Shown here one piece after another: positions 1 to 64,000 of a DNA stretch of 64,000 nucleotides. The notes beneath the pieces were generated by a model that was not told where the DNA came from, searched no databases, and saw only the letters and a list, made by a program, of their open reading frames with translations. Position numbers and translations under genes: made by a program. Each line of letters starts with the position of its first letter. The stretch's first letter is position 1. The stretch is from Nitrospirota bacterium (GTDB lineage: Bacteria; Nitrospirota; UBA9217): positions 1,472,001-1,536,000 of the forward strand of contig OY760142.1 in assembly GCA_963663225.1 (NCBI GenBank), in the 5' to 3' direction.

Positions 1-351
1 GGGTTCTACAACGAGGAAATCGCTTACCGGGCCGAGCTTCGCTATCCTCCCTTTACCCGCATCATCAAACTTGAAATCAAAAGCGCGCAGGAATCATGCG
101 CGGCCGGGGCGGCCAAAACGGCCCATGACCGGATCCGCAGCCGTATGCGCGGCAAGGATGTCATGCTTCTCGGTCCGGCGCCCGCGCCGATATCACGTGT
201 CCGTGGACAATACCGGTTTCATCTGCTGCTTCTTTCCGAGCATCGGGAAAAAATAAGAGCGCTTGCTGTTGAAGGCAAAAAAGCTGTAGAGGAAAGTAAT
301 GGCCGGAAGTGCAGAGTGCTGATGGATGTGGATCCGGTGAATCTGATGTAA
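1..351 (+). CDS. priA: Primosomal protein N' (3' end only, truncated by window start)
   Basis: Frame 1 is open from base 1: GFYNEEIAYRAELRYPPFTR...LLGPAPAPISRVRGQYRFHLLL...DVDPVNLM, the typical PriA C-terminal domain. Confidence 0.9.
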   Translation, partial: GFYNEEIAYRAELRYPPFTRIIKLEIKSAQESCAAGAAKTAHDRIRSRMRGKDVMLLGPAPAPISRVRGQYRFHLLLLSEHREKIRALAVEGKKAVEESNGRKCRVLMDVDPVNLM

Positions 352-641
352 ATTGTTTCACTCCTTTTCCCCGCCTTATCCAAATGCAGTATCCAACTCT
401 TTAAACCCTTTACAATACGTGCCCGAATATAGTATTCTTATTCGTAGGAATATTAATCAGAAGATAAAAGGATGGCTGTCTCAGATTCGGCATAGATGTC
501 TCGCAAATGTTAAAGTCCTCGATGCCGAGATTGAAAACTGACATTGGACTGACAGCGTTGGATCCTTCCTGAAATATGCACTGACATGCTGATAAGTCAG
601 GGAGTAATTTTCAGCTAGAATTCTTGATAAGAGAAAATATT

Positions 642-1253
642 ATGTTTTGCCCGAAATGCAGAACTGAATATAGAAAAGGTTTTTATATTTGTGCTGACTG
701 CGGTGTAACGTTAGTGCCAGAATTACCGCCAGAGGAACAAGATCAACCAGTGCCTGAATATGTGAGCAAGGCCGAAGAAAAATTAGGCTTAAAGTTATTA
801 GCAGAAGCGCCAAGTAATACAATTCTGCTTAAAACGACTAACGATAGTATGGAAGCCATTACAATAGCTGGTTTACTCGATGTAAATGGTATTGCGTCGT
901 ATACGATATCTAAAGGACCTTCTTCGGATATCGGAAGGTTAGATTGGTCATTACTCACATATAATATATTTGTAGATGATAATTTATTCAATCAAGCACA
1001 AAAAATTATTAATTCTCAAGATACCAATACAGACGTAGATCGTGAATGGATGCTATATAAGCAAAAAGAAGAAAAAAAAGAGGCATTTTGGGGTCGTACA
1101 ACCGGTTTGATCATAGCTATATTTTTTTACACACTTTCTCTTTTGCCAATGAAAGAATCCGATGCAACCATGAGGCATATATTAGAAGGTGCCTCAATAT
1201 GTTTCGTTTTACTCGTGTTAATCTCATGCTATCGAGGCAAGAAAAGTAAATAA
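642..1253 (+). CDS. Zinc-ribbon + DUF2007-like membrane protein
   Basis: N-terminal MFCPKCRTEY...CADCGVTLV (two CxxC), a central 'EAITIAGLLDVNGI...IFVD' segment typical of DUF2007, and two C-terminal hydrophobic helices. AT-rich. ATG at 642 preferred over TTG at 624. Confidence 0.65.
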   Translation: MFCPKCRTEYRKGFYICADCGVTLVPELPPEEQDQPVPEYVSKAEEKLGLKLLAEAPSNTILLKTTNDSMEAITIAGLLDVNGIASYTISKGPSSDIGRLDWSLLTYNIFVDDNLFNQAQKIINSQDTNTDVDREWMLYKQKEEKKEAFWGRTTGLIIAIFFYTLSLLPMKESDATMRHILEGASICFVLLVLISCYRGKKSK

Positions 1254-1376
1254 ACTACTTCCTGAACTAGTGATGTTTGGATTCTGACGAAAAGTGCATA
1301 GTTCTAATGGAATGTGTGACCCAGTATAGATTGTACCCATCGCGAAAGTCATATATTACAGCAAGGAGAATTCAAT

Positions 1377-2027
1377 ATGTCAAATGACTCTCTTCCATTT
1401 GGGAAAATACAAATATTAACTCTTGTGTTGACATTAATAATTTCGCTGCAATTAGTGGGTTGCGGCATAGTTGGGTATTCGACATTTAAGATGGAAGAAT
1501 GGAACATGCCTCAACAGCCGGCCAATTTCGAAAAGACAGAGATATCGTTATATGGTAAAAATCAGGAAGTGGAGGGCTATTATGTTGAAGCATCACATTT
1601 TGAACCATACTTTGGGCTCACTAAAGTGCTTCGAGAGCGGTTCAAAATTGCTGACGTATTCTCAGAAAGTCAAAATAGATTTCTGATTAAAATAGAAGAA
1701 TCTATTGAGGGCCGGCGACAAAATAAACCTACAGTATGGGAATTAATACATATCTACACATTTAATGTCATACCATATATATGGACGGATAAGCGCTCTA
1801 TCACATATACTATTACAGCGCCCAATAACGAAATAAAATCGTTTACGCATAGCTATGTCGTGCAAAATTATAGTTGGTTCCCCTTTCTATTTTTCAATCC
1901 TGGCTTTGAGACTGGCCTTTATGGAGAGATGCATAATTACTATCAAAAGGACCGGGTCAAAATATATGAAGTGTTTGCTACTCGTTTTTTAACTGAATCA
2001 GCACTATTTATTGTATCTCACCGATAG
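1377..2027 (+). CDS. Hypothetical lipoprotein
   Basis: AAGGAG RBS; hydrophobic signal ending in lipobox LVGC; AT-rich. Confidence 0.65.
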   Translation: MSNDSLPFGKIQILTLVLTLIISLQLVGCGIVGYSTFKMEEWNMPQQPANFEKTEISLYGKNQEVEGYYVEASHFEPYFGLTKVLRERFKIADVFSESQNRFLIKIEESIEGRRQNKPTVWELIHIYTFNVIPYIWTDKRSITYTITAPNNEIKSFTHSYVVQNYSWFPFLFFNPGFETGLYGEMHNYYQKDRVKIYEVFATRFLTESALFIVSHR

Positions 2028-2061
2028 ATATTTTTGCCAACTCATACTGGAGGCATGTAAC

Positions 2062-2724
2062 GTGAGCAATCCGAATCGTTATCTATGGTGCATGTTATTT
2101 ATTTCGATATTTTATGTGTCAAGCTGTGGATATAGCAGAATAATTAAGCCAGAAACTCAACCCCTATCTGCCAACCTGGCAAACACTCATAGCGTAAATA
2201 AGCTTAAATTTTCTTATATTATTTATGACATTTATCTAGGCGGGAAAATTTCTGATCGTCCCGCAGAGAAAGCCCTGCTTGATAGTTTTGCAACATTTGG
2301 AATAATCGATGTTACTAGATCAGATAATGCAATGCAAGATCACACGAATATTTTTGTATATGTTTACAGGCCTATAACAGAAAGCAAAACAGGTTACATC
2401 GAGCCATGGTTGAGTTTACTTTATATAGGGACATTAGGTGTTGTTCCGGTTTATGACGTAAGAATTTATCCGGTTGAAATTCATTTGATAACACAACGAA
2501 GAGGGCGTGATAAACAAATTCAGATTATTAATACAGAATACGTAATAGAAAGTCAAGATTGGCTACCCTACGTTTTTATGCCCAAAGACGAAACACTACG
2601 AAACAGGCATGCTTTGTATGATAAATTTCGTGCTAGGAATGAAGGCGATTACTTAGCTTATTTAGGCTTTAGACGTATATATGAGCGCGTTATATCGGAG
2701 TCGCTAAAGGATTTGTTACAGTGA
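2062..2724 (+). CDS. Hypothetical lipoprotein, distant paralogue of 1377-2027
   Basis: GGAGG RBS before GTG at 2062; lipobox-like VSSC; shares an I-x-T-x-x-V-[IV]-P...Y-V-x(5)-W-x-P-[FY] pattern with the upstream ORF. Confidence 0.6.
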   Translation: MSNPNRYLWCMLFISIFYVSSCGYSRIIKPETQPLSANLANTHSVNKLKFSYIIYDIYLGGKISDRPAEKALLDSFATFGIIDVTRSDNAMQDHTNIFVYVYRPITESKTGYIEPWLSLLYIGTLGVVPVYDVRIYPVEIHLITQRRGRDKQIQIINTEYVIESQDWLPYVFMPKDETLRNRHALYDKFRARNEGDYLAYLGFRRIYERVISESLKDLLQ

Positions 2725-2969
2725 GAACCTCAGCCAGCGCCGGCAGCCGGTGTACCTGCATACACGCAGACATTTTCATTATTAAACGGTGTGAAATTAT
2801 TTTGTATAGTACAGTGCAGGTCGCATAAATGTCCATGTTTCAAACGGCATTTCACAGCTTTTTCGCAGCACCGCTTGTGCATGATTGTAGGTGAATTATG
2901 CAAACCCTATGCTCACTGATTTAACAGTATCCCGCTCCCTTTCTTATGCCTCTAATCCAATAATTGCAA

Positions 2970-3893
2970 CTATATGCCCTCCGATTTTTTGTGCTTAAGA
3001 AACGTTCCTCTTTGATATTCTTCAAATGCCAACTCCAATTCTTCATCGGTGTTCATCACGATTGGGCCATACCATGCCACAGGTTCACCGATGGGCTTGC
3101 CGGAAACAAGCAGGAACCGCACGGGCTCGCCCTGCGTTGAGATGGTCACCTGGTCTCCGTCGCTGAATAGCGCCGCGGTCCCATTATGGATGTACTGATC
3201 TCGTTTCATGTCGAAATAATTCTCACCGAGAGCACCATAAGCAAAAGGATTTTTTTCGTTGCAGAAAACGCCTTTCCCGCCGATTACGTAAGCAAAGACG
3301 GTATGGCCTCGCGGGGTCTTATGGACGAATTCGGAATGTGCCGGAAGGGAAACATCGAGATATTCAGGTTCTATGACAATGTCCCTGACCGGCCCCTGTT
3401 GTCCTTCCACGCTTCCGCAGATGACTTTGATTTTCGCGCCGCTTTTTGTCGTGACCTCCGGCACCTGAGAGCTTTTGATATCACGGTATCGGGGCGTCAT
3501 CATCTTATGAGCCCTGGGAAGATTTGCCCAGAGCTGAAAGCCTTCCATGATGCCGTTGTCATCTCCTTGCGGCATTTCCTGATGGATGATGCCGCTTCCC
3601 GCGGTCATCCACTGCATATCGCCCGACGAGATGATGCCTTTGTTGCCCATGCTGTCTCCGTGCTCTACGTCACCTTTGAGCACATACGTAATCGTCTCGA
3701 TGCCGCGATGAGGGTGCCAGGGGAAGCCCTTGATGTATTGATAAGGATCGGTATTGCGAAAATCGTCCAGCAGGAGGAACGGATCGAAGAGCGGGACCTC
3801 GCTGTTTCCGAAAACCCTCCGGAGATGTACTCCCGCCCCTTCCATTGTGGGTTTGCTTTTGAACACTTTTTTGATTCTTCTGTTGGTCATCAT
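2970..3893 (-). CDS. Pirin family protein
   Basis: DPFLLLD, GFPWHPHRGIETITY, WMTAGSGIIHQE, QLWANLP and GPIVMNT motifs; GGGAGG RBS. Confidence 0.95.
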   Translation of the reverse strand: MMTNRRIKKVFKSKPTMEGAGVHLRRVFGNSEVPLFDPFLLLDDFRNTDPYQYIKGFPWHPHRGIETITYVLKGDVEHGDSMGNKGIISSGDMQWMTAGSGIIHQEMPQGDDNGIMEGFQLWANLPRAHKMMTPRYRDIKSSQVPEVTTKSGAKIKVICGSVEGQQGPVRDIVIEPEYLDVSLPAHSEFVHKTPRGHTVFAYVIGGKGVFCNEKNPFAYGALGENYFDMKRDQYIHNGTAALFSDGDQVTISTQGEPVRFLLVSGKPIGEPVAWYGPIVMNTDEELELAFEEYQRGTFLKHKKSEGI

Positions 3894-4060
3894 GATCTGG
3901 AGTCCTCCCTGCTCAAACTTATTCTTTAAATGGTGATCTATTACGCATTATTAGTATAACAGCTTTTTCTCAAGAGGCCGGTCATTCCATCGTTCTGCAT
4001 TCATTGCCTGCTGATTGAATCATCTTGCATCCGGCTTCATAAATCGTGTATCATTGCGGC

Positions 4061-4528
4061 ATGGCGGAGAAAAAAGAAAACACGGCAGTTGCGACGAACC
4101 GCAAGGCCCATCACGATTACTTCATTGAAGAAACGCTTGAAGCAGGAATCGTCCTGCAGGGCACGGAGGTAAAGTCGCTGCGCCTGGGCCTCGCGAACCT
4201 GACGGACAGCTATGCCATTGTAAAGAACAATGAAGTGTTTCTTTTTAATGCGAACATCAGTCCCTATCCCCATGGCAACATCATGAACCATGAACCGCTG
4301 CGGACCCGCAAACTCCTTCTTCATCGCGAAGAGATACGAAAGCTTATCGGAAAAATAAACCAGAAGGGCTTCACGCTTGTTCCGCTCAAGATTTATTTTG
4401 CGCGCGGAAAAGCCAAGGTGCTCATCGGCCTTGCCAAAGGCAAAAAGGCGTACGACAAGCGGGAAACGATCAAAGAGAAGGAATCAAAACGCGAAGTAGA
4501 GCGCGCAGTAAAAGAGCGCAGCCGATAG
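4061..4528 (+). CDS. smpB: SsrA-binding protein
   Basis: [46 protein letters not shown]. Confidence 0.97.
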
Positions 4529-4617
4529 GTGTCCTTCCTGCCGGTGTTCCAACAATTAATCCCACAGAGCATCTGAACTTCCATGGTCGGCGCAGGAGCG
4601 CCGGCCTTTGCTATTTT

Positions 4618-4647
4618 TGATATACTGGAGGCAGGGAAAGGAGGTGA
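4618..4647 (+). promoter_or_regulatory. Extended -10 (TGaTATACT) and perfect Shine-Dalgarno (AAGGAGGTGA) for the small peptide ORF
   Basis: TGATATACT at 4618-4626; AAGGAGGTGA at 4638-4647; ATG at 4655. Confidence 0.6.
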
Positions 4648-4654
4648 GGCCGGG

Positions 4655-4777
4655 ATGAAAAAGATCGTAAGCGAGTCAGCGCTGATCAAGGAAGCTGCCC
4701 TGTGGGAGAAAATGAAGGACGCGGTTCAGAAGCATCCTGCAACGGTATGCCACAAGTGAAAGAGCTGAAAGAGTTAA
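4655..4777 (+). CDS. Putative radical-SAM-modified (seleno)peptide precursor MKKIVSESALIKEAALWEKMKDAVQKHPATVCHK(U)KS(U)KS; 34 aa (4655-4759) if the first UGA is a stop
   Basis: Translated by hand, not in the ORF track. Perfect SD; in-frame TGC(4748)-x-x-TGA(4757)-x-x-TGA(4766)-x-x-TAA(4775); hairpin 12 nt after the second TGA; directly upstream of an rSAM/SPASM gene. Confidence 0.75.
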
Positions 4778-4780
4778 AAA

Positions 4781-4813
4781 GCTGCCGGTCGGTAGCGAAA
4801 GTATCAAGGCAGC
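4781..4813 (+). promoter_or_regulatory. Candidate bacterial SECIS hairpin
   Basis: GCTGCC(4781-86)/GGCAGC(4808-13) lower stem, internal loop, GGTA/TATC upper stem, bulged G, C(GAAA)G apical loop. Function inferred from position only. Confidence 0.5.
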
Positions 4814-4886
4814 AGGAAGGCGGCATGACCGCAAAGACGTTCCGCGGCGGTCTATCCGCCTCCCTGCCCGTTTGTTATTTTCTATC

Positions 4887-4907
4887 GGCCGCCAGGGCGG
4901 CCTTTTT
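4887..4907 (+). terminator. Intrinsic terminator between the peptide gene and the rSAM gene
   Basis: GGCCGC-cagg-GCGGCC followed by TTTTT. Confidence 0.55.
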
Positions 4908-4927
4908 GCTGAGCCTGAAATCATACT

Positions 4928-5977
4928 ATGTCCATAGGCAAGGAATTCGAATTCATTATACAATGGCATCTTACAGAACGATGCAACCTGCAGTGCTCCC
5001 ACTGCTACCAGGACGGAACGCATAAGCAGGAGCTTTCGACGGATGAGGTGCGGTCCGGATTCGAAGAGCTACAGGATCTGTTTTCCGCGTGGTCGGAGAT
5101 TCACGGTCTTGTCTTGATTCCGAGCTTTAATATTACCGGAGGAGAACCGCTTCTCAGGAATGATCTCTTTGAGATTCTGGAGGACCTTGCCGGCCGCGGC
5201 TGGGAAACGTTCGTGCTCACGAATGGAACTCTCGTCAACGAGCAGATCGCCCGCCGGTTCGTCGACCTGGGCATCAAGGGCGTGCAGGTAAGTCTGGAAG
5301 GCCCTGAAGCGACGCATGATGCGCTCCGTGGACCAGGAAGCTTCCATGCCTCGCTTTCCGGCATCCGCGCGCTTCTTCGCGAAGGCGTATCGGTGACTGT
5401 CAATGCCACGCTGTCGGAGATTAATGCCGAGGGGTTTTTCGATCTTGCCGAAACAGTTGCCCGACTAGGTGTCCCGCGCCTTGGGTTCTCGCGGCTCGTG
5501 CCTTCGGGGAAAGGTGAAACGTTGGCCGGGCGCATGCTCGCTCCCGATAGAGTGCGCAGTCTGTACCAGCGGATCATTTCGCTCTCCTATGAGAGTATGA
5601 CGATGACGACGGGTGATCCCGTGGCTGCATGCATGCGTACTGCAGAAGACGGGACTGATGACCAGGGAGATGTTGCTTTTGGTGGGTGCGCGGCCGGCGT
5701 GTCAGGACTTACGATCCTATCCGACGGGACGATTGTGCCGTGCAGGCGGCTTTCCATACCGATAGGGAATATACGGACCGAGTCGGTCCGTGAGGTCTGG
5801 GCGACCTCGCCGGTGCTCGACGCACTGCGAACGCGGGCGCGCTACGAGGGGAAGTGCGGCGCTTGCAGACACTGGGCGACCTGCCGCGGATGCAGAGCGA
5901 TTGCCTTCGCCTGGTCTCTTATCCGGGGGGAGGGAAACTTCCTTTCTGATGATCCTCAGTGTTTCCTGAGAACATGA
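4928..5977 (+). CDS. Radical SAM / SPASM-domain protein (probable peptide maturase)
   Basis: QWHLTERCNLQCSHC (CxxxCxxC), TGGEPLLR, LTNGTL, QVSLEG; SPASM cysteines CAAG...VPC...IGNI...CGACRHWATCRGC...DPQC. Confidence 0.93.
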   Translation: MSIGKEFEFIIQWHLTERCNLQCSHCYQDGTHKQELSTDEVRSGFEELQDLFSAWSEIHGLVLIPSFNITGGEPLLRNDLFEILEDLAGRGWETFVLTNGTLVNEQIARRFVDLGIKGVQVSLEGPEATHDALRGPGSFHASLSGIRALLREGVSVTVNATLSEINAEGFFDLAETVARLGVPRLGFSRLVPSGKGETLAGRMLAPDRVRSLYQRIISLSYESMTMTTGDPVAACMRTAEDGTDDQGDVAFGGCAAGVSGLTILSDGTIVPCRRLSIPIGNIRTESVREVWATSPVLDALRTRARYEGKCGACRHWATCRGCRAIAFAWSLIRGEGNFLSDDPQCFLRT

Positions 5978-6030
5978 TATAAAGCAAGAATACCGGCTAG
6001 AAAAAATCCGTTTTTTTCAAGTGACTGGCC

Positions 6031-6588
6031 TTATTTATTAGCAGAGGCCTCATCTTCTTCAAGGTCGAGTTCTGCACAGAACGTGATATCAACACGTTTT
6101 CCCACCATAAATCCCCCGCCTTCGATGTCCAGATTCCAGATCATGCCGAAGTCCTCTCGTTGAATGGTGGCGGTGGCGTTAACACCGTAAGTCGTATACG
6201 TTTTATCATCGTCGGCGAAATAGGACGGTCCCAGATAGGTAACATCAAAAAGTACCGGACGGGTAATCCCGCGGATTGTAAGATTTCCGGTAACTTTTAA
6301 AAAATTCATTCCCATGACTTCTACTGCTGTGCTTTTGAACAGTATGGCGGGAGACTTATCAACGTCAAAAAAATCCTCACTCCGTAAGTGGCTGTCTCTC
6401 CGGTCCACGCCGGTATAAACGCTGGCAGCGTCGACTTCAAGCTCTATGGTTGTTGCTGCGAGTTCAGCCGGGTCAAAAAAAATTGCTCCGCTGACCTTGG
6501 TAAAGAGACCATGAACGGCTGTCACCATCATGTGACGGACAGAAAAACCCGCCGATACATGATCCGGATCGATTTTCCACTTTGGCAT
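6031..6588 (-). CDS. YceI family lipid/polyisoprenoid-binding protein
   Basis: WKIDPDH...FSVRHMMV...RDSHLRSEDFFDV...GNLTIRGITRPV. Confidence 0.92.
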   Translation of the reverse strand: MPKWKIDPDHVSAGFSVRHMMVTAVHGLFTKVSGAIFFDPAELAATTIELEVDAASVYTGVDRRDSHLRSEDFFDVDKSPAILFKSTAVEVMGMNFLKVTGNLTIRGITRPVLFDVTYLGPSYFADDDKTYTTYGVNATATIQREDFGMIWNLDIEGGGFMVGKRVDITFCAELDLEEDEASANK

Positions 6589-6791
6589 TATTATAGACCT
6601 CTCTGACCAAGTTTGGATAAAATGGTATCACACGGGAGTACTGTTTTCAAGCAGTCCCGATGATCATCCTCCTTCCCCCGGTTCTTCCCTATTCTGCTAC
6701 AATTAATGCCATCAGACACAGCAGTTTTATGAAGTCGATAAGACCCAGCTGCATCTTTAGTCATATCGCAGTGTGCAGAAGGAGGTTCAGT

Positions 6792-7598
6792 ATGAAACGA
6801 ATGGCGATTTTTTTAGCGGCAATATTTCTCGGGACATTGACCGCAGGATTAACACCGGCTGATGCGAAGGTTATAGGGAAGAATGTCGAGTATTCGGCTC
6901 AAGGCGTTGTCTTGAAAGGCTACCTCGCCTATGACAGCAAGGTTACTGCCAAACGTCCCGGCATTTTGGTGGTCCACGAGTGGTGGGGATTGAACAATTT
7001 TGCGAGGACACGTGCGCGGATGCTGGCATCGGCAGGGTATACTGCCCTTGCCGTTGATATGTACGGTGATGGAAAACAGGCCATGCATCCGGATGACGCG
7101 GGCAAGTTTTCCGGAGAAATCATGAAGAACTTTGACATCGGTAAGGCGCGGTTTCTTGCGGCTCAGGACTTTTTGAAAAAGCAGCCGACCGTTGATCCGG
7201 ACCGGATTGCGGCAATCGGATATTGTTTCGGCGGGGGAGTGGTCCTGAACATGGCGCGACAGGGTGCAGATCTTTTGGGGGTCGCAAGCTTCCACGGGAA
7301 CTTAAAGGCAGTAAAGCCAGCGGAACCGGGAATGATAAAAGCCAAAATCAGGGTATATACCGGTGGTGCTGACAAACTTGTCCCACCCGAGGCAGTAGAA
7401 GCGTTTAAACAGGAAATGACCAATGCAAAAGCTGACTACCGGGTTACCGTATATCCGGGAGCACTGCACAGCTTCACGAGTCCGGAGGCGACCAAACTCG
7501 GCAAAAAATTCAAACTGCCGATGGCCTACAATGCAAACGCTGATGTGGAGTCCTGGAAAGATCTGATGAAATTTTTGAACGAAATTTTCAAGAAATAA
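6792..7598 (+). CDS. Dienelactone hydrolase family protein, exported
   Basis: GGAGG RBS at 6781, signal peptide, VVHEWWGLN, GYCFGG nucleophile motif, YPGALHSF. Confidence 0.92.
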   Translation: MKRMAIFLAAIFLGTLTAGLTPADAKVIGKNVEYSAQGVVLKGYLAYDSKVTAKRPGILVVHEWWGLNNFARTRARMLASAGYTALAVDMYGDGKQAMHPDDAGKFSGEIMKNFDIGKARFLAAQDFLKKQPTVDPDRIAAIGYCFGGGVVLNMARQGADLLGVASFHGNLKAVKPAEPGMIKAKIRVYTGGADKLVPPEAVEAFKQEMTNAKADYRVTVYPGALHSFTSPEATKLGKKFKLPMAYNANADVESWKDLMKFLNEIFKK

Positions 7599-7609
7599 CA
7601 ATGCACATA

Positions 7610-7652
7610 CGGGCGCGGCCACCGCAAATGTGTCCGCGCCCGAAAAATTTTT
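7610..7652 (+). terminator. Terminator-like hairpin after the dienelactone hydrolase
   Basis: CGGGCGCGG(7610-18)...CCGCGCCCG(7634-42), then A5 and a T run. Confidence 0.5.
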
Positions 7653-7835
7653 TCCGGAGCATAACTGTGCTCACCCCGTTGTATACTCCGTAAGACAGTC
7701 TTTCTTGTCATTATAATTTTCTGCGTCGAATTATGATCAAAAACAGAGCAAGACATATTGTAAGGAATATGCCATTTATGCTATAGTAACCGCCGATGCA
7801 ATACGTTACGCAACTATACTCCAACCGGACTTCCC

Positions 7836-9320
7836 ATGAATGAAACAATACCGCTGAACGGCAACGTAAAAGACATGATTGTCCCCTGGCTCTTCCTTGC
7901 ACTGAACGCTGCAAAGAGGAACGGTACCGTTGTGTTCGAAAATGACGACGTGGTCAAGAAAGTCTATTTTTCTGCTGGAGACATTATTTCCGCTTCATCC
8001 AGCCAGAGTGAAGACCGGCTTGGTGAATGGCTCGTCCGGACAGGAGTGATAACCAGGCAGCAGTGCGATTCCGTCTCCGAACTTTTCAAGCAGACAGGGG
8101 AAAAAGAGGGGAAAATACTCGTTGACCAGGGGATCATCACCCAGGCGGCGCTGATGGAAGGCGTCAAGTCCCACGTCAAGCAGATTATCGTTTCCATACT
8201 TAACTGGCGGGACGGCAGTTATGTTTTTGAGGAAAACGTCCTTCCGGCATCGGATATCATCCCCCTTCAGATCAGCACGGGCAACCTGATTATTGAAGGA
8301 CTGCGCGAAATAGATTGGAAAGTCATACGCAAGTCCCTCCCTCCGCTTCGGACAATCGTTCGGCCCACGGAAAATCCATCGCACCTTTTCCAGGGTGCGG
8401 ACCTTGAGCGGGATCATTGGGATGTTTTTTCCCTTCTTGACGGCACAAAGAGCATGGAGGAAATCTGCGGGATCTCCGGGATCGGGGACTTTAATACGCT
8501 GAAAGCGATCTATGTGCTGCTGGCGCTGCGGATGGCGGAAGCCGGGGAATTGAAAACGGAGGAAGAAAAGAAATTTGCCAAAGAGGTTGTGCAGGAAGCG
8601 GTTCCTCCGAAAGAAGAAAAACGTGCGCCTGCCCGCGTGATCACCAGAGAAGAATTAAAAACCGTCTATGCCACTCTGGAACAACAGAACTATTATGAAC
8701 TGCTGAACGTCAGCCGCGGCGCCACCGGCCCGGAAATCAAGAAAGCGTACTTCGGTCTTGCCAAACTGTACCATCCGGACAGGCATTTTCAGCCAGAGAT
8801 GAGCGACATGAAGGAAATACTCGAAGCGCTGTTCGGAGCCGTGCATGATGCCTATGAAACGCTTTCAAACCAGGTTAAGCGCGACCAGTACGATCTTGCC
8901 CTTGATAAACCGGCAGCAAAGTCCCGCGTGGAAGAAAAAGCAAAACCAGGCCCGGCGGACAGCAAGGACAATGCCGACGCCCAGTATCAGGAAGGAATAA
9001 ACCGGTTTAAAGCAGGCAATTTCTGGGGTGCGGAAGAAGCTTTTCGCTGGGCCATGCGGCTTGACCCGGACAATGCCGAATATGTCTTCCGGCGGGCACA
9101 GACGCTCTCCCGCATACCGCGAAGAGGGCATGAAGCGGAGGAAAATTTCGTTAAGGCGGTCAAAATGTCGCCGAAAAAGATCGAGTACTATCTGCAACTG
9201 GGCGGTTTCTATGAAAAAATAGGTTTAAAATCGAAAGCACTGGCTGTGTATAATGACGCACTAAAAATCGAACCAACCTCGGAAAAAATCAAGGAAGCTG
9301 TTACAAAAATCAGTGGATAA
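7836..9320 (+). CDS. DUF4388 + J-domain + TPR protein
   Basis: DUF4388-like N-terminus (GTVVF...KKVYFSAGDIISASS...RLGEWLV), J-domain NYYELLNV...IKKAY...YHPD, C-terminal TPRs. Confidence 0.85.
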   Translation: MNETIPLNGNVKDMIVPWLFLALNAAKRNGTVVFENDDVVKKVYFSAGDIISASSSQSEDRLGEWLVRTGVITRQQCDSVSELFKQTGEKEGKILVDQGIITQAALMEGVKSHVKQIIVSILNWRDGSYVFEENVLPASDIIPLQISTGNLIIEGLREIDWKVIRKSLPPLRTIVRPTENPSHLFQGADLERDHWDVFSLLDGTKSMEEICGISGIGDFNTLKAIYVLLALRMAEAGELKTEEEKKFAKEVVQEAVPPKEEKRAPARVITREELKTVYATLEQQNYYELLNVSRGATGPEIKKAYFGLAKLYHPDRHFQPEMSDMKEILEALFGAVHDAYETLSNQVKRDQYDLALDKPAAKSRVEEKAKPGPADSKDNADAQYQEGINRFKAGNFWGAEEAFRWAMRLDPDNAEYVFRRAQTLSRIPRRGHEAEENFVKAVKMSPKKIEYYLQLGGFYEKIGLKSKALAVYNDALKIEPTSEKIKEAVTKISG

Positions 9321-9456
9321 GGTATGTAAGACGTATACTATACACTGGAAGCGATGATTATTTAGTATACATTTTTTCTCAAATTGATATTCCTCCCTGC
9401 ATTTTTTTCAATTATTTCAAAATATTACGAAAAATAAATAATTAAGCAGTTTTTGC

Positions 9457-9494
9457 TTGACAAAAATTCAATATTAATATACTAGTATACTAGT
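9457..9494 (+). promoter_or_regulatory. Sigma-70 promoter overlapping a GntR/FadR-type palindromic operator
   Basis: TTGACA at 9457-9462; TATACT at 9478 (15-nt spacer) and 9486; perfect palindrome ACTAGTATACTAGT at 9481-9494. Confidence 0.7.
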
Positions 9495-9520
9495 TTACTA
9501 GAATGCAATACGGGAGCCCT

Positions 9521-10204
9521 ATGCTATTAAAACCGACAGAGACGATAGGCGAGCAAATTTATAAAGCCCTTCGCCGTGAGATCATTGAGATGAGAATAAA
9601 GCCGGGCGAAAAACTCTCTGAAGCTCAGATGGCAGAAAGATTCAAAGTCAGCCGGGCTCCGGTACGGGACGCTATCAGACGGTTGGAACAGGAGAAGCTT
9701 GTGCTGGTCAAACCGCAAATCGGCACGATTGTCTCTGAGATATTTCCTGACCAGGCCGCCGAGATATGTGAAGTGAGGCTCCTGCTGGAACCCCATGCCG
9801 CTTTCGTGGCAACCAGCCGGATTTCTGAGGATGATTTGGCGCTTTTAAAGACGGCTTTTGATCGGTTGTTGACACTGCCGGAAGGGAGTGAAGAGAGAAG
9901 GGCATTGGTTTTTCAAACCGACACTGATCTTCACGGAATGATCTGGCGGGCATGCAACAACCGTGAAATTGACAATATTCTGGAGCGCTATCGGGACCGA
10001 ATGCGCAGAATCCAGCTGACAACCATGGAGCTGGCAAACCGCCTGGCTCCCTCCGAGCAGGAGATGCGGAAGATTTTTGAAGGACTTGTGGCTCGTGATG
10101 CTGAATGCGCGCGGGGAGCCATGTACTGCCATATTTCCAATATTAAAAAAGCCTTCGAATCAGCGATGAAAAACAGGATATCAGCGGAGGGTGCTGAAAA
10201 ATGA
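9521..10204 (+). CDS. GntR family (FCD domain) transcriptional regulator
   Basis: IKPGEKLSEAQMAERFKVSRAPVRDAIRRLEQE wHTH plus FCD domain; GGGAG RBS before ATG 9521. Confidence 0.93.
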   Translation: MLLKPTETIGEQIYKALRREIIEMRIKPGEKLSEAQMAERFKVSRAPVRDAIRRLEQEKLVLVKPQIGTIVSEIFPDQAAEICEVRLLLEPHAAFVATSRISEDDLALLKTAFDRLLTLPEGSEERRALVFQTDTDLHGMIWRACNNREIDNILERYRDRMRRIQLTTMELANRLAPSEQEMRKIFEGLVARDAECARGAMYCHISNIKKAFESAMKNRISAEGAEK

Positions 10205-11610
10205 ACGCTGGCCTGCCTGCTGCCGATTTTTACCAGAACTACGAGGAACTCACCGCACATGGACAAATATCCATGCGCCGCGATGCCTTGCAAATTATCC
10301 GGGATGGAATCCGTGGAGCCGCGCCGGATCTCGGAACGGCTGCGATCATAACCTTGGAAGGAACTATGCTTCGGGTCGGCAGCCGTACTTTTTCCCTCAA
10401 AGAGTTCGAGCATATTTACGTTGTCGGGGCAGGCAAGGGGTCCTTTCCGATTGCTGAAACATTAGAAAAAATTCTCGGCGACCGGCTGAGCGGCGGCGTG
10501 GTGGTTGTCAAGGAAGGCGAGAAGAGACGTCTGAAGAAGATTGAGGTCCTTGAAGCAGGCCACCCGATTCCCAATGAAGCCAGCGTTACGGGAGCCCGGA
10601 AGGTTCTTGAAATGGCCCAACGGGCGGGAAAAAACGATTTGGTATTCGCCGCGGTAACAGGCGGCTCTTCAGCCCTGGTCACGCTCCCTCCTGAGGAGAT
10701 CACGCTGTCTGACATTCAAAAAGCAAATGACCTGCTTCTGAAGTGCGGCGGCACGATCAAGGATATCAACACCGTCAGAAAGCACTTGTGTCTTCTGAAG
10801 GGCGGGCGCCTGGTTGCCTCCATACAACCGGCCCAGGCCATCACGCTTACCCTGGATACCGCGCCGGAAGGTTTGCCCTGGCCTGATCTCTGCCTGGCGG
10901 ACCCTTCCACGTTTCAGGACGCCATCGATGTTTTGAAGCACTTTGACATATGGGATGCCGTCTCTCCCGCAATCCGCGGTTACCTCCAGAAGGGACTGGA
11001 CCACCCGGAACTGGAAACAATAAAGAGTTTGTCAGGCTTTAAGGCGGAACTCTTCAGTGTGGGAAGCCCTGTGTCCGCCTGCGAGGCGGCTTCGGAGAGT
11101 GCCAAAAAACTTGGATATCTGCCAATAATTCTCAGCACAAACCTGGAGGGAGAATCCATTGATATCGGCATCTGCCTGGCAGGAATAGCCAAAGAGGTGA
11201 TCCGCTATGACCGGCCTTTTCCCCGGCCCTGTGCCTTGATAACGGCTGGAGAAACGACCGTGACGATCCGCGATCAGCACGGCAGCGGTGGCCCCAACCA
11301 GGAAGTGGCTCTTGCGTTCGCGCAGAAGCTTGGCAAAAAACCGGACGTCTGCTGTGTCGCGATCGATACGGATGGAACAGACGGCCCGACGCAGATCGCC
11401 GGCGGTATCTCCGATGGAGAGACGCTGGAGCGCGCCCAAGCCATGGGACTGAGCATCGCCGAGCACCTGCGGCGGCACGACAGTGCCAATGCTCTTGGCC
11501 GGCTGGGTGATGCCATCGTTACCGGCCATACAGGAACAAACGTGATGAATCTGAGGGTCATCGTCATCGGACCAAAGCACAAAGTGGAGACAACCGCATG
11601 CAAGAAGTGA
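10201..11610 (+). CDS. Glycerate 2-kinase (DUF4147/MOFRL family), divergent
   Basis: VVGAGKG, EAGHPIP, GGSSAL, VRKHL...KGG, GETTV, GGPNQE, DTDGTDG, TGTNV. Confidence 0.88.
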   Translation: MNAGLPAADFYQNYEELTAHGQISMRRDALQIIRDGIRGAAPDLGTAAIITLEGTMLRVGSRTFSLKEFEHIYVVGAGKGSFPIAETLEKILGDRLSGGVVVVKEGEKRRLKKIEVLEAGHPIPNEASVTGARKVLEMAQRAGKNDLVFAAVTGGSSALVTLPPEEITLSDIQKANDLLLKCGGTIKDINTVRKHLCLLKGGRLVASIQPAQAITLTLDTAPEGLPWPDLCLADPSTFQDAIDVLKHFDIWDAVSPAIRGYLQKGLDHPELETIKSLSGFKAELFSVGSPVSACEAASESAKKLGYLPIILSTNLEGESIDIGICLAGIAKEVIRYDRPFPRPCALITAGETTVTIRDQHGSGGPNQEVALAFAQKLGKKPDVCCVAIDTDGTDGPTQIAGGISDGETLERAQAMGLSIAEHLRRHDSANALGRLGDAIVTGHTGTNVMNLRVIVIGPKHKVETTACKK

Positions 11611-12893
11611 TTCGAGCGATAGAGGCATATGAAATTCTTACCGGCCCCGGCAGGCCGACCGTCGAAGTAGAATTGACCACCTCCAATGGATTTCGGGTGA
11701 CCGCGTCGGTTCCGAGCGGGACCTCCACCGGTACCCATGAGGCAAAATCACTCTTTGACGGCGGAAGCCGGTTCAGAGGATATGGAGTGAAAAAAGCGGT
11801 GGACAATGTGAACCGTATTATCGCCCCGTCTCTCTGTGGCCGGGAGGTGATCCGCCAGAACCAAATCGACCGGCGGCTCATTGAGCTTGACGGCACGCCG
11901 AACAAGGAAAAGCTGGGCGGCAATGCCATCCTTCCGGTCTCGCTGGCCGTTGCTAAAGCAGCGGCAGCCTCTCTTAACATGCCCCTGTACCGCTATCTCG
12001 GCGGGATTGGTGCAAACCGACTTCCGGCACCGATTGCAACAGTCATTGCCGGAGGTGCCCACTCTCCTGCCCCGCTGGACTTCGAGGACTACATGGTCAA
12101 CCTCGATGGTTTCAATGATTTTTCCTCCGCTGCGGAGGCTCTTGCATCGATCCATTATATGTTAGGCGACCTGCTGAACAAACGGTACGGTGACGTTCCC
12201 AATTCCGGAGGAGCGTACGCCCCGCCTTTGAACGGAACCGAGCAGGCGTTTGAGATAATTCTTGAGGCAGTTGAGAAAGCGGGTTGCTCCGGCATGGTCT
12301 CCCTCGGGCTTGACATCGTTGGCACCGACCTCTTTCTTCGTGAGAAAGGCAGCTACTTGATATGCGGGCGGGAGATGTGTGTTGACGAGTATATCAGTTA
12401 CCTGGCGGAACTGGCCAAACGATACCCGCTGCAGTTGATCGAAGACGCCTTTCATGAGGACGATTACGAAAGCCAGGCGAAATTGGCGGCGCTTTTGCCG
12501 AATACATCCATCGTCGGTGACGACCTTTTCGCAACGAATGCGGCCAGACTCTCCCGGGGGATAGCTGTCCGGGCGGGCAACACCCTTCTTTTGAAAGTGA
12601 ATCAAGCAGGGACAGTGACCGAAGCTCTTGAGGCTGGCATGCTGGCAAGAAACAATGGGTTCGGAGTGATTGTCTCCCTGCGGTCCAATGATACGAATGA
12701 TGATTTTATCGCCGATCTGGCTGTGGCAGTAGGGGCCGGGAAAATAAAACTGGGCGGGCCTGTTCGGGGTGAACGAAACGCCAAATACAACAGACTGTTG
12801 AGAATTGAACAGCAACTGGGGCTGGATGCCCGGTTTGCAGGGGCCGTTAAAAGCTCGAGACGGATTCCTGAATCCGGCAGCAACAGAGGATGA
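11598..12893 (+). CDS. Enolase paralogue with altered active site
   Basis: PTVEVE, PSGTSTG.HEA, LDGTPNK..LGGNAIL, IED, VGDDL, LLKVNQ and ERNAKYN are present; GDEGG is replaced by PNSGG and SHRS by SLRS. Confidence 0.88.
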   Translation: MQEVIRAIEAYEILTGPGRPTVEVELTTSNGFRVTASVPSGTSTGTHEAKSLFDGGSRFRGYGVKKAVDNVNRIIAPSLCGREVIRQNQIDRRLIELDGTPNKEKLGGNAILPVSLAVAKAAAASLNMPLYRYLGGIGANRLPAPIATVIAGGAHSPAPLDFEDYMVNLDGFNDFSSAAEALASIHYMLGDLLNKRYGDVPNSGGAYAPPLNGTEQAFEIILEAVEKAGCSGMVSLGLDIVGTDLFLREKGSYLICGREMCVDEYISYLAELAKRYPLQLIEDAFHEDDYESQAKLAALLPNTSIVGDDLFATNAARLSRGIAVRAGNTLLLKVNQAGTVTEALEAGMLARNNGFGVIVSLRSNDTNDDFIADLAVAVGAGKIKLGGPVRGERNAKYNRLLRIEQQLGLDARFAGAVKSSRRIPESGSNRG

Positions 12894-12965
12894 CGAACAT
12901 CACAACGTAAAATTGTGTCCGTTCCGGGAGACGCTCGACGGAGAGGCGGTATTGCAGGACAGAAT

Positions 12966-13454
12966 ATGAAAAATAAAAGTCAAAAAGATTTTGTCAGCGG
13001 GTTAATGTTTACAATCATCGGCATTGCCTTTGCCTGGGGTGCCAAATCCTATGAGATGGGGGAAACCTCTCGCATGGGGCCGGGCTATTTCCCCCTGCTG
13101 CTGGGGATCATACTGGTAATTCTGGGCATTGCCATTACCATTCAGTCAATGGTGATAAAAACGATTGACGGTGAAAAGATCGGATCATGGGCCTGGCGGC
13201 CGCTGCTTTTTATCATTGGCGCCAATGTGGCCTTCGGCATACTGCTTACAGGACTCTCTTCCATAAAACTGCCGTCCATGGGGATGATTCTGGGCATTTA
13301 TGCTCTGACGATCATAGCAAGCTTGGCCAGCCGGCAGTTCAAGATTGGCGAGGTGCTTATTCTGGGCACGGTCCTGGCTGTGGGAAGCTATCTGGTATTT
13401 GTGCTTCTGCTTAAATTGCAGCTTCCGGTATGGCCTGTCTTTATCGCAGGCTAA
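12966..13454 (+). CDS. tctB: Tripartite tricarboxylate transporter TctB
   Basis: SQKDFVSGLMF...MGPGYFP, about 4 TM helices, directly upstream of tctA. Confidence 0.88.
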   Translation: MKNKSQKDFVSGLMFTIIGIAFAWGAKSYEMGETSRMGPGYFPLLLGIILVILGIAITIQSMVIKTIDGEKIGSWAWRPLLFIIGANVAFGILLTGLSSIKLPSMGMILGIYALTIIASLASRQFKIGEVLILGTVLAVGSYLVFVLLLKLQLPVWPVFIAG

Positions 13455-13464
13455 GGAGATAATA

Positions 13465-14976
13465 ATGGATTTTCTTGCAAACTTATCCCTGGGGTTCAGT
13501 GTAGCGCTGACTCCAATAAATCTTATCTATGCCTTCCTCGGTTGTTTTTTGGGCACGCTGATAGGCGTTCTGCCGGGATTAGGTCCGGTGGCAACAATCG
13601 CCATGCTGATGCCAGCCACCTACGCGCTGCCTCCGGTCTCGGCTCTCATCATGCTTGCGGGTATTTATTACGGAGCTCAATACGGAGGTTCCACGACCGC
13701 CATTCTCGTAAATCTGCCGGGCGAGGCCTCTTCGGTGGTGACTGCCATGGACGGCTACCAAATGGCCCGTCAAGGAATGGCCGGCCCCGCGCTCTCCACC
13801 GCGGCTCTCGGTTCGTTTTTTGCCGGATCCGTGGGAGTATTGATTCTGGCCGCATTCGCTGTTCCCCTTACAAAGATAGCGTTCAAGTTCGGCCCCGCCG
13901 AATACTTTTCGCTCATGGTTCTGGGGTTGATCGCTGCAGTTGTCCTAGCCTCCGGATCTCTGCTGAAGGCACTCGCCATGATTGTCCTTGGCCTTCTTTT
14001 GGGCCTTGTGGGCACCGACATCAATTCCGGCATCCCGAGATTTTCATTCGACATTCCGGAACTCACGGACGGCATCGGTTTCGTCACGATCGCAATGGGC
14101 ATATTTGGCTACGGAGAGATCATCAGCAACCTGAGCCATACTGATACGAACCGTGAAATCTTTACCGGCAAGATGCAGGGGTTGTGGCCCAATCGCAAGC
14201 AGGTCGGCGATATGACACCCGCCATTTTTAGAGGAACTGCATTGGGATCAGCAATCGGAATACTTCCCGGAGGAAGCGCGACCCTGGCCTCCTTTTCTGC
14301 CTATGCCCTGGAAAAGAAAATCAAGATGAAAAAAGGGGAGTTCGCTTTCGGGAAGGGAAACATACGGGGAGTGGCAAGCCCTGAGGCTGCCAACAACGCG
14401 GCAGCGCAAACCTCCTTCGTTCCGCTCCTGACCCTGGGAATCCCTCCCAATGCGGTGATGGCTCTTATGCTCGGGGCCATGATCATCCACAATATCCAGC
14501 CGGGTCCGCTGGTCATGACGAACAATCCGCAGCTCTTCTGGGGCCTGGTCGTATCCATGTGGATCGGGAATGTGATGCTCGTGGTGCTGAATCTCCCGCT
14601 GATCTGGATCTGGATCAAACTCCTGACGGTTCCGTACCGATATCTTTTCCCGGCAATCGTCCTGTTCTGCGCCATCGGGGTGTACTCCATCAACAACACA
14701 ACGTTTGACATCTGGATGCTCGGGATTTTCGGTTTTGTAGGATACCTGTTCATCAAGCTGGGCTGCGAACCAGCGCCGTTGCTTCTGGGCTTTATACTCG
14801 GCCCAATGATGGAGGAATACCTTCGTCGCGCCCTGCTTATTTCTTCAGGAGACTGGAGCACGTTCGTTACGCGCCCTATATCGGCCACCCTCCTGGCGAT
14901 GTCGGTTTTGCTGCTGCTCATCATGCTTTTGCCGACTGTCAAAAAGAAACGCGAAGAAGCCTTTGTGGAGGAATAA
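13465..14976 (+). CDS. tctA: Tripartite tricarboxylate transporter permease TctA
   Basis: GTLIGVLPGLG, YYGAQYGGS, PEAANNA, LTLGIP; AAGGAG RBS before ATG 13465. Confidence 0.95.
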   Translation: MDFLANLSLGFSVALTPINLIYAFLGCFLGTLIGVLPGLGPVATIAMLMPATYALPPVSALIMLAGIYYGAQYGGSTTAILVNLPGEASSVVTAMDGYQMARQGMAGPALSTAALGSFFAGSVGVLILAAFAVPLTKIAFKFGPAEYFSLMVLGLIAAVVLASGSLLKALAMIVLGLLLGLVGTDINSGIPRFSFDIPELTDGIGFVTIAMGIFGYGEIISNLSHTDTNREIFTGKMQGLWPNRKQVGDMTPAIFRGTALGSAIGILPGGSATLASFSAYALEKKIKMKKGEFAFGKGNIRGVASPEAANNAAAQTSFVPLLTLGIPPNAVMALMLGAMIIHNIQPGPLVMTNNPQLFWGLVVSMWIGNVMLVVLNLPLIWIWIKLLTVPYRYLFPAIVLFCAIGVYSINNTTFDIWMLGIFGFVGYLFIKLGCEPAPLLLGFILGPMMEEYLRRALLISSGDWSTFVTRPISATLLAMSVLLLLIMLLPTVKKKREEAFVEE

Positions 14977-15037
14977 GTTTTTTCGAGGGACGCTCGGAAT
15001 GAGCCGCCCTCTAATTTGAAATGAGAAAGGAGAAAAA

Positions 15038-16033
15038 ATGTATCAGTGTAAGAGTGTTTTATTGAAAAAATTATGCATGGCCGTTCTGGTCGCCCTTTGC
15101 CTGATCGTACCGTTAAGCCCGGTCCAGGCTGCAGATCCGTCCTTCCCGAGCAAGGAAATACATATCATTGTTCCCTGGAGCCCCGGGGGAGCGGTGGACA
15201 TGACGGCCAGGATTATACAAAAAATTGCCGCTGAGGATGGCGTCAAAATCATTGTGGAAAATGTCCCGGGCGCCACGGGCAGCATCGGCCTGGCCAAAGT
15301 GGCTTCATCTCCTGCTGACGGCTATACGGTCGGACTTGCGACCACGTCGCTTCTGGCTCTGATCGCTCAGGACATGACGAAGGTCCGCAACGAGCAGTTC
15401 AGCTATCTGAACCAGACCTCCATCGAGCAGTTGCTCATGCTGGTTCCCAAAGGAGGACCGGCGCAGACCCTGGAACAATTTATCGCTTACATGAAAAAGA
15501 ATCCGGGAAAGGTGTCCATCGGCACCCCCGGCAACAACAACCTGAATCATATTTTTGCCGCCATGGCGGCAAAATCGGCCGGAGTTGATTTTGTCAATAT
15601 TCCGTATCCGGGCGCTTCCAAGGCGATCAGCGACCTTTCCGGTAAGCAGATTGACGGTGCGGTGCTGAAGACCTCGGAAAGCCGCGCGCAGATTGAAGCG
15701 GGACTGGTCGTGGCTGTCGGCGTCTTCAGCAAAACCCGCAATCCTGCGCTGCCCAATGTTCCAACCTTCAAGGAAAAAGGCTTCGATGTCTTTCCCTATG
15801 GCACATTGGAGCAGATATGTTATTTGGTGGGACCGGTGAACCTTCCTGCCGACGTGGCTGCAAAACTCATAGCGATATTCAAGAAGGTCCTGAAAAATCC
15901 CGAATACGCGAAGTTTGCCAAGGATAACGGTTTTAGCAATTCCGACATATCCGGCAATGCGCTTCGTCAGAAGGTCTACAATATGCAAAAGTCCTTCGAC
16001 AAGGCGGCGCCCAAGCTTTTCAAGAAGCAATAA
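15038..16033 (+). CDS. tctC: Tripartite tricarboxylate transporter substrate-binding protein (TctC/Bug)
   Basis: Signal peptide, FPSKEIHIIVPWSPGGAVD, VENVPGATG, PADGYT, PNVPTFKE. Confidence 0.92.
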   Translation: MYQCKSVLLKKLCMAVLVALCLIVPLSPVQAADPSFPSKEIHIIVPWSPGGAVDMTARIIQKIAAEDGVKIIVENVPGATGSIGLAKVASSPADGYTVGLATTSLLALIAQDMTKVRNEQFSYLNQTSIEQLLMLVPKGGPAQTLEQFIAYMKKNPGKVSIGTPGNNNLNHIFAAMAAKSAGVDFVNIPYPGASKAISDLSGKQIDGAVLKTSESRAQIEAGLVVAVGVFSKTRNPALPNVPTFKEKGFDVFPYGTLEQICYLVGPVNLPADVAAKLIAIFKKVLKNPEYAKFAKDNGFSNSDISGNALRQKVYNMQKSFDKAAPKLFKKQ

Positions 16034-16051
16034 AGACTTGTTTCCTGTTCT

Positions 16052-16094
16052 TCCGCTGCGGAATGCACCCGGGTTCCGCAGCGGAGTCGTTTTC
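16052..16094 (+). terminator. Hairpin terminator ending the Tct operon
   Basis: 12-bp perfect stem TCCGCTGCGGAA(16052-63)/TTCCGCAGCGGA(16074-85), then a T-rich tail. Confidence 0.6.
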
Positions 16095-16237
16095 CTCTCT
16101 TTCCCCGCACGATACTGTTTCTTCCATTTGTCTGTGCAAGCGGTATGTTTTTATCTCCGTTTGCTCTCCTTTCGACTTTATGTTACCATGCGGCCGTTTA
16201 CCTGCAATCTCATGGCTGACAGCACAGAGAGGAGCGT

Positions 16238-16942
16238 ATGAGCGCAGAGATAATTCGAAAGAAGCTGCAAAAGCTTTCCAACAAGAAAAAAGCAAAAATT
16301 CTTCAGGGCTTTTTTAAAACCGGGCCCGGAGAATACGGCGAGGGCGATATTTTTCTCGGCATAACCGTGCCGGTTCTCAGAAAAGTGTCAAAGGAATATG
16401 CAGGCGTGCCGCTGAGCGAAACTGTTCAGCTTCTGAAATCTTCCATCCATGAAGAGCGCCTCCTATCTTTGTTCATGCTCGTACATGCTTTTGTAAAAGG
16501 CGAGGCCGCTGTTCGGAAAAAAATTTTTAGCTTGTATCTCAGGAACTCGAAATATATCAACAACTGGGACCTTGTCGACCTGACCGCCCCGAACATCGTG
16601 GGGGCTTATCTCCTGGACAAAAGCAGGAAACCACTGTACGCACTGGCGCAATCGGACAATATATGGAAACGGCGGATCGCCATGTTGGCAACGTTTCAGT
16701 TTATCAAACAACAGGACTTCAACGATGCGCTCAGGATAGCAAGAATACTCCTGAGGGACGAGCACGACCTCATTCATAAGGCAGTGGGCTGGATGCTGCG
16801 GGAAGTCGGCAAACGGTCGCAGCCGGTCGAAGAGCAGTTTTTGAAGCAGCATTACAAGAACATGCCGCGTACCATGCTGCGGTATGCAATCGAGCGATTT
16901 CCCGAAGCGAGAAGGAAGAAATACCTGAAAGGGGAGATCTAA
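16238..16942 (+). CDS. DNA alkylation repair protein (AlkD-like)
   Basis: FFKTGPGEYGEGDIFLGI, INNWDLVD, HDLIHKAVGWMLRE, MPRTMLRYAIE. Confidence 0.9.
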   Translation: MSAEIIRKKLQKLSNKKKAKILQGFFKTGPGEYGEGDIFLGITVPVLRKVSKEYAGVPLSETVQLLKSSIHEERLLSLFMLVHAFVKGEAAVRKKIFSLYLRNSKYINNWDLVDLTAPNIVGAYLLDKSRKPLYALAQSDNIWKRRIAMLATFQFIKQQDFNDALRIARILLRDEHDLIHKAVGWMLREVGKRSQPVEEQFLKQHYKNMPRTMLRYAIERFPEARRKKYLKGEI

Positions 16943-16948
16943 CAGGGC

Positions 16949-18202
16949 ATGAATAAAAAACAGATCCTCAGCTGGTGCCTTTTTGACTTTGCGAACTCAA
17001 GCTATTCCGCGGTCATTGCTGCGGTCGTCTTTCAGGTCTATTACATCAACGTCATAGCGGGGAATTCAAACGGCAACGGTGATCTCTGGTGGGGGCGGGC
17101 CATTTCGCTGAGCATGCTGGTCGTGTCGTTCTCATCTCCGTTTCTCGGCGGGATTGCCGATTATGCAGGCCGCCGGAAAAGCCTGCTGGCCGCTTACACG
17201 TTTGCCTGTGTTGCCGCGGTCGCCGGGTTCTGCCTTCTTTCGCCCGGCGATGTCTTCATCGGCTGCGCGCTGATCGCACTTGCGAACATCGGCATGGAAG
17301 GGGGGCTTGTTTTTTACAATTCGTTTCTGCCGCAGATTGCGCGAAAGGACTGCCAGGGCCGGGTCTCCGGCTGGGGGTTCGGCGTGGGCTACGCAGGCTC
17401 GATTATTTCATTGCTGATCGCGCTCCCGCTTGCGCAGTCAGGACGCTTCGATCAAATCTGGCTCATGGTCGCCTTGTTTTTTGCGCTGTTTTCGCTTCCC
17501 GCTTTTCTGTTCCTGCCTCATGACCGACCTACAGGCATCACAGCACTGCAGGCCGGAGTCAGCGGCAGCAGAAACGCGCTGAAAACGTTGCGTGAAATCT
17601 GGGGTCGTATAGAGCAGCGGAAGTTTCTCATCGCCTACCTTATTTACGAGGACGGGGTAAACACGGTGATCGTGTTTTCGAGCAGTCTTGCCGCCACGAC
17701 GTTCGGTTTCCTGCAAAGCGAACTTATCATGCTGTATCTTGTGGTGCAGGTGACGGCACTTGCCGGCGCGTTTCTTCTTTCCAAACCGACGGATGTCTGG
17801 GGGCCGAAAAAAGTGGTGATCGTCTCTCTTCTTCTTTGGGCGGCCGTATCCGTGTCGGCATATTTTGTTCAGACCAAGGCCGGGTTCTGGCTGATAGCCT
17901 GCACTGCCGGACTGGGGCTCGGATCAGTACAGGCCGGGACCCGTGCATTTTATGCCCAGTTTGTTCCGGAAGGGAAGGAAGCCGAGTACTTCGGCGTCTA
18001 CTCCCTGGTCGGAAAGTCCTCCGCTGTCATTGGTCCGCTTTTGTTCGGTCAGGTTTCAGTCGCATTCGGCAGCCAGCGTCCGGCGATTCTTTCCATCGGC
18101 GCATTTTTTGTTTTCGGCCTGATTCTGCTCAGCAGGGTAAAAGGCGGCGGGCCGAATGTGGAAGCATTGCATGAGAGCCGAACCGGGAATTCCGTTGTCT
18201 GA
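16949..18202 (+). CDS. MFS transporter (UMF1/Atg22-like)
   Basis: SWCLFDFANS, FYNSFLP, YEDGVNT, EAEYFG; about 12 TM helices. Confidence 0.88.
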   Translation: MNKKQILSWCLFDFANSSYSAVIAAVVFQVYYINVIAGNSNGNGDLWWGRAISLSMLVVSFSSPFLGGIADYAGRRKSLLAAYTFACVAAVAGFCLLSPGDVFIGCALIALANIGMEGGLVFYNSFLPQIARKDCQGRVSGWGFGVGYAGSIISLLIALPLAQSGRFDQIWLMVALFFALFSLPAFLFLPHDRPTGITALQAGVSGSRNALKTLREIWGRIEQRKFLIAYLIYEDGVNTVIVFSSSLAATTFGFLQSELIMLYLVVQVTALAGAFLLSKPTDVWGPKKVVIVSLLLWAAVSVSAYFVQTKAGFWLIACTAGLGLGSVQAGTRAFYAQFVPEGKEAEYFGVYSLVGKSSAVIGPLLFGQVSVAFGSQRPAILSIGAFFVFGLILLSRVKGGGPNVEALHESRTGNSVV

Positions 18203-18369
18203 AAGCGGCTGTCATAAAAAATCCGGCAGGTGATATAAATCATACGTGCTGACAAAGAGGGTATGCTACTCTTTTCCCAGAGTATGCTATAATCATTTCA
18301 TGCTCAGCGTGACAGTCTGACAAACTTCCGTTTTTCTCGTTCTCGTTTCCATAATGGTGATCCACGCTT

Positions 18370-20397
18370 ATGGCTCATAAACTTACTACCTGCACGTTCT
18401 GCGGCGTCGGCTGCGGGCTTTATCTGGAAACCTCCGGCAACCACGTTGTGGGCGTCTCTCCGAGTATTTCTCATCCTGCAAACGAGGGAAGAATATGCAT
18501 CCGCGGCTGGAACGTGCACGAAGTCATCAGTTCTCCGGATCGTCTGAGAAGGCCGCTGCTCAGAAAGAGAGGCGCCCTTCGGGAGGTGGAGTGGGACGAG
18601 GCAATTTCATTTATCGCCTCCCGTCTGGAAAAAATCAGGGACAAATACGGCCCTGATTCAATAGCGCTGCTGAATTCCCCCCGGTGCTCTAACGAGGAAG
18701 CCTACCTGCTTCAGAAGCTGGCGCGAACGGTCATCCAGACCAATAATGTGGACCACGGTGCGGGAGTTTACAGCAATTATTCAATTGATGTCCTGCTTGA
18801 GATGCTTGGGGTGTCGGCCAGCACCAGCTCTTTTGAAGACTTGTCCCACAGCGACGTTATCATTTCGGCCGGCGTTGACCTGGCCCAAAAAATGCCCACG
18901 CTCGGAGGGACGGTCATCCGGGCAAAGCTGAAAGGCGCGAAGCTTATCATTGTTGATGAACGCCGCCATCGGGTGGCGGAAAGCGCCGATTTGTTTCTTC
19001 AGATCAAACCCGGCACGGATGTCCAGCTTTTCGGCGCCATGGCGAAAGTGGTCGTTGACCACGGCCTGATGAACCTGCCGTTTATCAAGATGTCTTGCCG
19101 AAATTATCAGGAGCTCCTTGCAGCCGTGGCGAGCTATGATCTGCTTGAGGCCGCCGATGCCTGCGGTGTTCCGGCAGAGCTCATCGAGGCCGCCGCACTG
19201 GCGTATGCCCGCGCAAAATCCGCAACGCTGCTGTACTCCACCGGAATCCGGGCGCGTGATGTGGAATCGATTATGGCCAAGGTGAATCTTGCCCTTCTGT
19301 GCGGCCAGGTCGGCAGGAAAGGGGCCGGCATCTTCGCCCTGACGGAGCATAATAATCTGCAGGGGGTCTGCGACATGGGAGTGCTGCCGGACCGCTTGCC
19401 GGGCTACCGTCCGGTCGCGAGCGAAACGGCACGGGCAGAATTCGAAAAAATCTGGAAAACAAAAATTCCCGCACACCCCGGAGTGTCCGCACAGCCGGTG
19501 CTGAAGGACCGCGCCAACGGTACGATCCGGGCCGTATGGCTCTGCCGCTACGATCCTGTCAGCTCCGCTTTCTTCGGTGACGTTGAAAATTCACTGCAGC
19601 AGTGCGATCTTGTGGTCCTGCAGCATGTATACCGGAATAAAACAGCCGATTATGCCCATGTGGTTTTGCCGACAGCCGTGTTCGGAGAGGAGCAGATTAC
19701 CTTTACCAATGCGGAAAGGCGTATCCAGCTTGCGACACAGGTCATTGATCCTCCGGACGGAATCACCTCTGCATGGCAGCAGATTGTACAGGTGGCAAAG
19801 GCGATGGGCGTGGATTGGAAATACCGGTCCTCGGCCGATGTAATGAACGAGATCGGACGGGTGGTGCCGTTCTACAGTGGTGCAAGCTACGACAACCTGG
19901 CCCGCGAGTACGGCCGCCAGTGGCCTTGTACCACGGACCGGCCGCTCGGCACGCCCCGCCTTTTTACGGAGGATAGCAACGATCAACCATTCAAATTTCT
20001 ACCTGTCGAGAAAAAGCTTCAGCCAATCCTTACGGATAAAGAATATCCGTTCATGCTGATTTTCGGGCATACCCTTTACTACTGGCACCAGAACGTATTT
20101 ATTCTCCGCAGCGAGACGCTCAAACGTGAATATATCGTTCTCCTGAATGATTATCCCGGCGGTTTCGCGGAAATCAATGAGAAGGACGCGAAACAGCTCG
20201 GTGTCCGGAACGGCGATACGATACGGCTGCGCTCCCCCAACGGTTCCGCGGTCACCCTGGCGAGGGTCACCCCTGAAGTGCGCAGCGGCAGCGTGTTCGT
20301 GCCCTACTTTGTCAGGCAGGTTCGGAACCAGATGTGCGGCAGCACGGAGTTCGATTGCCGGCTGGTGCCTGTCCGCGTGGAAAAGGAGGCGGAATGA
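18370..20397 (+). CDS. FdhF-like molybdopterin-oxidoreductase-fold subunit, catalytically degenerate
   Basis: N-terminal 4Fe-4S motif CTFCGVGC...C; SNEE.Y..QKLAR, HNNLQGVCDMG and TNAERRIQ; NNVDHGAGVYS where FdhF has NNVD.CARx(C/U)H. Confidence 0.88.
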   Translation: MAHKLTTCTFCGVGCGLYLETSGNHVVGVSPSISHPANEGRICIRGWNVHEVISSPDRLRRPLLRKRGALREVEWDEAISFIASRLEKIRDKYGPDSIALLNSPRCSNEEAYLLQKLARTVIQTNNVDHGAGVYSNYSIDVLLEMLGVSASTSSFEDLSHSDVIISAGVDLAQKMPTLGGTVIRAKLKGAKLIIVDERRHRVAESADLFLQIKPGTDVQLFGAMAKVVVDHGLMNLPFIKMSCRNYQELLAAVASYDLLEAADACGVPAELIEAAALAYARAKSATLLYSTGIRARDVESIMAKVNLALLCGQVGRKGAGIFALTEHNNLQGVCDMGVLPDRLPGYRPVASETARAEFEKIWKTKIPAHPGVSAQPVLKDRANGTIRAVWLCRYDPVSSAFFGDVENSLQQCDLVVLQHVYRNKTADYAHVVLPTAVFGEEQITFTNAERRIQLATQVIDPPDGITSAWQQIVQVAKAMGVDWKYRSSADVMNEIGRVVPFYSGASYDNLAREYGRQWPCTTDRPLGTPRLFTEDSNDQPFKFLPVEKKLQPILTDKEYPFMLIFGHTLYYWHQNVFILRSETLKREYIVLLNDYPGGFAEINEKDAKQLGVRNGDTIRLRSPNGSAVTLARVTPEVRSGSVFVPYFVRQVRNQMCGSTEFDCRLVPVRVEKEAE

Positions 20398-21479
20398 AGG
20401 CCCGCATTCTTGACCGCGCCGATGTGCTTAAGATTGTTGACCTGCTCCGGAAGGACGGATACGAAGTCATTGCTCCGTTTCTCGGCCGCGGCCGCGATAC
20501 CTATTTCGATACGGTCACCAACGAGAACCGTGATCGGATTCAGATTCATGTGCCGAATCCGTATTACCCTCCGAAGCGTTTTGTGCTGCCGCATATGGAA
20601 CGCCTGATGAAGATCAAGAAGGGCAACGGTAAGCTGATCATCGAACCTTCCTATGAACAGCCAAAGCGCGCCATATTCGGGATGCGCTCCTGTGATGTTG
20701 CCGGTCTTTACCACCAGGACCTTTTTTACCGCGGGCGGACATTCCGGGACGTGTACTACGAAAACCACCGCAAGAACTTGCTTGTGATAAATGTTGTCTG
20801 CACCATCCGGGGGCAGGACATCAATCCCGAATGTTTTTGCATGTGCGCCGACACCGGTCCCGCCGCACGCGATCACTTTGATTTGCAGTTGATGGACCTG
20901 GGCGATGAGTTTATGGCAGTGGCGGGGTCCCCGGCCGGCGAGACGATGTTTGCCGATGCCATATTCAAAAAAGGCGCGGAATCGCACAAGGAAAAACGCC
21001 GCAGCATTCTGAACGGGGTGAGACGACATTTTAAAAATACCAACAGCTGGTTCTCCGCCACGGTCCGATACATTACGCAGAGCAAGGTGCTGGAAAAGAC
21101 CTGGGAGGAGGTCGGCAACCGCTGTCTTGAATGCGGAGGCTGCACGTATGTCTGCCCGGCCTGCACTTGCTTTACGGTCACGGACCGTCATGTGGATCAC
21201 GCGGAGATTGAGCGCGTGCGGACATGGGACGCCTGCGCGCTCGCCGGCTTCACCCGCATGGCGGGAGGCCACAACCCCCGGCGGGCCGTGCATGACCGGA
21301 GGAACCGGCGATTTTTCCGTAAACTCGCGCATTATTTCATTCAGCGCGAACTCTCAATGGCCTGCGTCGGTTGCGGACGGTGCGCCACGGTCTGCCACGG
21401 CGACGTAGGAATGCCGAACGTGGTCGAAATGATACGCCGGGCGACAGCGGAGATTGACACCAATGAACCAGTCAAGTGA
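20394..21479 (+). CDS. AsrA / sulfhydrogenase-beta-like 4Fe-4S protein
   Basis: GMRSCD, CFC, CLECGGCTYVCPACTCF and CVGCGRCATVC motifs; ATGA overlap with the upstream gene and an AGGAGG RBS. Confidence 0.88.
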   Translation: MKARILDRADVLKIVDLLRKDGYEVIAPFLGRGRDTYFDTVTNENRDRIQIHVPNPYYPPKRFVLPHMERLMKIKKGNGKLIIEPSYEQPKRAIFGMRSCDVAGLYHQDLFYRGRTFRDVYYENHRKNLLVINVVCTIRGQDINPECFCMCADTGPAARDHFDLQLMDLGDEFMAVAGSPAGETMFADAIFKKGAESHKEKRRSILNGVRRHFKNTNSWFSATVRYITQSKVLEKTWEEVGNRCLECGGCTYVCPACTCFTVTDRHVDHAEIERVRTWDACALAGFTRMAGGHNPRRAVHDRRNRRFFRKLAHYFIQRELSMACVGCGRCATVCHGDVGMPNVVEMIRRATAEIDTNEPVK

Positions 21480-22314
21480 AAACATCTATCTGCCGAAGGT
21501 CGCGATCCTGGACCGCGTGACAGACGAGATTGAAGAGGTCAAGACGTTTTACTGGCACTTTGAGGATGAGGCGGAGCAGAAGGCCTTCAAGCGGTTCCGG
21601 CCCGGCCAGTTTGCGGAAGTATCGCTCTTCGGCATCGGCGAGTTCCCGACCTCGCTGCCTCCCAGCCCGACCGAGGATGAAACATTTTTCACCGTCCGTT
21701 CGGTCGGCAGCTGCACGGCGGCGCTGCATCAACTGAAGCCGGGAGACCGCTTCGGCGTCCGGGGCCCCTACGGAAACGGTTTCCCGATGGAGGCGTATTA
21801 CGGAAAGAACCTTGTTTTTGTCGCCGGCGGCATCGGACTGATACCGCTGCGCTCCTGCATTGTGTATGCGCTGAAACATCGGGAAAAATATGATCGCATC
21901 CAGATTTTTTACGGGTCGAAGACGCCGAAGGAACTGATGTATCTGTCCGATCTGCGTGAATGGGAAAAATCAGCCGGAATCGAGTGCAAGCTCACCGTTG
22001 ATAAAGAGTGTCCGACTGAGGTCTGGACCGGCAATATCGGCGTCGTGGGAAGCCTTCTCAAAAAAGCGGACACCCATGTTCCGGTGGACAATACCATCGC
22101 GTTTGTATGCGGCCCCCCGGTCATGTTCCGGTTTGTCATACAGGATCTCCTGGCGCTGGGATTTCAGGAAAAAAACATCGTTTCGACGCTGGAGCGCTAT
22201 ATGAAATGCGGAGTCGGCAAGTGCGGCCATTGCTGCATCGGCGTAGCGTATGTGTGCATGGACGGTCCCGTTTTCAGCTATGAACAGATCAAAAAGCTTG
22301 GAGAGGACATCTGA
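21463..22314 (+). CDS. AsrB / sulfhydrogenase-gamma-like FAD/NAD(P)-binding 2Fe-2S subunit
   Basis: PGQF, RGPYGNGFP, AGGIGLIPLRS, VCGPPVM, MKCGVGKCGHC...VCMDGPVF. Confidence 0.9.
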   Translation: MNQSSENIYLPKVAILDRVTDEIEEVKTFYWHFEDEAEQKAFKRFRPGQFAEVSLFGIGEFPTSLPPSPTEDETFFTVRSVGSCTAALHQLKPGDRFGVRGPYGNGFPMEAYYGKNLVFVAGGIGLIPLRSCIVYALKHREKYDRIQIFYGSKTPKELMYLSDLREWEKSAGIECKLTVDKECPTEVWTGNIGVVGSLLKKADTHVPVDNTIAFVCGPPVMFRFVIQDLLALGFQEKNIVSTLERYMKCGVGKCGHCCIGVAYVCMDGPVFSYEQIKKLGEDI

Positions 22315-22886
22315 TGCAGGACCTCCGCGAAGATATCCGACGGTGTTTTTCAGGCAGAGTTTGTCTGATGGGACTGGGCAACACCGACTACGGTGACGAC
22401 GGCCTCGGTGTCCTGCTGGCCGAGACGCTGGCAGAGCGGTTGAACAGGGGGCGGCATGCTTCCGGTTCTGCCGAGGTGATCACTGCGGGAACATCGCCTG
22501 AGCGATTCATCGGAACCTTTGCAGACGCGGGATTTGATCATCTGATTTTCCTGGACGCGGTCGAGTTTGGAGGAGAGCCCGGCTCGGTCTTTTTTTTAGA
22601 CGCCAGGGAAATAACCGCGCGATTTCCCCAGATCTCGACGCATAAAATTTCACTCGGTCTTCTGGCATCGTTAGTAGAAAACGAAACAATGAAGGTTTGG
22701 CTGCTCGGAGTACAGCCGGGATCGCTTAAAACCGCGCAAAGCCTCACTTCGGAGGTACAGACAACGCTTGAAATGCTCGAAGAACTGCTCTGGGACATGC
22801 TGGCACCAGAGCGGGAGGACGCATGCCGGTATCCGCACCCCGGTGAGCGTACCACGGAATTGGCAGAGGAAAAGGTGATCGCATAA
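22314..22886 (+). CDS. Hydrogenase maturation endopeptidase (HycI-like)
   Basis: GLGN...DDGLG, FLDAV, STH, GVQP motifs. Confidence 0.9.
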   Translation: MQDLREDIRRCFSGRVCLMGLGNTDYGDDGLGVLLAETLAERLNRGRHASGSAEVITAGTSPERFIGTFADAGFDHLIFLDAVEFGGEPGSVFFLDAREITARFPQISTHKISLGLLASLVENETMKVWLLGVQPGSLKTAQSLTSEVQTTLEMLEELLWDMLAPEREDACRYPHPGERTTELAEEKVIA

Positions 22887-24799
22887 TGAGTCCGGAACAG
22901 GCCATTATTATTTCCATATTCGCTTGCATCGCGGGAGCAGTGCTGACGCTTGCTGTTTCGCGCAGAAAAACCCTCGCAGGCTGGATCACCTTCTTTACAA
23001 CGTCGTTCACCGCGGTCCTGATATGTTCAGCGGCCTTGAGCGTGCTGACAACTGGGCCTTCGCATGAGCCGGCGGCGCTTTCCTTTGTCGGGATTTTTGG
23101 TTTCACTGTCCGCTTCTACGTCGACGGTCTGGCAGCTGCGTTTTTAATGCTGGCCTCCTTCATCGCCGTTATGGCATCCTTGTATTCCATCCGGTACATG
23201 CGCCATTACGAACAATACGGCGTCGCAAGATACTATCCGAACTTCCTGCTGTTCCTTGGCGGCATGTACGGCATTTTGAGCACCACGGACATGATGTGGT
23301 TTTTCTTTTTTTTCTGGCAGATGATGACGCTCTCCAGCTACATGCTGATCCGGTTCGAAAACAAAAATCCCGCAAATATCCGTGCGGCGAACAAGTATCT
23401 TGTCATGATGCAGATAGCCTGCGGGGCGGTGATGGCGGGCGCCGCGCTGCTTGTTCCGGCCAGCTCCTCTTCAGGCGGTTTGAAGTATGATTTCGATGTA
23501 GTAAGTTCCACGCTGCCTGCGGTTCTTTCCGCTGATCCCGGAACGGCGGTTTTTGCCTTTGCGCTGTTTCTCATCGGATTTGGCATCAAGATGGGAATGT
23601 GGCCTTTCGGCCAGATATGGCTGCCGGACGCTCATCCTGCTGCGCCGTCGCCGGTCAGCGCGATGCTTTCCGGTGTCATGATAAAAACCGGCGTGTACGG
23701 CCTGTTGCGGTATTTCTTCTGGCTTATACCTCCTGCTGCAGGAGACCGATTCCCGCTCGCTGGATGGGGAATGGTCGTAGCCGTTCTCGGCACGGTCACC
23801 TTGTTTACCGGCACGATGCAGGCGCTCAAGCAGGAACAGTCGAAACGCCTGCTCGCCTTCCACAGCATCGGCCAGATAGGCTATATTCTTCTGGGAGTCG
23901 GCGTCTGCATGGCCCTGGTCTCTTCCCGGGACAGCGGCTTTACGGCTTTTGCCGCCATTGGCTTTTTGGGAGCGTTGTACCACGTAATAAACCACGGCAT
24001 TTTCAAAAGCCTGCTGTTTCTGAATGCCGGTTCAATGCTGTACGCAACAGGAACTCAGGATCTGAACAAGCTTGGCGGCCTGATGAAATTCATGCCGTTA
24101 ACGGCCGTCACGGCAATGGTGGCCTCGTTCTCCATCTCCGGGGTTCCCTTGTTCAACGGATTTGTGAGCAAATGGGCCATTTACGTCGCCGCGGTGCAGG
24201 GAAGCGGGAATGCCCACTACCTTGCTGTCTGCGCGGTCATTGCCATCCTGACCAGCGCTATCACCCTGGCATCCTTTATTAAATTTTTCGGGGTGAGCTT
24301 TCTCTCCCGAACGAGCGCACTGGTTGAGGAGAAGGCCGCAACGCATGACAAACTTGAAGCAACCTGGATGATGCAGGCCCCGCAGCTTCTGCTGGCCGCG
24401 GCCTGTATTATGCTCGGTGTCGCGCCTGCAGTCATGTTTAATGGCATGCAGATGGTGCTGGAGGCAAGCCGTCAGGGGTACGGTGCCGTGCTGGCCGGTG
24501 CCGCGCCAATGGCGGGCGCTCCGCTGGCAGGGGTGCAGGAGTATCAGGGCATGGCGCTGTTCGCTCCCTGTGCGCTTGCTCTGCTGGTCGGTATCCTTTT
24601 TCTGCTTTCCTACGGCATTTCAAAACTCGGCGGGGCCAAGCGGCGCGCTGTTGCTCCCTGGCTCTGCGGCTACGTGCGTGAGGCGGATTGCCATCGCTAT
24701 ACCGCGCATAATTTTTACGGTGAAATTAAACGATATTTCCGCTGGCTGGGCGGTACGGCTTCCCATCCTGATAAACACAATGAGGTGAAGGGACACTAG
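22886..24799 (+). CDS. Antiporter-like membrane subunit of a group 4 hydrogenase (HycC/HyfB-like)
   Basis: WLPDAHPAAPSPVSAMLSGVMIKTGVYG, KRLLAFHSI, NHGIFKSLLFL, PLFNGFVSKW. Confidence 0.92.
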   Translation: MSPEQAIIISIFACIAGAVLTLAVSRRKTLAGWITFFTTSFTAVLICSAALSVLTTGPSHEPAALSFVGIFGFTVRFYVDGLAAAFLMLASFIAVMASLYSIRYMRHYEQYGVARYYPNFLLFLGGMYGILSTTDMMWFFFFFWQMMTLSSYMLIRFENKNPANIRAANKYLVMMQIACGAVMAGAALLVPASSSSGGLKYDFDVVSSTLPAVLSADPGTAVFAFALFLIGFGIKMGMWPFGQIWLPDAHPAAPSPVSAMLSGVMIKTGVYGLLRYFFWLIPPAAGDRFPLAGWGMVVAVLGTVTLFTGTMQALKQEQSKRLLAFHSIGQIGYILLGVGVCMALVSSRDSGFTAFAAIGFLGALYHVINHGIFKSLLFLNAGSMLYATGTQDLNKLGGLMKFMPLTAVTAMVASFSISGVPLFNGFVSKWAIYVAAVQGSGNAHYLAVCAVIAILTSAITLASFIKFFGVSFLSRTSALVEEKAATHDKLEATWMMQAPQLLLAAACIMLGVAPAVMFNGMQMVLEASRQGYGAVLAGAAPMAGAPLAGVQEYQGMALFAPCALALLVGILFLLSYGISKLGGAKRRAVAPWLCGYVREADCHRYTAHNFYGEIKRYFRWLGGTASHPDKHNEVKGH

Positions 24800-24800
24800 C

Positions 24801-26483
24801 ATGATTGCTCGTGAAAGATTGAATCAGTTAAAAGAGAAACTCGGGCAATCGCTCCTGCGGGCCGACCTTCCGAGCGACCGAAGTCTGTTCGTCTATATCG
24901 AACCGTCGGCGCTCAAGGAAGCCTGCCGATATGTTTTTTATAATCTTGACGCCCGATATATCATCAGCATCGGGCTTGATGACCGCCCGTATTCCGGCTC
25001 GTTCATGGTTGCGCATAATTTCGCCTTTGATAAAGACGGACTGTTGTGCAGCCTGCTCGTTCGTGTTTCTGCAGAGAACCCGAAACTGGACTCCATTACG
25101 GACGTAGTGGCCGGTGCGAACTGGGCGGAGCGTGAGATGCACGACCTGTTCGGCATCGAGCCGGTAGGACATCCCTATCTGAAACGGCTGGTATTGCCGG
25201 ACGGATGGCCGGACAACATCCATCCCCTCCGGAAGGACGTGCCGCACGATCATGTGCCCGAAGGCTTTGACGAAGAGCGGGAATTCAAGTTCAGTGAACC
25301 GCCTGCGGGCTGCACCGTGGTGCCGTTCGGGCCGTTTCACCCGACCCTGGATGAACCGGAGCATTTCCGGTTGTATGTGGAAGGCGAAATGGTGCGGGGC
25401 TGCGAGTATCGCGGGTTTATGGTCCACCGAGGAATTGAAAAACTGGCGGAATCGGTCCTCGGCTACAACGATATCCCGATGATGGCTGAGCGCATCTGCG
25501 GCATTTGCGGCTGCGTGCACAGCGTCGCGTATGCGCAGGCGGTCGAGGCCGCCGCTGCCATCAAGCCGCCGCCGCGCGCCGAGTACATGCGCACCATCAT
25601 GCTCGAAATTGAACGCCTGCACAGCCATTTGCTGTGGGTGGGGCTTGCCTGCCATATCGTAGGCTTCGATACCCTGTTCATGCAGAGTTTCCGCATCCGT
25701 GAGCCGATCATGTGGATCGCTGAAAAGATAACCGGCAACCGGAAAACCTATGGTCTTGTTCTGATCGGAGGGGTGCGTTGGGACATTACACCGGACCTGA
25801 AAGCGGAACTGCGCCAGGTGCTGGACACGCTCGAAACGGAATGGCGTCCCGTCACGGCGGCCGTCAGCAAGGACAGAAACATTCAGAAGCGTACGCGAGG
25901 CGTCGGCATGGCGGATCAGGCGCTTGCTAAAAACATGGGTCTTGCCGGGCCGGTTGCGCGCGCCGCAGACGTCGACATCGACTCCCGGCGGGACCACCCG
26001 TACGCCGCGTATGACCGCGTTGATTTCAACGTTATTACTGCAGACGGCTGTGATGTCTGGTCGCGCATTGTAGTGCGGATGCAGGAAGTGTTCGAATCGA
26101 TAAAGATTATCCGCCAGTGTCTTGAGAAAATGGAGGAAGGCCCCCTTCGTCTGGACATTGCGGATGAGCTGCCGATAGGACGTCTGGGAATGACCTCTGT
26201 TGAAGCTCCCCGCGGCGAAAGCCACCATTTCGTCGTGACCGGCGAGAACAACCGCCCGCGGCGGTGGCGGGTCAGGGCCCCGACGTATCAGAATCTTCAG
26301 GCGGTGCCTGCAATGATCCAGAACCAGCAGATTGCCGATATGACGATTTCTCTCGGCAGTATAGATCCCTGCTTCTCCTGCACGGACCGGCTTGAAACAA
26401 TTGATCTGAAGTCAGGCCAGAAGAAAGTGTGGTCGCAGACGGAGTTGTTCAATTTAACGCGGAAAAGAAAGCGGGAAAACTGA
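24801..26483 (+). CDS. Group 4 [NiFe]-hydrogenase large subunit (HycE/HyfG-like, fused NuoC+D architecture)
   Basis: L1 motif ERICGICGCVH, L2 motif DPCFSCTDR, then a 30-aa cleavable extension; N-terminal NuoC-like WAEREMHDLFGI. Confidence 0.95.
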   Translation: MIARERLNQLKEKLGQSLLRADLPSDRSLFVYIEPSALKEACRYVFYNLDARYIISIGLDDRPYSGSFMVAHNFAFDKDGLLCSLLVRVSAENPKLDSITDVVAGANWAEREMHDLFGIEPVGHPYLKRLVLPDGWPDNIHPLRKDVPHDHVPEGFDEEREFKFSEPPAGCTVVPFGPFHPTLDEPEHFRLYVEGEMVRGCEYRGFMVHRGIEKLAESVLGYNDIPMMAERICGICGCVHSVAYAQAVEAAAAIKPPPRAEYMRTIMLEIERLHSHLLWVGLACHIVGFDTLFMQSFRIREPIMWIAEKITGNRKTYGLVLIGGVRWDITPDLKAELRQVLDTLETEWRPVTAAVSKDRNIQKRTRGVGMADQALAKNMGLAGPVARAADVDIDSRRDHPYAAYDRVDFNVITADGCDVWSRIVVRMQEVFESIKIIRQCLEKMEEGPLRLDIADELPIGRLGMTSVEAPRGESHHFVVTGENNRPRRWRVRAPTYQNLQAVPAMIQNQQIADMTISLGSIDPCFSCTDRLETIDLKSGQKKVWSQTELFNLTRKRKREN

Positions 26484-26548
26484 TCCCTGCGGCAGGAATC
26501 CCTTGCCTTCTGCCGGAGGGGACTCCCCTTGCGAACTTGGTATCTCTT

Positions 26549-27475
26549 ATGGAAAACAATATAGGGGCAATGACCATAGGCGGACTCGTGAACGTGGCAT
26601 TGGTGCTGCTGCTGGCGCCCCTGTTTCACGGCGTTCAGCGCAGGATCACGGCGATTATTCAGTCCCGGAAGGGACCGCCACTGCTGCAATCCTACTTTGA
26701 TCTGCTGAAGCTGCTGGGCAAGGAAGACCTGGAATCGGGCCAGTCTCCGTTCATGCAGCGATTTGCCGCTTACCTGTCGCTTGCGACCATGCTGGCTGTG
26801 GCATGTTTCGTGCCGATGGGTTTCGCCGCTCCGATGAACGGGGGTGGAGATGCCATTCTCCTGATCTATCTGCTGACGTTCGCCGGCATCTGCATCATGC
26901 TTGCCGGGCTGGCGGCCGGTTCCACCTATGCGCTTGTGGGCATCAGCCGCCAGATGATGACCATGATAACGCTGGAGCCCTTGTTTGCCGTGGCCATTAT
27001 CATCGGCGCCGTCCATGTTCATTCATTCCGGCTCGATGACGTGCTCAGCGGATCAGTATATGCGGTCAATGGCTTCCCCTGGTCCGGCATTCTTATGATG
27101 GCCGTGATGCTCCTGTCGTTCCAGGCCTTTGTGGATCGCATGCCGTTTGATATCAGCGAGGCGGAAACAGAAATCATGGAAGGGCCGCTGATGGAGTATT
27201 CTGGCCCGAAACTGGCGGTGTTCAAATATGCATCCATGGTGAAACTGATTGTCTACAGTGCGCTTTTTGTGGCGCTGTTTGCACCGTGGGGAAGGGATCT
27301 TGCCGAACCGCTGGGGTGGCTGCTCTTCTGGATAAAAGTGTCTGCGCTGGTGCTGCTCGTGACGCTGGTGGCCGCGACGCATGCGCGGTACCGCATTGAT
27401 CAGGCCATCCGGTATTTCGCGGTTCTGCTGCTGTTTGCACTCGCCGCACTGCTTCTGGCGAGCTATGGATTCTGA
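26549..27475 (+). CDS. Hydrogenase membrane subunit (HycD/HyfC, NuoH-like)
   Basis: QSRKGPPLLQSYFDLLKLLGKE, RMPFDISEAETEIMEGPLMEYSG; the start could instead be 26570. Confidence 0.92.
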   Translation: MENNIGAMTIGGLVNVALVLLLAPLFHGVQRRITAIIQSRKGPPLLQSYFDLLKLLGKEDLESGQSPFMQRFAAYLSLATMLAVACFVPMGFAAPMNGGGDAILLIYLLTFAGICIMLAGLAAGSTYALVGISRQMMTMITLEPLFAVAIIIGAVHVHSFRLDDVLSGSVYAVNGFPWSGILMMAVMLLSFQAFVDRMPFDISEAETEIMEGPLMEYSGPKLAVFKYASMVKLIVYSALFVALFAPWGRDLAEPLGWLLFWIKVSALVLLVTLVAATHARYRIDQAIRYFAVLLLFALAALLLASYGF

Positions 27476-27487
27476 CCGAGGTGAGGC

Positions 27488-28012
27488 ATGTCTGTCCTGA
27501 GTAAGTTGAAAGAAGCGATTGTCTGCCTGAAGGCGGGGCGGGTAACGATGCCGTATCCGGCGCAACCCAAACCGGTGCCTCCGCGGTTCAGGGGCCGTCC
27601 CATCTGGAATGCGGCAAAATGCATCGGCTGCGCAGGCTGCGCGAACAATTGTCCGGCGCGGGAAATCCTCCTGTTTGACGTCTGCCAGGAGGTCCGCATT
27701 CTGAAATATCTCGGCCGCCGCTGCACCTACTGCGGACGGTGCGCGGAAGTCTGTCCCGAGAAAGCCATCACCATGAGCCAGGAGTTTGAGAACGCAACCA
27801 CCAGCATCAATGACATCAGCCAGAAACTCGACCTGTTCATGAGCACGTGCCAGCGCTGCGGACGGTGCTTCAAGGAGCCGTCGCCGCTGGAGCAGCTGAA
27901 ACTCAAAGGCTACCGGTTTGACGATTTGCAGAACGACCGGTGGGTGTTCCGCTCGCGGAGCTACGAAGAGGGCGAGCCGGTTCTCGACGATATCAAGATA
28001 GAAATGGATTAA
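27488..28012 (+). CDS. Hydrogenase 2x[4Fe-4S] subunit (HycF/NuoI-like)
   Basis: TMPYP...FRGRP, CIGCAGCANNCP, CTYCGRCAEVCP, additional CQRC. Confidence 0.92.
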   Translation: MSVLSKLKEAIVCLKAGRVTMPYPAQPKPVPPRFRGRPIWNAAKCIGCAGCANNCPAREILLFDVCQEVRILKYLGRRCTYCGRCAEVCPEKAITMSQEFENATTSINDISQKLDLFMSTCQRCGRCFKEPSPLEQLKLKGYRFDDLQNDRWVFRSRSYEEGEPVLDDIKIEMD

Positions 28013-28017
28013 CCGCC

Positions 28018-28554
28018 ATGTTAAAGGACCTCTGTAAAAAAATGTTCGGCCGTTCGCTCTGGGTGTATCACGCGAACAGCGGCGGCTGCAATGGCTGCGA
28101 TATCGAAGTGCTGAACGTGCTTACGCCCTACTATGACGCCGAGCGCTTCGGCATCAAGCTGGTCGGTTCTCCCCGCCACGCGGATGTCATGCTCTGCCAG
28201 GGGCCGGCCATGCGCTCCACCGCCAAAGCGCTGAAACGGGCGTATGAAGCGATGCCTGCTCCCAAGCTGGTGTTCGCAATCGGGCACTGCGCCTGCGGCG
28301 GCGGATTGTGGTATGATACGTACCCTGTCCTCGGGCCGGTTGAAAAAATCCTTCCCGTCAACTACTATATCCCCGGCTGCCCGCCGCGTCCGGAAGCCAT
28401 TATTTACGGCGTTGCGGTGGCCCTTGGCCTGGTGGAGAAAAAAGCGGCACCGGTGCAATTCAAGCAAACGGAATACGCCATTCCCCTTTACCATCCCAGT
28501 GATCTGCACGCACAGAATGAATTGGTAGTATACGAAAAGGTCGAGAAAATATAA
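28018..28554 (+). CDS. Hydrogenase small subunit (HycG/NuoB-like)
   Basis: GGCNGCDIE, SPRHADV, GHCACGGG, IPGCPPRP. Confidence 0.93.
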   Translation: MLKDLCKKMFGRSLWVYHANSGGCNGCDIEVLNVLTPYYDAERFGIKLVGSPRHADVMLCQGPAMRSTAKALKRAYEAMPAPKLVFAIGHCACGGGLWYDTYPVLGPVEKILPVNYYIPGCPPRPEAIIYGVAVALGLVEKKAAPVQFKQTEYAIPLYHPSDLHAQNELVVYEKVEKI

Positions 28555-28777
28555 CCGGTGCCCGAACCGTATGTTGCCAGAGAGGAAATCGCGCGACCGG
28601 CATTTTCCTCGTGAAAAAAACTACCCGCCTCTGCTTACGCCTCAGATTCATCGGCCGCAGCAAACAACAGCGAATCACCTCTGTACCACTTGAAAAATAT
28701 CCTGATTTGTGTATACTCCATGCAGAAAAGCTGCGAGTATGACCCTCCGGTGATTTTAAGAAGAGAACAGGGCCCTT

Positions 28778-29689
28778 ATGACGTCATTCAGAAGAAAACG
28801 GATAGGCGATATTCTCATTGCCAAGAAACTTATAACGCAGGCGCAGATCAGCACCATTCTGCCGAAGACTGACGGCAGCCGGACGCGGCTGGGAGAACTT
28901 CTGGTAGCCGAAGGACTGGTCAGCGAAGAAGACCTTGCGAAGGCCCTGGCAGAGCAGCGGGACCTGCCGTACGTCGATCTTATGAGCTTCCGGGTAGACC
29001 CGAAGTTTTTTGAAACCATCTCCGTCGACCTGATGCGGCGGTACCTGTTTGTCCCTTTGGAAGACGGCGGCGACGTGCTGATCGTGGCAATGTCCGATCC
29101 GAATAATCTTCCCGCAATCGACGAACTCGAAATGATCTTGAACCGTCAGATTGAACTCCGGGTAAGTACGCCGCATGACATTGAAGCCGTTCTGAGCAGG
29201 GGCGACAGCCCGGCGCCGACACTTCCCGAAACTCCGGCAGCGAATGATTTTCCCGCCGTAAAAACAGAGGATATTCTTTCCTTCTCATCGTTCAGCAGCG
29301 TCAAGCAGCCGGCTGCCAAACACACGCACCGCGTACAAAACCTGATTATCGTCGGCGATCGCATTCTTGTCGATCCTGATGAAGGCGCGGACAAAACGCC
29401 TTCAGGCTTGTATCTTCCCCCGACCGTGAAGGAAAAGGAAAAAATTCTCGGTGGAAAAGTGGTAAAGGTGGGCCCCGGTTATCCTATTCCGGACGCAATT
29501 CCGCACGAATCCTGGAGCCCGGGAAAGAATGCGATAAAATATCTTCCGCTCCAGGCATTGGAAGGCGATTATGCCATTTTTCTCAGAGAGTCGGCGATTG
29601 AAATTGAACTTGAAGAAAAAAAATATTTAATTGTTCCCCACTCAGCCATTCTCGCTTTGTTCAGAACAGACCTGCCTGAAGAAATTTGA
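28778..29689 (+). CDS. MshEN/T2SSE_N domain fused to a GroES (Cpn10) domain
   Basis: RLGELLVAEGLVSEEDLAKALAEQ and VAMSDPNNL in the N-terminal part; GDRILV...KTPSGLYLP...GKVVKVGPG...EGD...YLIV...ILA in the C-terminal part. Confidence 0.85.
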   Translation: MTSFRRKRIGDILIAKKLITQAQISTILPKTDGSRTRLGELLVAEGLVSEEDLAKALAEQRDLPYVDLMSFRVDPKFFETISVDLMRRYLFVPLEDGGDVLIVAMSDPNNLPAIDELEMILNRQIELRVSTPHDIEAVLSRGDSPAPTLPETPAANDFPAVKTEDILSFSSFSSVKQPAAKHTHRVQNLIIVGDRILVDPDEGADKTPSGLYLPPTVKEKEKILGGKVVKVGPGYPIPDAIPHESWSPGKNAIKYLPLQALEGDYAIFLRESAIEIELEEKKYLIVPHSAILALFRTDLPEEI

Positions 29690-30096
29690 CCAATAAACTC
29701 CTTCCCATGCCTTTCGCATATCCAAAAGAGTAGCAGCAAGTGCCCAACTGAAGCGTGTCTCCGCGTTTTTCTTGCTTCACCTTCCTGCCGTTTTCCAAGA
29801 AGCGCACATTATGCCGTCCAGACCAGATCACACAGCGGTTGTTCTAAGTATGATAGAATTAGGCAGGAAAACAAAAGAATTGTGTCTTTATAAACTGTTT
29901 GTTCGTGACCACTATTCAAATATTCAGCCAGGATGTTCTTCTGTAGAAATTTCAAAAATAGAACTTTATGCGTACAGGAGTGGGAAAGAATGAGGAAACG
30001 TACGGCCGCGCTATTCGGACAGGTTGTTATGGGCGGCAGGTACTTATCTAAATGGCACGAAGATATCAGGAATACATTAAAAAAGGAGGCTGCCCA

Positions 30097-31143
30097 ATGC
30101 AGAATATTCCAGCGTATGCCGCATTAACAGCAAAGGCGCAATTGGTACCGTATTCCATCTCGCGCCGTGAACCGGGTCCAAAGGATGTTTTGATCGATAT
30201 TCTTTACTGCGGGATTTGTCATTCCGACATTCATCAGGTCCGAGATGAATGGGGTGGGGCCATCTTCCCCATGGTACCGGGCCATGAAATTGTGGGGAAA
30301 ATAGCGAAAACCGGCAGCGAGGTCAAAAAATGGAAAACAGGAGACATTGTCGGGGTCGGCTGTTTTGTTGATTCCTGCCGCAAATGCGATGCCTGCAAAG
30401 ACGGAGAAGAGCAATTCTGCGAAGAAGGGATGACTCTTACCTACAACAGCTACGAGCGGGACGGCAAGACGCCCACGTATGGAGGCTACTCCACCCGCAT
30501 TACCGTAAACGAAGACTATGTGCTGAGAATCCCAGGCGGACTGCCGCTCGAACGCGTGGCACCGCTTCTGTGCGCGGGCATTACCACATACTCGCCGCTG
30601 CGGCGTTTCGGTGTCAAATCAGGAGACGCCATAGCGGTAGTCGGGCTGGGAGGGCTTGGCCATATGGGGGTGAAACTGGCAAAAGCCATGGGGGCGCACG
30701 TAACGGTGCTGAGCCATTCGCCGAGCAAGCGCGACGATGCGCTGCGTCTCGGTGCGGACGATTTCATCGCCACCCGCGACGAACAGACGTTCAAGCACAA
30801 TGCGAAACGGTTTGATTTTATTCTCGACACGGTATCGGCGATGCACGACTATAATGCGTATCTTAACCTGCTGCGCCACGACGGAACCATGGTGTTGGTC
30901 GGAATTCCCGATCCGACACCGCTGTCGGCCGCGCCTCTTGTCATGCAGCGCCGCAAGTTGGCGGGGTCGCTTATTGGAGGAATCCGCGAGACCCAGGAAA
31001 TGCTGGATTTTTGCGCGAAACACGGAGTGGCTTCCGATGTTGAAGTGATTCCGATTCAGAAAATAAATGAAGCATATGAACGCGTGGTCAAAAGCGACGT
31101 GCGATATCGCTTTGTAATCGATATGGCCAGTCTTAAATCCTGA
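30097..31143 (+). CDS. Zn-dependent NAD(P)H aldehyde reductase / cinnamyl-alcohol dehydrogenase family
   Basis: CGICHSD, GHEIVG, structural Zn cysteines, LLCAGITTYSPL, GLGGLG, DVRYRFVID; AGGAGG RBS. Confidence 0.95.
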   Translation: MQNIPAYAALTAKAQLVPYSISRREPGPKDVLIDILYCGICHSDIHQVRDEWGGAIFPMVPGHEIVGKIAKTGSEVKKWKTGDIVGVGCFVDSCRKCDACKDGEEQFCEEGMTLTYNSYERDGKTPTYGGYSTRITVNEDYVLRIPGGLPLERVAPLLCAGITTYSPLRRFGVKSGDAIAVVGLGGLGHMGVKLAKAMGAHVTVLSHSPSKRDDALRLGADDFIATRDEQTFKHNAKRFDFILDTVSAMHDYNAYLNLLRHDGTMVLVGIPDPTPLSAAPLVMQRRKLAGSLIGGIRETQEMLDFCAKHGVASDVEVIPIQKINEAYERVVKSDVRYRFVIDMASLKS

Positions 31144-31219
31144 GCAGGAGTCGCAACCATCGTGATCCGGCAGCGGATCAATCTGCATTTCTTGAAGCTT
31201 CACCCGCGGCATGGAGCAG

Positions 31220-32599
31220 CTATGATGCCATTTCTTTTATGTGCTGAATAATCGAGTTCACAGCCTGCTGCGCGCTGCCATAAAGCATGCGGGTATTCTC
31301 AGCGTAGAAAAGCGAATTTTCGATGCCAGAATATCCCGCCCCTTTGCCGCGCTTGATCACGATAACGTTTTGCGCTTTGTCTGCGTCCAGGATAGGCATG
31401 CCGTAAATGGGGCTCGACTTGTCAATGCGCGCGACGGGGTTAACCACATCGTTCGCGCCGATGACGAGGGCCACATCAGCCTGGGGAAACTCTGCGTTTA
31501 TTTCCTCCAGGTCAAAAATCTTGTCGTAGGGGACTCCGGCTTCGGCAAGCAGAACGTTCATGTGGCCCGGCATGCGCCCTGCCACAGGATGTATCGCAAA
31601 CTTGACTTCCACGCCCGCTTCCTCCAGAAGTTTGGCCATTTCCCATACCTTATGCTGTGCCTGCGCCACCGCCATGCCGTAGCCAGGCACAATAATGACC
31701 TTGCGCGCGTAGCGCATCATTGCAGCCGCATCAAGCGCGGTGACTTCCTTCATGGTGCCGCTCATGCCTGCAGCGCCTGTCTGCACCTCGCCGGTGATGG
31801 GATTAAACAGGATGTTTGTCAGCGAGCGGTTCATTGCTTTTGCCATGAGCTGGGTAAGCAGTGTTCCTGCCGCACCGACCACAATCCCGGCGATGATAAG
31901 GGCGGGGTTTGCAAGCACGAAACCTTCGAAGCCAACGGCAAGACCGGTCGTTGCGTTAAACAGGGAAATTACGACAGGCATGTCGGCACCGCCTATGGGG
32001 GCCGTAATAATCACGCCCAGCGCCAGAGCAAGAGCAAAAAGAAGGGCAATCAGATACGGAGCAGGATGGGGAGAGGTGACAACCAAGATGCCGGCCAGAA
32101 TGGTGAGGGCATTCAGGACGATATTAACGACATTATGGAACGGCAAACGGAGCGCTTTCTGCATAATGCCCTGCAATTTCGCGAATGCTATGCAGGAACC
32201 GGAGAATGATACAGCGCCCATGATGGCGCCTACAACCGCAAGCGCAACCACGATGGTGTTGTGAGACTCACAGCAGGAGAGCTTGATTGCGGCTATTGCC
32301 GCAGCCGCTCCACCGCCCATGCCGTTGTAGACGGCGACCATCTGGGGCATATTGGTTATTTTTACCGTCTTGCCGGACCACCAAGCCGCCCCGCCGCCGA
32401 TGACGAGCGCTATAATCATCAGGAGGTAATTCTCCATGCCGGGCCAGGCAAACGTCACCAGAGTGGCGAGCATCATGCCGATGCCCGCCCACAGGATGCC
32501 CCGCCGGGCGGTAACCGGAGAAGACATGCTTTTCAAACCGAGAATAAACAGCACGGCGACCGCAAAATAACTCGCATTGATAAAAGGGGGCGTTGTCAT
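31220..32599 (-). CDS. pntB: NAD(P) transhydrogenase beta subunit
   Basis: IGGADMPVVIS, PGYGMAVAQAQH, HPVAGRMPGHMNVLLAEA. Confidence 0.97.
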   Translation of the reverse strand: MTTPPFINASYFAVAVLFILGLKSMSSPVTARRGILWAGIGMMLATLVTFAWPGMENYLLMIIALVIGGGAAWWSGKTVKITNMPQMVAVYNGMGGGAAAAIAAIKLSCCESHNTIVVALAVVGAIMGAVSFSGSCIAFAKLQGIMQKALRLPFHNVVNIVLNALTILAGILVVTSPHPAPYLIALLFALALALGVIITAPIGGADMPVVISLFNATTGLAVGFEGFVLANPALIIAGIVVGAAGTLLTQLMAKAMNRSLTNILFNPITGEVQTGAAGMSGTMKEVTALDAAAMMRYARKVIIVPGYGMAVAQAQHKVWEMAKLLEEAGVEVKFAIHPVAGRMPGHMNVLLAEAGVPYDKIFDLEEINAEFPQADVALVIGANDVVNPVARIDKSSPIYGMPILDADKAQNVIVIKRGKGAGYSGIENSLFYAENTRMLYGSAQQAVNSIIQHIKEMAS

Positions 32600-32883
32600 G
32601 TGCGGTCCTTTCTGCTTTTAAACATGGCAAGCATGCGTTCCGTCACCACATAGCCGCCGGCCGCGTTTGCCGCGCCGAGCAATACTGCAAAAAAACCGAT
32701 CCCTTTTTCAAGCGGTGTCTGCGCTTCCCCCAAGGCGACCATGGCGCCCACAAGCACCACGCCATGGACGAAGTTTGCCCCGGACATGAGGGGTGTATGG
32801 AGAATCACAGGCACTTTGGAAATAACTTCGTAGCCGGTAAATGCGGCCAGCATAAAAATATATAGTGCTAGAAATCCTTCCAT
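32596..32883 (-). CDS. pntA: NAD(P) transhydrogenase alpha-2 (membrane) subunit
   Basis: LHTPLMSGAN, GGYVVTERMLAMF; GGAGG RBS. Confidence 0.93.
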   Translation of the reverse strand: MEGFLALYIFMLAAFTGYEVISKVPVILHTPLMSGANFVHGVVLVGAMVALGEAQTPLEKGIGFFAVLLGAANAAGGYVVTERMLAMFKSRKDRT

Positions 32884-32942
32884 CAGCGACCTCCATCCGA
32901 TCAGAAATAAGACACCTAGAAAAAAATCCGTGAGTAAACGGT

Positions 32943-34067
32943 TCAAAGAATGTCCAGTGCTTTTTTAGCGCTTTCGTTTCGCACCTGCCCTGCATGCGTG
33001 AACACGCTGCCCGCAAGTATTTCATCGTTCCAGTCGAGCTGGAGTTCACCGTTCTTGAGAAAGGGAGAGATGAAGTTAAACAAGTTTTTCGAATACATTT
33101 CCGAAGCATGGACCGGCATGCGGGACGGAAGATTGCCGGTGCCGATGATGTTTACTCCGCTGACAACAACGGTTTTCCTGGGCTGTGATCCGGCAACGTT
33201 TCCGCCTGCATCTGCGGCCATGTCCACGATGACGGACCCCTGTCTCATTCCGCGCACCATGTCTTCCGTGACAATGAGCGGGCTCCGCTTCCCCGGAACG
33301 GCTGCAGTGGTAATCAAGACGTCAGCCTGTGAAACCGCTTTTGCCAGCCTTTCCCGCTGTTTGTTCTTTTCATCGCTTGTCAATTCGCGTGCATAGCCGC
33401 CGGCACCGCTTGCGGCGACCCCGGTATCGACGAATTTCGCACCCAGCGATTCTACCTGTTCTCTGGTTTCAGGCCGGACATCGTACGCCTCGACAATTGC
33501 CCCCAGACGATGGACCGTTGCTATGGCTTGCAGCCCCGCCACACCTGCGCCTATTACCAGTACCCGGGCCGGACGCAGCGTTCCTGCGGCGTACGTCAGC
33601 ATGGGGAAAAACTTTGGAGAAAGCACGGCGGCAAGAAGAGCGCATTGGTACCCTGCAATGGCGGCCTGCGATGAGAGCGCGTCCATGCTTTGGGCGCGGG
33701 AAACGCGGGGAATCAATTCGACCGCAAAACTCGTGATGTTCTGACTGCACAGCAGAACTGCACGTTCCTTGTTTTGGTAGGGGGCAAGAAAACCGATAAG
33801 GACGGTGCCCTGATGCATCGCGCGTATTTCCTCAAGCGTGGGAGGTTGCACTTTGAGAATAACGCCTGACTTGGAAAATATTTCAGTATTGTCCGCGAGG
33901 CAGGCAGTGCCGAAGTCGTCATCAGAAATATAGCTGCCCGCTCCCGCTCCTCGCTCCAGGCAACATCGCGCGCCGAGCGCGCTGAATTTTTTCACTACTT
34001 CTGGCACTATCGCTACGCGTCGTTCTTCAGGGTCTGTTTCATGAGGCACACCAATTACAAGGGGCAT
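32943..34067 (-). CDS. pntA: NAD(P) transhydrogenase alpha-1 subunit
   Basis: ERRVA, RAQSMDALSSQ, GAGVAGLQAIAT, GGYAREL. Confidence 0.95.
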   Translation of the reverse strand: MPLVIGVPHETDPEERRVAIVPEVVKKFSALGARCCLERGAGAGSYISDDDFGTACLADNTEIFSKSGVILKVQPPTLEEIRAMHQGTVLIGFLAPYQNKERAVLLCSQNITSFAVELIPRVSRAQSMDALSSQAAIAGYQCALLAAVLSPKFFPMLTYAAGTLRPARVLVIGAGVAGLQAIATVHRLGAIVEAYDVRPETREQVESLGAKFVDTGVAASGAGGYARELTSDEKNKQRERLAKAVSQADVLITTAAVPGKRSPLIVTEDMVRGMRQGSVIVDMAADAGGNVAGSQPRKTVVVSGVNIIGTGNLPSRMPVHASEMYSKNLFNFISPFLKNGELQLDWNDEILAGSVFTHAGQVRNESAKKALDIL

Positions 34068-34723
34068 ACTCTTGTTCCTCCGCTCCGTTGCTTACGTATT
34101 TCAATGCTGAAAACAGACAAGGGTGCGACCATACGCATTTATTATAGCATTATTTTTTTGCAATGGCCGTGCCGCTGATCCAAACTATGGACGGGCCATT
34201 GTTCCCCTCTAATGGTCGAACCAGTATTCCTTTTCCTGGATGAACCAGTGTTCCGGACGAATGCTCGCGAAAAAAACAAGAAAGTGCTTGCATTCAAATC
34301 TGATTGGTTTTAAGATAATTACAGTAATTGAAAAAGTTGCAAACTGAAACTAATTTTTCCCTGCCTTGTTTTGCCGGTTTTTGACTAATGAATTGCTGCT
34401 GCCCGTGGCAATGGCCGACTTGTATACTGTTAGGAATGCAAGATGCTGCTGTCATTTACCGCTGATCGAGAACGATAGAACGTTTTTAACTCTAGAATAG
34501 CGGGAATTCGCCAGATCTGAAGGCCTGTGTTTACGTCTGCATACCTGCCATGGGAAGATAATCTCACCATTGCTTTTTCACCACAGCTCAACGATGCCGG
34601 ACCATGCGGGAAAGACAGCATTTTTCGCACTGCTAACTAAAGAAGACTGTTTCTCCGGGATGTCATAAACATAAATTTTCCGAAAATTCAGGATATCGTC
34701 ATTTTGTAAGAAAGGGGAAAAAA

Positions 34724-35278
34724 ATGTTTGAGATGTTCAAGGTCAAGGCAGAAGCAGTGGGCGCCGAAGTCCACCGCTTTCGCACGAAGGCAGAAGCACT
34801 CGGATTTATTGAGGACTTTATGAAGAAGGCTGGTACGAAAGATGCACCCGGTTCATATGCAATCTGGCCGGAGAGCTCGATTTTGAAGGAATTCGATGCC
34901 CAAGGACTTGCGGACAGAGTACCCGGCTTAAAATTTCAGATAACCCGTCAGCTGGCAAAAGATTCTTTGATCGGTATTACCCAAATGGAGTGGGGAATTG
35001 CCAACAGCGGCACCGTCGTGAAAGACACTACCGCCGTTGAGCAGCGTCTGGCTGCCGCACTCTCAAATATTCATATCGCCCTGCTTGCAACAAACAGCAT
35101 TGTTGCAGATTTAGCGACGCTGTTGTCAAAAGTAGATCCCGGCAAGAGCGGCTATATCGCGCTGACCACCGGACCAAGCCGGACCGCCGACATCGAACGT
35201 GTGCTTGCCATAGGCGTTCACGGACCTGAGCGGCTTGTGATTGTCTGTATCGATGATTTAGGAGGTATGAAGTCATGA
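34724..35278 (+). CDS. Lactate utilisation protein, LUD domain (LutC/LldG-like)
   Basis: TTGPSRTADIERVLAIGVHGP. Confidence 0.9.
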   Translation: MFEMFKVKAEAVGAEVHRFRTKAEALGFIEDFMKKAGTKDAPGSYAIWPESSILKEFDAQGLADRVPGLKFQITRQLAKDSLIGITQMEWGIANSGTVVKDTTAVEQRLAAALSNIHIALLATNSIVADLATLLSKVDPGKSGYIALTTGPSRTADIERVLAIGVHGPERLVIVCIDDLGGMKS

Positions 35279-37404
35279 AAAAAGCATTTACGGAATCCAT
35301 AGACCGGGCCCTGAAAAATCAGAACCTGGGAGGCATCCTCGACCGGTGGAATTATCCCGCTGCGCGCGCAAAGGCGCTGGAGGGCCTCGATTTTGAGGCG
35401 CTCAGAACACAGATCGCTGAAATTAAAAACAATGCCGCCAGCCGCCTTGATGAACTGGCAGAAAAATTCAAAAAATCCGCAGAGGCCCGCGGCGCAAAGG
35501 TTTTCATTGCCAACAGCCACCAGGCCGTCAAGGACTATATCCTGAATCTCTGCAAGGAAAAAGGCGTTAAGAAAGTCGCCAAATCAAAGTCGATGGCCTC
35601 CGAAGAGCTCCATCTGAACAAGTTCCTTGAAAAACACGGCATTCATGCGGATGAGACGGACCTCGGTGAATGGATTGTTCAGCTTGCCCATCAGACACCG
35701 TCTCATTTTGTCATGCCGGCCCTGCATCTCACCAAGGAAGAGATTTCCGGTCTCTTCAGCAAAGAAGTCAATAGAACGCTGTCCAGCGACCCCCAGCAGC
35801 TGGTAAAGGTTGCCAGAAAGGAATTGCGCGAGAAATTCTTCAAGGCGGACCTGGGCGTCAGCGGCGCCAACATCGCCATCGCGGAAACCGGAACAATCGT
35901 TACGGTCACGAATGAAGGCAACGCCCGCCTCGTTACGACGCTTCCCAAAACACACGTGGCCATCGTGGGCCTTGAAAAGCTGGTGGAGAAATATTCCGAC
36001 GCGGCTCCGATTCTGACTGCCCTGCCCCGATGCGCAACCAGCCAGCTTATGACCAGCTATGTTACTCTTATCACCGGACCGACCCCGAACGATGATGGAT
36101 CGATGAAGGACCTCCATATCATTCTCATGAATAATAAACGGACCATCATGGCAAACGATCCAAAATTCAAGGAAGCGCTCCAGTGTATTCGCTGTGCATC
36201 CTGCCTGAACGTCTGTCCTGTCTACCGGCTGGTGGGCGGGCATGTCTTCGGGGGGCATGTCTATAGCGGCGGGATCGGCACCATTTTGACCGCGTGGTTC
36301 AATGAACTGAAACAGACGGAAGACATTCAGGGCCTGTGCATCGGCTGCGGAAAGTGCAAGGAGGTCTGTCCCGGGAAAATAGACATTCCGGAACTGATTC
36401 TTGAGGTCCGTCGGCGATTGACAACGAAGCAGGGGCTGCCGTTCATCTACAAAAGCGCCTTGTCGATCATTAATAACCGCAGATTTTTCCATACCATGCT
36501 GCGGGCCGCTTCCATTGCCCAGAAGCCGTTTGCCAAGGAAGGCTTCATCCGCCACCTTCCCATGTTTCTGTCCGGTCTTTCCGAGTACCGGAGCCTTCCG
36601 ACCATTGCGCCTGTACCGTTCCGTGATCTGTTCAAAAAGATCAAACAGCCGCCGAGCAAAACAAAAATTGCGTTTTTCTCCGGGTGCGCCATTGACTTTG
36701 TGTTCCCCAGAATCGGTGAAGCCCTGGTCAAGGTGCTGAATAAGGCGGGGATTGAAGTTGTTTTCCCGGATTCGCAGTCATGCTGCGGCATCCCGCACTG
36801 GGGCAGCGGCGCTTTTGACATGGCGGCCCTGGCAGCGGCCCACAATATCAAGCCGCTTCTTGCGGAAGACGTGCAGTATGTGGTTACCGCTTGCGCGACC
36901 TGCGCGACGGCCCTCAAAAAAGAATGGCCGCATGTGCTGAAAGATGAGAAGATGGAGGCACTGGTCCCCGATGCTGAGAAACTGGCTGCAAAGACAGTGA
37001 TGTTCTCGGAATTAGTGAATAAGCTGATAGAAGAGAAGAAACTGACCCCAAAGGATGGGCAGCAACTGCAAAGAATCACCTATCATGACTCCTGTCATGC
37101 TAGACGGCACGTGGGGATTTATAAAGAACCTCGTGCGGCACTTACTGCGGCTGGATATGAGCTGAAGGAAATGGTGGAACACGATACCTGCTGCGGCATG
37201 GGCGGATCGTACACGGTGAAACAGCCGAAGCTTTCCATGAAAATGCTCCAGCGGAAACTGAAAAATATTGAGGATACGGGTGCGGAATATGTATGTGCCG
37301 AGTGCCCCGGTTGTCTCATTCAGCTGGCTGGAGGGCTGGATAAATCAGGATCAAAAATAAAGGCAAAGCATCCGGCAGAGCTGCTGCTGGAAAAACTGAA
37401 ATAA
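35275..37404 (+). CDS. L-lactate dehydrogenase Fe-S large subunit (LutB+LutA fusion, LldH-like)
   Basis: KSKSMASEE, ETDLGEWI, TNEGN, CIRCASCLNVCP, CIGCGKCKEVCP, then two CCG domains. Confidence 0.9.
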   Translation: MKKAFTESIDRALKNQNLGGILDRWNYPAARAKALEGLDFEALRTQIAEIKNNAASRLDELAEKFKKSAEARGAKVFIANSHQAVKDYILNLCKEKGVKKVAKSKSMASEELHLNKFLEKHGIHADETDLGEWIVQLAHQTPSHFVMPALHLTKEEISGLFSKEVNRTLSSDPQQLVKVARKELREKFFKADLGVSGANIAIAETGTIVTVTNEGNARLVTTLPKTHVAIVGLEKLVEKYSDAAPILTALPRCATSQLMTSYVTLITGPTPNDDGSMKDLHIILMNNKRTIMANDPKFKEALQCIRCASCLNVCPVYRLVGGHVFGGHVYSGGIGTILTAWFNELKQTEDIQGLCIGCGKCKEVCPGKIDIPELILEVRRRLTTKQGLPFIYKSALSIINNRRFFHTMLRAASIAQKPFAKEGFIRHLPMFLSGLSEYRSLPTIAPVPFRDLFKKIKQPPSKTKIAFFSGCAIDFVFPRIGEALVKVLNKAGIEVVFPDSQSCCGIPHWGSGAFDMAALAAAHNIKPLLAEDVQYVVTACATCATALKKEWPHVLKDEKMEALVPDAEKLAAKTVMFSELVNKLIEEKKLTPKDGQQLQRITYHDSCHARRHVGIYKEPRAALTAAGYELKEMVEHDTCCGMGGSYTVKQPKLSMKMLQRKLKNIEDTGAEYVCAECPGCLIQLAGGLDKSGSKIKAKHPAELLLEKLK

Positions 37405-37681
37405 CCATTGCCTGGGCGCGGAAACACGAGCACGTTTCTCGCTGGTTCAAACTTGCAAATGAACTGTTTCCGCGTCCAGCTACCCTTTTTCTTTACAATT
37501 TTCTCCCCTCGATTATTCCCCGAAAAATTGGGTGACCATGCTTCTGCGCGGCCAGCAGGAAATGCATCTTTTTGTGACATGTTTTACCCCGGTTTGCCAA
37601 AATTTCTGGTTAGCCTTGTTTTTTTGTTTCCTGATGTATCCAGGTTGGTGTATAATTATGAAAAACGACGCAGGGGTGAGC

Positions 37682-38443
37682 ATGGCAACAAATACATCGC
37701 GGAAGAAACAAGACACGGTGACGAGATCGGACCAATTTTTATTGATTGTAGAAAGCGAGCCAGATAATCTCAATTACGTGTCCGCGCTTCTCACGCGGTT
37801 TAAGTACCAGACCCGTACTGCAGCAAGTGCTGCCGAAGCCTCGGCAATTATCGCAGAAACAGTACCGCCACTCGTAATTACATCGGCGTTTCTCCAGGAT
37901 ATGGACGGAGTGGAATTTATCAAACAACTGAAGAACGACCCGCGTACTGCCCACGTTCCCTGTATTGCATTAACCAGAGAAGGAGACCTGTACCAGGAAG
38001 CGCGCTGCTTTGAAGCAGGGGCAGCAGAATGCTTCTCCCACCCGATTTCCGCCGAACTGCTGTACAGGACCGTACAAGCCATAATCGAACCGACGCCACG
38101 CAAAAACATGCGGGTTCAGACTATGCATCCGGTGAAAGTGACCAATACGCCACGTGACGAGCGGGAAGGTATCTATACTCTGGATCTGTCGGAGCAGGGG
38201 ATGTTTGTCCGCACAGCTGAGCCCGCCCCTCTTCATACGCGGCTTTCCCTCCAGCTGGATCTTGAAGGTCAGACGATTCCGTTGGAGGCTGCTGTTTTGT
38301 ACCAGTGCAGAGGAGACGCAAACCCGTATCACGAACCAGGGATGGGATTGGGTTTTGTCCAGATAACACAAGAAGATCAGGAATATCTCCGAAAGTTCAT
38401 ACTGGAAGAAGTCATGCGGGGCATTCCTCACGGGCATGCATGA
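37682..38443 (+). CDS. Pseudo-receiver + PilZ protein 1
   Basis: REC fold (LIVES...LVITS...DMDG...HP) plus PilZ motifs RKNMR and DLSEQG; start uncertain (37658 or 37682). Confidence 0.85.
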   Translation: MATNTSRKKQDTVTRSDQFLLIVESEPDNLNYVSALLTRFKYQTRTAASAAEASAIIAETVPPLVITSAFLQDMDGVEFIKQLKNDPRTAHVPCIALTREGDLYQEARCFEAGAAECFSHPISAELLYRTVQAIIEPTPRKNMRVQTMHPVKVTNTPRDEREGIYTLDLSEQGMFVRTAEPAPLHTRLSLQLDLEGQTIPLEAAVLYQCRGDANPYHEPGMGLGFVQITQEDQEYLRKFILEEVMRGIPHGHA

Positions 38444-38523
38444 GAATACTACATAATCAGCCGGATACGATTGCATAAACTCCGGATTGCTGCAATGAAA
38501 CATGCTTCACAAGGGAGTCCATC

Positions 38524-39288
38524 TTGACTGACAACAAATCACAGAAGAAAACTCCGGGCAATCTTGATCGAAAAAGCCGTTTCCTGCTGGTGATAGACAG
38601 CAATGCCGAGAACGTTTCCCACTTATCCGCACTGCTTCGTCGTTTTAATTATCCGACATTCTGTGCTCCCACTGCAAAAGAGGCCCTTGAAATCGCGGCA
38701 ACCGCAGTTCCTCTCCTTATTCTTATTTCCCTCGACTGTTTAGAAATGGACGGCTATGATCTCATGCGGCGGTTTAGGGAATCCCCACAGACTGCCGCTG
38801 TTCCCTTAATTGCATTGAGCAAGCAGCAGGATAGGACTGTAAGAACACGGTGCCTGGATCTGGGAGCAGTCGGCTGCCTCTTTTATCCGATTTCCGCCGA
38901 AGCATTGTACCGGGTTGTCCAGGTTGCTATAGAAAAAAACCCGCGTTCCTGCATGCGTATTCAGACGAACCAGCCGGTAAAAGTAAATGATATAAAGCAT
39001 GACAGCCTGTATGGCGCATATACGCTGGATCTGTCAGAGCGCGGCATGTTCCTTCGAACGGCTAATCCCGCGTCTGCAAAAACGAAGCTTCCGCTTCAAC
39101 TTGACTTGAACGGCAGAATTATTAATACCGAGGGAGAAGTGCTCTACAGCTGCAAAGCGGGTGATGAGCCGTATAAAGAACCGGGGATCGGCCTTAAGTT
39201 CACCCAGCTTGAATCAAAAGACCGGGAATATCTCCGGAATTTTATCAGCGAAGAAGTTGCGCGAGATAAGGCAGAGGACGAAAAATAG
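38524..39288 (+). CDS. Pseudo-receiver + PilZ protein 2
   Basis: GGGAG RBS with TTG start; LVIDS...LILIS...EMDG...YP; RSCMR and DLSERG. Confidence 0.85.
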   Translation: MTDNKSQKKTPGNLDRKSRFLLVIDSNAENVSHLSALLRRFNYPTFCAPTAKEALEIAATAVPLLILISLDCLEMDGYDLMRRFRESPQTAAVPLIALSKQQDRTVRTRCLDLGAVGCLFYPISAEALYRVVQVAIEKNPRSCMRIQTNQPVKVNDIKHDSLYGAYTLDLSERGMFLRTANPASAKTKLPLQLDLNGRIINTEGEVLYSCKAGDEPYKEPGIGLKFTQLESKDREYLRNFISEEVARDKAEDEK

Positions 39289-39385
39289 CGAAATGGTTGC
39301 CTGTACTGTTGCTGGTACGCATGATTTTTGAAAATCCTGCTCGGCGAATCAGTTGTAAAAATCTGTTCATACGAGGGCTATAAGC

Positions 39386-40147
39386 ATGGCGAACTATGAT
39401 TCTGCCAAGCCTTTATACCGGCACACGCTTGGAAAACCTACCATCCTTGTTGTGGATGGCGACCTCAACAGCAGCTTTTACATGACCACCCTGCTGAAAC
39501 GGTTCAACTATGAGCCCTGCACGGCAAGAACCGTCGACGAAGCCCTCGACATGACGGTGAGCATGAAAATCTCTCTTCTCATCGTATCGTTGTCTTTAAG
39601 GAATATGGATGGCCCTGAGATCGTGCAGCGCTTTAAGACGAGTTCGGCAACTGAGACCATTCCTCTTCTTGGACTCTCGAGAAAAAACGATCCGGCCATG
39701 ATGCACTGTTGCATGCAAGCCGGGGCGGCTGATTGCCTTGTGCAGCCGGTTCCCGCTGAGCAACTGTACCGAACCGTCCAGAAGGCAACCGAAGCAAAAC
39801 CACGGAAGGACATCCGCATTCGGACGCTCCAACCGGTAAAAATAGGCCAATCGTTGCCCGAAACGTTTGAGGCCGCATGCATCCTTGATTTGTCGGAACG
39901 CGGGGTGTTTTTACATGCCATGAAACAACCCCCCGTAAACGCAACACTCTCTCTGCACATTGATCTGAATCACGTTATTATTCCGGTAGAGGCAGTGGTT
40001 GTATACAGTTATCAGGCTCCGGGCGGCCCCTCTCCGAGAGTGGGAATGGGGCTTGAGTTTGTAAAAATCGCCCCGGAAGACCAGGGATATATCCGGCAGT
40101 TTATCCGAGACGAAGTGACGCGGGGGATCGCACCTGTCAGTGCCTGA
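39386..40147 (+). CDS. Pseudo-receiver + PilZ protein 3
   Basis: LVVDG...LLIVS...NMDG...QP; RKDIR and DLSERG. Confidence 0.85.
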   Translation: MANYDSAKPLYRHTLGKPTILVVDGDLNSSFYMTTLLKRFNYEPCTARTVDEALDMTVSMKISLLIVSLSLRNMDGPEIVQRFKTSSATETIPLLGLSRKNDPAMMHCCMQAGAADCLVQPVPAEQLYRTVQKATEAKPRKDIRIRTLQPVKIGQSLPETFEAACILDLSERGVFLHAMKQPPVNATLSLHIDLNHVIIPVEAVVVYSYQAPGGPSPRVGMGLEFVKIAPEDQGYIRQFIRDEVTRGIAPVSA

Positions 40148-40215
40148 TAGACGGCTGCCTGAAACGCTGATGTTCTGTTAAAGCAATCCTCTTGCAGAAA
40201 TGAGGAAATACCCGG

Positions 40216-40800
40216 TTGCCGAATTCTTCCACAACATACTACGATGATGATGAATTACGCGAAGCGCTGACTCTGGTCAATTCGTACAGGACGCTTCACG
40301 AAATTTACGGGTTATTTTACGGCTGCATGGCTGCGGCAAAACGCGTGGATTCCTCGCAGTACCTGCCTCTGGTGTACGATGTGGACACCGAAGACAACAT
40401 ATCGGCGGAAAACAGCGAGAAGGTTCACAACAATCTCATATCTCTCTGGAATTTTGTCGCGCGCTGGAAGCCGCAGGATGAGCCATTTTCTTTTCCCGAT
40501 CAGGTCTATTCCGACACTGCCCAGGGGCTGCTTGAGCATGCGGCCGATGATATGGCGCTGATAGAATATTTTAAAAAAGGGCTTGAAATGGCAGGCATGC
40601 CTCAGTCGCCCGCGATTGCAACTGCGATGCGCGATCTTGATGCTGTTACAGGCCAACTACAGCATTATGCCGAAATGTATGAAGCCGTGGATCCGGAAGC
40701 GGAGGTAAAAAACCTAAAAGCATCTGAACAGAAATTTGAAGAACTGGAAGAGGCCATAGCCCGCAGCATAGCCAGAATAACCATGGTGAAAAAAAAATAG
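40216..40800 (+). CDS. UPF0149/YecA-like protein
   Basis: GAGGA RBS with TTG start; LHEIYGLFYGCMAA...SQYLPLV resembles the UPF0149 N-terminus. Confidence 0.55.
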   Translation: MPNSSTTYYDDDELREALTLVNSYRTLHEIYGLFYGCMAAAKRVDSSQYLPLVYDVDTEDNISAENSEKVHNNLISLWNFVARWKPQDEPFSFPDQVYSDTAQGLLEHAADDMALIEYFKKGLEMAGMPQSPAIATAMRDLDAVTGQLQHYAEMYEAVDPEAEVKNLKASEQKFEELEEAIARSIARITMVKKK

Positions 40801-40890
40801 TTTACCCGCCGCAGTCCATCCAGCATTTTCCCCCAAGACTGCATACTATTTCGTTTGGTATCGATAACGAGGTGCCGCGTTCTCTATCGG

Positions 40891-41670
40891 TTAATCACCG
40901 GGATTTTCACGCTGCGGCAGTATCGCATACAGAAGATATTCAACATTGCCGTCCTGGCCGGTGATCGGCGACTGAATAACACCTTGTATCTGGAGACCGC
41001 AATTACCTGCGAAATTTTTGATTCTGTCCACCACCTCGGTTCTCGCAGCCGCATCGCGCACGATACCGCCCTTTCCAACCCTGCCTTTTCCCACTTCAAA
41101 CTGGGGTTTTATGAGAGCAATGAGCTTTGATCCCGGTTTTAAAAAGTTTAAAACAGGCGGAAGCGTCTTTTCAAGAGAGGTGAACGAAACATCAATAACT
41201 GCCATATCAACGGGTTCGGGTATACGCGTTGGATCCATGAAACAGATGTTTGTCCGTTCTATTACGATTACTCGCGGATCCTGCCGCAGTTTCCATGCCA
41301 GCTGGCCATAGCCCACATCAACAGCATAGACTTTTCGCGCCCCGTGCTGGAGCAGGCAATCAGTAAAGCCGCCGGTTGAAGCTCCCACATCAAGGGCTGT
41401 TTTACCCTCGACAACTACGCTAAATTCACTCAAGGCCGCCTCGAGCTTTAACCCTCCGCGGCTTACGTAGGGCAGCCCTTTTCCCAGAAGACGGAGATCA
41501 GCGGTTTTCGATACCAGCGTACCGGCTTTGTCCAGTTTCCGGCCGTCTACAAGAACCAAACCTGCAAAAATGATAGCCTGCGCTTTTTCCCGGCTTTCCG
41601 CAATGCCGCGTTCCACAAGCATGCGGTCAAGGCGGAGTTTATCGGTTTTTTTATCCCCTGGTTTGGTCAT
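40891..41670 (-). CDS. tlyA: TlyA family rRNA methyltransferase
   Basis: S4 domain RLD...SREKAQ, YVSRGGLKL, DVGASTGGFTD, LIKPQFE. Confidence 0.95.
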   Translation of the reverse strand: MTKPGDKKTDKLRLDRMLVERGIAESREKAQAIIFAGLVLVDGRKLDKAGTLVSKTADLRLLGKGLPYVSRGGLKLEAALSEFSVVVEGKTALDVGASTGGFTDCLLQHGARKVYAVDVGYGQLAWKLRQDPRVIVIERTNICFMDPTRIPEPVDMAVIDVSFTSLEKTLPPVLNFLKPGSKLIALIKPQFEVGKGRVGKGGIVRDAAARTEVVDRIKNFAGNCGLQIQGVIQSPITGQDGNVEYLLYAILPQRENPGD

Positions 41671-41839
41671 GAGAAAGTAAACCACGCGACATACTGCCGT
41701 ATGGGTGAGCCTATCAGAAGCATGATGGTGTGTCAACGGACATTATAATAAGCTTTTTGTTGACGTATTTGTTGGTGCGGTCTAAACTATTCACATATGC
41801 AGACGTCTAATCTGACAGCGAGAGCGGGAGGTCCGGAAT

Positions 41840-42178
41840 ATGAAGAAAAATCATGTCTTGTGCTTCTTTGTCTTGGTAGTAACAATTCTCTTGTGCAGCA
41901 CGGTTTTTGCTGATTCTTTCAGCTGCCCTGGCGGGATTATTTCCGATGGCGACAAAAGCCCTGACGTTTTCGCAAAATGCGGGCCGCCGGATTTCCGGGA
42001 TTCCCATCAGGAAGAAGTAAGTCAACGGGTCGATTCGGACACGAAAAAAACAATTTATATTGCAGTGGAAGAATGGACGTATAACCTCGGGCCGAATCAG
42101 CTCATGCGGATTGTTGTTCTGAAAAACGGGACGGTTGCAGAAATCCGGACCGGTAAATACGGATATGCAAAACCGTAA
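41840..42178 (+). CDS. DUF2845-like secreted protein
   Basis: Signal peptide, FSC...ISDGD...KCGPP...VEEWTYNLGP. Confidence 0.8.
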   Translation: MKKNHVLCFFVLVVTILLCSTVFADSFSCPGGIISDGDKSPDVFAKCGPPDFRDSHQEEVSQRVDSDTKKTIYIAVEEWTYNLGPNQLMRIVVLKNGTVAEIRTGKYGYAKP

Positions 42179-42254
42179 CAATGAAGCCGCCCGGTATGAT
42201 GCCGGACGGCCATGAACAGTTTATAAATTATAACGGGCCGCGCGCAAACGCCGA

Positions 42255-44183
42255 CTATACATCCCGTTGCTTTCGGTTTGCCATCGGTGCCACTGCTTTC
42301 AGGCGGGATGTTTCCAGGAAGCCTTTCAAGGAAGCATAAATTCCTTCCGCATCAAGGCCGTATTTTTGTCTCAGAACCTTCTGAGGTCCGTGCTCGATAT
42401 AACTGTCCGGAAGTCCTATACGCAGTGTTTTTATTCCGGTTAACTTCAGTGCATCGAGACATTCCAGTACGGCGCTCCCGAAACCACCGAAAAGTGCGTG
42501 TTCTTCAACGGTCACGATGCGGCCGGTTTTTCGGGCCATCCGGAGTATCATCTCTTCGTCAAGCGGTTTTGCGAAGCGTGCATTTACTACAGCAACTGAA
42601 ATTCCTTCTGCTGCAAGCCGTTTCGCAGCATCAAGCGCGGGAAGTACCATATTGCCGATTGCGATGATTGCGGCATCCGTGCCGTCCAGAAGGATTTCCG
42701 ATTTTCCGATTTCTAAGACTTTCAGGTCCTGGTCCATGGGTACGCCGAACCCGGCGCCGCGGGGATAGCGGACCGCGGACGGGCCCGGCCATTCGGCTGC
42801 GGTTTTGATCATATGCTGGAGTTCGTTTTCGTCCTTAGGAGACATCAGGATCATGTTGGGAACATGGCGCAGATAGGCGATGTCAAACACGCCGTGGTGT
42901 GTCGGGCCGTCTTCTCCCACAAGCCCTGCGCGGTCGAGAGCAAGCGTTACCGGAAGATTTTGAAGACAAAGATCATGCACGATCTGGTCATAAGCGCGCT
43001 GGGTAAACGTTGAATAGATGGCCGCCACGGGGTGCAGTCCCTCCGCGGCAATTCCGCACGCGAACGTCACACCGTGGGATTCGGCCAGGCCGACATCAAA
43101 AAAGCGGTTCGGAAATTTCTCAGCGAATTTGTCAAGCCCGGTGCCGTCCGACATTGCTGCAGAAATAGCGACAATGTTATTGTTCTCTTCTGCCAGCCGG
43201 AGCATGGTTTGCCCGAAAACAGCAGTATAGCTGAGGACCGGCTGTGCCGGTTTTTTTGCCACAAGCTCGCCCGTCTCCGGATCGAAAGGCGGTGTACCAT
43301 GGTACTGAGACGGCTCGCACTCTGCGAAGTCGCATCCCTTTCCTTTCTTTGTAATTACATGCACGAGGACAGGCCATTCGATATTTTTGGCATTTTTAAA
43401 CATCTCAAGCAGATTGTCGATATTGTGTCCGTCAATCGGGCCGATATACTGAAAACCGAGCTCCTCGAAAAGGATGCCGGGTACGAGCAGTCCTTTGAGG
43501 GATTCCTCGGCTTTTTTGGCGAAATTGAACATGGACTCACCGACTCGAGGGATTCCCTGAAGAAAATTTTTTGTTTCGACGCGAAGCTTCGTGTAAAACT
43601 GTCCGGACATGAGCCTGCTGAGATACGAGGACAGAGCACCGACGTTGTGGTTGATCGACATTTCGTTGTCATTCAGCACAACAATCATTTTTCTCTGCAG
43701 GTCTCCGGCCTGGTTAAGTCCTTCAAAAGCGAGGCCGGCAGAGATGGACCCGTCGCCGATGACGGCGATCACATGGTAATCTTCCCCTTTGATGTCGCGC
43801 GAGACAGCCATGCCGAGCGCCGCAGAAATGGACGTGCTTGAATGGCCCACGCCGAAATGATCACACGGGCTTTCTGCGCGCTTGGGGAACCCGCTCAAAC
43901 CGTCGTGTTGCCTTATCGTACGAAACTGGGCCCGCCTGCCGGTAAGAATCTTGTGGGCGTATGCCTGGTGCCCGACGTCCCAGACAATGCGGTCTTTCGG
44001 TGTGTTAAAAGCGTAGTGCAGGGCGATCGTCAAATCGACCACACCGAGACTGGATGCCAGATGGCCGCCGGTCTTTGATATGACATCGATGATTTCCTGC
44101 CTGACTTCCTTTGCAAGTTCCGGAAGGTCTTTCTGGGGAAGAGCTCTCAAGTCTTTTGCGTCTTTGATTGAATCCAGTAACAT
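42255..44183 (-). CDS. dxs: 1-deoxy-D-xylulose-5-phosphate synthase
   Basis: [40 protein letters not shown]. Confidence 0.98.
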
Positions 44184-44291
44184 GAATACCTCGTGAACAG
44201 TTTCCGGCCGCCAAATAATTAGATTCCTGCGCAGGCCGATGTTATCAATCCCGAAACAGTGCCGGCAGCAGCTGCAGCTCGATAAAGAAGA

Positions 44292-45182
44292 TTAGTTTAC
44301 ACGGTTAATAATGTATTTTGCCAGTTCCCGCAAGGGGTCGGCCTTGCGGTCAAAATCTCTCAGTGAGAGAATTGCTTTGTCTACCACTTCCACTGCCCTG
44401 CGCCGTGATTCTTCAAGGCCGTAAAAGCTCGGGTAGGTTTTTTTGTCCTTTTTAAGGTCGCTCCCGACATCTTTCCCGATTTCCTCCTGCGTGCCGGTGA
44501 TGTCCAGAATATCGTCGGCGATCTGAAATGCGAGGCCGATCAACTCACCGTAGCGGGTTAATGCGGCAAGTTGACGTTTTCCGGCTCTCGCATAAAGCGC
44601 ACCAACCCGTACTGATGCACGGATGAGAGTCCCGGTTTTGTGCGTATGGATATATTCGAGTGTCGGAAGATCGACGTCCTTGCCTTCTGACTCCATATCC
44701 ACCACCTGGCCTCCCACCATGCCGAAGACGCCTGCAGCGGTTGCAATTTCTTTTGCAACAATCAAAAGCCTGTTTGCAGGGACAGTCTTGGTTCTCCGTG
44801 GATCAGTCAAAACCTCGAACGCCATGTTTAACAGGCCGTCGCCAGCAAGGATGGCGATGGCTTCACCATATACTTTGTGACAGGTTGGCCTTCCCCGCCG
44901 GAAATCATCATTGTCCATCGCCGGAAGATCGTCGTGAATCAGAGAATAAGTGTGAATAAGCTCCAGGGCGCCTGCAAGAGGAAGCACGCCGGCTGTTTTG
45001 CCGCCCAGTGCCTCGGATGCCGCGATCGCAAGGATGGGCCGAACGCGCTTGCCGCCTGCGAACAGGCTGTAACGCATTGCCTCGTGCACGGAAGAGGGGA
45101 AAGTCTTTGAAGGCGGCATCAGCTTGTCGAGCACCTTATCTACACTGTTTTTTCTCTGAGAAAGATATGTTTTTATGTCCAT
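44292..45182 (-). CDS. ispA: Farnesyl/geranylgeranyl diphosphate synthase
   Basis: GGKRVRP, HDDLPAMD.DD.RRG, FQIADDILD. Confidence 0.95.
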   Translation of the reverse strand: MDIKTYLSQRKNSVDKVLDKLMPPSKTFPSSVHEAMRYSLFAGGKRVRPILAIAASEALGGKTAGVLPLAGALELIHTYSLIHDDLPAMDNDDFRRGRPTCHKVYGEAIAILAGDGLLNMAFEVLTDPRRTKTVPANRLLIVAKEIATAAGVFGMVGGQVVDMESEGKDVDLPTLEYIHTHKTGTLIRASVRVGALYARAGKRQLAALTRYGELIGLAFQIADDILDITGTQEEIGKDVGSDLKKDKKTYPSFYGLEESRRRAVEVVDKAILSLRDFDRKADPLRELAKYIINRVN

Positions 45183-45203
45183 GGCTAAAATTTGAACCGT
45201 CCT

Positions 45204-45434
45204 CTACTCGTTTTCATCTTCAAAAGGTTTTACCGTCAGTTTTCCCGATGAGTCTTTCAGCAGGATTTCCACCTTTCGCTCCGCTTCTTCGAGCCGCTTG
45301 CTGCAGATGCGGGAAAGCTTGATCCCTTCCTCAAAGAACTTCAGAGACTGTTCAAGCGGAAGGTCTCCCTTCTCAAGTTCCTGTACAATCTCTTCCAAGC
45401 GCGCAAGCGCAACCTCAAACTTTTTTTCTGCCAT
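45204..45434 (-). CDS. xseB: Exodeoxyribonuclease VII small subunit
   Basis: FEVALARLEEIVQELEKGDLPLEQSL..FEEG. Confidence 0.95.
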   Translation of the reverse strand: MAEKKFEVALARLEEIVQELEKGDLPLEQSLKFFEEGIKLSRICSKRLEEAERKVEILLKDSSGKLTVKPFEDENE

Positions 45435-45730
45435 GAGGCTTATACTCTCCGAAGCATGTCCTCTGATAGTTGTTTCGCGTTCTGCAAGCTTTAATTATAT
45501 CCGGATATGCCGGTGAAAATCAAGGCAAAATGATTGCATAAGGCAGGACAGGCAGTATTGCGAGAATATTCCACGGTTCCAGTTTCTGGCATGAAGGTTC
45601 GCTCAGAGGGGTATATTCGCGCTGTTCCAGGAGAAAAATCAGGGGTACACAAAACAATCCGTCGCAAGTCGGTCAGGTGAAAAAACGGGATGCTGTTCCT
45701 CCAGTTGAGAAATAGTTGCTGACTCGCTGA

Positions 45731-46330
45731 TTAAACCCCAGTGCGGCGTTTTTTTCTCATCCATAACTGATACAGCACGAAAACGGCGACAACAGCAATA
45801 GAAACGCCTCCCAGAATATTGTGAATTACAGCTGTTTGGCGTTTCCATTCTTCGCCCAGAAAGTAACCCAGAGAAATATACAATACCGTCCAGATAAGTG
45901 TGCCTGAGAATGAAAAAAAAGCAAATTCCGTAAAAGACATTCTCGATGTCCCTGCGACGATTGGCGCCAGGTGCCGTATACCGGGAAGAAAATTGGAAAA
46001 CAACAGCCCCCATTTTCCTGCGTGGCCGAACCAGGCGCGTATTTTCGTCAACTGCTCCGGGTTCAGGCGCAGCCGGCCGGCATATTTATGTACAAAATAG
46101 AAACCCATTGCCCTGCCTAATAGATAATTGACCGTCATGCCGAATATGCAACCGAAGTATGCAGCGGTGACCGTGGGCAGAGGGAGAAGTTTACCTGAAT
46201 AAATAAAATAGCCAAGATAGCCGAGAAGCAAGTCATTCGGGACTGGAGCACCGATGACTCCACCGGCAAATACGCCAAAAATGATGCCATAGCCGTGAAG
46301 AGCGATCCAGTGAGCAATAGCCTGTATCAT
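45731..46330 (-). CDS. DedA family membrane protein
   Basis: GAPVPNDLLL...FLPGIRH...AG..M pattern. Confidence 0.88.
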   Translation of the reverse strand: MIQAIAHWIALHGYGIIFGVFAGGVIGAPVPNDLLLGYLGYFIYSGKLLPLPTVTAAYFGCIFGMTVNYLLGRAMGFYFVHKYAGRLRLNPEQLTKIRAWFGHAGKWGLLFSNFLPGIRHLAPIVAGTSRMSFTEFAFFSFSGTLIWTVLYISLGYFLGEEWKRQTAVIHNILGGVSIAVVAVFVLYQLWMRKKRRTGV

Positions 46331-46400
46331 GTATTTATTTTAACAGAAGGCAATAGTTTTACAGTGGTTTTTTTCAGAAAACGATTTGACATGCAGACGG

Positions 46401-46949
46401 CTAGCGTTGGGGAGATTTTTTTCGGTTCATGGCTTTGCCGAGGTATTTGTTGACAGGGTTTGAACGGTCAAGAAAAGATACAATCGGTTTTTTTCTTGCA
46501 CCGAGGCTTCTGAGTTCTTTCTTGATCGCTGTATGGAGAGGATCATAATGGAGTCCCTGGTAGAAAGCAGCAACCGCATTCTTTTTTTTGCCTGCAGCCA
46601 CGTAGGCCTTCCCAAGGTTGAGGTAGAGGACCGGGAACAGCAGCTCTTTGCCGACCACACCGGCATTTTTCTGCACCATTGAAATGGCTTTGGTGCAATT
46701 GTCCACCCCGCTTCTATGTTTCTTGTCGACGCTGGCCTGCAGGCTGCCATAGAATGAAATGACGAACGGATCATCCGGACACATTACCATGGCACGCTGT
46801 ATAACAGCATATGCACTTTTCTTGTTCCCTTTCAGGAGGTAGCCGTTTACCGTCCGGATGTATTCAATCGGTTTTAGCTCCCGAACTCGTTCATTCGGAT
46901 CGTCTCCTGCAGCGTCTTTTGTCCGTTTCGGTTCAGGTAAGTCATCCAT
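46401..46949 (-). CDS. TPR-repeat hypothetical protein
   Basis: LYLNLGKAYVAAGKKKNAVAAFYQGL TPR; start uncertain. Confidence 0.7.
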   Translation of the reverse strand: MDDLPEPKRTKDAAGDDPNERVRELKPIEYIRTVNGYLLKGNKKSAYAVIQRAMVMCPDDPFVISFYGSLQASVDKKHRSGVDNCTKAISMVQKNAGVVGKELLFPVLYLNLGKAYVAAGKKKNAVAAFYQGLHYDPLHTAIKKELRSLGARKKPIVSFLDRSNPVNKYLGKAMNRKKSPQR

Positions 46950-47227
46950 GATTTGCATCTCCGCTTTCGATAGAAAGTTTGATAACAAGCTCCGGGGAAC
47001 TCCGGGCCTTGCTGTGCACATGCTTCAACGTATATTTTTCAGTCATAATAGCAGAAATATCGAAAAGAATTTGTGATTTTGCTCACACGATTTTTTTTGT
47101 TTTCGTCAGCCAGTATGAGCCAATATAAATGCGCTTGCCAGTTGAACCATAACAGATAAGTCTTTACCGGCGAACCGCTCCGGCACAAAATACTTGTTGT
47201 GTTATTGTAAAATATACCTTCGGAAGT

Positions 47228-48196
47228 TCACCATAACTTCGGCAGTTTTTCTATGAGTATGCCAGCACCGATGCGCCTGCTATATCGGTTATAGTCGATA
47301 AGACTGAGGCCATAGCCATCGAAGTATTGAACAAAAAATTTTAAATCGTTTTTAAGCGGTATGGTAAGGTTCAGTTGGGTTGAGCCAAAGTTTGAACGCT
47401 CTCGTAGATTGTTACGCACAGTAAGAAAGAGGTCTGCTCTGGTTGTTCGGTATCCTGCCGTTAGTTCTCCATAACCCATATAGCGGGTAATATCGGGATT
47501 ATCATCGCCGTGTGCATCTGCAGGAGATGATTTCGAGCGTTCGGGAATACGGTACCATGGTTTCAGGATCAGGATAAGATGTTCCCACTCCAGAACAATC
47601 TCTCCATATATGCGGTTCCAGCTCCGTGAGTCAGATCCTCCCTGACCGTTCGACTCATGAATCACGCTGTATTTTGTCCATATTTTCCCCAATCCGAGAA
47701 CCGAAGGACTGTAACTGAACGTCGCCATGAGTTCCGGCGCATAGTTCGTTTCGCGGAAAGGAGAGGAACCATTGCTATTGAACGCCTGCCAAAAGGAAAC
47801 TTGTGTATAGCCGAAGGCGAGGTTGCCATCTGTCCAGGGGATGGCTGTAATCGGGATCTTGAAGCTTAATTGAAACTGCAATTCCCAATCCTGATTTGCC
47901 CGGTCGCCCCGGCTCAGCGTCCGGTCATATGCCGCAATTGCGTACAGAGGCTTATAGGGGCGCAGGAAAAAGTAGTCGGTCTTTTCAGGCGCCGTGGCGG
48001 TAGAATTGCTGCATACAGAAGCGGTTACGGCCGGTGCTGAAAAAAGAGTACCGCCTGCCGTGCTTTTTGCAGAGGTGGTTTCCAGCAACTCTTCCGCAAG
48101 AGACGGTGAATGAAGCAGTAAAGCGAACGCCAACACCGAAACCAGTAACATAAATCCGGAGCAGCGCCCTTGCAGAAAGAAAGATTTGAAAAACAT
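47228..48196 (-). CDS. pldA: Outer-membrane phospholipase A
   Basis: FQLSFK, SSPFRETNY.PE, HESNGQ...SRSWNR catalytic motif, GYG.SLIDYN. Confidence 0.93.
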   Translation of the reverse strand: MFFKSFFLQGRCSGFMLLVSVLAFALLLHSPSLAEELLETTSAKSTAGGTLFSAPAVTASVCSNSTATAPEKTDYFFLRPYKPLYAIAAYDRTLSRGDRANQDWELQFQLSFKIPITAIPWTDGNLAFGYTQVSFWQAFNSNGSSPFRETNYAPELMATFSYSPSVLGLGKIWTKYSVIHESNGQGGSDSRSWNRIYGEIVLEWEHLILILKPWYRIPERSKSSPADAHGDDNPDITRYMGYGELTAGYRTTRADLFLTVRNNLRERSNFGSTQLNLTIPLKNDLKFFVQYFDGYGLSLIDYNRYSRRIGAGILIEKLPKLW

Positions 48197-48465
48197 TTAC
48201 CCTCCTTGCTTCAGAATCCATATCACTCACAAATTGATAATTGCTCTTCCCTAGATTAATTACGACAAGGCAAAACCTATGCCGCAGGGTGAGAAACGCC
48301 GGTTCTCTTTTGCAAGTATGGCCGCAAACATGAGGAATAGTCAAGATCTAAGGAACGCATATACACAAAAAGCGGTGCGTGCCTTGCAGGGGAACTAAAT
48401 TTTATCCGGATTTGTCTCTCCTCCCGGCACTTTTACGCTTGAAATCGCCCTATTATTCTGATAGT

Positions 48466-48975
48466 ATGAAATTCTCAGGAGGCATAGTGCAGAGGGCGGA
48501 TCTTACAACCAGATCAGTCGCAGGATTTGTGGATATCCTCCTTATTATCGGATTGGCAAGACTGCCAGACGCATTCGGTTTTTTATCCGCAGCAGGGTAC
48601 ATCCTCATTCGAGACGGACTGCTCAATGGTCAAAGCATCGGGAAAAAACTCATTGGTCTTCGGGTGATAGCATACGAAACATCCGGATCTTCGATGAGCT
48701 ACCGAGAGTCAATTATCAGAAATGTACCACTCGCCATAGCTTTTTTCTTCTTTTTAATCCCCTATGTAGGGTGGGTTTTGGGCCTGCTGGTCCTCAGCGT
48801 GGAATGCCTGACCGCCCTCGGTGATGACGAGGGGATGAGAATTGGAGATATGCTTGCGAGAACGCGCGTTGTCTGCAGGGCCCCTGCCTCAGAGACTCCA
48901 AAAGATGACAGGGGACAGCAGCCGACCGATACTGCCCTGACCAATACGGGCGAATCCCCCGATTCACGGAAATGA
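48466..48975 (+). CDS. RDD family membrane protein
   Basis: R..AGFVD, GQSIGKKLIGLRV, RIGDMLARTRV. Confidence 0.88.
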   Translation: MKFSGGIVQRADLTTRSVAGFVDILLIIGLARLPDAFGFLSAAGYILIRDGLLNGQSIGKKLIGLRVIAYETSGSSMSYRESIIRNVPLAIAFFFFLIPYVGWVLGLLVLSVECLTALGDDEGMRIGDMLARTRVVCRAPASETPKDDRGQQPTDTALTNTGESPDSRK

Positions 48976-49098
48976 TGACGGAGAAGAAAATCACAAACAG
49001 TTCAGGAGCCGGTATTGCAATCGGCAGCTTTGACGTCCGAGATGGCTGTTTTCTTGCTTGTAATTCATGTTTAATTTTGAAAGGAGTTTTTGCGCACA

Positions 49099-50124
49099 AT
49101 GATTATTAATACTATCATGGGTTGGTTCTCAAATGATATGGCGATAGATTTGGGGACGGCGAATACCCTGGTTTACGTAAAAGGAAAAGGAATCGTTTGC
49201 AATGAACCTTCGGTTGTTGCTATTTCCGTGAAGACCGGGAAAGTGCTTGCTGTTGGTGCCGGAGCAAAAAAAATGCTCGGCCGTACACCAGGGGATATTA
49301 AAACGATCCGGCCGATCAAGGACGGTGTTATTTCCGACTTTGATGTTACCGGAGAAATGCTCAAATATTTTATCCAGCGGGTTCACAACCGGCAGCGATT
49401 CATGCGTCCGCGCATCGTTATCGGCGTGCCGACGGGGATCACGCAGGTGGAGCAGCGTGCTGTCAAAGATGCCGCCATCACCTCCGGAGGACGTGATGTG
49501 TATCTGATAGAGGAACCCGTAGCAGCTGCCATCGGGACGGGACTGCCCATCTCTGAACCTTCGGGCAATATGATTGTCGATATCGGCGGCGGCACCACGG
49601 ACATTGCCGTAATCTCGATGGATGGAGTGGTGTACAGCAAGGCCATCCGCGTCGGCGGCGACAAGATGGACGAGGCCATCATCAACTATATTAAACGTAA
49701 ATACAACCTCCTCATCGGTGAGATGATGGCCGAACAGATCAAGCTTGAGATTGGATCGGCATATAAAATGGACAGCACCCGTATGACCATGGAGATTAAA
49801 GGTCGCGACCTGGTCTCCGGCATACCCAAGACGCTCATCCTTGACGACGATGAAGTGCGTGAGGCTCTGGCGGAACCCATTGCCCAGATCCTGAACGGCA
49901 TCAAGCTTGCGCTTGAAAATACTCCTCCGGAACTCTCGGCAGACATTGTTGACAAGGGCATTGTCCTGGCGGGCGGCGGGGCGCTCCTGAAGGGGCTGGA
50001 TGTTTTTCTCAGAGAAGAAACATCACTTCCCATTATCATAGCGGAAGACCCTCTTACCTGTGTTGCGCTTGGTGCGGGCAAGGTCCTCGACGATGAGGAA
50101 ATACTGCAAAAAGTCATCATGTAA
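49099..50124 (+). CDS. mreB: Rod shape-determining protein MreB
   Basis: [30 protein letters not shown]. Confidence 0.98.
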
Positions 50125-50185
50125 AGCGTGCCGGGGATATTGCTGTTTGATTACCTGGCAATACTGAACGGAAAGATACCGGCCG

Positions 50186-50992
50186 ATGCTCGGATTTGTC
50201 TCGAAGCACAGAAAATTTTTTTTCATCTTCCTTCTTTTTGTCATCCTGTTCTGGCTGATTACCGTGCAGGTAAAAAACGGGCGTTTTTTGTTTATGGAAA
50301 AACCTGTTCTGGCCGTGTCAGGTTTTTTTGAGAGAATGATAACCAAAACATTCACGGCTGTAGAAGCTGTCGGCAATCATTATGTGCTGCTTGTGCAGAC
50401 ACAGCGGAACAATGAGCGGCTGAAAGAAGAAAATGATCGACTGCGGCTCGAAAGCGCGGTTGTAAATGAGCTGCTTGCCGAAAATGGGAGGCTTCGTGAC
50501 GCCCTGGCGTTTAAACAGCTGTACCAGCCGACGTCAATCATGGTCCAGGTAATCGGCAAGGAAATGTCTCCCGTCTCCGCCACCATAACGATCGGCAAGG
50601 GCTCCGACCAGGGCATCAAGAAGGATATGGCGGTCATTACGCCGTCGGGTGTTGTGGGAAAAGTGCAAACAGCGCTTTCCGGATCGGCTAAAGTCATTCT
50701 GCTGACCGACCCGGGAAGCACCCTTGCTGTACGAGTGCAGAGAAACCGTGAAGAAGGACTGCTGGAAGGCAAGCTGGTGAACTGCGCTCTCAAATATGTT
50801 TCCTACTATGCCGATATCCAACAGGGGGACCTGCTTGTCACCTCAGGACTTGATGGCGTTTATCCGAAGGGCCTCGCCGTGGCCACCGTTGTGAAAGTCA
50901 TAAAACGCGAGACGAGCGCGTTCCAGACAGTTGTTGCGGAACCTGTCGTCCGATTTTCGCGTTTGGAAGAAGCATTGGTACTGACAAAATGA
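50186..50992 (+). CDS. mreC: Rod shape-determining protein MreC
   Basis: TM + coiled coil + GDLLVTSGLDGVYPKGL; synteny. Confidence 0.93.
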   Translation: MLGFVSKHRKFFFIFLLFVILFWLITVQVKNGRFLFMEKPVLAVSGFFERMITKTFTAVEAVGNHYVLLVQTQRNNERLKEENDRLRLESAVVNELLAENGRLRDALAFKQLYQPTSIMVQVIGKEMSPVSATITIGKGSDQGIKKDMAVITPSGVVGKVQTALSGSAKVILLTDPGSTLAVRVQRNREEGLLEGKLVNCALKYVSYYADIQQGDLLVTSGLDGVYPKGLAVATVVKVIKRETSAFQTVVAEPVVRFSRLEEALVLTK

Positions 50993-51501
50993 AGGCCGGC
51001 GTATATTGCGTTTTTTTCTTGCTGATCATTCCGTTTCAATCAAGCTTGTTCAACCCTCTGGCGATAGCGGGAATTAAACCCGACCTTGCATTTTCTTTTC
51101 TCTATATTATCGGGCTTCTTACCGGCCCTGGTGAGGCAACACTCGCCGGCATGGGTGCGGGGTTGCTTATCGATATTGGATCTTCGAGCTTTCTCGGAGT
51201 CACCGGGATCAGCCGAGGTCTTCTTGGTCTTTCCGCCGGCCTGCTCGGGAAAAAAGTGCTTGATATTACGAGCCCATCGAACGGCATATTTATGACTGCT
51301 TTCAGCTTGCTGGAAGGGGTTATTTTTTTGTTTTTTCTGCAGATTGTTTACAGCGACCTTCCTTTCCTCAACCTTGTGATAGAGCGTATTCTGCCTCAGG
51401 CGATCTACACCGGCGTACTCGGGATTATATTACTGAGATTAATAACCGAAAAAAAAATTCTGCCTGTTCTGATGAGAAGGACTGCTCAAAAGGAGTTGTA
51501 G
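50989..51501 (+). CDS. mreD: Rod shape-determining protein MreD
   Basis: IKPDL motif, hydrophobic; synteny. Confidence 0.85.
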   Translation: MKAGVYCVFFLLIIPFQSSLFNPLAIAGIKPDLAFSFLYIIGLLTGPGEATLAGMGAGLLIDIGSSSFLGVTGISRGLLGLSAGLLGKKVLDITSPSNGIFMTAFSLLEGVIFLFFLQIVYSDLPFLNLVIERILPQAIYTGVLGIILLRLITEKKILPVLMRRTAQKEL

Positions 51502-53313
51502 ATGTTCCACGAAGAGAGCCCCGCCGCAATTCAGAAAAGGCTTCCCCTGCTGGCAATTTTCATTGTTCTCGGTATTGTGGTTCTTTTTACCCGTCTTTGG
51601 TATCTGCAGGCGGTCCGCGGTGAATACTACTATGAGCAAGCGGAGAACAACCGGATCAGACCGGTAAAGCTCAGGCCGCCGCGGGGAATAATCTTTGACA
51701 GAAACGGCAAGCCGATCGTCGAAAACGTGCTGACGTTCGATATCTCGCTCGTCCCTGAAGACGCCACAGACCTCGATGCGACCATAAAAAGACTGTCTGC
51801 AATCGTCAAAGTCGATCAGAACACAATCCGACAGATACTCGATGATGCTTCTACGGTCAGAACGAAATACGAACCGGTGAAAATCAAGGAAGAAGCACCC
51901 TGGGACGAAGTAACCGTCGTTGAAGCACACCTGGACGATCTGCCCGGCGCCATTATTGAGCCTGAGCATCGCAGGCATTATCCGTATGGCGGAACCGCCT
52001 CTCACCAACTCGGTTACCTCGGCAAGGTCTCGCAAAGCCAACGCAAGCAGCAGCAAACCGACGTCGGATTGCTTACCGGCCAGGGGGGGCTTGAAAAAAT
52101 CTATGACAAAATTTTGCGTGGAACGGCAGGCAGACGCATGATCCAAGTAAATGCGGCGGGCAGAAAAGTCAAGGATCTCGGCATCGTGGAGCCCAGACCG
52201 GGTGATGACATTTTTCTGACTCTTGATCTTGATGTCCAACGGGCCGCAGAAGAGGCGCTCGGCAGCCGCCCTGGTTCCGTTGTAGCAATGGACCCGAATA
52301 CCGGGGAAATTCTCGCGATAGTAAGTCATCCCAATTTTGACCCGAACCTGTTTCCCCGGGGCATTGCTCCCAAAGACTGGGTTCGTCTGACCAATGATCC
52401 TTCGCATCCGCTTTATAACCGTGCAATTCAGAGTGTCTATCCGCCCGGTTCTGTTTTTAAGATTCTTGTTGCACTGGCAGGACTCGATTCCGGCGTGATC
52501 GATCCCGATGAAAAAATAACATGCAAGGGCTCTATCAAGAGCGGCAAGCATTCCTTCCGGTGCTGGAAGGGTCATGGCCATGGTCCCATCGCATTTCACC
52601 AGGCGCTTGTCGAATCCTGCGACGTATATTTTTATCTTATGGGTGACCGCATCGGGTTCGACCGTATTGCGCAATACGCAAAAAAGCTGGGACTCGGCAG
52701 CCTGACTGGAATCAATCTCCCTGATGAAAAGGCAGGGTTGATACCAACGACGGACTGGAAAAAGAAACGCACTGGTGAGGCCTGGTATGCGGGAGATTCC
52801 TATATCAACTCCATCGGCCAGGGGTTTGTTCTTGTCAGCCCTCTTCAGGCCGCGCGAATGATCGGCGCAGTTGCGAACGGAGGCCATCTCTATCAGCCGC
52901 TGCTGCTGAAGCAAACCAGGAACAGAGAAACGGGAGACATTAAAACGTTTTCATCAAAGCATCAGGACGTCGTTCATCTTGACCCTGATGCGCTTGCCGA
53001 AGTGAACCGGGCGCTTGCAGGCGTGGTCGCAGAACCGGGAGGAACCGGACATGCCGCGCAAACGCTCTTTGCAACGGTGGCCGGCAAGACCGGAACTGCG
53101 CAGGTCGTTTCGCAGAAGACCCCGGGCAAAAAGCTGTCAGGAAAAACGCAGGACCATGCCTGGTTCGTTGCATATGCGCCGGTTGAAAATCCCAGAATAG
53201 CAGTGGCTGTTTTGGTCGAGCATGGAGGGCACGGCGGCGGAGCGGCGGCGCCCGTGGCAAAAGCGGTCATTGAGGAGTATATGAAAAATGCAGAGCCAAC
53301 GATGGTTCACTAA
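51502..53313 (+). CDS. mrdA: Penicillin-binding protein 2
   Basis: PPRGIIFDRNG, SxxK (GSVFK), SCD, KTGTAQ. Confidence 0.96.
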   Translation: MFHEESPAAIQKRLPLLAIFIVLGIVVLFTRLWYLQAVRGEYYYEQAENNRIRPVKLRPPRGIIFDRNGKPIVENVLTFDISLVPEDATDLDATIKRLSAIVKVDQNTIRQILDDASTVRTKYEPVKIKEEAPWDEVTVVEAHLDDLPGAIIEPEHRRHYPYGGTASHQLGYLGKVSQSQRKQQQTDVGLLTGQGGLEKIYDKILRGTAGRRMIQVNAAGRKVKDLGIVEPRPGDDIFLTLDLDVQRAAEEALGSRPGSVVAMDPNTGEILAIVSHPNFDPNLFPRGIAPKDWVRLTNDPSHPLYNRAIQSVYPPGSVFKILVALAGLDSGVIDPDEKITCKGSIKSGKHSFRCWKGHGHGPIAFHQALVESCDVYFYLMGDRIGFDRIAQYAKKLGLGSLTGINLPDEKAGLIPTTDWKKKRTGEAWYAGDSYINSIGQGFVLVSPLQAARMIGAVANGGHLYQPLLLKQTRNRETGDIKTFSSKHQDVVHLDPDALAEVNRALAGVVAEPGGTGHAAQTLFATVAGKTGTAQVVSQKTPGKKLSGKTQDHAWFVAYAPVENPRIAVAVLVEHGGHGGGAAAPVAKAVIEEYMKNAEPTMVH

Positions 53314-54418
53314 CCTGCCCTGGGGCATGGTCGGGCTTGTTTTCCTGATCGCACTGTTCGGCCTTGCAGCGGTATACAGCGCGACGTATACGGTACGAGG
53401 CCCTTCACCTCTTTATTACAAACAGATTGTCTGGATAGGCATCGGAATGGTTGTGATGTTTCTTGCGCTTATTCCGGACTACCATACGGTTGGGCGTTAC
53501 GCATACATCCTTTATGCATTGTCGCTTGTGCTGCTTCTGCTGGTCATGATAATGGGAAAGACCGGGATGGGAGCACAGCGATGGCTTTCCATCGGCCCTT
53601 TCGCGTTTCAACCATCGGAACTGGCAAAATTATCCATCACACTCGCGCTGGCGAGGTACTTTGCCGATACTGCAAGACACGGTGGGTATAATCTGAAGGA
53701 TCTGGCCATCCCCGGCGTCATGGTGCTGGTGCCGCTTTTGCTCGTGCTGAAGCAGCCCGACCTCGGCACTGCTCTCATGCTGCTGCTGACGTCCTCGCTT
53801 ATTGTCATGCTTGCGGGGATACATCTGCGGTCGGTCGCCGTGGTTCTCGTTACCGGCTTAGTAATCGCGGCGCTTGTGCTTTTTGTACCGCCCGTGCGCA
53901 ACAAGATTTGGGGATCGCTCAAGCCGTACCAGCAGAACAGAATCAAGGCTTTCATTGATCCGAGTTCAGACCGGCTTGGGAGCGGCTACCATGCGAATCA
54001 GTCGAAAATAGCCGTAGGATCAGGCCAGATTACCGGCAAAGGCTTCCGGAAAGGCACGCAAAGTCAGATGGCTTTCTTGCCTGAGCGCCACACAGATTTT
54101 ATTTTTGCGGTCATCGCGGAGGAGACAGGTTTTCTTGGCAGCACGATCCTGATTCTTCTGTATCTGATCCTTCTTCTGGTTGGTGTTGATACGGCAAAAA
54201 ACGCTAAAGACCGTCTCGGGGTGCTGATGGCTGGAGGTATCGTATCGATGATATCTCTTTACGTATTCATCAACGTGGGCATGGCGGTAGGTATCGTGCC
54301 TGTTGTGGGAGTGCCGCTCCCGCTTGTAAGTTACGGCGGAACTTCCATCATTACCACCTTCCTTGCTCTTGGCCTGCTTCTCAACATCCAGACGAGGCGG
54401 TTTATGCTGTTTTACTAA
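53288..54418 (+). CDS. rodA: Rod shape-determining protein RodA
   Basis: QPSELAK, QPDLGT, PERHTDFIF, PLVSYGGTS. Confidence 0.96.
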   Translation: MQSQRWFTNLPWGMVGLVFLIALFGLAAVYSATYTVRGPSPLYYKQIVWIGIGMVVMFLALIPDYHTVGRYAYILYALSLVLLLLVMIMGKTGMGAQRWLSIGPFAFQPSELAKLSITLALARYFADTARHGGYNLKDLAIPGVMVLVPLLLVLKQPDLGTALMLLLTSSLIVMLAGIHLRSVAVVLVTGLVIAALVLFVPPVRNKIWGSLKPYQQNRIKAFIDPSSDRLGSGYHANQSKIAVGSGQITGKGFRKGTQSQMAFLPERHTDFIFAVIAEETGFLGSTILILLYLILLLVGVDTAKNAKDRLGVLMAGGIVSMISLYVFINVGMAVGIVPVVGVPLPLVSYGGTSIITTFLALGLLLNIQTRRFMLFY

Positions 54419-54492
54419 TACGCTGCCACTTCCTTGATGCCTGTGCAAAGTCCAAGAAAATTCAGCAAGCCGCGCGTGTATAAAGGAGCCTC

Positions 54493-57165
54493 ATGTTTGA
54501 ACGTTTTTTGCCGCTGGTAAGCAAGCCGGCGCGGTATATTAATGCGGAAATCAACAGCGTTCGGAAAGACTTTTCGAAGGTCAAAACGAAAGTCTGTCTT
54601 TTTTTCCCCGATACCTATGAAGTAGGCATGTCTCATCTCGGATTGAAAATCCTCTATCACATTCTGAACACCCGGGAAGACACCGCCTGCGAACGGGTGT
54701 TTTCCCCATGGACGGACTATGAAGAGCGGCTCCGCGCCTCCGAACACAAGCTCGCAAGCCTCGAATCAAACCTGCCTCTTTCTGAATTCGACATTCTCGG
54801 AGTTACGCTTCAATATGAGTTGTCATACTCGAATATTCTGACGGCTTTGGACCTGGCAGGCATCCCGCTCCGTGCAGCAGACAGGACCGACAAACATCCG
54901 ATTGTTATCGCAGGAGGGCCCTGCACTATGAATCCGGGGCCGCTTTCCGATTTTATCGATGTTTTTTTTCTCGGTGATGCGGAAGAGGCCGTGCATGAGC
55001 TCGTTGAGCTTAAACAGCAGCATAAACGCCGACAGGTTTTTCTTGAAACCATTGCCCGTCAGGAAGGGTTCTATGTGCCGGAAATCGGCACGAAGGGTGT
55101 TACCAGGAGGTTTCTTGAAAGTCTCGAGCACGCCTCTTATCCGGCTAAACCGGTGCTTCCATTTTTAAAACCCATACACGACAGAGTCACGGTAGAGGTT
55201 GCCAGAGGATGTATCCGGGGGTGCCGGTTCTGCCAGGCAGGGATGATTTACCGGCCCTATCGCGAACGAAGTCCTGAAACCGTCAAAGCCCTGCTTCACG
55301 ACTCCCTGCGTTGCACGGGATATGAAGAGCTGTCTCTGGCCTCGCTCAGCGCAGGCGATTACACCGGCATCCAACCGCTTGTCGTCGATTTGATGAAGCA
55401 ATACCATGACAGCCGCGTTTCGATTTCTCTTCCTTCTCTTCGCGTGGGAACGCTTACGCCGGAAATGGTGCAGGCCATTGCTGATACACGCAAAACCGGA
55501 TTTACGCTTGCGCCGGAAGCGGGAACTGAGCGCCTTCGCAATGTCATCAATAAACCGCTGAGTGACAGCGACCTTTTTCGCGCTGCGGAAACTATTTTTA
55601 AAAACGGTTGGAATGTCCTTAAGCTGTATTTTATGATCGGACTGCCGACGGAAACCGATGAGGACCTGGACGGGATCGTCAGGCTCGTCAACGAAATCTT
55701 TGCTCTCGGCAGAAAAGTGTCGAAGCGCGGGGTGCAGTTGAATATTACGCTGTCCTCGTTTGTTCCAAAACCGCACACCGCTTTCCAGTGGACCGGGCAA
55801 GCCTCATTGGAGGAAATACGCACCAAGCAACGCTACCTGGAACAAAGGCTTCGGCGACGCGGTATTGCGCTAAAACCGCATAATGCTGAAATGAGTCTGC
55901 TAGAAGGGGCTTTTGCGCGGGGTGACAGAACGCTCGGCAGGGTGATTCAGGAAGCGATGCGGATCGGCTGTCGGTTTGATGCTTGGAGTGAATGCTTTGA
56001 TTTCAGAAAATGGGAGGAGGCGTTCGCAAAATTTGGGGTTGCAATGCCCGATTATGCGTGCCGTACTTTTAAAAAAGAAGAACCCCTTCCGTGGGAATAT
56101 GTGCACAGCGGGATCTCCAAAGAATTTTTCCAGACCGAATATCAACGCGCTTTGGCTGCAGAAACCACGGAAAACTGCAGAATGGAATGCAGACAGTGCG
56201 GGCTGGAGTGCAAGGACGGCGGGACCCCATCATTGGGAAAACCGGCCGCGCTGGCGCCGCATTGGGAATATGTGCACAGCGGGATCTCCAAAGAATTTTT
56301 CCAGACCGAATATCAACGCGCTTTGGCTGCAGAAACCACGGAAAACTGCAGAATGGAATGCAGACAGTGCGGGCTGGAGTGCAAGGACGGCGGGACCCCA
56401 TCATTGGGAAAACCGGCCGCGCTGGCGCCGCATTCGGCGCCTCCCAAAACTGCATCTGTCGCGGACTCCCAGGAACAGAAATCAAACGGAATCGAACCCT
56501 CTGTCCGAATCAGATTTCAATATGCAAAAACCGGCCGCATAAGATTTCTTTCACATCTCGACCTGATGACCCTTTTTCATCGGGCAGCAGTGCGAGCGGA
56601 AATCCCCCTGATGTTTTCCCAAGGGTTCAACCCGCATCCAAAAATCGCTTTTAGTCCTGCCCTATCCGTCGGCATGGAAAGCGAAGCGGAATATTTGGAT
56701 ATGGAAATCAGCCATCTCACCAGCCTCGATCACATCACGCAGGCGTTCAGTAATGCATTGCCGAGTGGAATACAAATCAGGAAATCACGCATTATTCCTT
56801 TAAAAGCACCGTCGCTTTCCGGAAGTATCAGCAGGTATGTCTATACGGTCAGAGTTCCAGCCCCTTATTCTGACATCGTCGATCATCGTTTGACGGCGTT
56901 CTCAGCCCAACCAACAGCGCTGGTGGAAAAAGAAGGGAAAAAAAAGGACATCAAACCGCTTATCGAATCGATAACACACGAACCATCCTCTGGCACGATT
57001 ATCGCAACGCTGCAGGACAGCGCCGAATCCAAAATACGCATTCAGGATGTTCTCAAGATTCTTTTTGATGCATCCCCTGAGGATATTCCATTCTTTGAGA
57101 TCGTCCGTACTGCGCTTTATGCAAAAAAACAGAACCAGTGGATAGACCCTCTGGAAAATATCTAG
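54493..57165 (+). CDS. B12-binding-domain radical SAM protein fused to a DUF2344-like domain, with an internal 57-aa duplication
   Basis: FPDTYEVGMSHLG, RGCIRGCRFCQAG, TLAPEAG, C-terminal FLSHLD...FSQGFNPHPK; usual position between rodA and rng. Confidence 0.9.
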   Translation: MFERFLPLVSKPARYINAEINSVRKDFSKVKTKVCLFFPDTYEVGMSHLGLKILYHILNTREDTACERVFSPWTDYEERLRASEHKLASLESNLPLSEFDILGVTLQYELSYSNILTALDLAGIPLRAADRTDKHPIVIAGGPCTMNPGPLSDFIDVFFLGDAEEAVHELVELKQQHKRRQVFLETIARQEGFYVPEIGTKGVTRRFLESLEHASYPAKPVLPFLKPIHDRVTVEVARGCIRGCRFCQAGMIYRPYRERSPETVKALLHDSLRCTGYEELSLASLSAGDYTGIQPLVVDLMKQYHDSRVSISLPSLRVGTLTPEMVQAIADTRKTGFTLAPEAGTERLRNVINKPLSDSDLFRAAETIFKNGWNVLKLYFMIGLPTETDEDLDGIVRLVNEIFALGRKVSKRGVQLNITLSSFVPKPHTAFQWTGQASLEEIRTKQRYLEQRLRRRGIALKPHNAEMSLLEGAFARGDRTLGRVIQEAMRIGCRFDAWSECFDFRKWEEAFAKFGVAMPDYACRTFKKEEPLPWEYVHSGISKEFFQTEYQRALAAETTENCRMECRQCGLECKDGGTPSLGKPAALAPHWEYVHSGISKEFFQTEYQRALAAETTENCRMECRQCGLECKDGGTPSLGKPAALAPHSAPPKTASVADSQEQKSNGIEPSVRIRFQYAKTGRIRFLSHLDLMTLFHRAAVRAEIPLMFSQGFNPHPKIAFSPALSVGMESEAEYLDMEISHLTSLDHITQAFSNALPSGIQIRKSRIIPLKAPSLSGSISRYVYTVRVPAPYSDIVDHRLTAFSAQPTALVEKEGKKKDIKPLIESITHEPSSGTIIATLQDSAESKIRIQDVLKILFDASPEDIPFFEIVRTALYAKKQNQWIDPLENI
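56092..56433 (+). repeat. Exact 171-bp tandem duplication (2 copies, in frame)
   Basis: 56092-56262 equals 56263-56433, each encoding WEYVHSG...CRMECRQCGLEC...AALAPH. Confidence 0.95.
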
Positions 57166-57292
57166 CCCTGTCTCTTCAGCAGAAGCCGGTTGACCGCCTC
57201 AGGCTTTTGTCCCAGACATTTTTGCTTTATCTCTTGTATTCAATCACATCCTCATATACAATAGTAAAAGATATCATGCATGAGGAGAAGCT

Positions 57293-58798
57293 ATGTCATC
57301 CGAGATCATCGTAAACGCGGGCCGGGAAGAGACGCGCGTGGCCCTTACAGACAACGGTCTGGTTACGGAAATATATATCGACCGTAAAAAAGACCGCGGC
57401 GTTGCCGGCAATGTATATAAAGGCCGTGTCATGAAAGTGCTGCCCGGCATGCAGGCTTCCTTTGTGGACATCGGACTTGAAAAGTCCGCTTTTCTTTACG
57501 TGGGGGACGTTTTTGACAGCACCTCGGAATATACCCCGATGATGGACGATGAAGGACTTGAGCTCGAGGTTGAGCCGAAGCGAAAGCGTGCATATGCCAC
57601 CCAGATTGAAGACCTGCTTCAGGAAGGGCAGGAGATCCTCGTGCAAGTTTCGAAAGAGCCGATCAGCACCAAAGGCGCGCGGGTCACCACCTACATCAGC
57701 ATTCCCGGCCGGTATCTGGTCATGATGCCGGGTGTCAACCATATCGGTGTTTCGCGGCGGATCGAAAACAGCGAGGAGCGAAACCGGCTCCGTGAAATCG
57801 TGGGCAGGCTCCGGAAACCGAACACGGGTTATATCATCCGGACTGCGAGCGAGGGCAGAAGCGAAGAGGATTTTACCGCAGACATCGAGTTTCTCGGCAG
57901 ATTATGGGAGAATATTCAGCGGAAAAAAGAACGGACGTCCGCCCCAGCGCTCATGCACAATGAGCTTGACCTCGTTTTCCGCATTATACGGGATATCTTC
58001 ACCCGGGATGTGGACAAAATGATCATCGACTCGTCCGAAGAATACCAGCGAGCAAAAGAATTCATCGATTCCTACCTTCCCCAGCTCAGCAGGCGTGTAA
58101 GGCCCTATGAGGGCGACGACCCTATTTTTGATCACTACGGTGTGGAAATTGAAATTTCACGCGCTCTTGGCAGAAAAGTCTGGCTCAAGTCGGGGGGATA
58201 CATTATCATCGACCAGACGGAAGCGCTTACCACCATTGATGTTAATACCGGACGATATGTGGGAAAGCGGACGCTGGAAGACACGATCCTGAAAACAAAC
58301 CTTGAGGCGGTACGCGAAATCGCCTATCAGTTGCGGCTCCGGAATATCGGCGGCATTATTATTCTTGATTTTATCGATATGGAACGCGAGGACAACCGCC
58401 GCAAAGTATATTCGGCTCTTCAGGAAGCCCTTGCCATCGACAAGGCAAAAACGACCATATCCCATATTTCACCGATCGGGCTTATAGAGATGACCCGCAA
58501 GCGGATACGCGAGAGCCTGGGCAGAACGCTTTGCGAACCCTGTCCGTATTGCGATGGGCGGGGCTATATTAAATCGGCACGGACAATCTGTTACGAGGTT
58601 TTCCGGGAAATCAGGCGTGCTTTTTCAAATGCGGATGAAAAGAAAGCTCTGGTGACCGTTAACTCAGTGGTCGCTGATTTGTTGTACGACGACGAGCGGC
58701 TGGGAGTTGAGGAACTGGAAAGGGAATTTCAAAAGAAAATCGTCATCAAGGCCGATCCCAATCTTCATCAAGAACAATATGAAGTCGTTATGGTCTGA
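57293..58798 (+). CDS. rng: Ribonuclease G (Rne/Rng family)
   Basis: GNVYKGRV..VLPGMQASFVDIG, IDVNTG, LRLRNIGGIIILDFIDM, CPYCDG. Confidence 0.93.
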   Translation: MSSEIIVNAGREETRVALTDNGLVTEIYIDRKKDRGVAGNVYKGRVMKVLPGMQASFVDIGLEKSAFLYVGDVFDSTSEYTPMMDDEGLELEVEPKRKRAYATQIEDLLQEGQEILVQVSKEPISTKGARVTTYISIPGRYLVMMPGVNHIGVSRRIENSEERNRLREIVGRLRKPNTGYIIRTASEGRSEEDFTADIEFLGRLWENIQRKKERTSAPALMHNELDLVFRIIRDIFTRDVDKMIIDSSEEYQRAKEFIDSYLPQLSRRVRPYEGDDPIFDHYGVEIEISRALGRKVWLKSGGYIIIDQTEALTTIDVNTGRYVGKRTLEDTILKTNLEAVREIAYQLRLRNIGGIIILDFIDMEREDNRRKVYSALQEALAIDKAKTTISHISPIGLIEMTRKRIRESLGRTLCEPCPYCDGRGYIKSARTICYEVFREIRRAFSNADEKKALVTVNSVVADLLYDDERLGVEELEREFQKKIVIKADPNLHQEQYEVVMV

Positions 58799-58849
58799 TC
58801 AGACTGCCTGAATACGGCGCAGGCGGCAGCTCCGGAAAACGGGTTTTCG

Positions 58850-59227
58850 CTACGCGCTTTTCTGCTTCAACATCGGCTCAATAACCATCCTGTCAATATC
58901 CTCCGGGCGAAACGGTTTCTCAATATACTGCACTCTTCCTTTTTTCTGCAGCAATGCTTGCAATTCCAGCGACCACGATGCCGTCATGATGATGACCGGA
59001 ACGGAAGGACACTGCTTTTGGGCATACTCAATGACAGTATATCCATCAAGATTCGGCATTACCAGATCGGTCAGAATCATATTCACGCAGTTTGATTCGA
59101 GCAGATGAATGGCCTTCTCCCCGTCTCCCGCAGTCAGTACGGTCAAGTCGGGTACTCTTGAGCAAAGATAGGATGCAAGTGTATCGCAAAGAGTCTTATT
59201 ATCATCAACGATAAGAATGGTTCTCAT
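58850..59227 (-). CDS. Single-domain response regulator (CheY-like)
   Basis: ILIVDD, LTDLVMP, MTA, KPF: all phosphorylation residues intact. Confidence 0.9.
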   Translation of the reverse strand: MRTILIVDDNKTLCDTLASYLCSRVPDLTVLTAGDGEKAIHLLESNCVNMILTDLVMPNLDGYTVIEYAQKQCPSVPVIIMTASWSLELQALLQKKGRVQYIEKPFRPEDIDRMVIEPMLKQKSA

Positions 59228-59281
59228 GGCTGTCCTATATAAGCGTATAAGAACGAATTAGTACACCTCTTTTTATTAATT

Positions 59282-59298
59282 AGCAAAATGGATACCAG
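59282..59298 (-). promoter_or_regulatory. Sigma-54 (-24/-12) promoter of the CheY-like gene
   Basis: Minus strand CTGGTATCCATTTTGCT = TGG-N10-GC, close to the TGGCAC-N5-TTGCW consensus. Confidence 0.6.
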
Positions 59299-59491
59299 AC
59301 GGATAACAGCAGGATAATGCAGGAAATGACCGGTAATAGCAGATTGAATTGTTCCTTGGATGATTATTTTGGCTGACCCATTTTGATCAGGGATCAGAAA
59401 GGAGGCATCAGATCAGCAGATACGGAGTTTTTCCAAAATGCACGGAATATCGGAGAGGTTTCTTGGTGCTTTGCGGTTATGTGAAGCTTTA

Positions 59492-60844
59492 CTATGAGTT
59501 GGTCTTAATCTTTCGCTTTAACGTGGATAAGGATATTCCCAGGGCTTTTGCTGTTTTTGTAAAATTATTTCCAAGTAGTTCCAGCGCATACCGGATATGC
59601 CTTTTTTCCAGTTCATCGAGAGAGATAATTTCGTGCGAATTTGCCGGCTGTGCGTCCGGCACAGGGGCCGGAGGATTTTTTTTCTGATCAAGCAGCAGGG
59701 ACGGGCGGAGTTCCGCACCATGCTGAAGCATCAGGGAGCGCTCCAGGACATTTCTGAGTTCGCGCACATTGCCCGGCCAATCATATGCCATAAGCTGCTT
59801 CTGTTCCTCGGAAGACAGGGCCGTTATTTTGTTTGCATTCAAGGTTCCCAGCAGATAGTTGGAGAGTGCCGGAATATCGCCGCGCCGCTCCCGCAAAGGC
59901 GGAAGGTGGATCTGCAGCACGCTGAGTCGATAAAAAAGGTCTTTGCGGAAGGTTTTGCCTGTAGCGCTGCTTAAGTCGACACCGGTTGCGGCTATGATAC
60001 GGACATTAACAGACCGGGCGGACGTCCCGCCCAGCTTGCGTACAAGCTTGTCATCGATCACGCTCAAAAGCTTGGCCTGCAGGTGCGGAGGCATTTCCCC
60101 AATTTCGTCGAGAAACAGGGTGCCGCCTTCCGCCATCTCAAAGATGCCCTTTCGTGACGCAGCTGCGCCGGTAAACGCCCCTTTCTCATAGCCGAACAGC
60201 TCCGCTTCAATCAATGTTTCGGGCAAGGCGGCACAGTTTATGCTGATGAACGGTGCCGAATTTCTTGCACTTTGGTAATGAATTGTTTTTGCCAGCATTG
60301 TTTTGCCGGTACCTGTTTCTCCGGTGATGAGAACCGGCGAGTCGGAGCGTGCGGCAAGCTCCTTCATTTTCATGATTTCGCCCAGATTTTCTCCACCGAT
60401 AAAAACCGTTTCTGCATTTTCGCGAGTTCCTCGATAGTTCTGAAGCTGCTCATATCGTTCCAGTTCCAGAGTCCTAAGCGCTTGCCCGACCGCCAGACGC
60501 AGTGCCTCAAGTTCAAAAGGTTTTGTCAGGTAATCATATGCACCCTGCCTTATGGCCGCCACGGCATGCTCAAAGCTGGGATAAGCGGTTGCAAAAATGA
60601 TTTTAGTTTGGTCGTTGTATTTCAGAATTTCGGGGCAGAGCGTGTGGCCTTCCGCGTCCGGAAGCTGCTGATCAAGCAGCACGACGTCGACTGTTTGGCG
60701 GGAGCATACGGTGATTCCTTCTTGTGCGGTGTGTGCCGTGAGCACAGCAATTTTCCCCTTGTCAAAGTAATCTTTTACCGCCTCGGCATATATCCTGTCA
60801 TCGTCAATGACAAGTAATGTCTTTTCACCATCGCGCTGCACCAC
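59492..60844 (-). CDS. Sigma-54-dependent response regulator (NtrC-family enhancer-binding protein)
   Basis: REC (IDDD, LLD, KP), GETGTGKT, GAFTGA, FLDEIG, WPGNVREL, Fis-type HTH; GGGAGG RBS before GTG 60844 (ATG 60871 is an alternative). Confidence 0.95.
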   Translation of the reverse strand: MVQRDGEKTLLVIDDDRIYAEAVKDYFDKGKIAVLTAHTAQEGITVCSRQTVDVVLLDQQLPDAEGHTLCPEILKYNDQTKIIFATAYPSFEHAVAAIRQGAYDYLTKPFELEALRLAVGQALRTLELERYEQLQNYRGTRENAETVFIGGENLGEIMKMKELAARSDSPVLITGETGTGKTMLAKTIHYQSARNSAPFISINCAALPETLIEAELFGYEKGAFTGAAASRKGIFEMAEGGTLFLDEIGEMPPHLQAKLLSVIDDKLVRKLGGTSARSVNVRIIAATGVDLSSATGKTFRKDLFYRLSVLQIHLPPLRERRGDIPALSNYLLGTLNANKITALSSEEQKQLMAYDWPGNVRELRNVLERSLMLQHGAELRPSLLLDQKKNPPAPVPDAQPANSHEIISLDELEKRHIRYALELLGNNFTKTAKALGISLSTLKRKIKTNS

Positions 60845-61135
60845 AACAGCCTCCCTCTCATTACATACCATATGCTGCTTTTTAGCTGTAGTTGGTGCAA
60901 ATGTACGCGGAGGAAGCAGTTTTGTCAAGAGGAAGGATTTGCAATGAAGCAATACGGACAGAGGCCGATATAAACCCTGGGTAATTGAACTGTCACGGGA
61001 AAGCATACGTCCATTTTGAAATAACTATACAGAAAATTCTTGATTTTTTGGCATGGTCCGATGGTTGGGAAGAAGGAGTAAATAAATTTTTTTGATAAAA
61101 CTAAAAATTGCAATAAGGGTATCAGCTCGACATAA

Positions 61136-61168
61136 GCCGGAGTGCTCCGCAGTCGCGGAGACTCCGGC
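61136..61168 (-). terminator. Strong hairpin downstream of the rpoS-like gene
   Basis: GCCGGAGT-g-CTCCGC-agtc-GCGGAG-ACTCCGGC. Confidence 0.5.
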
Positions 61169-61184
61169 ATGAACGGCTTCAGTG

Positions 61185-62159
61185 TTACAGCATTTCTTCA
61201 AGACTGATGGTCCTGGTTGTGGTGATGTTCCTGAGCTTCTTGAGCGCCTGCTCCTGGATTTGCCTTACCCGTTCCCGGGTAATTTTGAGGGCTTTACCGA
61301 TGCTGTCCAGGGTCCGTGGTTTTTCGCCGTCCAGTCCAAACCGCAATTCAATGACTTCCCGTTCAATATCGCGAAGTTCTGCAAGCCACTCATCGATATG
61401 TTTCCGTTTGCGGATTTCATCCGAGGCTTCCATGGGAGAAAAAGCTTTTTCATCCTCAAGAACGCTTTGAAGTGTGTCCTCCTCGTGATCCCCGATCAGC
61501 ATATCCAGAGAATACGTTTCGCGGAGCACTTGAGACAGGCTTCGCACTTTATCGATGCTGATGTTCATTTTTTTTGCAATTTCATCCAGGCCGGGTTCAC
61601 GGCCAAGTTCCTGCGTCAGGGAGCGCACTGTCGCAGAATATGAGTGTACCATGCCCGCGACATGCACCGGAAGACGAATGATCCGGGCTTGATTTACAAT
61701 AGCCCGTTCGATTGCCTGTCTGATCCACCAAACGGCATACGTGCTGAATTTCAAACCGCGCTGATACTGAAACTTTTCGACCGCCCTGATAAGGCCGAGA
61801 TTGCCCTCTTCCAGAATGTCGGCAAAGGGCAGCCCCCGGTTGATATATTTTTTGCCGACGGCAACCACGAGCCGAAGGTTTGATTCGATCATGGCCTTAC
61901 GGGCCCGGTCATCTCCCTCGGCAATTCTTTTTCCCAAGGTCTGCTCTTCCGCAAATGTGAGAAGAGGAAAGCTTCTGATGTCTTTGAGGTAGTATTTAAC
62001 TGCATCCAGGTCCTTTGCAGGGGTCCGGCCGCGTTCCTTAATCTGATCGAACTTGCTGCCTGAATCTTCGCGCGCTATTTCCATTCTCTCGTCAAGTTGA
62101 AGATCAGGTTCAAGAAAATCCGACACTGACAACTCAGGTTCCATAGTCATTGTGCTCAT
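61185..62159 (-). CDS. RpoS-like group 2 sigma-70 factor
   Basis: [62 protein letters not shown]; no region 1.1; GAGGAG RBS. Confidence 0.9.
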
Positions 62160-62265
62160 TATTGTCTCCTCGTTCTTCGTTTGGAAATGCATAAAAATGC
62201 AACGTATTGTTTTTGTTTATGGTACAGGATGGTTCTGTAATTTGTTGCGGGCAATACGCTACTCT

Positions 62266-62283
62266 ATGCAAACAGGAGGCCAA
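62266..62283 (-). promoter_or_regulatory. Sigma-54 (-24/-12) promoter of the rpoS-like gene
   Basis: Minus strand TTGGCCTCCTGTTTGCAT = TGGC-N9-GC, about 110 nt upstream of the ATG, with an AT-rich tract further upstream. Confidence 0.65.
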
Positions 62284-62554
62284 GACAAAAAATAATAAAG
62301 GATTAAATAAATCAGTATGTTAACGAGTAAAAAGTTATAAAAAAATGCGGACCCATTCAAAATGACCTATCTATTTTGTGGTAGCATTCATTTTCAACAG
62401 TCTTTAACAAAAATTTTTTCGCTGCATCATAAATAATGAGAGGAAATGATATCTGCATAAAATGACGCGGAGGTAATTGATGGCAAGCAGGAAGCTGTAA
62501 TGGGAAGCGTTGCGTGACAGAAAGGAATTACAAATAGTGCAGCGTGGTTGTCTG

Positions 62555-63400
62555 TTACTGTGTGACGAGAATATTATCAATCAATCTTGTACGTCCCAGC
62601 CGGACTGCGACCAGTATGGCCATTCTCGGTGTGGTAGTGGAGAGCGGAGCAAGGGTCTCCGGATCGACAATTGCGATGTAGTCAATGCTGAATTTTTCTT
62701 CTTGCGTCAGTATGCGGTGCATTTCAAGCCGAATTTTCTCCGGTTCATTCATGCCTGACTTCACCAATTGTTCAGCAGCAGAAAGAGCTTTAAAAATCGT
62801 TGCTGCAACCTGGCGCTCTCCGGTATTTAAGTACGTATTGCGGGAACTCATTGCAAGGCCATCCGTCTCGCGAATGGTAGGCTGAACGCATATTTTGACA
62901 TCCATGTTCAGCTCCTGTACCATATGTTTAATCACCATGCACTGCTGGTAATCTTTTTGGCCGAAAAAAGCAGCATGGGGTTTGACAATATTGAAGAGTT
63001 TCGCCACCACCGTTGCGACACCGCGATAATGACCCGGCCTTATGGCACCTTCCAGTATGTCGGATATGCCGTCCACCGTAACGAAAACAAAAGGTTTTTT
63101 CGGATACATTTCCTGTGGATCGGGCATAAAGAGAAAATCAACTCCGGCTGTTTTGCACTTTAAGCAGTCTCCTTCATGATCCCGCGGATAACGGTCGAGG
63201 TCTTCCGTGGGCCCGAATTGAGTCGGATTGACAAAAATACTGGCACAGACGATATCAGATTCCTGTCGAGCCTGCCGCATGAGAGAAAGATGGCCCTCGT
63301 GCAAAAAACCCATGGTGGGGACAAAACCGATTCTTTGCCCCTGTTTTCTGGCGGAATCTGCCAGCGACTGCATTTCAGATAGGTGAGTAATTATGCGCAT
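62555..63400 (-). CDS. panC: Pantoate--beta-alanine ligase
   Basis: FVPTMGFLHEGH, SIFVNPTQF, FGQKDYQQ, GLAMSSRN, RLIDN. Confidence 0.98.
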   Translation of the reverse strand: MRIITHLSEMQSLADSARKQGQRIGFVPTMGFLHEGHLSLMRQARQESDIVCASIFVNPTQFGPTEDLDRYPRDHEGDCLKCKTAGVDFLFMPDPQEMYPKKPFVFVTVDGISDILEGAIRPGHYRGVATVVAKLFNIVKPHAAFFGQKDYQQCMVIKHMVQELNMDVKICVQPTIRETDGLAMSSRNTYLNTGERQVAATIFKALSAAEQLVKSGMNEPEKIRLEMHRILTQEEKFSIDYIAIVDPETLAPLSTTTPRMAILVAVRLGRTRLIDNILVTQ

Positions 63401-63484
63401 AAATTTCGGCCGGACACGTGTGGTCGCACGTGCCAGCCCCGCTCCGTAGGTCGAGTTTTTTGATAAACAGATATCTCCGAATCG

Positions 63485-63910
63485 CTATTTCCCGAGCAGG
63501 TTCATAAATGTGTCGTGGTGCTTTTCTTCGTCTGCGAGAATTTCCTCGAACAATAAGCGCGTGGTTGAATCGCTTTCCGATACTGCTTGCTTAATGATTT
63601 CCTTGTAGAGGTCAATGGCCTCTTCTTCCGCGCGTGCATCCGCTTCAAGCATTTCCTTTGTTGATGTCACTACCGTGATAGGGTCCGGCTTGGTGGTCGG
63701 TATGACATTAAAATAGAAGAGCCGTTCGGCTATTTTCTCCGCGTGCTTCATTTCCGCAATTGCCACCTTTTCGAATACGTCGGAGAGGCCGGCTGATTCA
63801 AGCCCTTTTGCCATGACATGCTGCCACATATATTGAACACTCACCTGGATTTCCCGTGCAATGGCGCTGTTCATCATATCCGTTAGTTTGCTGCTTGCTT
63901 TCTGTACCAT
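63485..63910 (-). CDS. Ferritin-like diiron protein (bacterioferritin-like)
   Basis: E...QY, EMKHAE, EEEAI..Y, DEEKH ferroxidase pattern; AGGAG RBS. Confidence 0.88.
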   Translation of the reverse strand: MVQKASSKLTDMMNSAIAREIQVSVQYMWQHVMAKGLESAGLSDVFEKVAIAEMKHAEKIAERLFYFNVIPTTKPDPITVVTSTKEMLEADARAEEEAIDLYKEIIKQAVSESDSTTRLLFEEILADEEKHHDTFMNLLGK

Positions 63911-64000
63911 GGGTATTCTCCTTTCGTATTAATACTGACGTCGCCGTTGGTGACACAACTGAAAACGGACTCTTCGTCCGCATCAGCGTTCCTGTTTGCA

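What the first reader, a model, noticed from the sequence alone, without database searches (positions are those of the whole stretch)
4655..5977. Candidate di-selenocysteine RiPP system: hidden C-x-x-U-x-x-U peptide plus radical SAM/SPASM maturase
Seen in sequence: a perfect SD (AAGGAGGTGA) precedes an ORF missing from the track, MKKIVSESALIKEAALWEKMKDAVQKHPATV-C-H-K-[TGA]-K-S-[TGA]-K-S-[TAA]. The two TGAs fall exactly 3 and 6 codons after the only Cys, in a 9-nt repeat (TGAAAGAGC TGAAAGAGT). A hairpin starts 12 nt after the second TGA, and a 349-aa rSAM/SPASM gene starts about 150 nt after the TAA. Established knowledge: SPASM rSAM enzymes crosslink Cys-containing peptides (sactipeptides, ranthipeptides), and a Sec-containing RiPP precursor/rSAM pair is known (Geobacter SbtA/SbtM). 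From memory, SbtM-type enzymes have a similar QWH.T..C...C..C start, but this peptide does not resemble SbtA and the enzyme has no obvious RRE/PqqD extension. Inference: a helical leader plus a CxxUxxU core that is converted to thio/seleno-ether or seleno-heterocycle crosslinks, or a Se-ligated metal-binding peptide. I know of no described family with this architecture.
Basis: partly seen in the sequence, partly recalled or inferred. Interest (0 to 1): 0.92.

Follow-up and report, generated by a model that had tools for sequence, protein, structure and literature searches.

The report
Two-selenocysteine peptide with radical-SAM partner
A tiny unannotated gene encodes a 40-residue peptide that very probably carries two selenocysteines, and it travels with a radical-SAM enzyme predicted to bind it, making this a second, widespread kind of selenium-containing modified peptide.

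Summary

**The peptide gene**
- The ORF at 4655-4777 reads MKK…VCHK-U-KS-U-KS.
- It recurs in 82 distinct loci from Nitrospirota, Desulfobacterota and others.
- The first in-frame TGA is kept in 82/82 loci and the second in 81/82.
- The terminal stop varies freely (TAA 40, TGA 31, TAG 11).
- Wobble-type variation continues past both TGAs.

**Sec decoding**
- A covarying GGUC-loop hairpin sits 19-22 nt after the second TGA in 76/82 loci.
- The genome's own FdhA-like selenoprotein gene has the same geometry.
- selA, selB, selD and tRNA-Sec are all present.

**No Cys version**
- A profile search of 1.84 billion proteins found no Cys variant.
- It found only gene calls cut at the first TGA.

**Link to the enzyme**
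- Peptide and rSAM/SPASM enzyme co-occur: 21 genomes have both, 38 neither, 1 the rSAM only, and 1 the peptide at a contig end.
- When the two are unlinked, the peptide gene is elsewhere in 4/5 genomes tested.
- A complex model scores ipSAE 0.88, against 0.01 for the best control.

**Known families**
- It is not SbtA/SbtM.
- Neither part meets any NCBIfam cut-off or specific Pfam family.

**Not shown**
- The chemistry is unknown.
- There is no expression, mass-spectrometry or 75Se evidence.

The parts
4585..4615 (+). Terminator-like hairpin and T-run after smpB. It separates smpB from the peptide gene.
   Evidence: 9-pair stem, 8 of them G-C, at 4585-4606, followed by TTTGCTATTT.
4637..4647 (+). 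Shine-Dalgarno region aaaGGAGGTGA, 7 nt before the ATG.
   Evidence: The same GGAGGTGA-N6/7-ATG arrangement appears in most of the 21 sequences printed; three (L018, L019, L025) deviate in sequence or spacing.
4655..4777 (+). Precursor peptide gene of 40 codons plus TAA: a conserved leader (KEAAxW…NPG) and the core C32-H-K-U35-K-S-U38-K-S.
   Evidence: There are 82 distinct homologues. Invariant residues are M1, E13, C32, K34, U35, U38 and K39 (A2).
4757..4759 (+). First in-frame TGA (Sec35).
   Evidence: TGA in 82 of 82 homologues. The K codon after it varies AAG/AAA.
4766..4768 (+). Second in-frame TGA (Sec38).
   Evidence: TGA in 81 of 82 homologues and TAA in one, L095. It is followed by K (AAG/AAA) and S (AGC/AGT/TCT) codons, then a stop of any of the three kinds.
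4781..4796 (+). SECIS-like hairpin in the 3' UTR: GCUGCC-GGUC-GGUAGC. The loop at 4787-4790 is nt 22-25 from the U of the second UGA and nt 31-34 from the first.
   Evidence: The genome's own FdhA-like selenoprotein gene has a GGUC loop at nt 22-25.
4797..4882 (+). Long imperfect stem-loop with a U-rich 3' side, resembling a terminator or attenuator.
   Evidence: the fold of 4757-4927 has z = -2.99; 67 of 82 homologous loci have a strong stem followed by a T-run at this place.
4887..4907 (+). Second terminator-like hairpin, GGCCGCC-AGG-GCGGCC plus TTTTT.
   Evidence: 6 G-C pairs, 4-nt loop, T-run.
4928..5977 (+). Radical SAM/SPASM enzyme of 349 aa. It has C19-x3-C23-x2-C26 and seven conserved SPASM-region Cys (C254, C272, C310, C313, C319, C322, C345). 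There is no RRE.
   Evidence: It is predicted to bind the peptide.
6031..6588 (-). YceI-like gene, convergent with the rSAM gene. It is a recurrent but not constant neighbour.
   Evidence: PF04264, 156 bits. A YceI-like ORF lies just downstream of the rSAM in 18 of 80 other loci.

Best explanation
A stand-alone small gene (4655-4777) is translated into a 40-residue peptide in which both UGA codons are read as selenocysteine. SelB and Sec-tRNA would be recruited by one SECIS hairpin that lies just after the stop codon. The N-terminal 30 residues form a helical leader that docks directly on the SPASM side of the neighbouring radical SAM enzyme, with no RRE domain. This feeds the C-terminal C-x-K-U-K-x-U-K-x core into the active site.

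The enzyme then uses 5'-deoxyadenosyl radical chemistry on this core. The most likely reaction is carbon-chalcogen cross-linking (selenoether/thioether, as in sacti- and ranthipeptides). The alternative is oxidation at the beta-carbon of Cys/Sec (as in anSME and SbtM).

Shown by computation: gene conservation, the Sec-decoding signature, the SECIS hairpin, co-occurrence, and predicted binding. Inferred only: actual Sec insertion, the reaction, and the biological role. For the role I favour an intracellular selenium-based redox or metal-binding peptide or cofactor over a secreted antibiotic, because no transporter or protease gene is conserved nearby.
For: **1. It is a gene.** Twenty of 21 same-family orthologue loci carry the ORF 120-370 nt upstream of the rSAM. 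An nhmmer profile hits 87 of 102 loci, giving 82 distinct genes with the core.

**2. It is read through both TGAs.**
- U1 is TGA in 82/82 and U2 in 81/82. The terminal stop is TAA 40, TGA 31, TAG 11.
- In 65/82 the stop follows directly after the core (TAA 30, TGA 30, TAG 5).
- Per-codon mismatches at positions 1/2/3 are: K after U1 0/1/12, x 17/10/32, K after U2 0/0/9, S 8/18/26. The Ser codons include an AGY-to-TCT switch (n=81).

**3. SECIS.**
- The hairpin is paired in 98.5% of 480 cells.
- Compensatory pairs are C-G 42 / U-A 36 and U-A 65 / C-G 9, and 0 of 500 shuffles reach the score.
- The loop starts 19-22 nt from U2 in 76/82 loci.
- The same genome's FdhA-like Sec gene has a GGUC loop at nt 22-25, and selD has a GUU loop at 24-26.

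**4. Sec machinery.** selA scores 597 bits, selB 376 bits, and selD carries an in-frame TGA. tRNA-Sec is present.

**5. UxxU spacing has precedent.** A 2026 review table lists UxxU-motif bacterial selenoproteins (PMC13188914, passages read).

**6. Partnership with the enzyme.**
- Among 61 genomes, 21 have both, 38 neither, 1 the rSAM only (G011), and 1 the peptide at a contig end (G005).
- In 4 of 5 genomes whose rSAM lacks an adjacent peptide, a complete peptide gene with SECIS lies elsewhere.

**7. Predicted binding.**
- ipSAE was 0.88, 0.89 and 0.88 in three runs; the best of 3 controls was 0.01.
- The mark was reached by 58 of 80 solved complexes and 2 of 110 mismatched pairs. These counts hold only roughly here, because my own alignments and ligands were used.
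- The runs agree in at least 92% of contacts. Partner pLDDT is at least 80.
- Invariant residues meet in the interface: peptide E13 with R288, W17 with W55. Peptide residues 29-34 touch the invariant stretches TGDP 228-231 and GGC 252-254.

**8. Enzyme class.**
- Closest solved sequences are SkfB (4e-26), PqqE, anSME and CteB.
- Closest folds are SkfB, BlsE, SuiB, anSME, ChlB and CteB.

**9. Chemical precedent.**
- SPASM thioether synthases PapB and Tte1186 accept Sec at the cross-linking site. They show Se-Fe binding to an auxiliary cluster, then a Se-C bond (PMC10177961, abstract read).
- SbtM oxidises Cys/Sec to a thio(seleno)oxazole (PMC9204691, passages read).
Against: - There is no direct evidence of expression, Sec insertion or modification. 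No RNA holder was listed for this stretch.
- No Cys-for-Sec homologue exists among 112 profile hits in 1.84 billion representatives. Most selenoprotein families do have Cys forms, so this usual cross-check is missing.
- The first UGA lies 28-31 nt from the hairpin loop. As I recall, this is longer than the optimum in E. coli, so efficient decoding of U35 by the same SECIS is assumed, not shown.
- Two terminator-like structures lie between the peptide and the rSAM gene. The two genes are therefore not obviously co-transcribed.
- One complete genome (G011, 100% complete) has the rSAM without any detectable peptide.
- Twelve of 99 loci with enough upstream sequence lack an adjacent peptide.
- One homologue has TAA at the second Sec site (L095), and two are degenerate (L051, L070).
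- selA and selB were not found in 4 of 21 peptide-bearing relatives, at 89, 96, 63 and 86% completeness. Two of these have a selD with an in-frame TGA.
- The best NCBIfam scores for the enzyme are to the heme-modifying AhbD and NirJ2, not to peptide maturases. All are far below cut-off.
- The complex model used the 34-residue peptide that ends before the first Sec. It therefore says nothing about how the Sec residues sit.
Confidence: 0.72

Rival explanations
1. The peptide is a real di-Sec small selenoprotein but not a substrate in the RiPP sense. It could work as an unmodified redox or metal-binding peptide. Or it could serve the rSAM as a partner, for example as a selenium donor, an electron donor or a cluster ligand for a different, non-peptide substrate.
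For: - The best HMM scores of the enzyme are to AhbD/NirJ2-type tetrapyrrole enzymes.
- The peptide gene has its own terminators and is often unlinked from the rSAM.
- Leader and core are both conserved, which is unusual for antibiotic RiPPs.
- C-x-x-U-x-x-U resembles metal-binding motifs.
- The review table lists UxxU metal-binding selenoproteins.
Against: - Tight co-occurrence with the rSAM.
- The predicted complex threads residues 29-34 towards invariant active-site residues.
- The closest solved relatives are peptide-modifying enzymes.
- All AhbD/NirJ scores are far below cut-off: 187 bits against 500.
Confidence: 0.15
2. Translation ends at the first UGA. The product is a 34-residue Cys peptide ending in …CHK, and the conserved sequence downstream (UGAAAGGGCUGAAAGAGC plus hairpin) is an RNA element such as a transcript-stability or regulatory structure.
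For: - Gene callers produce exactly this 34-aa product: 108 of 112 profile hits end at profile position 33 or 34.
- No Cys variants align with the TGAs.
- The stretch is strongly conserved at the nucleotide level.
Against: - Variation after the first TGA has codon periodicity. Summed mismatches over the four sense codons are 25, 29 and 79 at positions 1, 2 and 3, including a Ser AGY/TCT switch.
- An in-frame stop of any of the three kinds is kept just before the hairpin. That is only meaningful if ribosomes reach it.
- A plain stop would be expected to vary as the terminal one does, yet it is TGA in 82/82.
- The hairpin geometry equals that of the genome's own Sec gene.
Confidence: 0.07
3. The small ORF is a selenium-sensing regulatory leader. 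Ribosome stalling at two close UGA codons, coupled to the downstream stem-loops, would control transcription or translation of the rSAM gene, in the way amino-acid attenuators work.
For: - Two rare-signal codons sit close together in a short ORF.
- Two terminator-like structures lie between the ORF and the rSAM.
- The 5' base of the long stem (GGCAG…) can also pair with the 5' arm of the SECIS hairpin in some folds.
Against: - The amino-acid sequence of the leader is conserved across phyla, unlike typical attenuator peptides.
- In 4 of 5 genomes tested the ORF is unlinked from the rSAM.
- In 3 of those 4 the next gene is convergent, so there is nothing to regulate in cis.
- The peptide is predicted to bind the enzyme.
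Confidence: 0.04

Closest known systems
SbtA/SbtM 'selenobiotic' system of Geobacter (TIGR04081/TIGR04082; thio(seleno)oxazole formation)
   Same: Both have a ribosomal precursor with UGA-encoded Sec and a SECIS, probably at least two Sec, paired with a three-cluster rSAM/SPASM enzyme in anaerobic Desulfobacterota (PMC9204691, passages read; review table entry 'Selenobacteriocin TIGR04081 SGUG 2').
   Different: - The peptide is unrelated: no TIGR04081 hit for any of 49 peptides.
- Sec sits in K-U-K, not G-U-G.
- The enzyme scores 146 bits against the 350 cut-off and lacks the N-terminal ~200 residues of SbtM.
- This family is mainly in Nitrospirota: 54 of the 80 best loci by record title.
Sactipeptide and ranthipeptide SPASM maturases (SkfB, CteB, PapB, Tte1186)
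   Same: - They are the closest solved sequences and folds.
- The rSAM has the CxxxCxxC motif plus SPASM Cys.
- The substrate carries Cys-type residues near its C-terminus.
- PapB and Tte1186 make Se-C links when given Sec (PMC10177961, abstract).
   Different: - No RRE domain.
- NCBIfam scores are far below cut-off: PapB 76 against 340, StsB 103 against 625.
- The natural substrate has Sec, and no Cys versions are known.
- A cross-link has not been shown.
Anaerobic sulfatase-maturating enzyme (anSME)
   Same: It has a similar size, no RRE, binds the substrate peptide directly, has the SPASM fold and acts on a Cys beta-carbon.
   Different: There are seven rather than, as I recall, eight auxiliary-cluster Cys. 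The partner is a dedicated small peptide rather than a sulfatase. There is no C/S-x-P-x-R motif in the core.
UxxU-motif bacterial selenoproteins (Prx-like oxidoreductase, putative metal-binding protein NF041115, FmdB-family protein) listed in PMC13188914
   Same: Two Sec are separated by two residues, so two UGA codons lie 9 nt apart in bacteria.
   Different: Those are domains of larger proteins with Cys homologues. This is a 40-residue peptide with an extra upstream Cys, no Cys homologue, and a dedicated rSAM.
Peptide-derived cofactors made by SPASM enzymes (PQQ/PqqE, mycofactocin/MftC)
   Same: A small conserved precursor, including a conserved core, is paired with a SPASM rSAM. No export or immunity genes are nearby. 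Distribution among relatives is patchy but tightly coupled.
   Different: Those systems need a PqqD/MftB RRE protein and further tailoring enzymes. None is conserved here.

Membership tests
Bacterial selenoprotein gene (UGA = Sec) | In-frame UGA conserved among homologues, with coding constraint continuing downstream | tested here: met
   TGA in 82/82 and 81/82 loci. Third-position-biased variation and a variable true stop follow.
Bacterial selenoprotein gene (UGA = Sec) | SECIS hairpin at the working distance downstream of the UGA | tested here: met
   A covarying 6-bp stem with a GGUC loop lies 19-22 nt from UGA2 in 76/82 loci. This equals the genome's FdhA-like gene. For UGA1 the distance is 28-31 nt, which is plausible but untested.
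Bacterial selenoprotein gene (UGA = Sec) | selA, selB, selC and selD in the genome | tested here: met
   Among 21 peptide-bearing relatives, selA is in 17 and a selD with TGA in 2 more. Nothing was found in 2 MAGs of 63% and 86% completeness.
Bacterial selenoprotein gene (UGA = Sec) | Cys-containing homologues aligning with Sec (usual, not obligatory) | tested here: not met
   None among 112 profile hits in 1.84 billion representatives. P0001 reads W at the TGAs.
Bacterial selenoprotein gene (UGA = Sec) | Selenium demonstrated in the product | not testable with these tools
   Needs 75Se labelling or mass spectrometry.
SbtA/SbtM selenobiotic system | Enzyme reaches the TIGR04082 cut-off and has the N-terminal extension | tested here: not met
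   146.2 bits against 350. The match covers only model positions 199-505 of 516, and the protein is 349 aa.
SbtA/SbtM selenobiotic system | Peptide belongs to TIGR04081, with Sec in a Gly-Sec-Gly context | tested here: not met
   No NCBIfam hit for the window peptide or for any of 49 homologues. The context is K-U-K.
Radical SAM/SPASM peptide maturase (RiPP type) | CxxxCxxC motif and a SPASM domain with auxiliary-cluster Cys | tested here: met
   PF04055 72.6 bits and PF13186 40.1 bits, both above cut-off. C19/C23/C26 plus 7 invariant C-terminal Cys.
Radical SAM/SPASM peptide maturase (RiPP type) | Dedicated small precursor gene that co-occurs with the enzyme | tested here: met
   21 genomes with both, 38 with neither, 1 with the rSAM only, 1 with the peptide at a contig end, out of 61. 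The peptide is adjacent in 87 of 102 loci.
Radical SAM/SPASM peptide maturase (RiPP type) | RRE/PqqD leader-recognition domain or protein | tested here: not met
   No such domain in the enzyme and no conserved neighbour of that kind. The model suggests the leader binds the SPASM region directly.
Radical SAM/SPASM peptide maturase (RiPP type) | Enzyme binds and modifies the peptide | tested here: inconclusive
   Binding is supported by the model only: 0.88 against 0.01 for the best control. Modification is not testable here.
AhbD / NirJ heme-modifying radical SAM enzymes | Score above the equivalog cut-off | tested here: not met
   TIGR04545 187 against 500, TIGR04055 174 against 500, TIGR04051 148 against 515.
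Sactipeptide / ranthipeptide | Thioether (S-C alpha, beta or gamma) cross-links in the product | not testable with these tools
   There is only similarity of the enzyme to SkfB and CteB.

The most novel reading that the evidence does not exclude
This is an obligately selenium-dependent, ribosomally made and radical-SAM-tailored small molecule. It would be a peptide-derived selenium cofactor or metallophore with Se-C cross-links or Se-heterocycles, with no sulfur version in nature. It would be widespread in anaerobic Nitrospirota (Thermodesulfovibrionia-type) and Desulfobacterota, and decoded through two UGA codons served by a single 3'-UTR SECIS.
Probability: 0.4. Interest if true: 0.9.

Novelty: new variant of a known kind. 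Interest (0 to 1): 0.8.

Why it matters
- **Second family of its kind.** In the sources I could read, only one selenocysteine-containing RiPP system (SbtA/SbtM) has been described. This would be a second, unrelated and much more widespread one. At least 573 enzyme relatives occur in species-representative genomes, and there are 112 peptide clusters at 50% identity.
- **Invisible to annotation.** Every gene caller truncates the peptide at the first UGA.
- **Selenium-only chemistry.** No Cys version was found, which argues that selenium is chemically indispensable. That makes the system a good place to look for chemistry sulfur cannot do.
- **Recoding questions.** It is a natural test case for one SECIS serving two UGA codons 9 nt apart, and for a SECIS placed wholly in the 3' UTR.
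- **Leader recognition.** It is also a test case for leader recognition by a SPASM enzyme that has no RRE.
- **Tractable.** The substrate (40 aa) and the enzyme (349 aa) are small enough for direct in vitro work.

Tried and rejected
**tmRNA idea.** The ORF follows smpB, so I checked for tmRNA. ARAGORN finds none in the window. The genome's tmRNA is at C1:1634374-1634725. Rejected.

**Rfam.** There was no hit at gathering score in the window. Only chance-level hits (E at least 0.18) came up in 4600-4930, and none was a SECIS family.

**Searching genome collections.**
- The first genome-contig scan, with the single protein, confirmed nothing.
- The second, with alignment A1, worked.

**Genome-wide SECIS scan.** A crude scan for 'TGA plus GGTY-loop hairpin' was too noisy to use. 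I used known Sec genes as controls instead.

**Expression.** No RNA holder was listed for window:4400-6000.

**Attenuator idea.** It is rejected as the main reading (see the rival explanations).

**Conserved 'GGCAGATATG'.** This turned out to be the 5' base of the long terminator-like stem.

**Literature.**
- Searches found no description of this peptide or enzyme family.
- Neither did the passages read in PMC13188914, the Haft and Gwadz preprint or BSepDB (0 occurrences of my terms).
- Haft and Tolstoy 2025, Lewis et al. 2021 and Haft and Basu 2011 are not held, so I could not read them.
- Supplements of the selenoproteome papers were not asked for. They are closed, and they could list this peptide.
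- A paper search for short hairpin strings returned only unrelated primers.

I therefore have no source names for the 34-aa gene calls.
- One search was a badly formed term. I repeated it properly.
Full report
**Observation.**
- A strong Shine-Dalgarno (GGAGGTGA, 4640-4647) precedes the ATG at 4655.
- The ORF reads MKKIVSESALIKEAALWEKMKDAVQKHPATVCHK, then TGA (4757), K, S, TGA (4766), K, S, TAA (4775).
- A 6-bp hairpin with loop GGTC lies at 4781-4796.
- The 349-aa radical SAM/SPASM ORF is 4928-5977.
- Upstream is smpB (4046-4528) with its own terminator-like hairpin (4585-4606).
- Because of smpB I first checked for tmRNA. There is none in the window, and the genome's tmRNA is elsewhere.
- Rfam has no match.

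**Sec machinery.** The window lies in a single-contig 3.255-Mb genome. That genome has:
- adjacent selA (597 bits) and selB (376 bits), and a selD that itself contains an in-frame TGA;
- tRNA-Sec with anticodon tca;
- at least three molybdopterin oxidoreductase genes with one in-frame TGA each.

**Conservation of the small ORF.**
- A search of 60 relatives plus the genome itself found orthologues of the enzyme (51-58% identity) in 21 genomes, all of the same family.
- In 20 of these 21 loci the same small ORF lies 120-370 nt upstream of the enzyme gene.
- With an alignment of the enzyme (A1), a scan of species-representative genomes found 573 relatives. The best 80 were kept.
- By record title, 54 of the 80 are Nitrospirota or Thermodesulfovibrionia-type, 21 are Desulfobacterota or 'delta' (Desulfobulbaceae, Desulfobaccales, Geobacter), and 5 are other.
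- An nhmmer profile of the peptide locus hits 87 of the 102 loci.
- Three of the 15 misses have under 200 nt of upstream sequence. Twelve have at least 694 nt and truly lack an adjacent peptide.
- After removing four duplicates there are 84 distinct hits. Of these, 82 have a recognisable core and two (L051, L070) look degenerate.

**Is it read through the TGAs?**
- Stop usage:

| Position | TGA | TAA | TAG |
|---|---|---|---|
| First internal TGA | 82/82 | 0 | 0 |
| Second internal TGA | 81/82 | 1 (L095) | 0 |
| Terminal stop | 31 | 40 | 11 |

- In 65 of 82 the terminal stop follows directly after the core (TAA 30, TGA 30, TAG 5). In 15 there is one extra sense codon and in 2 there are two.
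- A stop that keeps its 'stop-ness' while switching among all three codons only makes sense if ribosomes reach it.
- Codon-position mismatches also continue the coding pattern past both TGAs (n=81):

| Codon | Mismatches at positions 1/2/3 |
|---|---|
| K after U1 | 0/1/12 |
| Next residue | 17/10/32 |
| K after U2 | 0/0/9 |
| Ser | 8/18/26, including AGC, AGT and TCT |

- The leader shows ordinary synonymous variation: KEAAxW is written with several Ala codons.
- Invariant residues in 49 aligned peptides are M1, E13, C32, K34, U35, U38 and K39.

**SECIS.**
- The hairpin is paired in 98.5% of 480 cells in 80 distinct sequences.
- Two of its six pairs show double changes: C-G 42 / U-A 36, and U-A 65 / C-G 9.
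- No shuffle out of 500 reaches the covariation score, and slid controls collapse.
- Its loop (GGUC, sometimes GGUUC or GGUCA) begins 19-22 nt from the U of the second UGA in 76 of 82 loci, and 24-27 nt in 4.
- Internal controls from the same genome:
  - The FdhA-like gene (…CARYUHSAT…) has a GGUC loop at nt 22-25.
  - selD has a GUU loop at nt 24-26.
  - In the window the peptide's loop is at nt 22-25 from UGA2 and 31-34 from UGA1.
- From memory, the SelB-contacting G and U of E. coli fdhF are at positions 23 and 24. That is recall, not a test.
- The hairpin lies entirely after the stop codon. Two UGAs 9 nt apart must share it.
- UxxU motifs are listed for several bacterial selenoproteins in a 2026 review (PMC13188914, passages read), so this spacing has precedent.
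- Decoding of the first UGA at 28-31 nt is the weakest link of the Sec argument.

**No Cys version.**
- A profile of 49 peptides (A2, with U passed as C) was run against 1.84 billion representatives and gave 112 hits at E up to 1e-3.
- 108 of the best stretches end at profile position 33 or 34, the residue before the first TGA.
- These are gene calls of about 34 aa ending in C-x-K.
- Only P0001 covers positions 35-40, and it reads W at all three TGAs, which is a code-4-type call.
- So no natural Cys variant was found.
- This removes the usual Cys/Sec cross-check. It also suggests that selenium is indispensable here.

**Link between peptide and enzyme.**
- Among the 61 genomes:
  - 21 have both;
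  - 38 have neither;
  - G011 (100% complete) has only the enzyme;
  - G005 has the peptide 83 nt from a contig end.
- The distribution within the family is patchy, for example 2-3 of 5 in the window's genus. The two genes are therefore gained and lost together. Related genomes are not independent, so I give no statistic.
- For five genomes whose enzyme has no adjacent peptide, four carry a complete peptide gene (both TGAs, stop, hairpin) elsewhere.
- In three of those four the next gene is convergent. This argues against a cis-regulatory leader.
- In the window the peptide gene is bracketed by terminator-like structures (4585-4606; 4797-4882; 4887-4902).
- 67 of 82 homologous loci have a strong stem plus T-run after the hairpin.
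- The peptide gene looks like its own transcription unit, perhaps with read-through.

**Predicted complex.**
- Input was the enzyme alignment A1, the 34-residue table-11 form of the peptide (A4), three 4Fe-4S clusters and SAM.
- ipSAE was 0.88, 0.89 and 0.88. The best of three controls scored 0.01.
- The mark was reached by 58 of 80 solved complexes and by 2 of 110 mismatched pairs. These counts hold only roughly here, because my own alignments and riding ligands were used.
- The runs agree in at least 92% of contacts. Partner pLDDT is at least 80.
- The model supports binding; it does not show it.
- Conserved residues meet across the interface: peptide E13 with R288, W17 with W55 and residue 59, and residue 16 with R301.
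- Residues 29-34 touch invariant stretches of the barrel and SPASM domain: S66, N68, N159, S188, T228-P231, G252-C254 and R274.
- The Sec residues themselves were not in the model.

**The enzyme.**
- It has C19-x3-C23-x2-C26 and seven invariant Cys in the SPASM region.
- Pfam hits are Radical_SAM and SPASM only, plus a sub-threshold Fer4_12. There is no RRE.
- No NCBIfam model reaches its cut-off. The best are AhbD at 187 against 500, NirJ2 at 174 against 500, the ACGX-system rSAM at 171 against 400, and SbtM at 146 against 350.
- The closest solved sequences are SkfB (4e-26), PqqE, anSME and CteB.
- An AlphaFold model (pLDDT 86, pTM 0.87) is closest in fold to SkfB, BlsE, SuiB, anSME, ChlB, CteB and PqqE.
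- It therefore works like a peptide-modifying SPASM enzyme but belongs to no named family.

**Likely mechanism (inference).**
- The leader helix docks on the SPASM side of the enzyme.
- A Cys or Sec of the core binds the open iron of an auxiliary cluster, as shown for PapB and Tte1186 with Sec-substituted substrates (PMC10177961, abstract).
- The 5'-deoxyadenosyl radical abstracts a hydrogen atom.
- The outcome is either a C-Se/C-S cross-link (precedent: the same paper) or beta-carbon oxidation leading to a heterocycle (precedent: SbtM; PMC9204691, passages).
- The invariant Lys residues flanking each Sec (K34, K36, K39) are candidate cross-link acceptors or recognition elements. This is speculation.
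- No transporter, protease or immunity gene is conserved nearby.
- The neighbours that do recur are an ICMT/PEMT-like membrane methyltransferase (18/80), a YceI-like protein (18/80, and convergent in the window) and a redoxin (6/80).
- I therefore favour an intracellular redox-active or metal-binding product over an antibiotic.

**What speaks against, or is missing.**
- There is no expression or protein evidence.
- There are no Cys homologues.
- The spacing for UGA1 is long.
- There are terminators between the two genes.
- One complete genome has an orphan enzyme (G011).
- L095 has TAA at the second site, and two loci have degenerate copies.
- selA and selB were not found in four peptide-bearing MAGs of 89, 96, 63 and 86% completeness. 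Two of them have a selD with an in-frame TGA, which implies the Sec trait.

**Novelty.**
- Neither the window peptide nor any of 49 homologues matches an NCBIfam (release 20) family, and the window peptide matches no Pfam family either.
- The 2026 review's table of prokaryotic selenoproteins lists 'Selenobacteriocin TIGR04081' and several UxxU proteins, but nothing like this peptide.
- Four full-text searches found no description.
- I could not read Haft and Tolstoy 2025, Lewis 2021 or Haft and Basu 2011, nor any supplements. Prior naming cannot be fully excluded.
- I rate it a new variant of a known kind: a second, unrelated family of Sec-containing rSAM-associated peptides.

Noticed in passing
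L064:835-1000 and L064:2640-2804: One Desulfobacterota-type locus carries two near-identical copies of the peptide gene about 1.8 kb apart, upstream of one rSAM gene.
   Followed up: partly
L095:2745-2922: A single homologue has TAA in place of the second TGA (…CRKUSS-stop) but keeps the first TGA and the hairpin, whose loop is about 31 nt from UGA1. It is either a one-Sec variant or a decaying gene.
   Followed up: no
L051:2849-2903 and L070:168-313: These are degenerate copies. In L051 most of the leader is deleted and the ATG frame no longer matches the C-H-K-U-K-S-U core. In L070 the first Sec position is a true stop.
   Followed up: no
L043:4043-4621 and 17 other loci, just downstream of the rSAM: An ICMT/PEMT-like membrane methyltransferase (PF04191, 53 bits) lies on the same strand in 18 of 80 loci. 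It could be a tailoring enzyme doing carboxyl- or Se-methylation.
   Followed up: partly
L047:2599-2991 and similar loci: In most loci without an adjacent peptide, a 4-TM 'phage holin IV' family gene (PF04020) sits directly upstream of the rSAM.
   Followed up: no
P0001: One public gene call of the peptide reads all three TGAs as W and runs on into the hairpin (49 aa). It is presumably a MAG annotated with a TGA=Trp code. All the other 61 hits whose sequences I looked at are gene calls that stop before the TGAs or run off into unrelated sequence, and one (P0052) is an unrelated protein.
   Followed up: no
G000 C1:522565-523479, C1:843250-844521, C1:2662859-2664247, C1:2669680-2670960 (outside the window): selD and three molybdopterin oxidoreductase genes each carry one in-frame TGA, so the organism has a sizeable selenoproteome.
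   Followed up: partly
window 4797-4882 and homologous loci: The base of the long post-SECIS stem is conserved in sequence (GGCAGATATG … CATATCTGCC). It resembles the 3' arm of the SECIS hairpin, so it could pair with the SECIS 5' arm instead. Some single-sequence folds choose that alternative. A possible structural switch was not tested.
   Followed up: partly
window 18541-19800: A molybdopterin oxidoreductase gene without an in-frame TGA (open frame 678 aa) lies in the window.
   Followed up: no
window 6660-7598: A dienelactone-hydrolase family gene (PF01738, 160.7 bits) follows the YceI-like gene.
   Followed up: no
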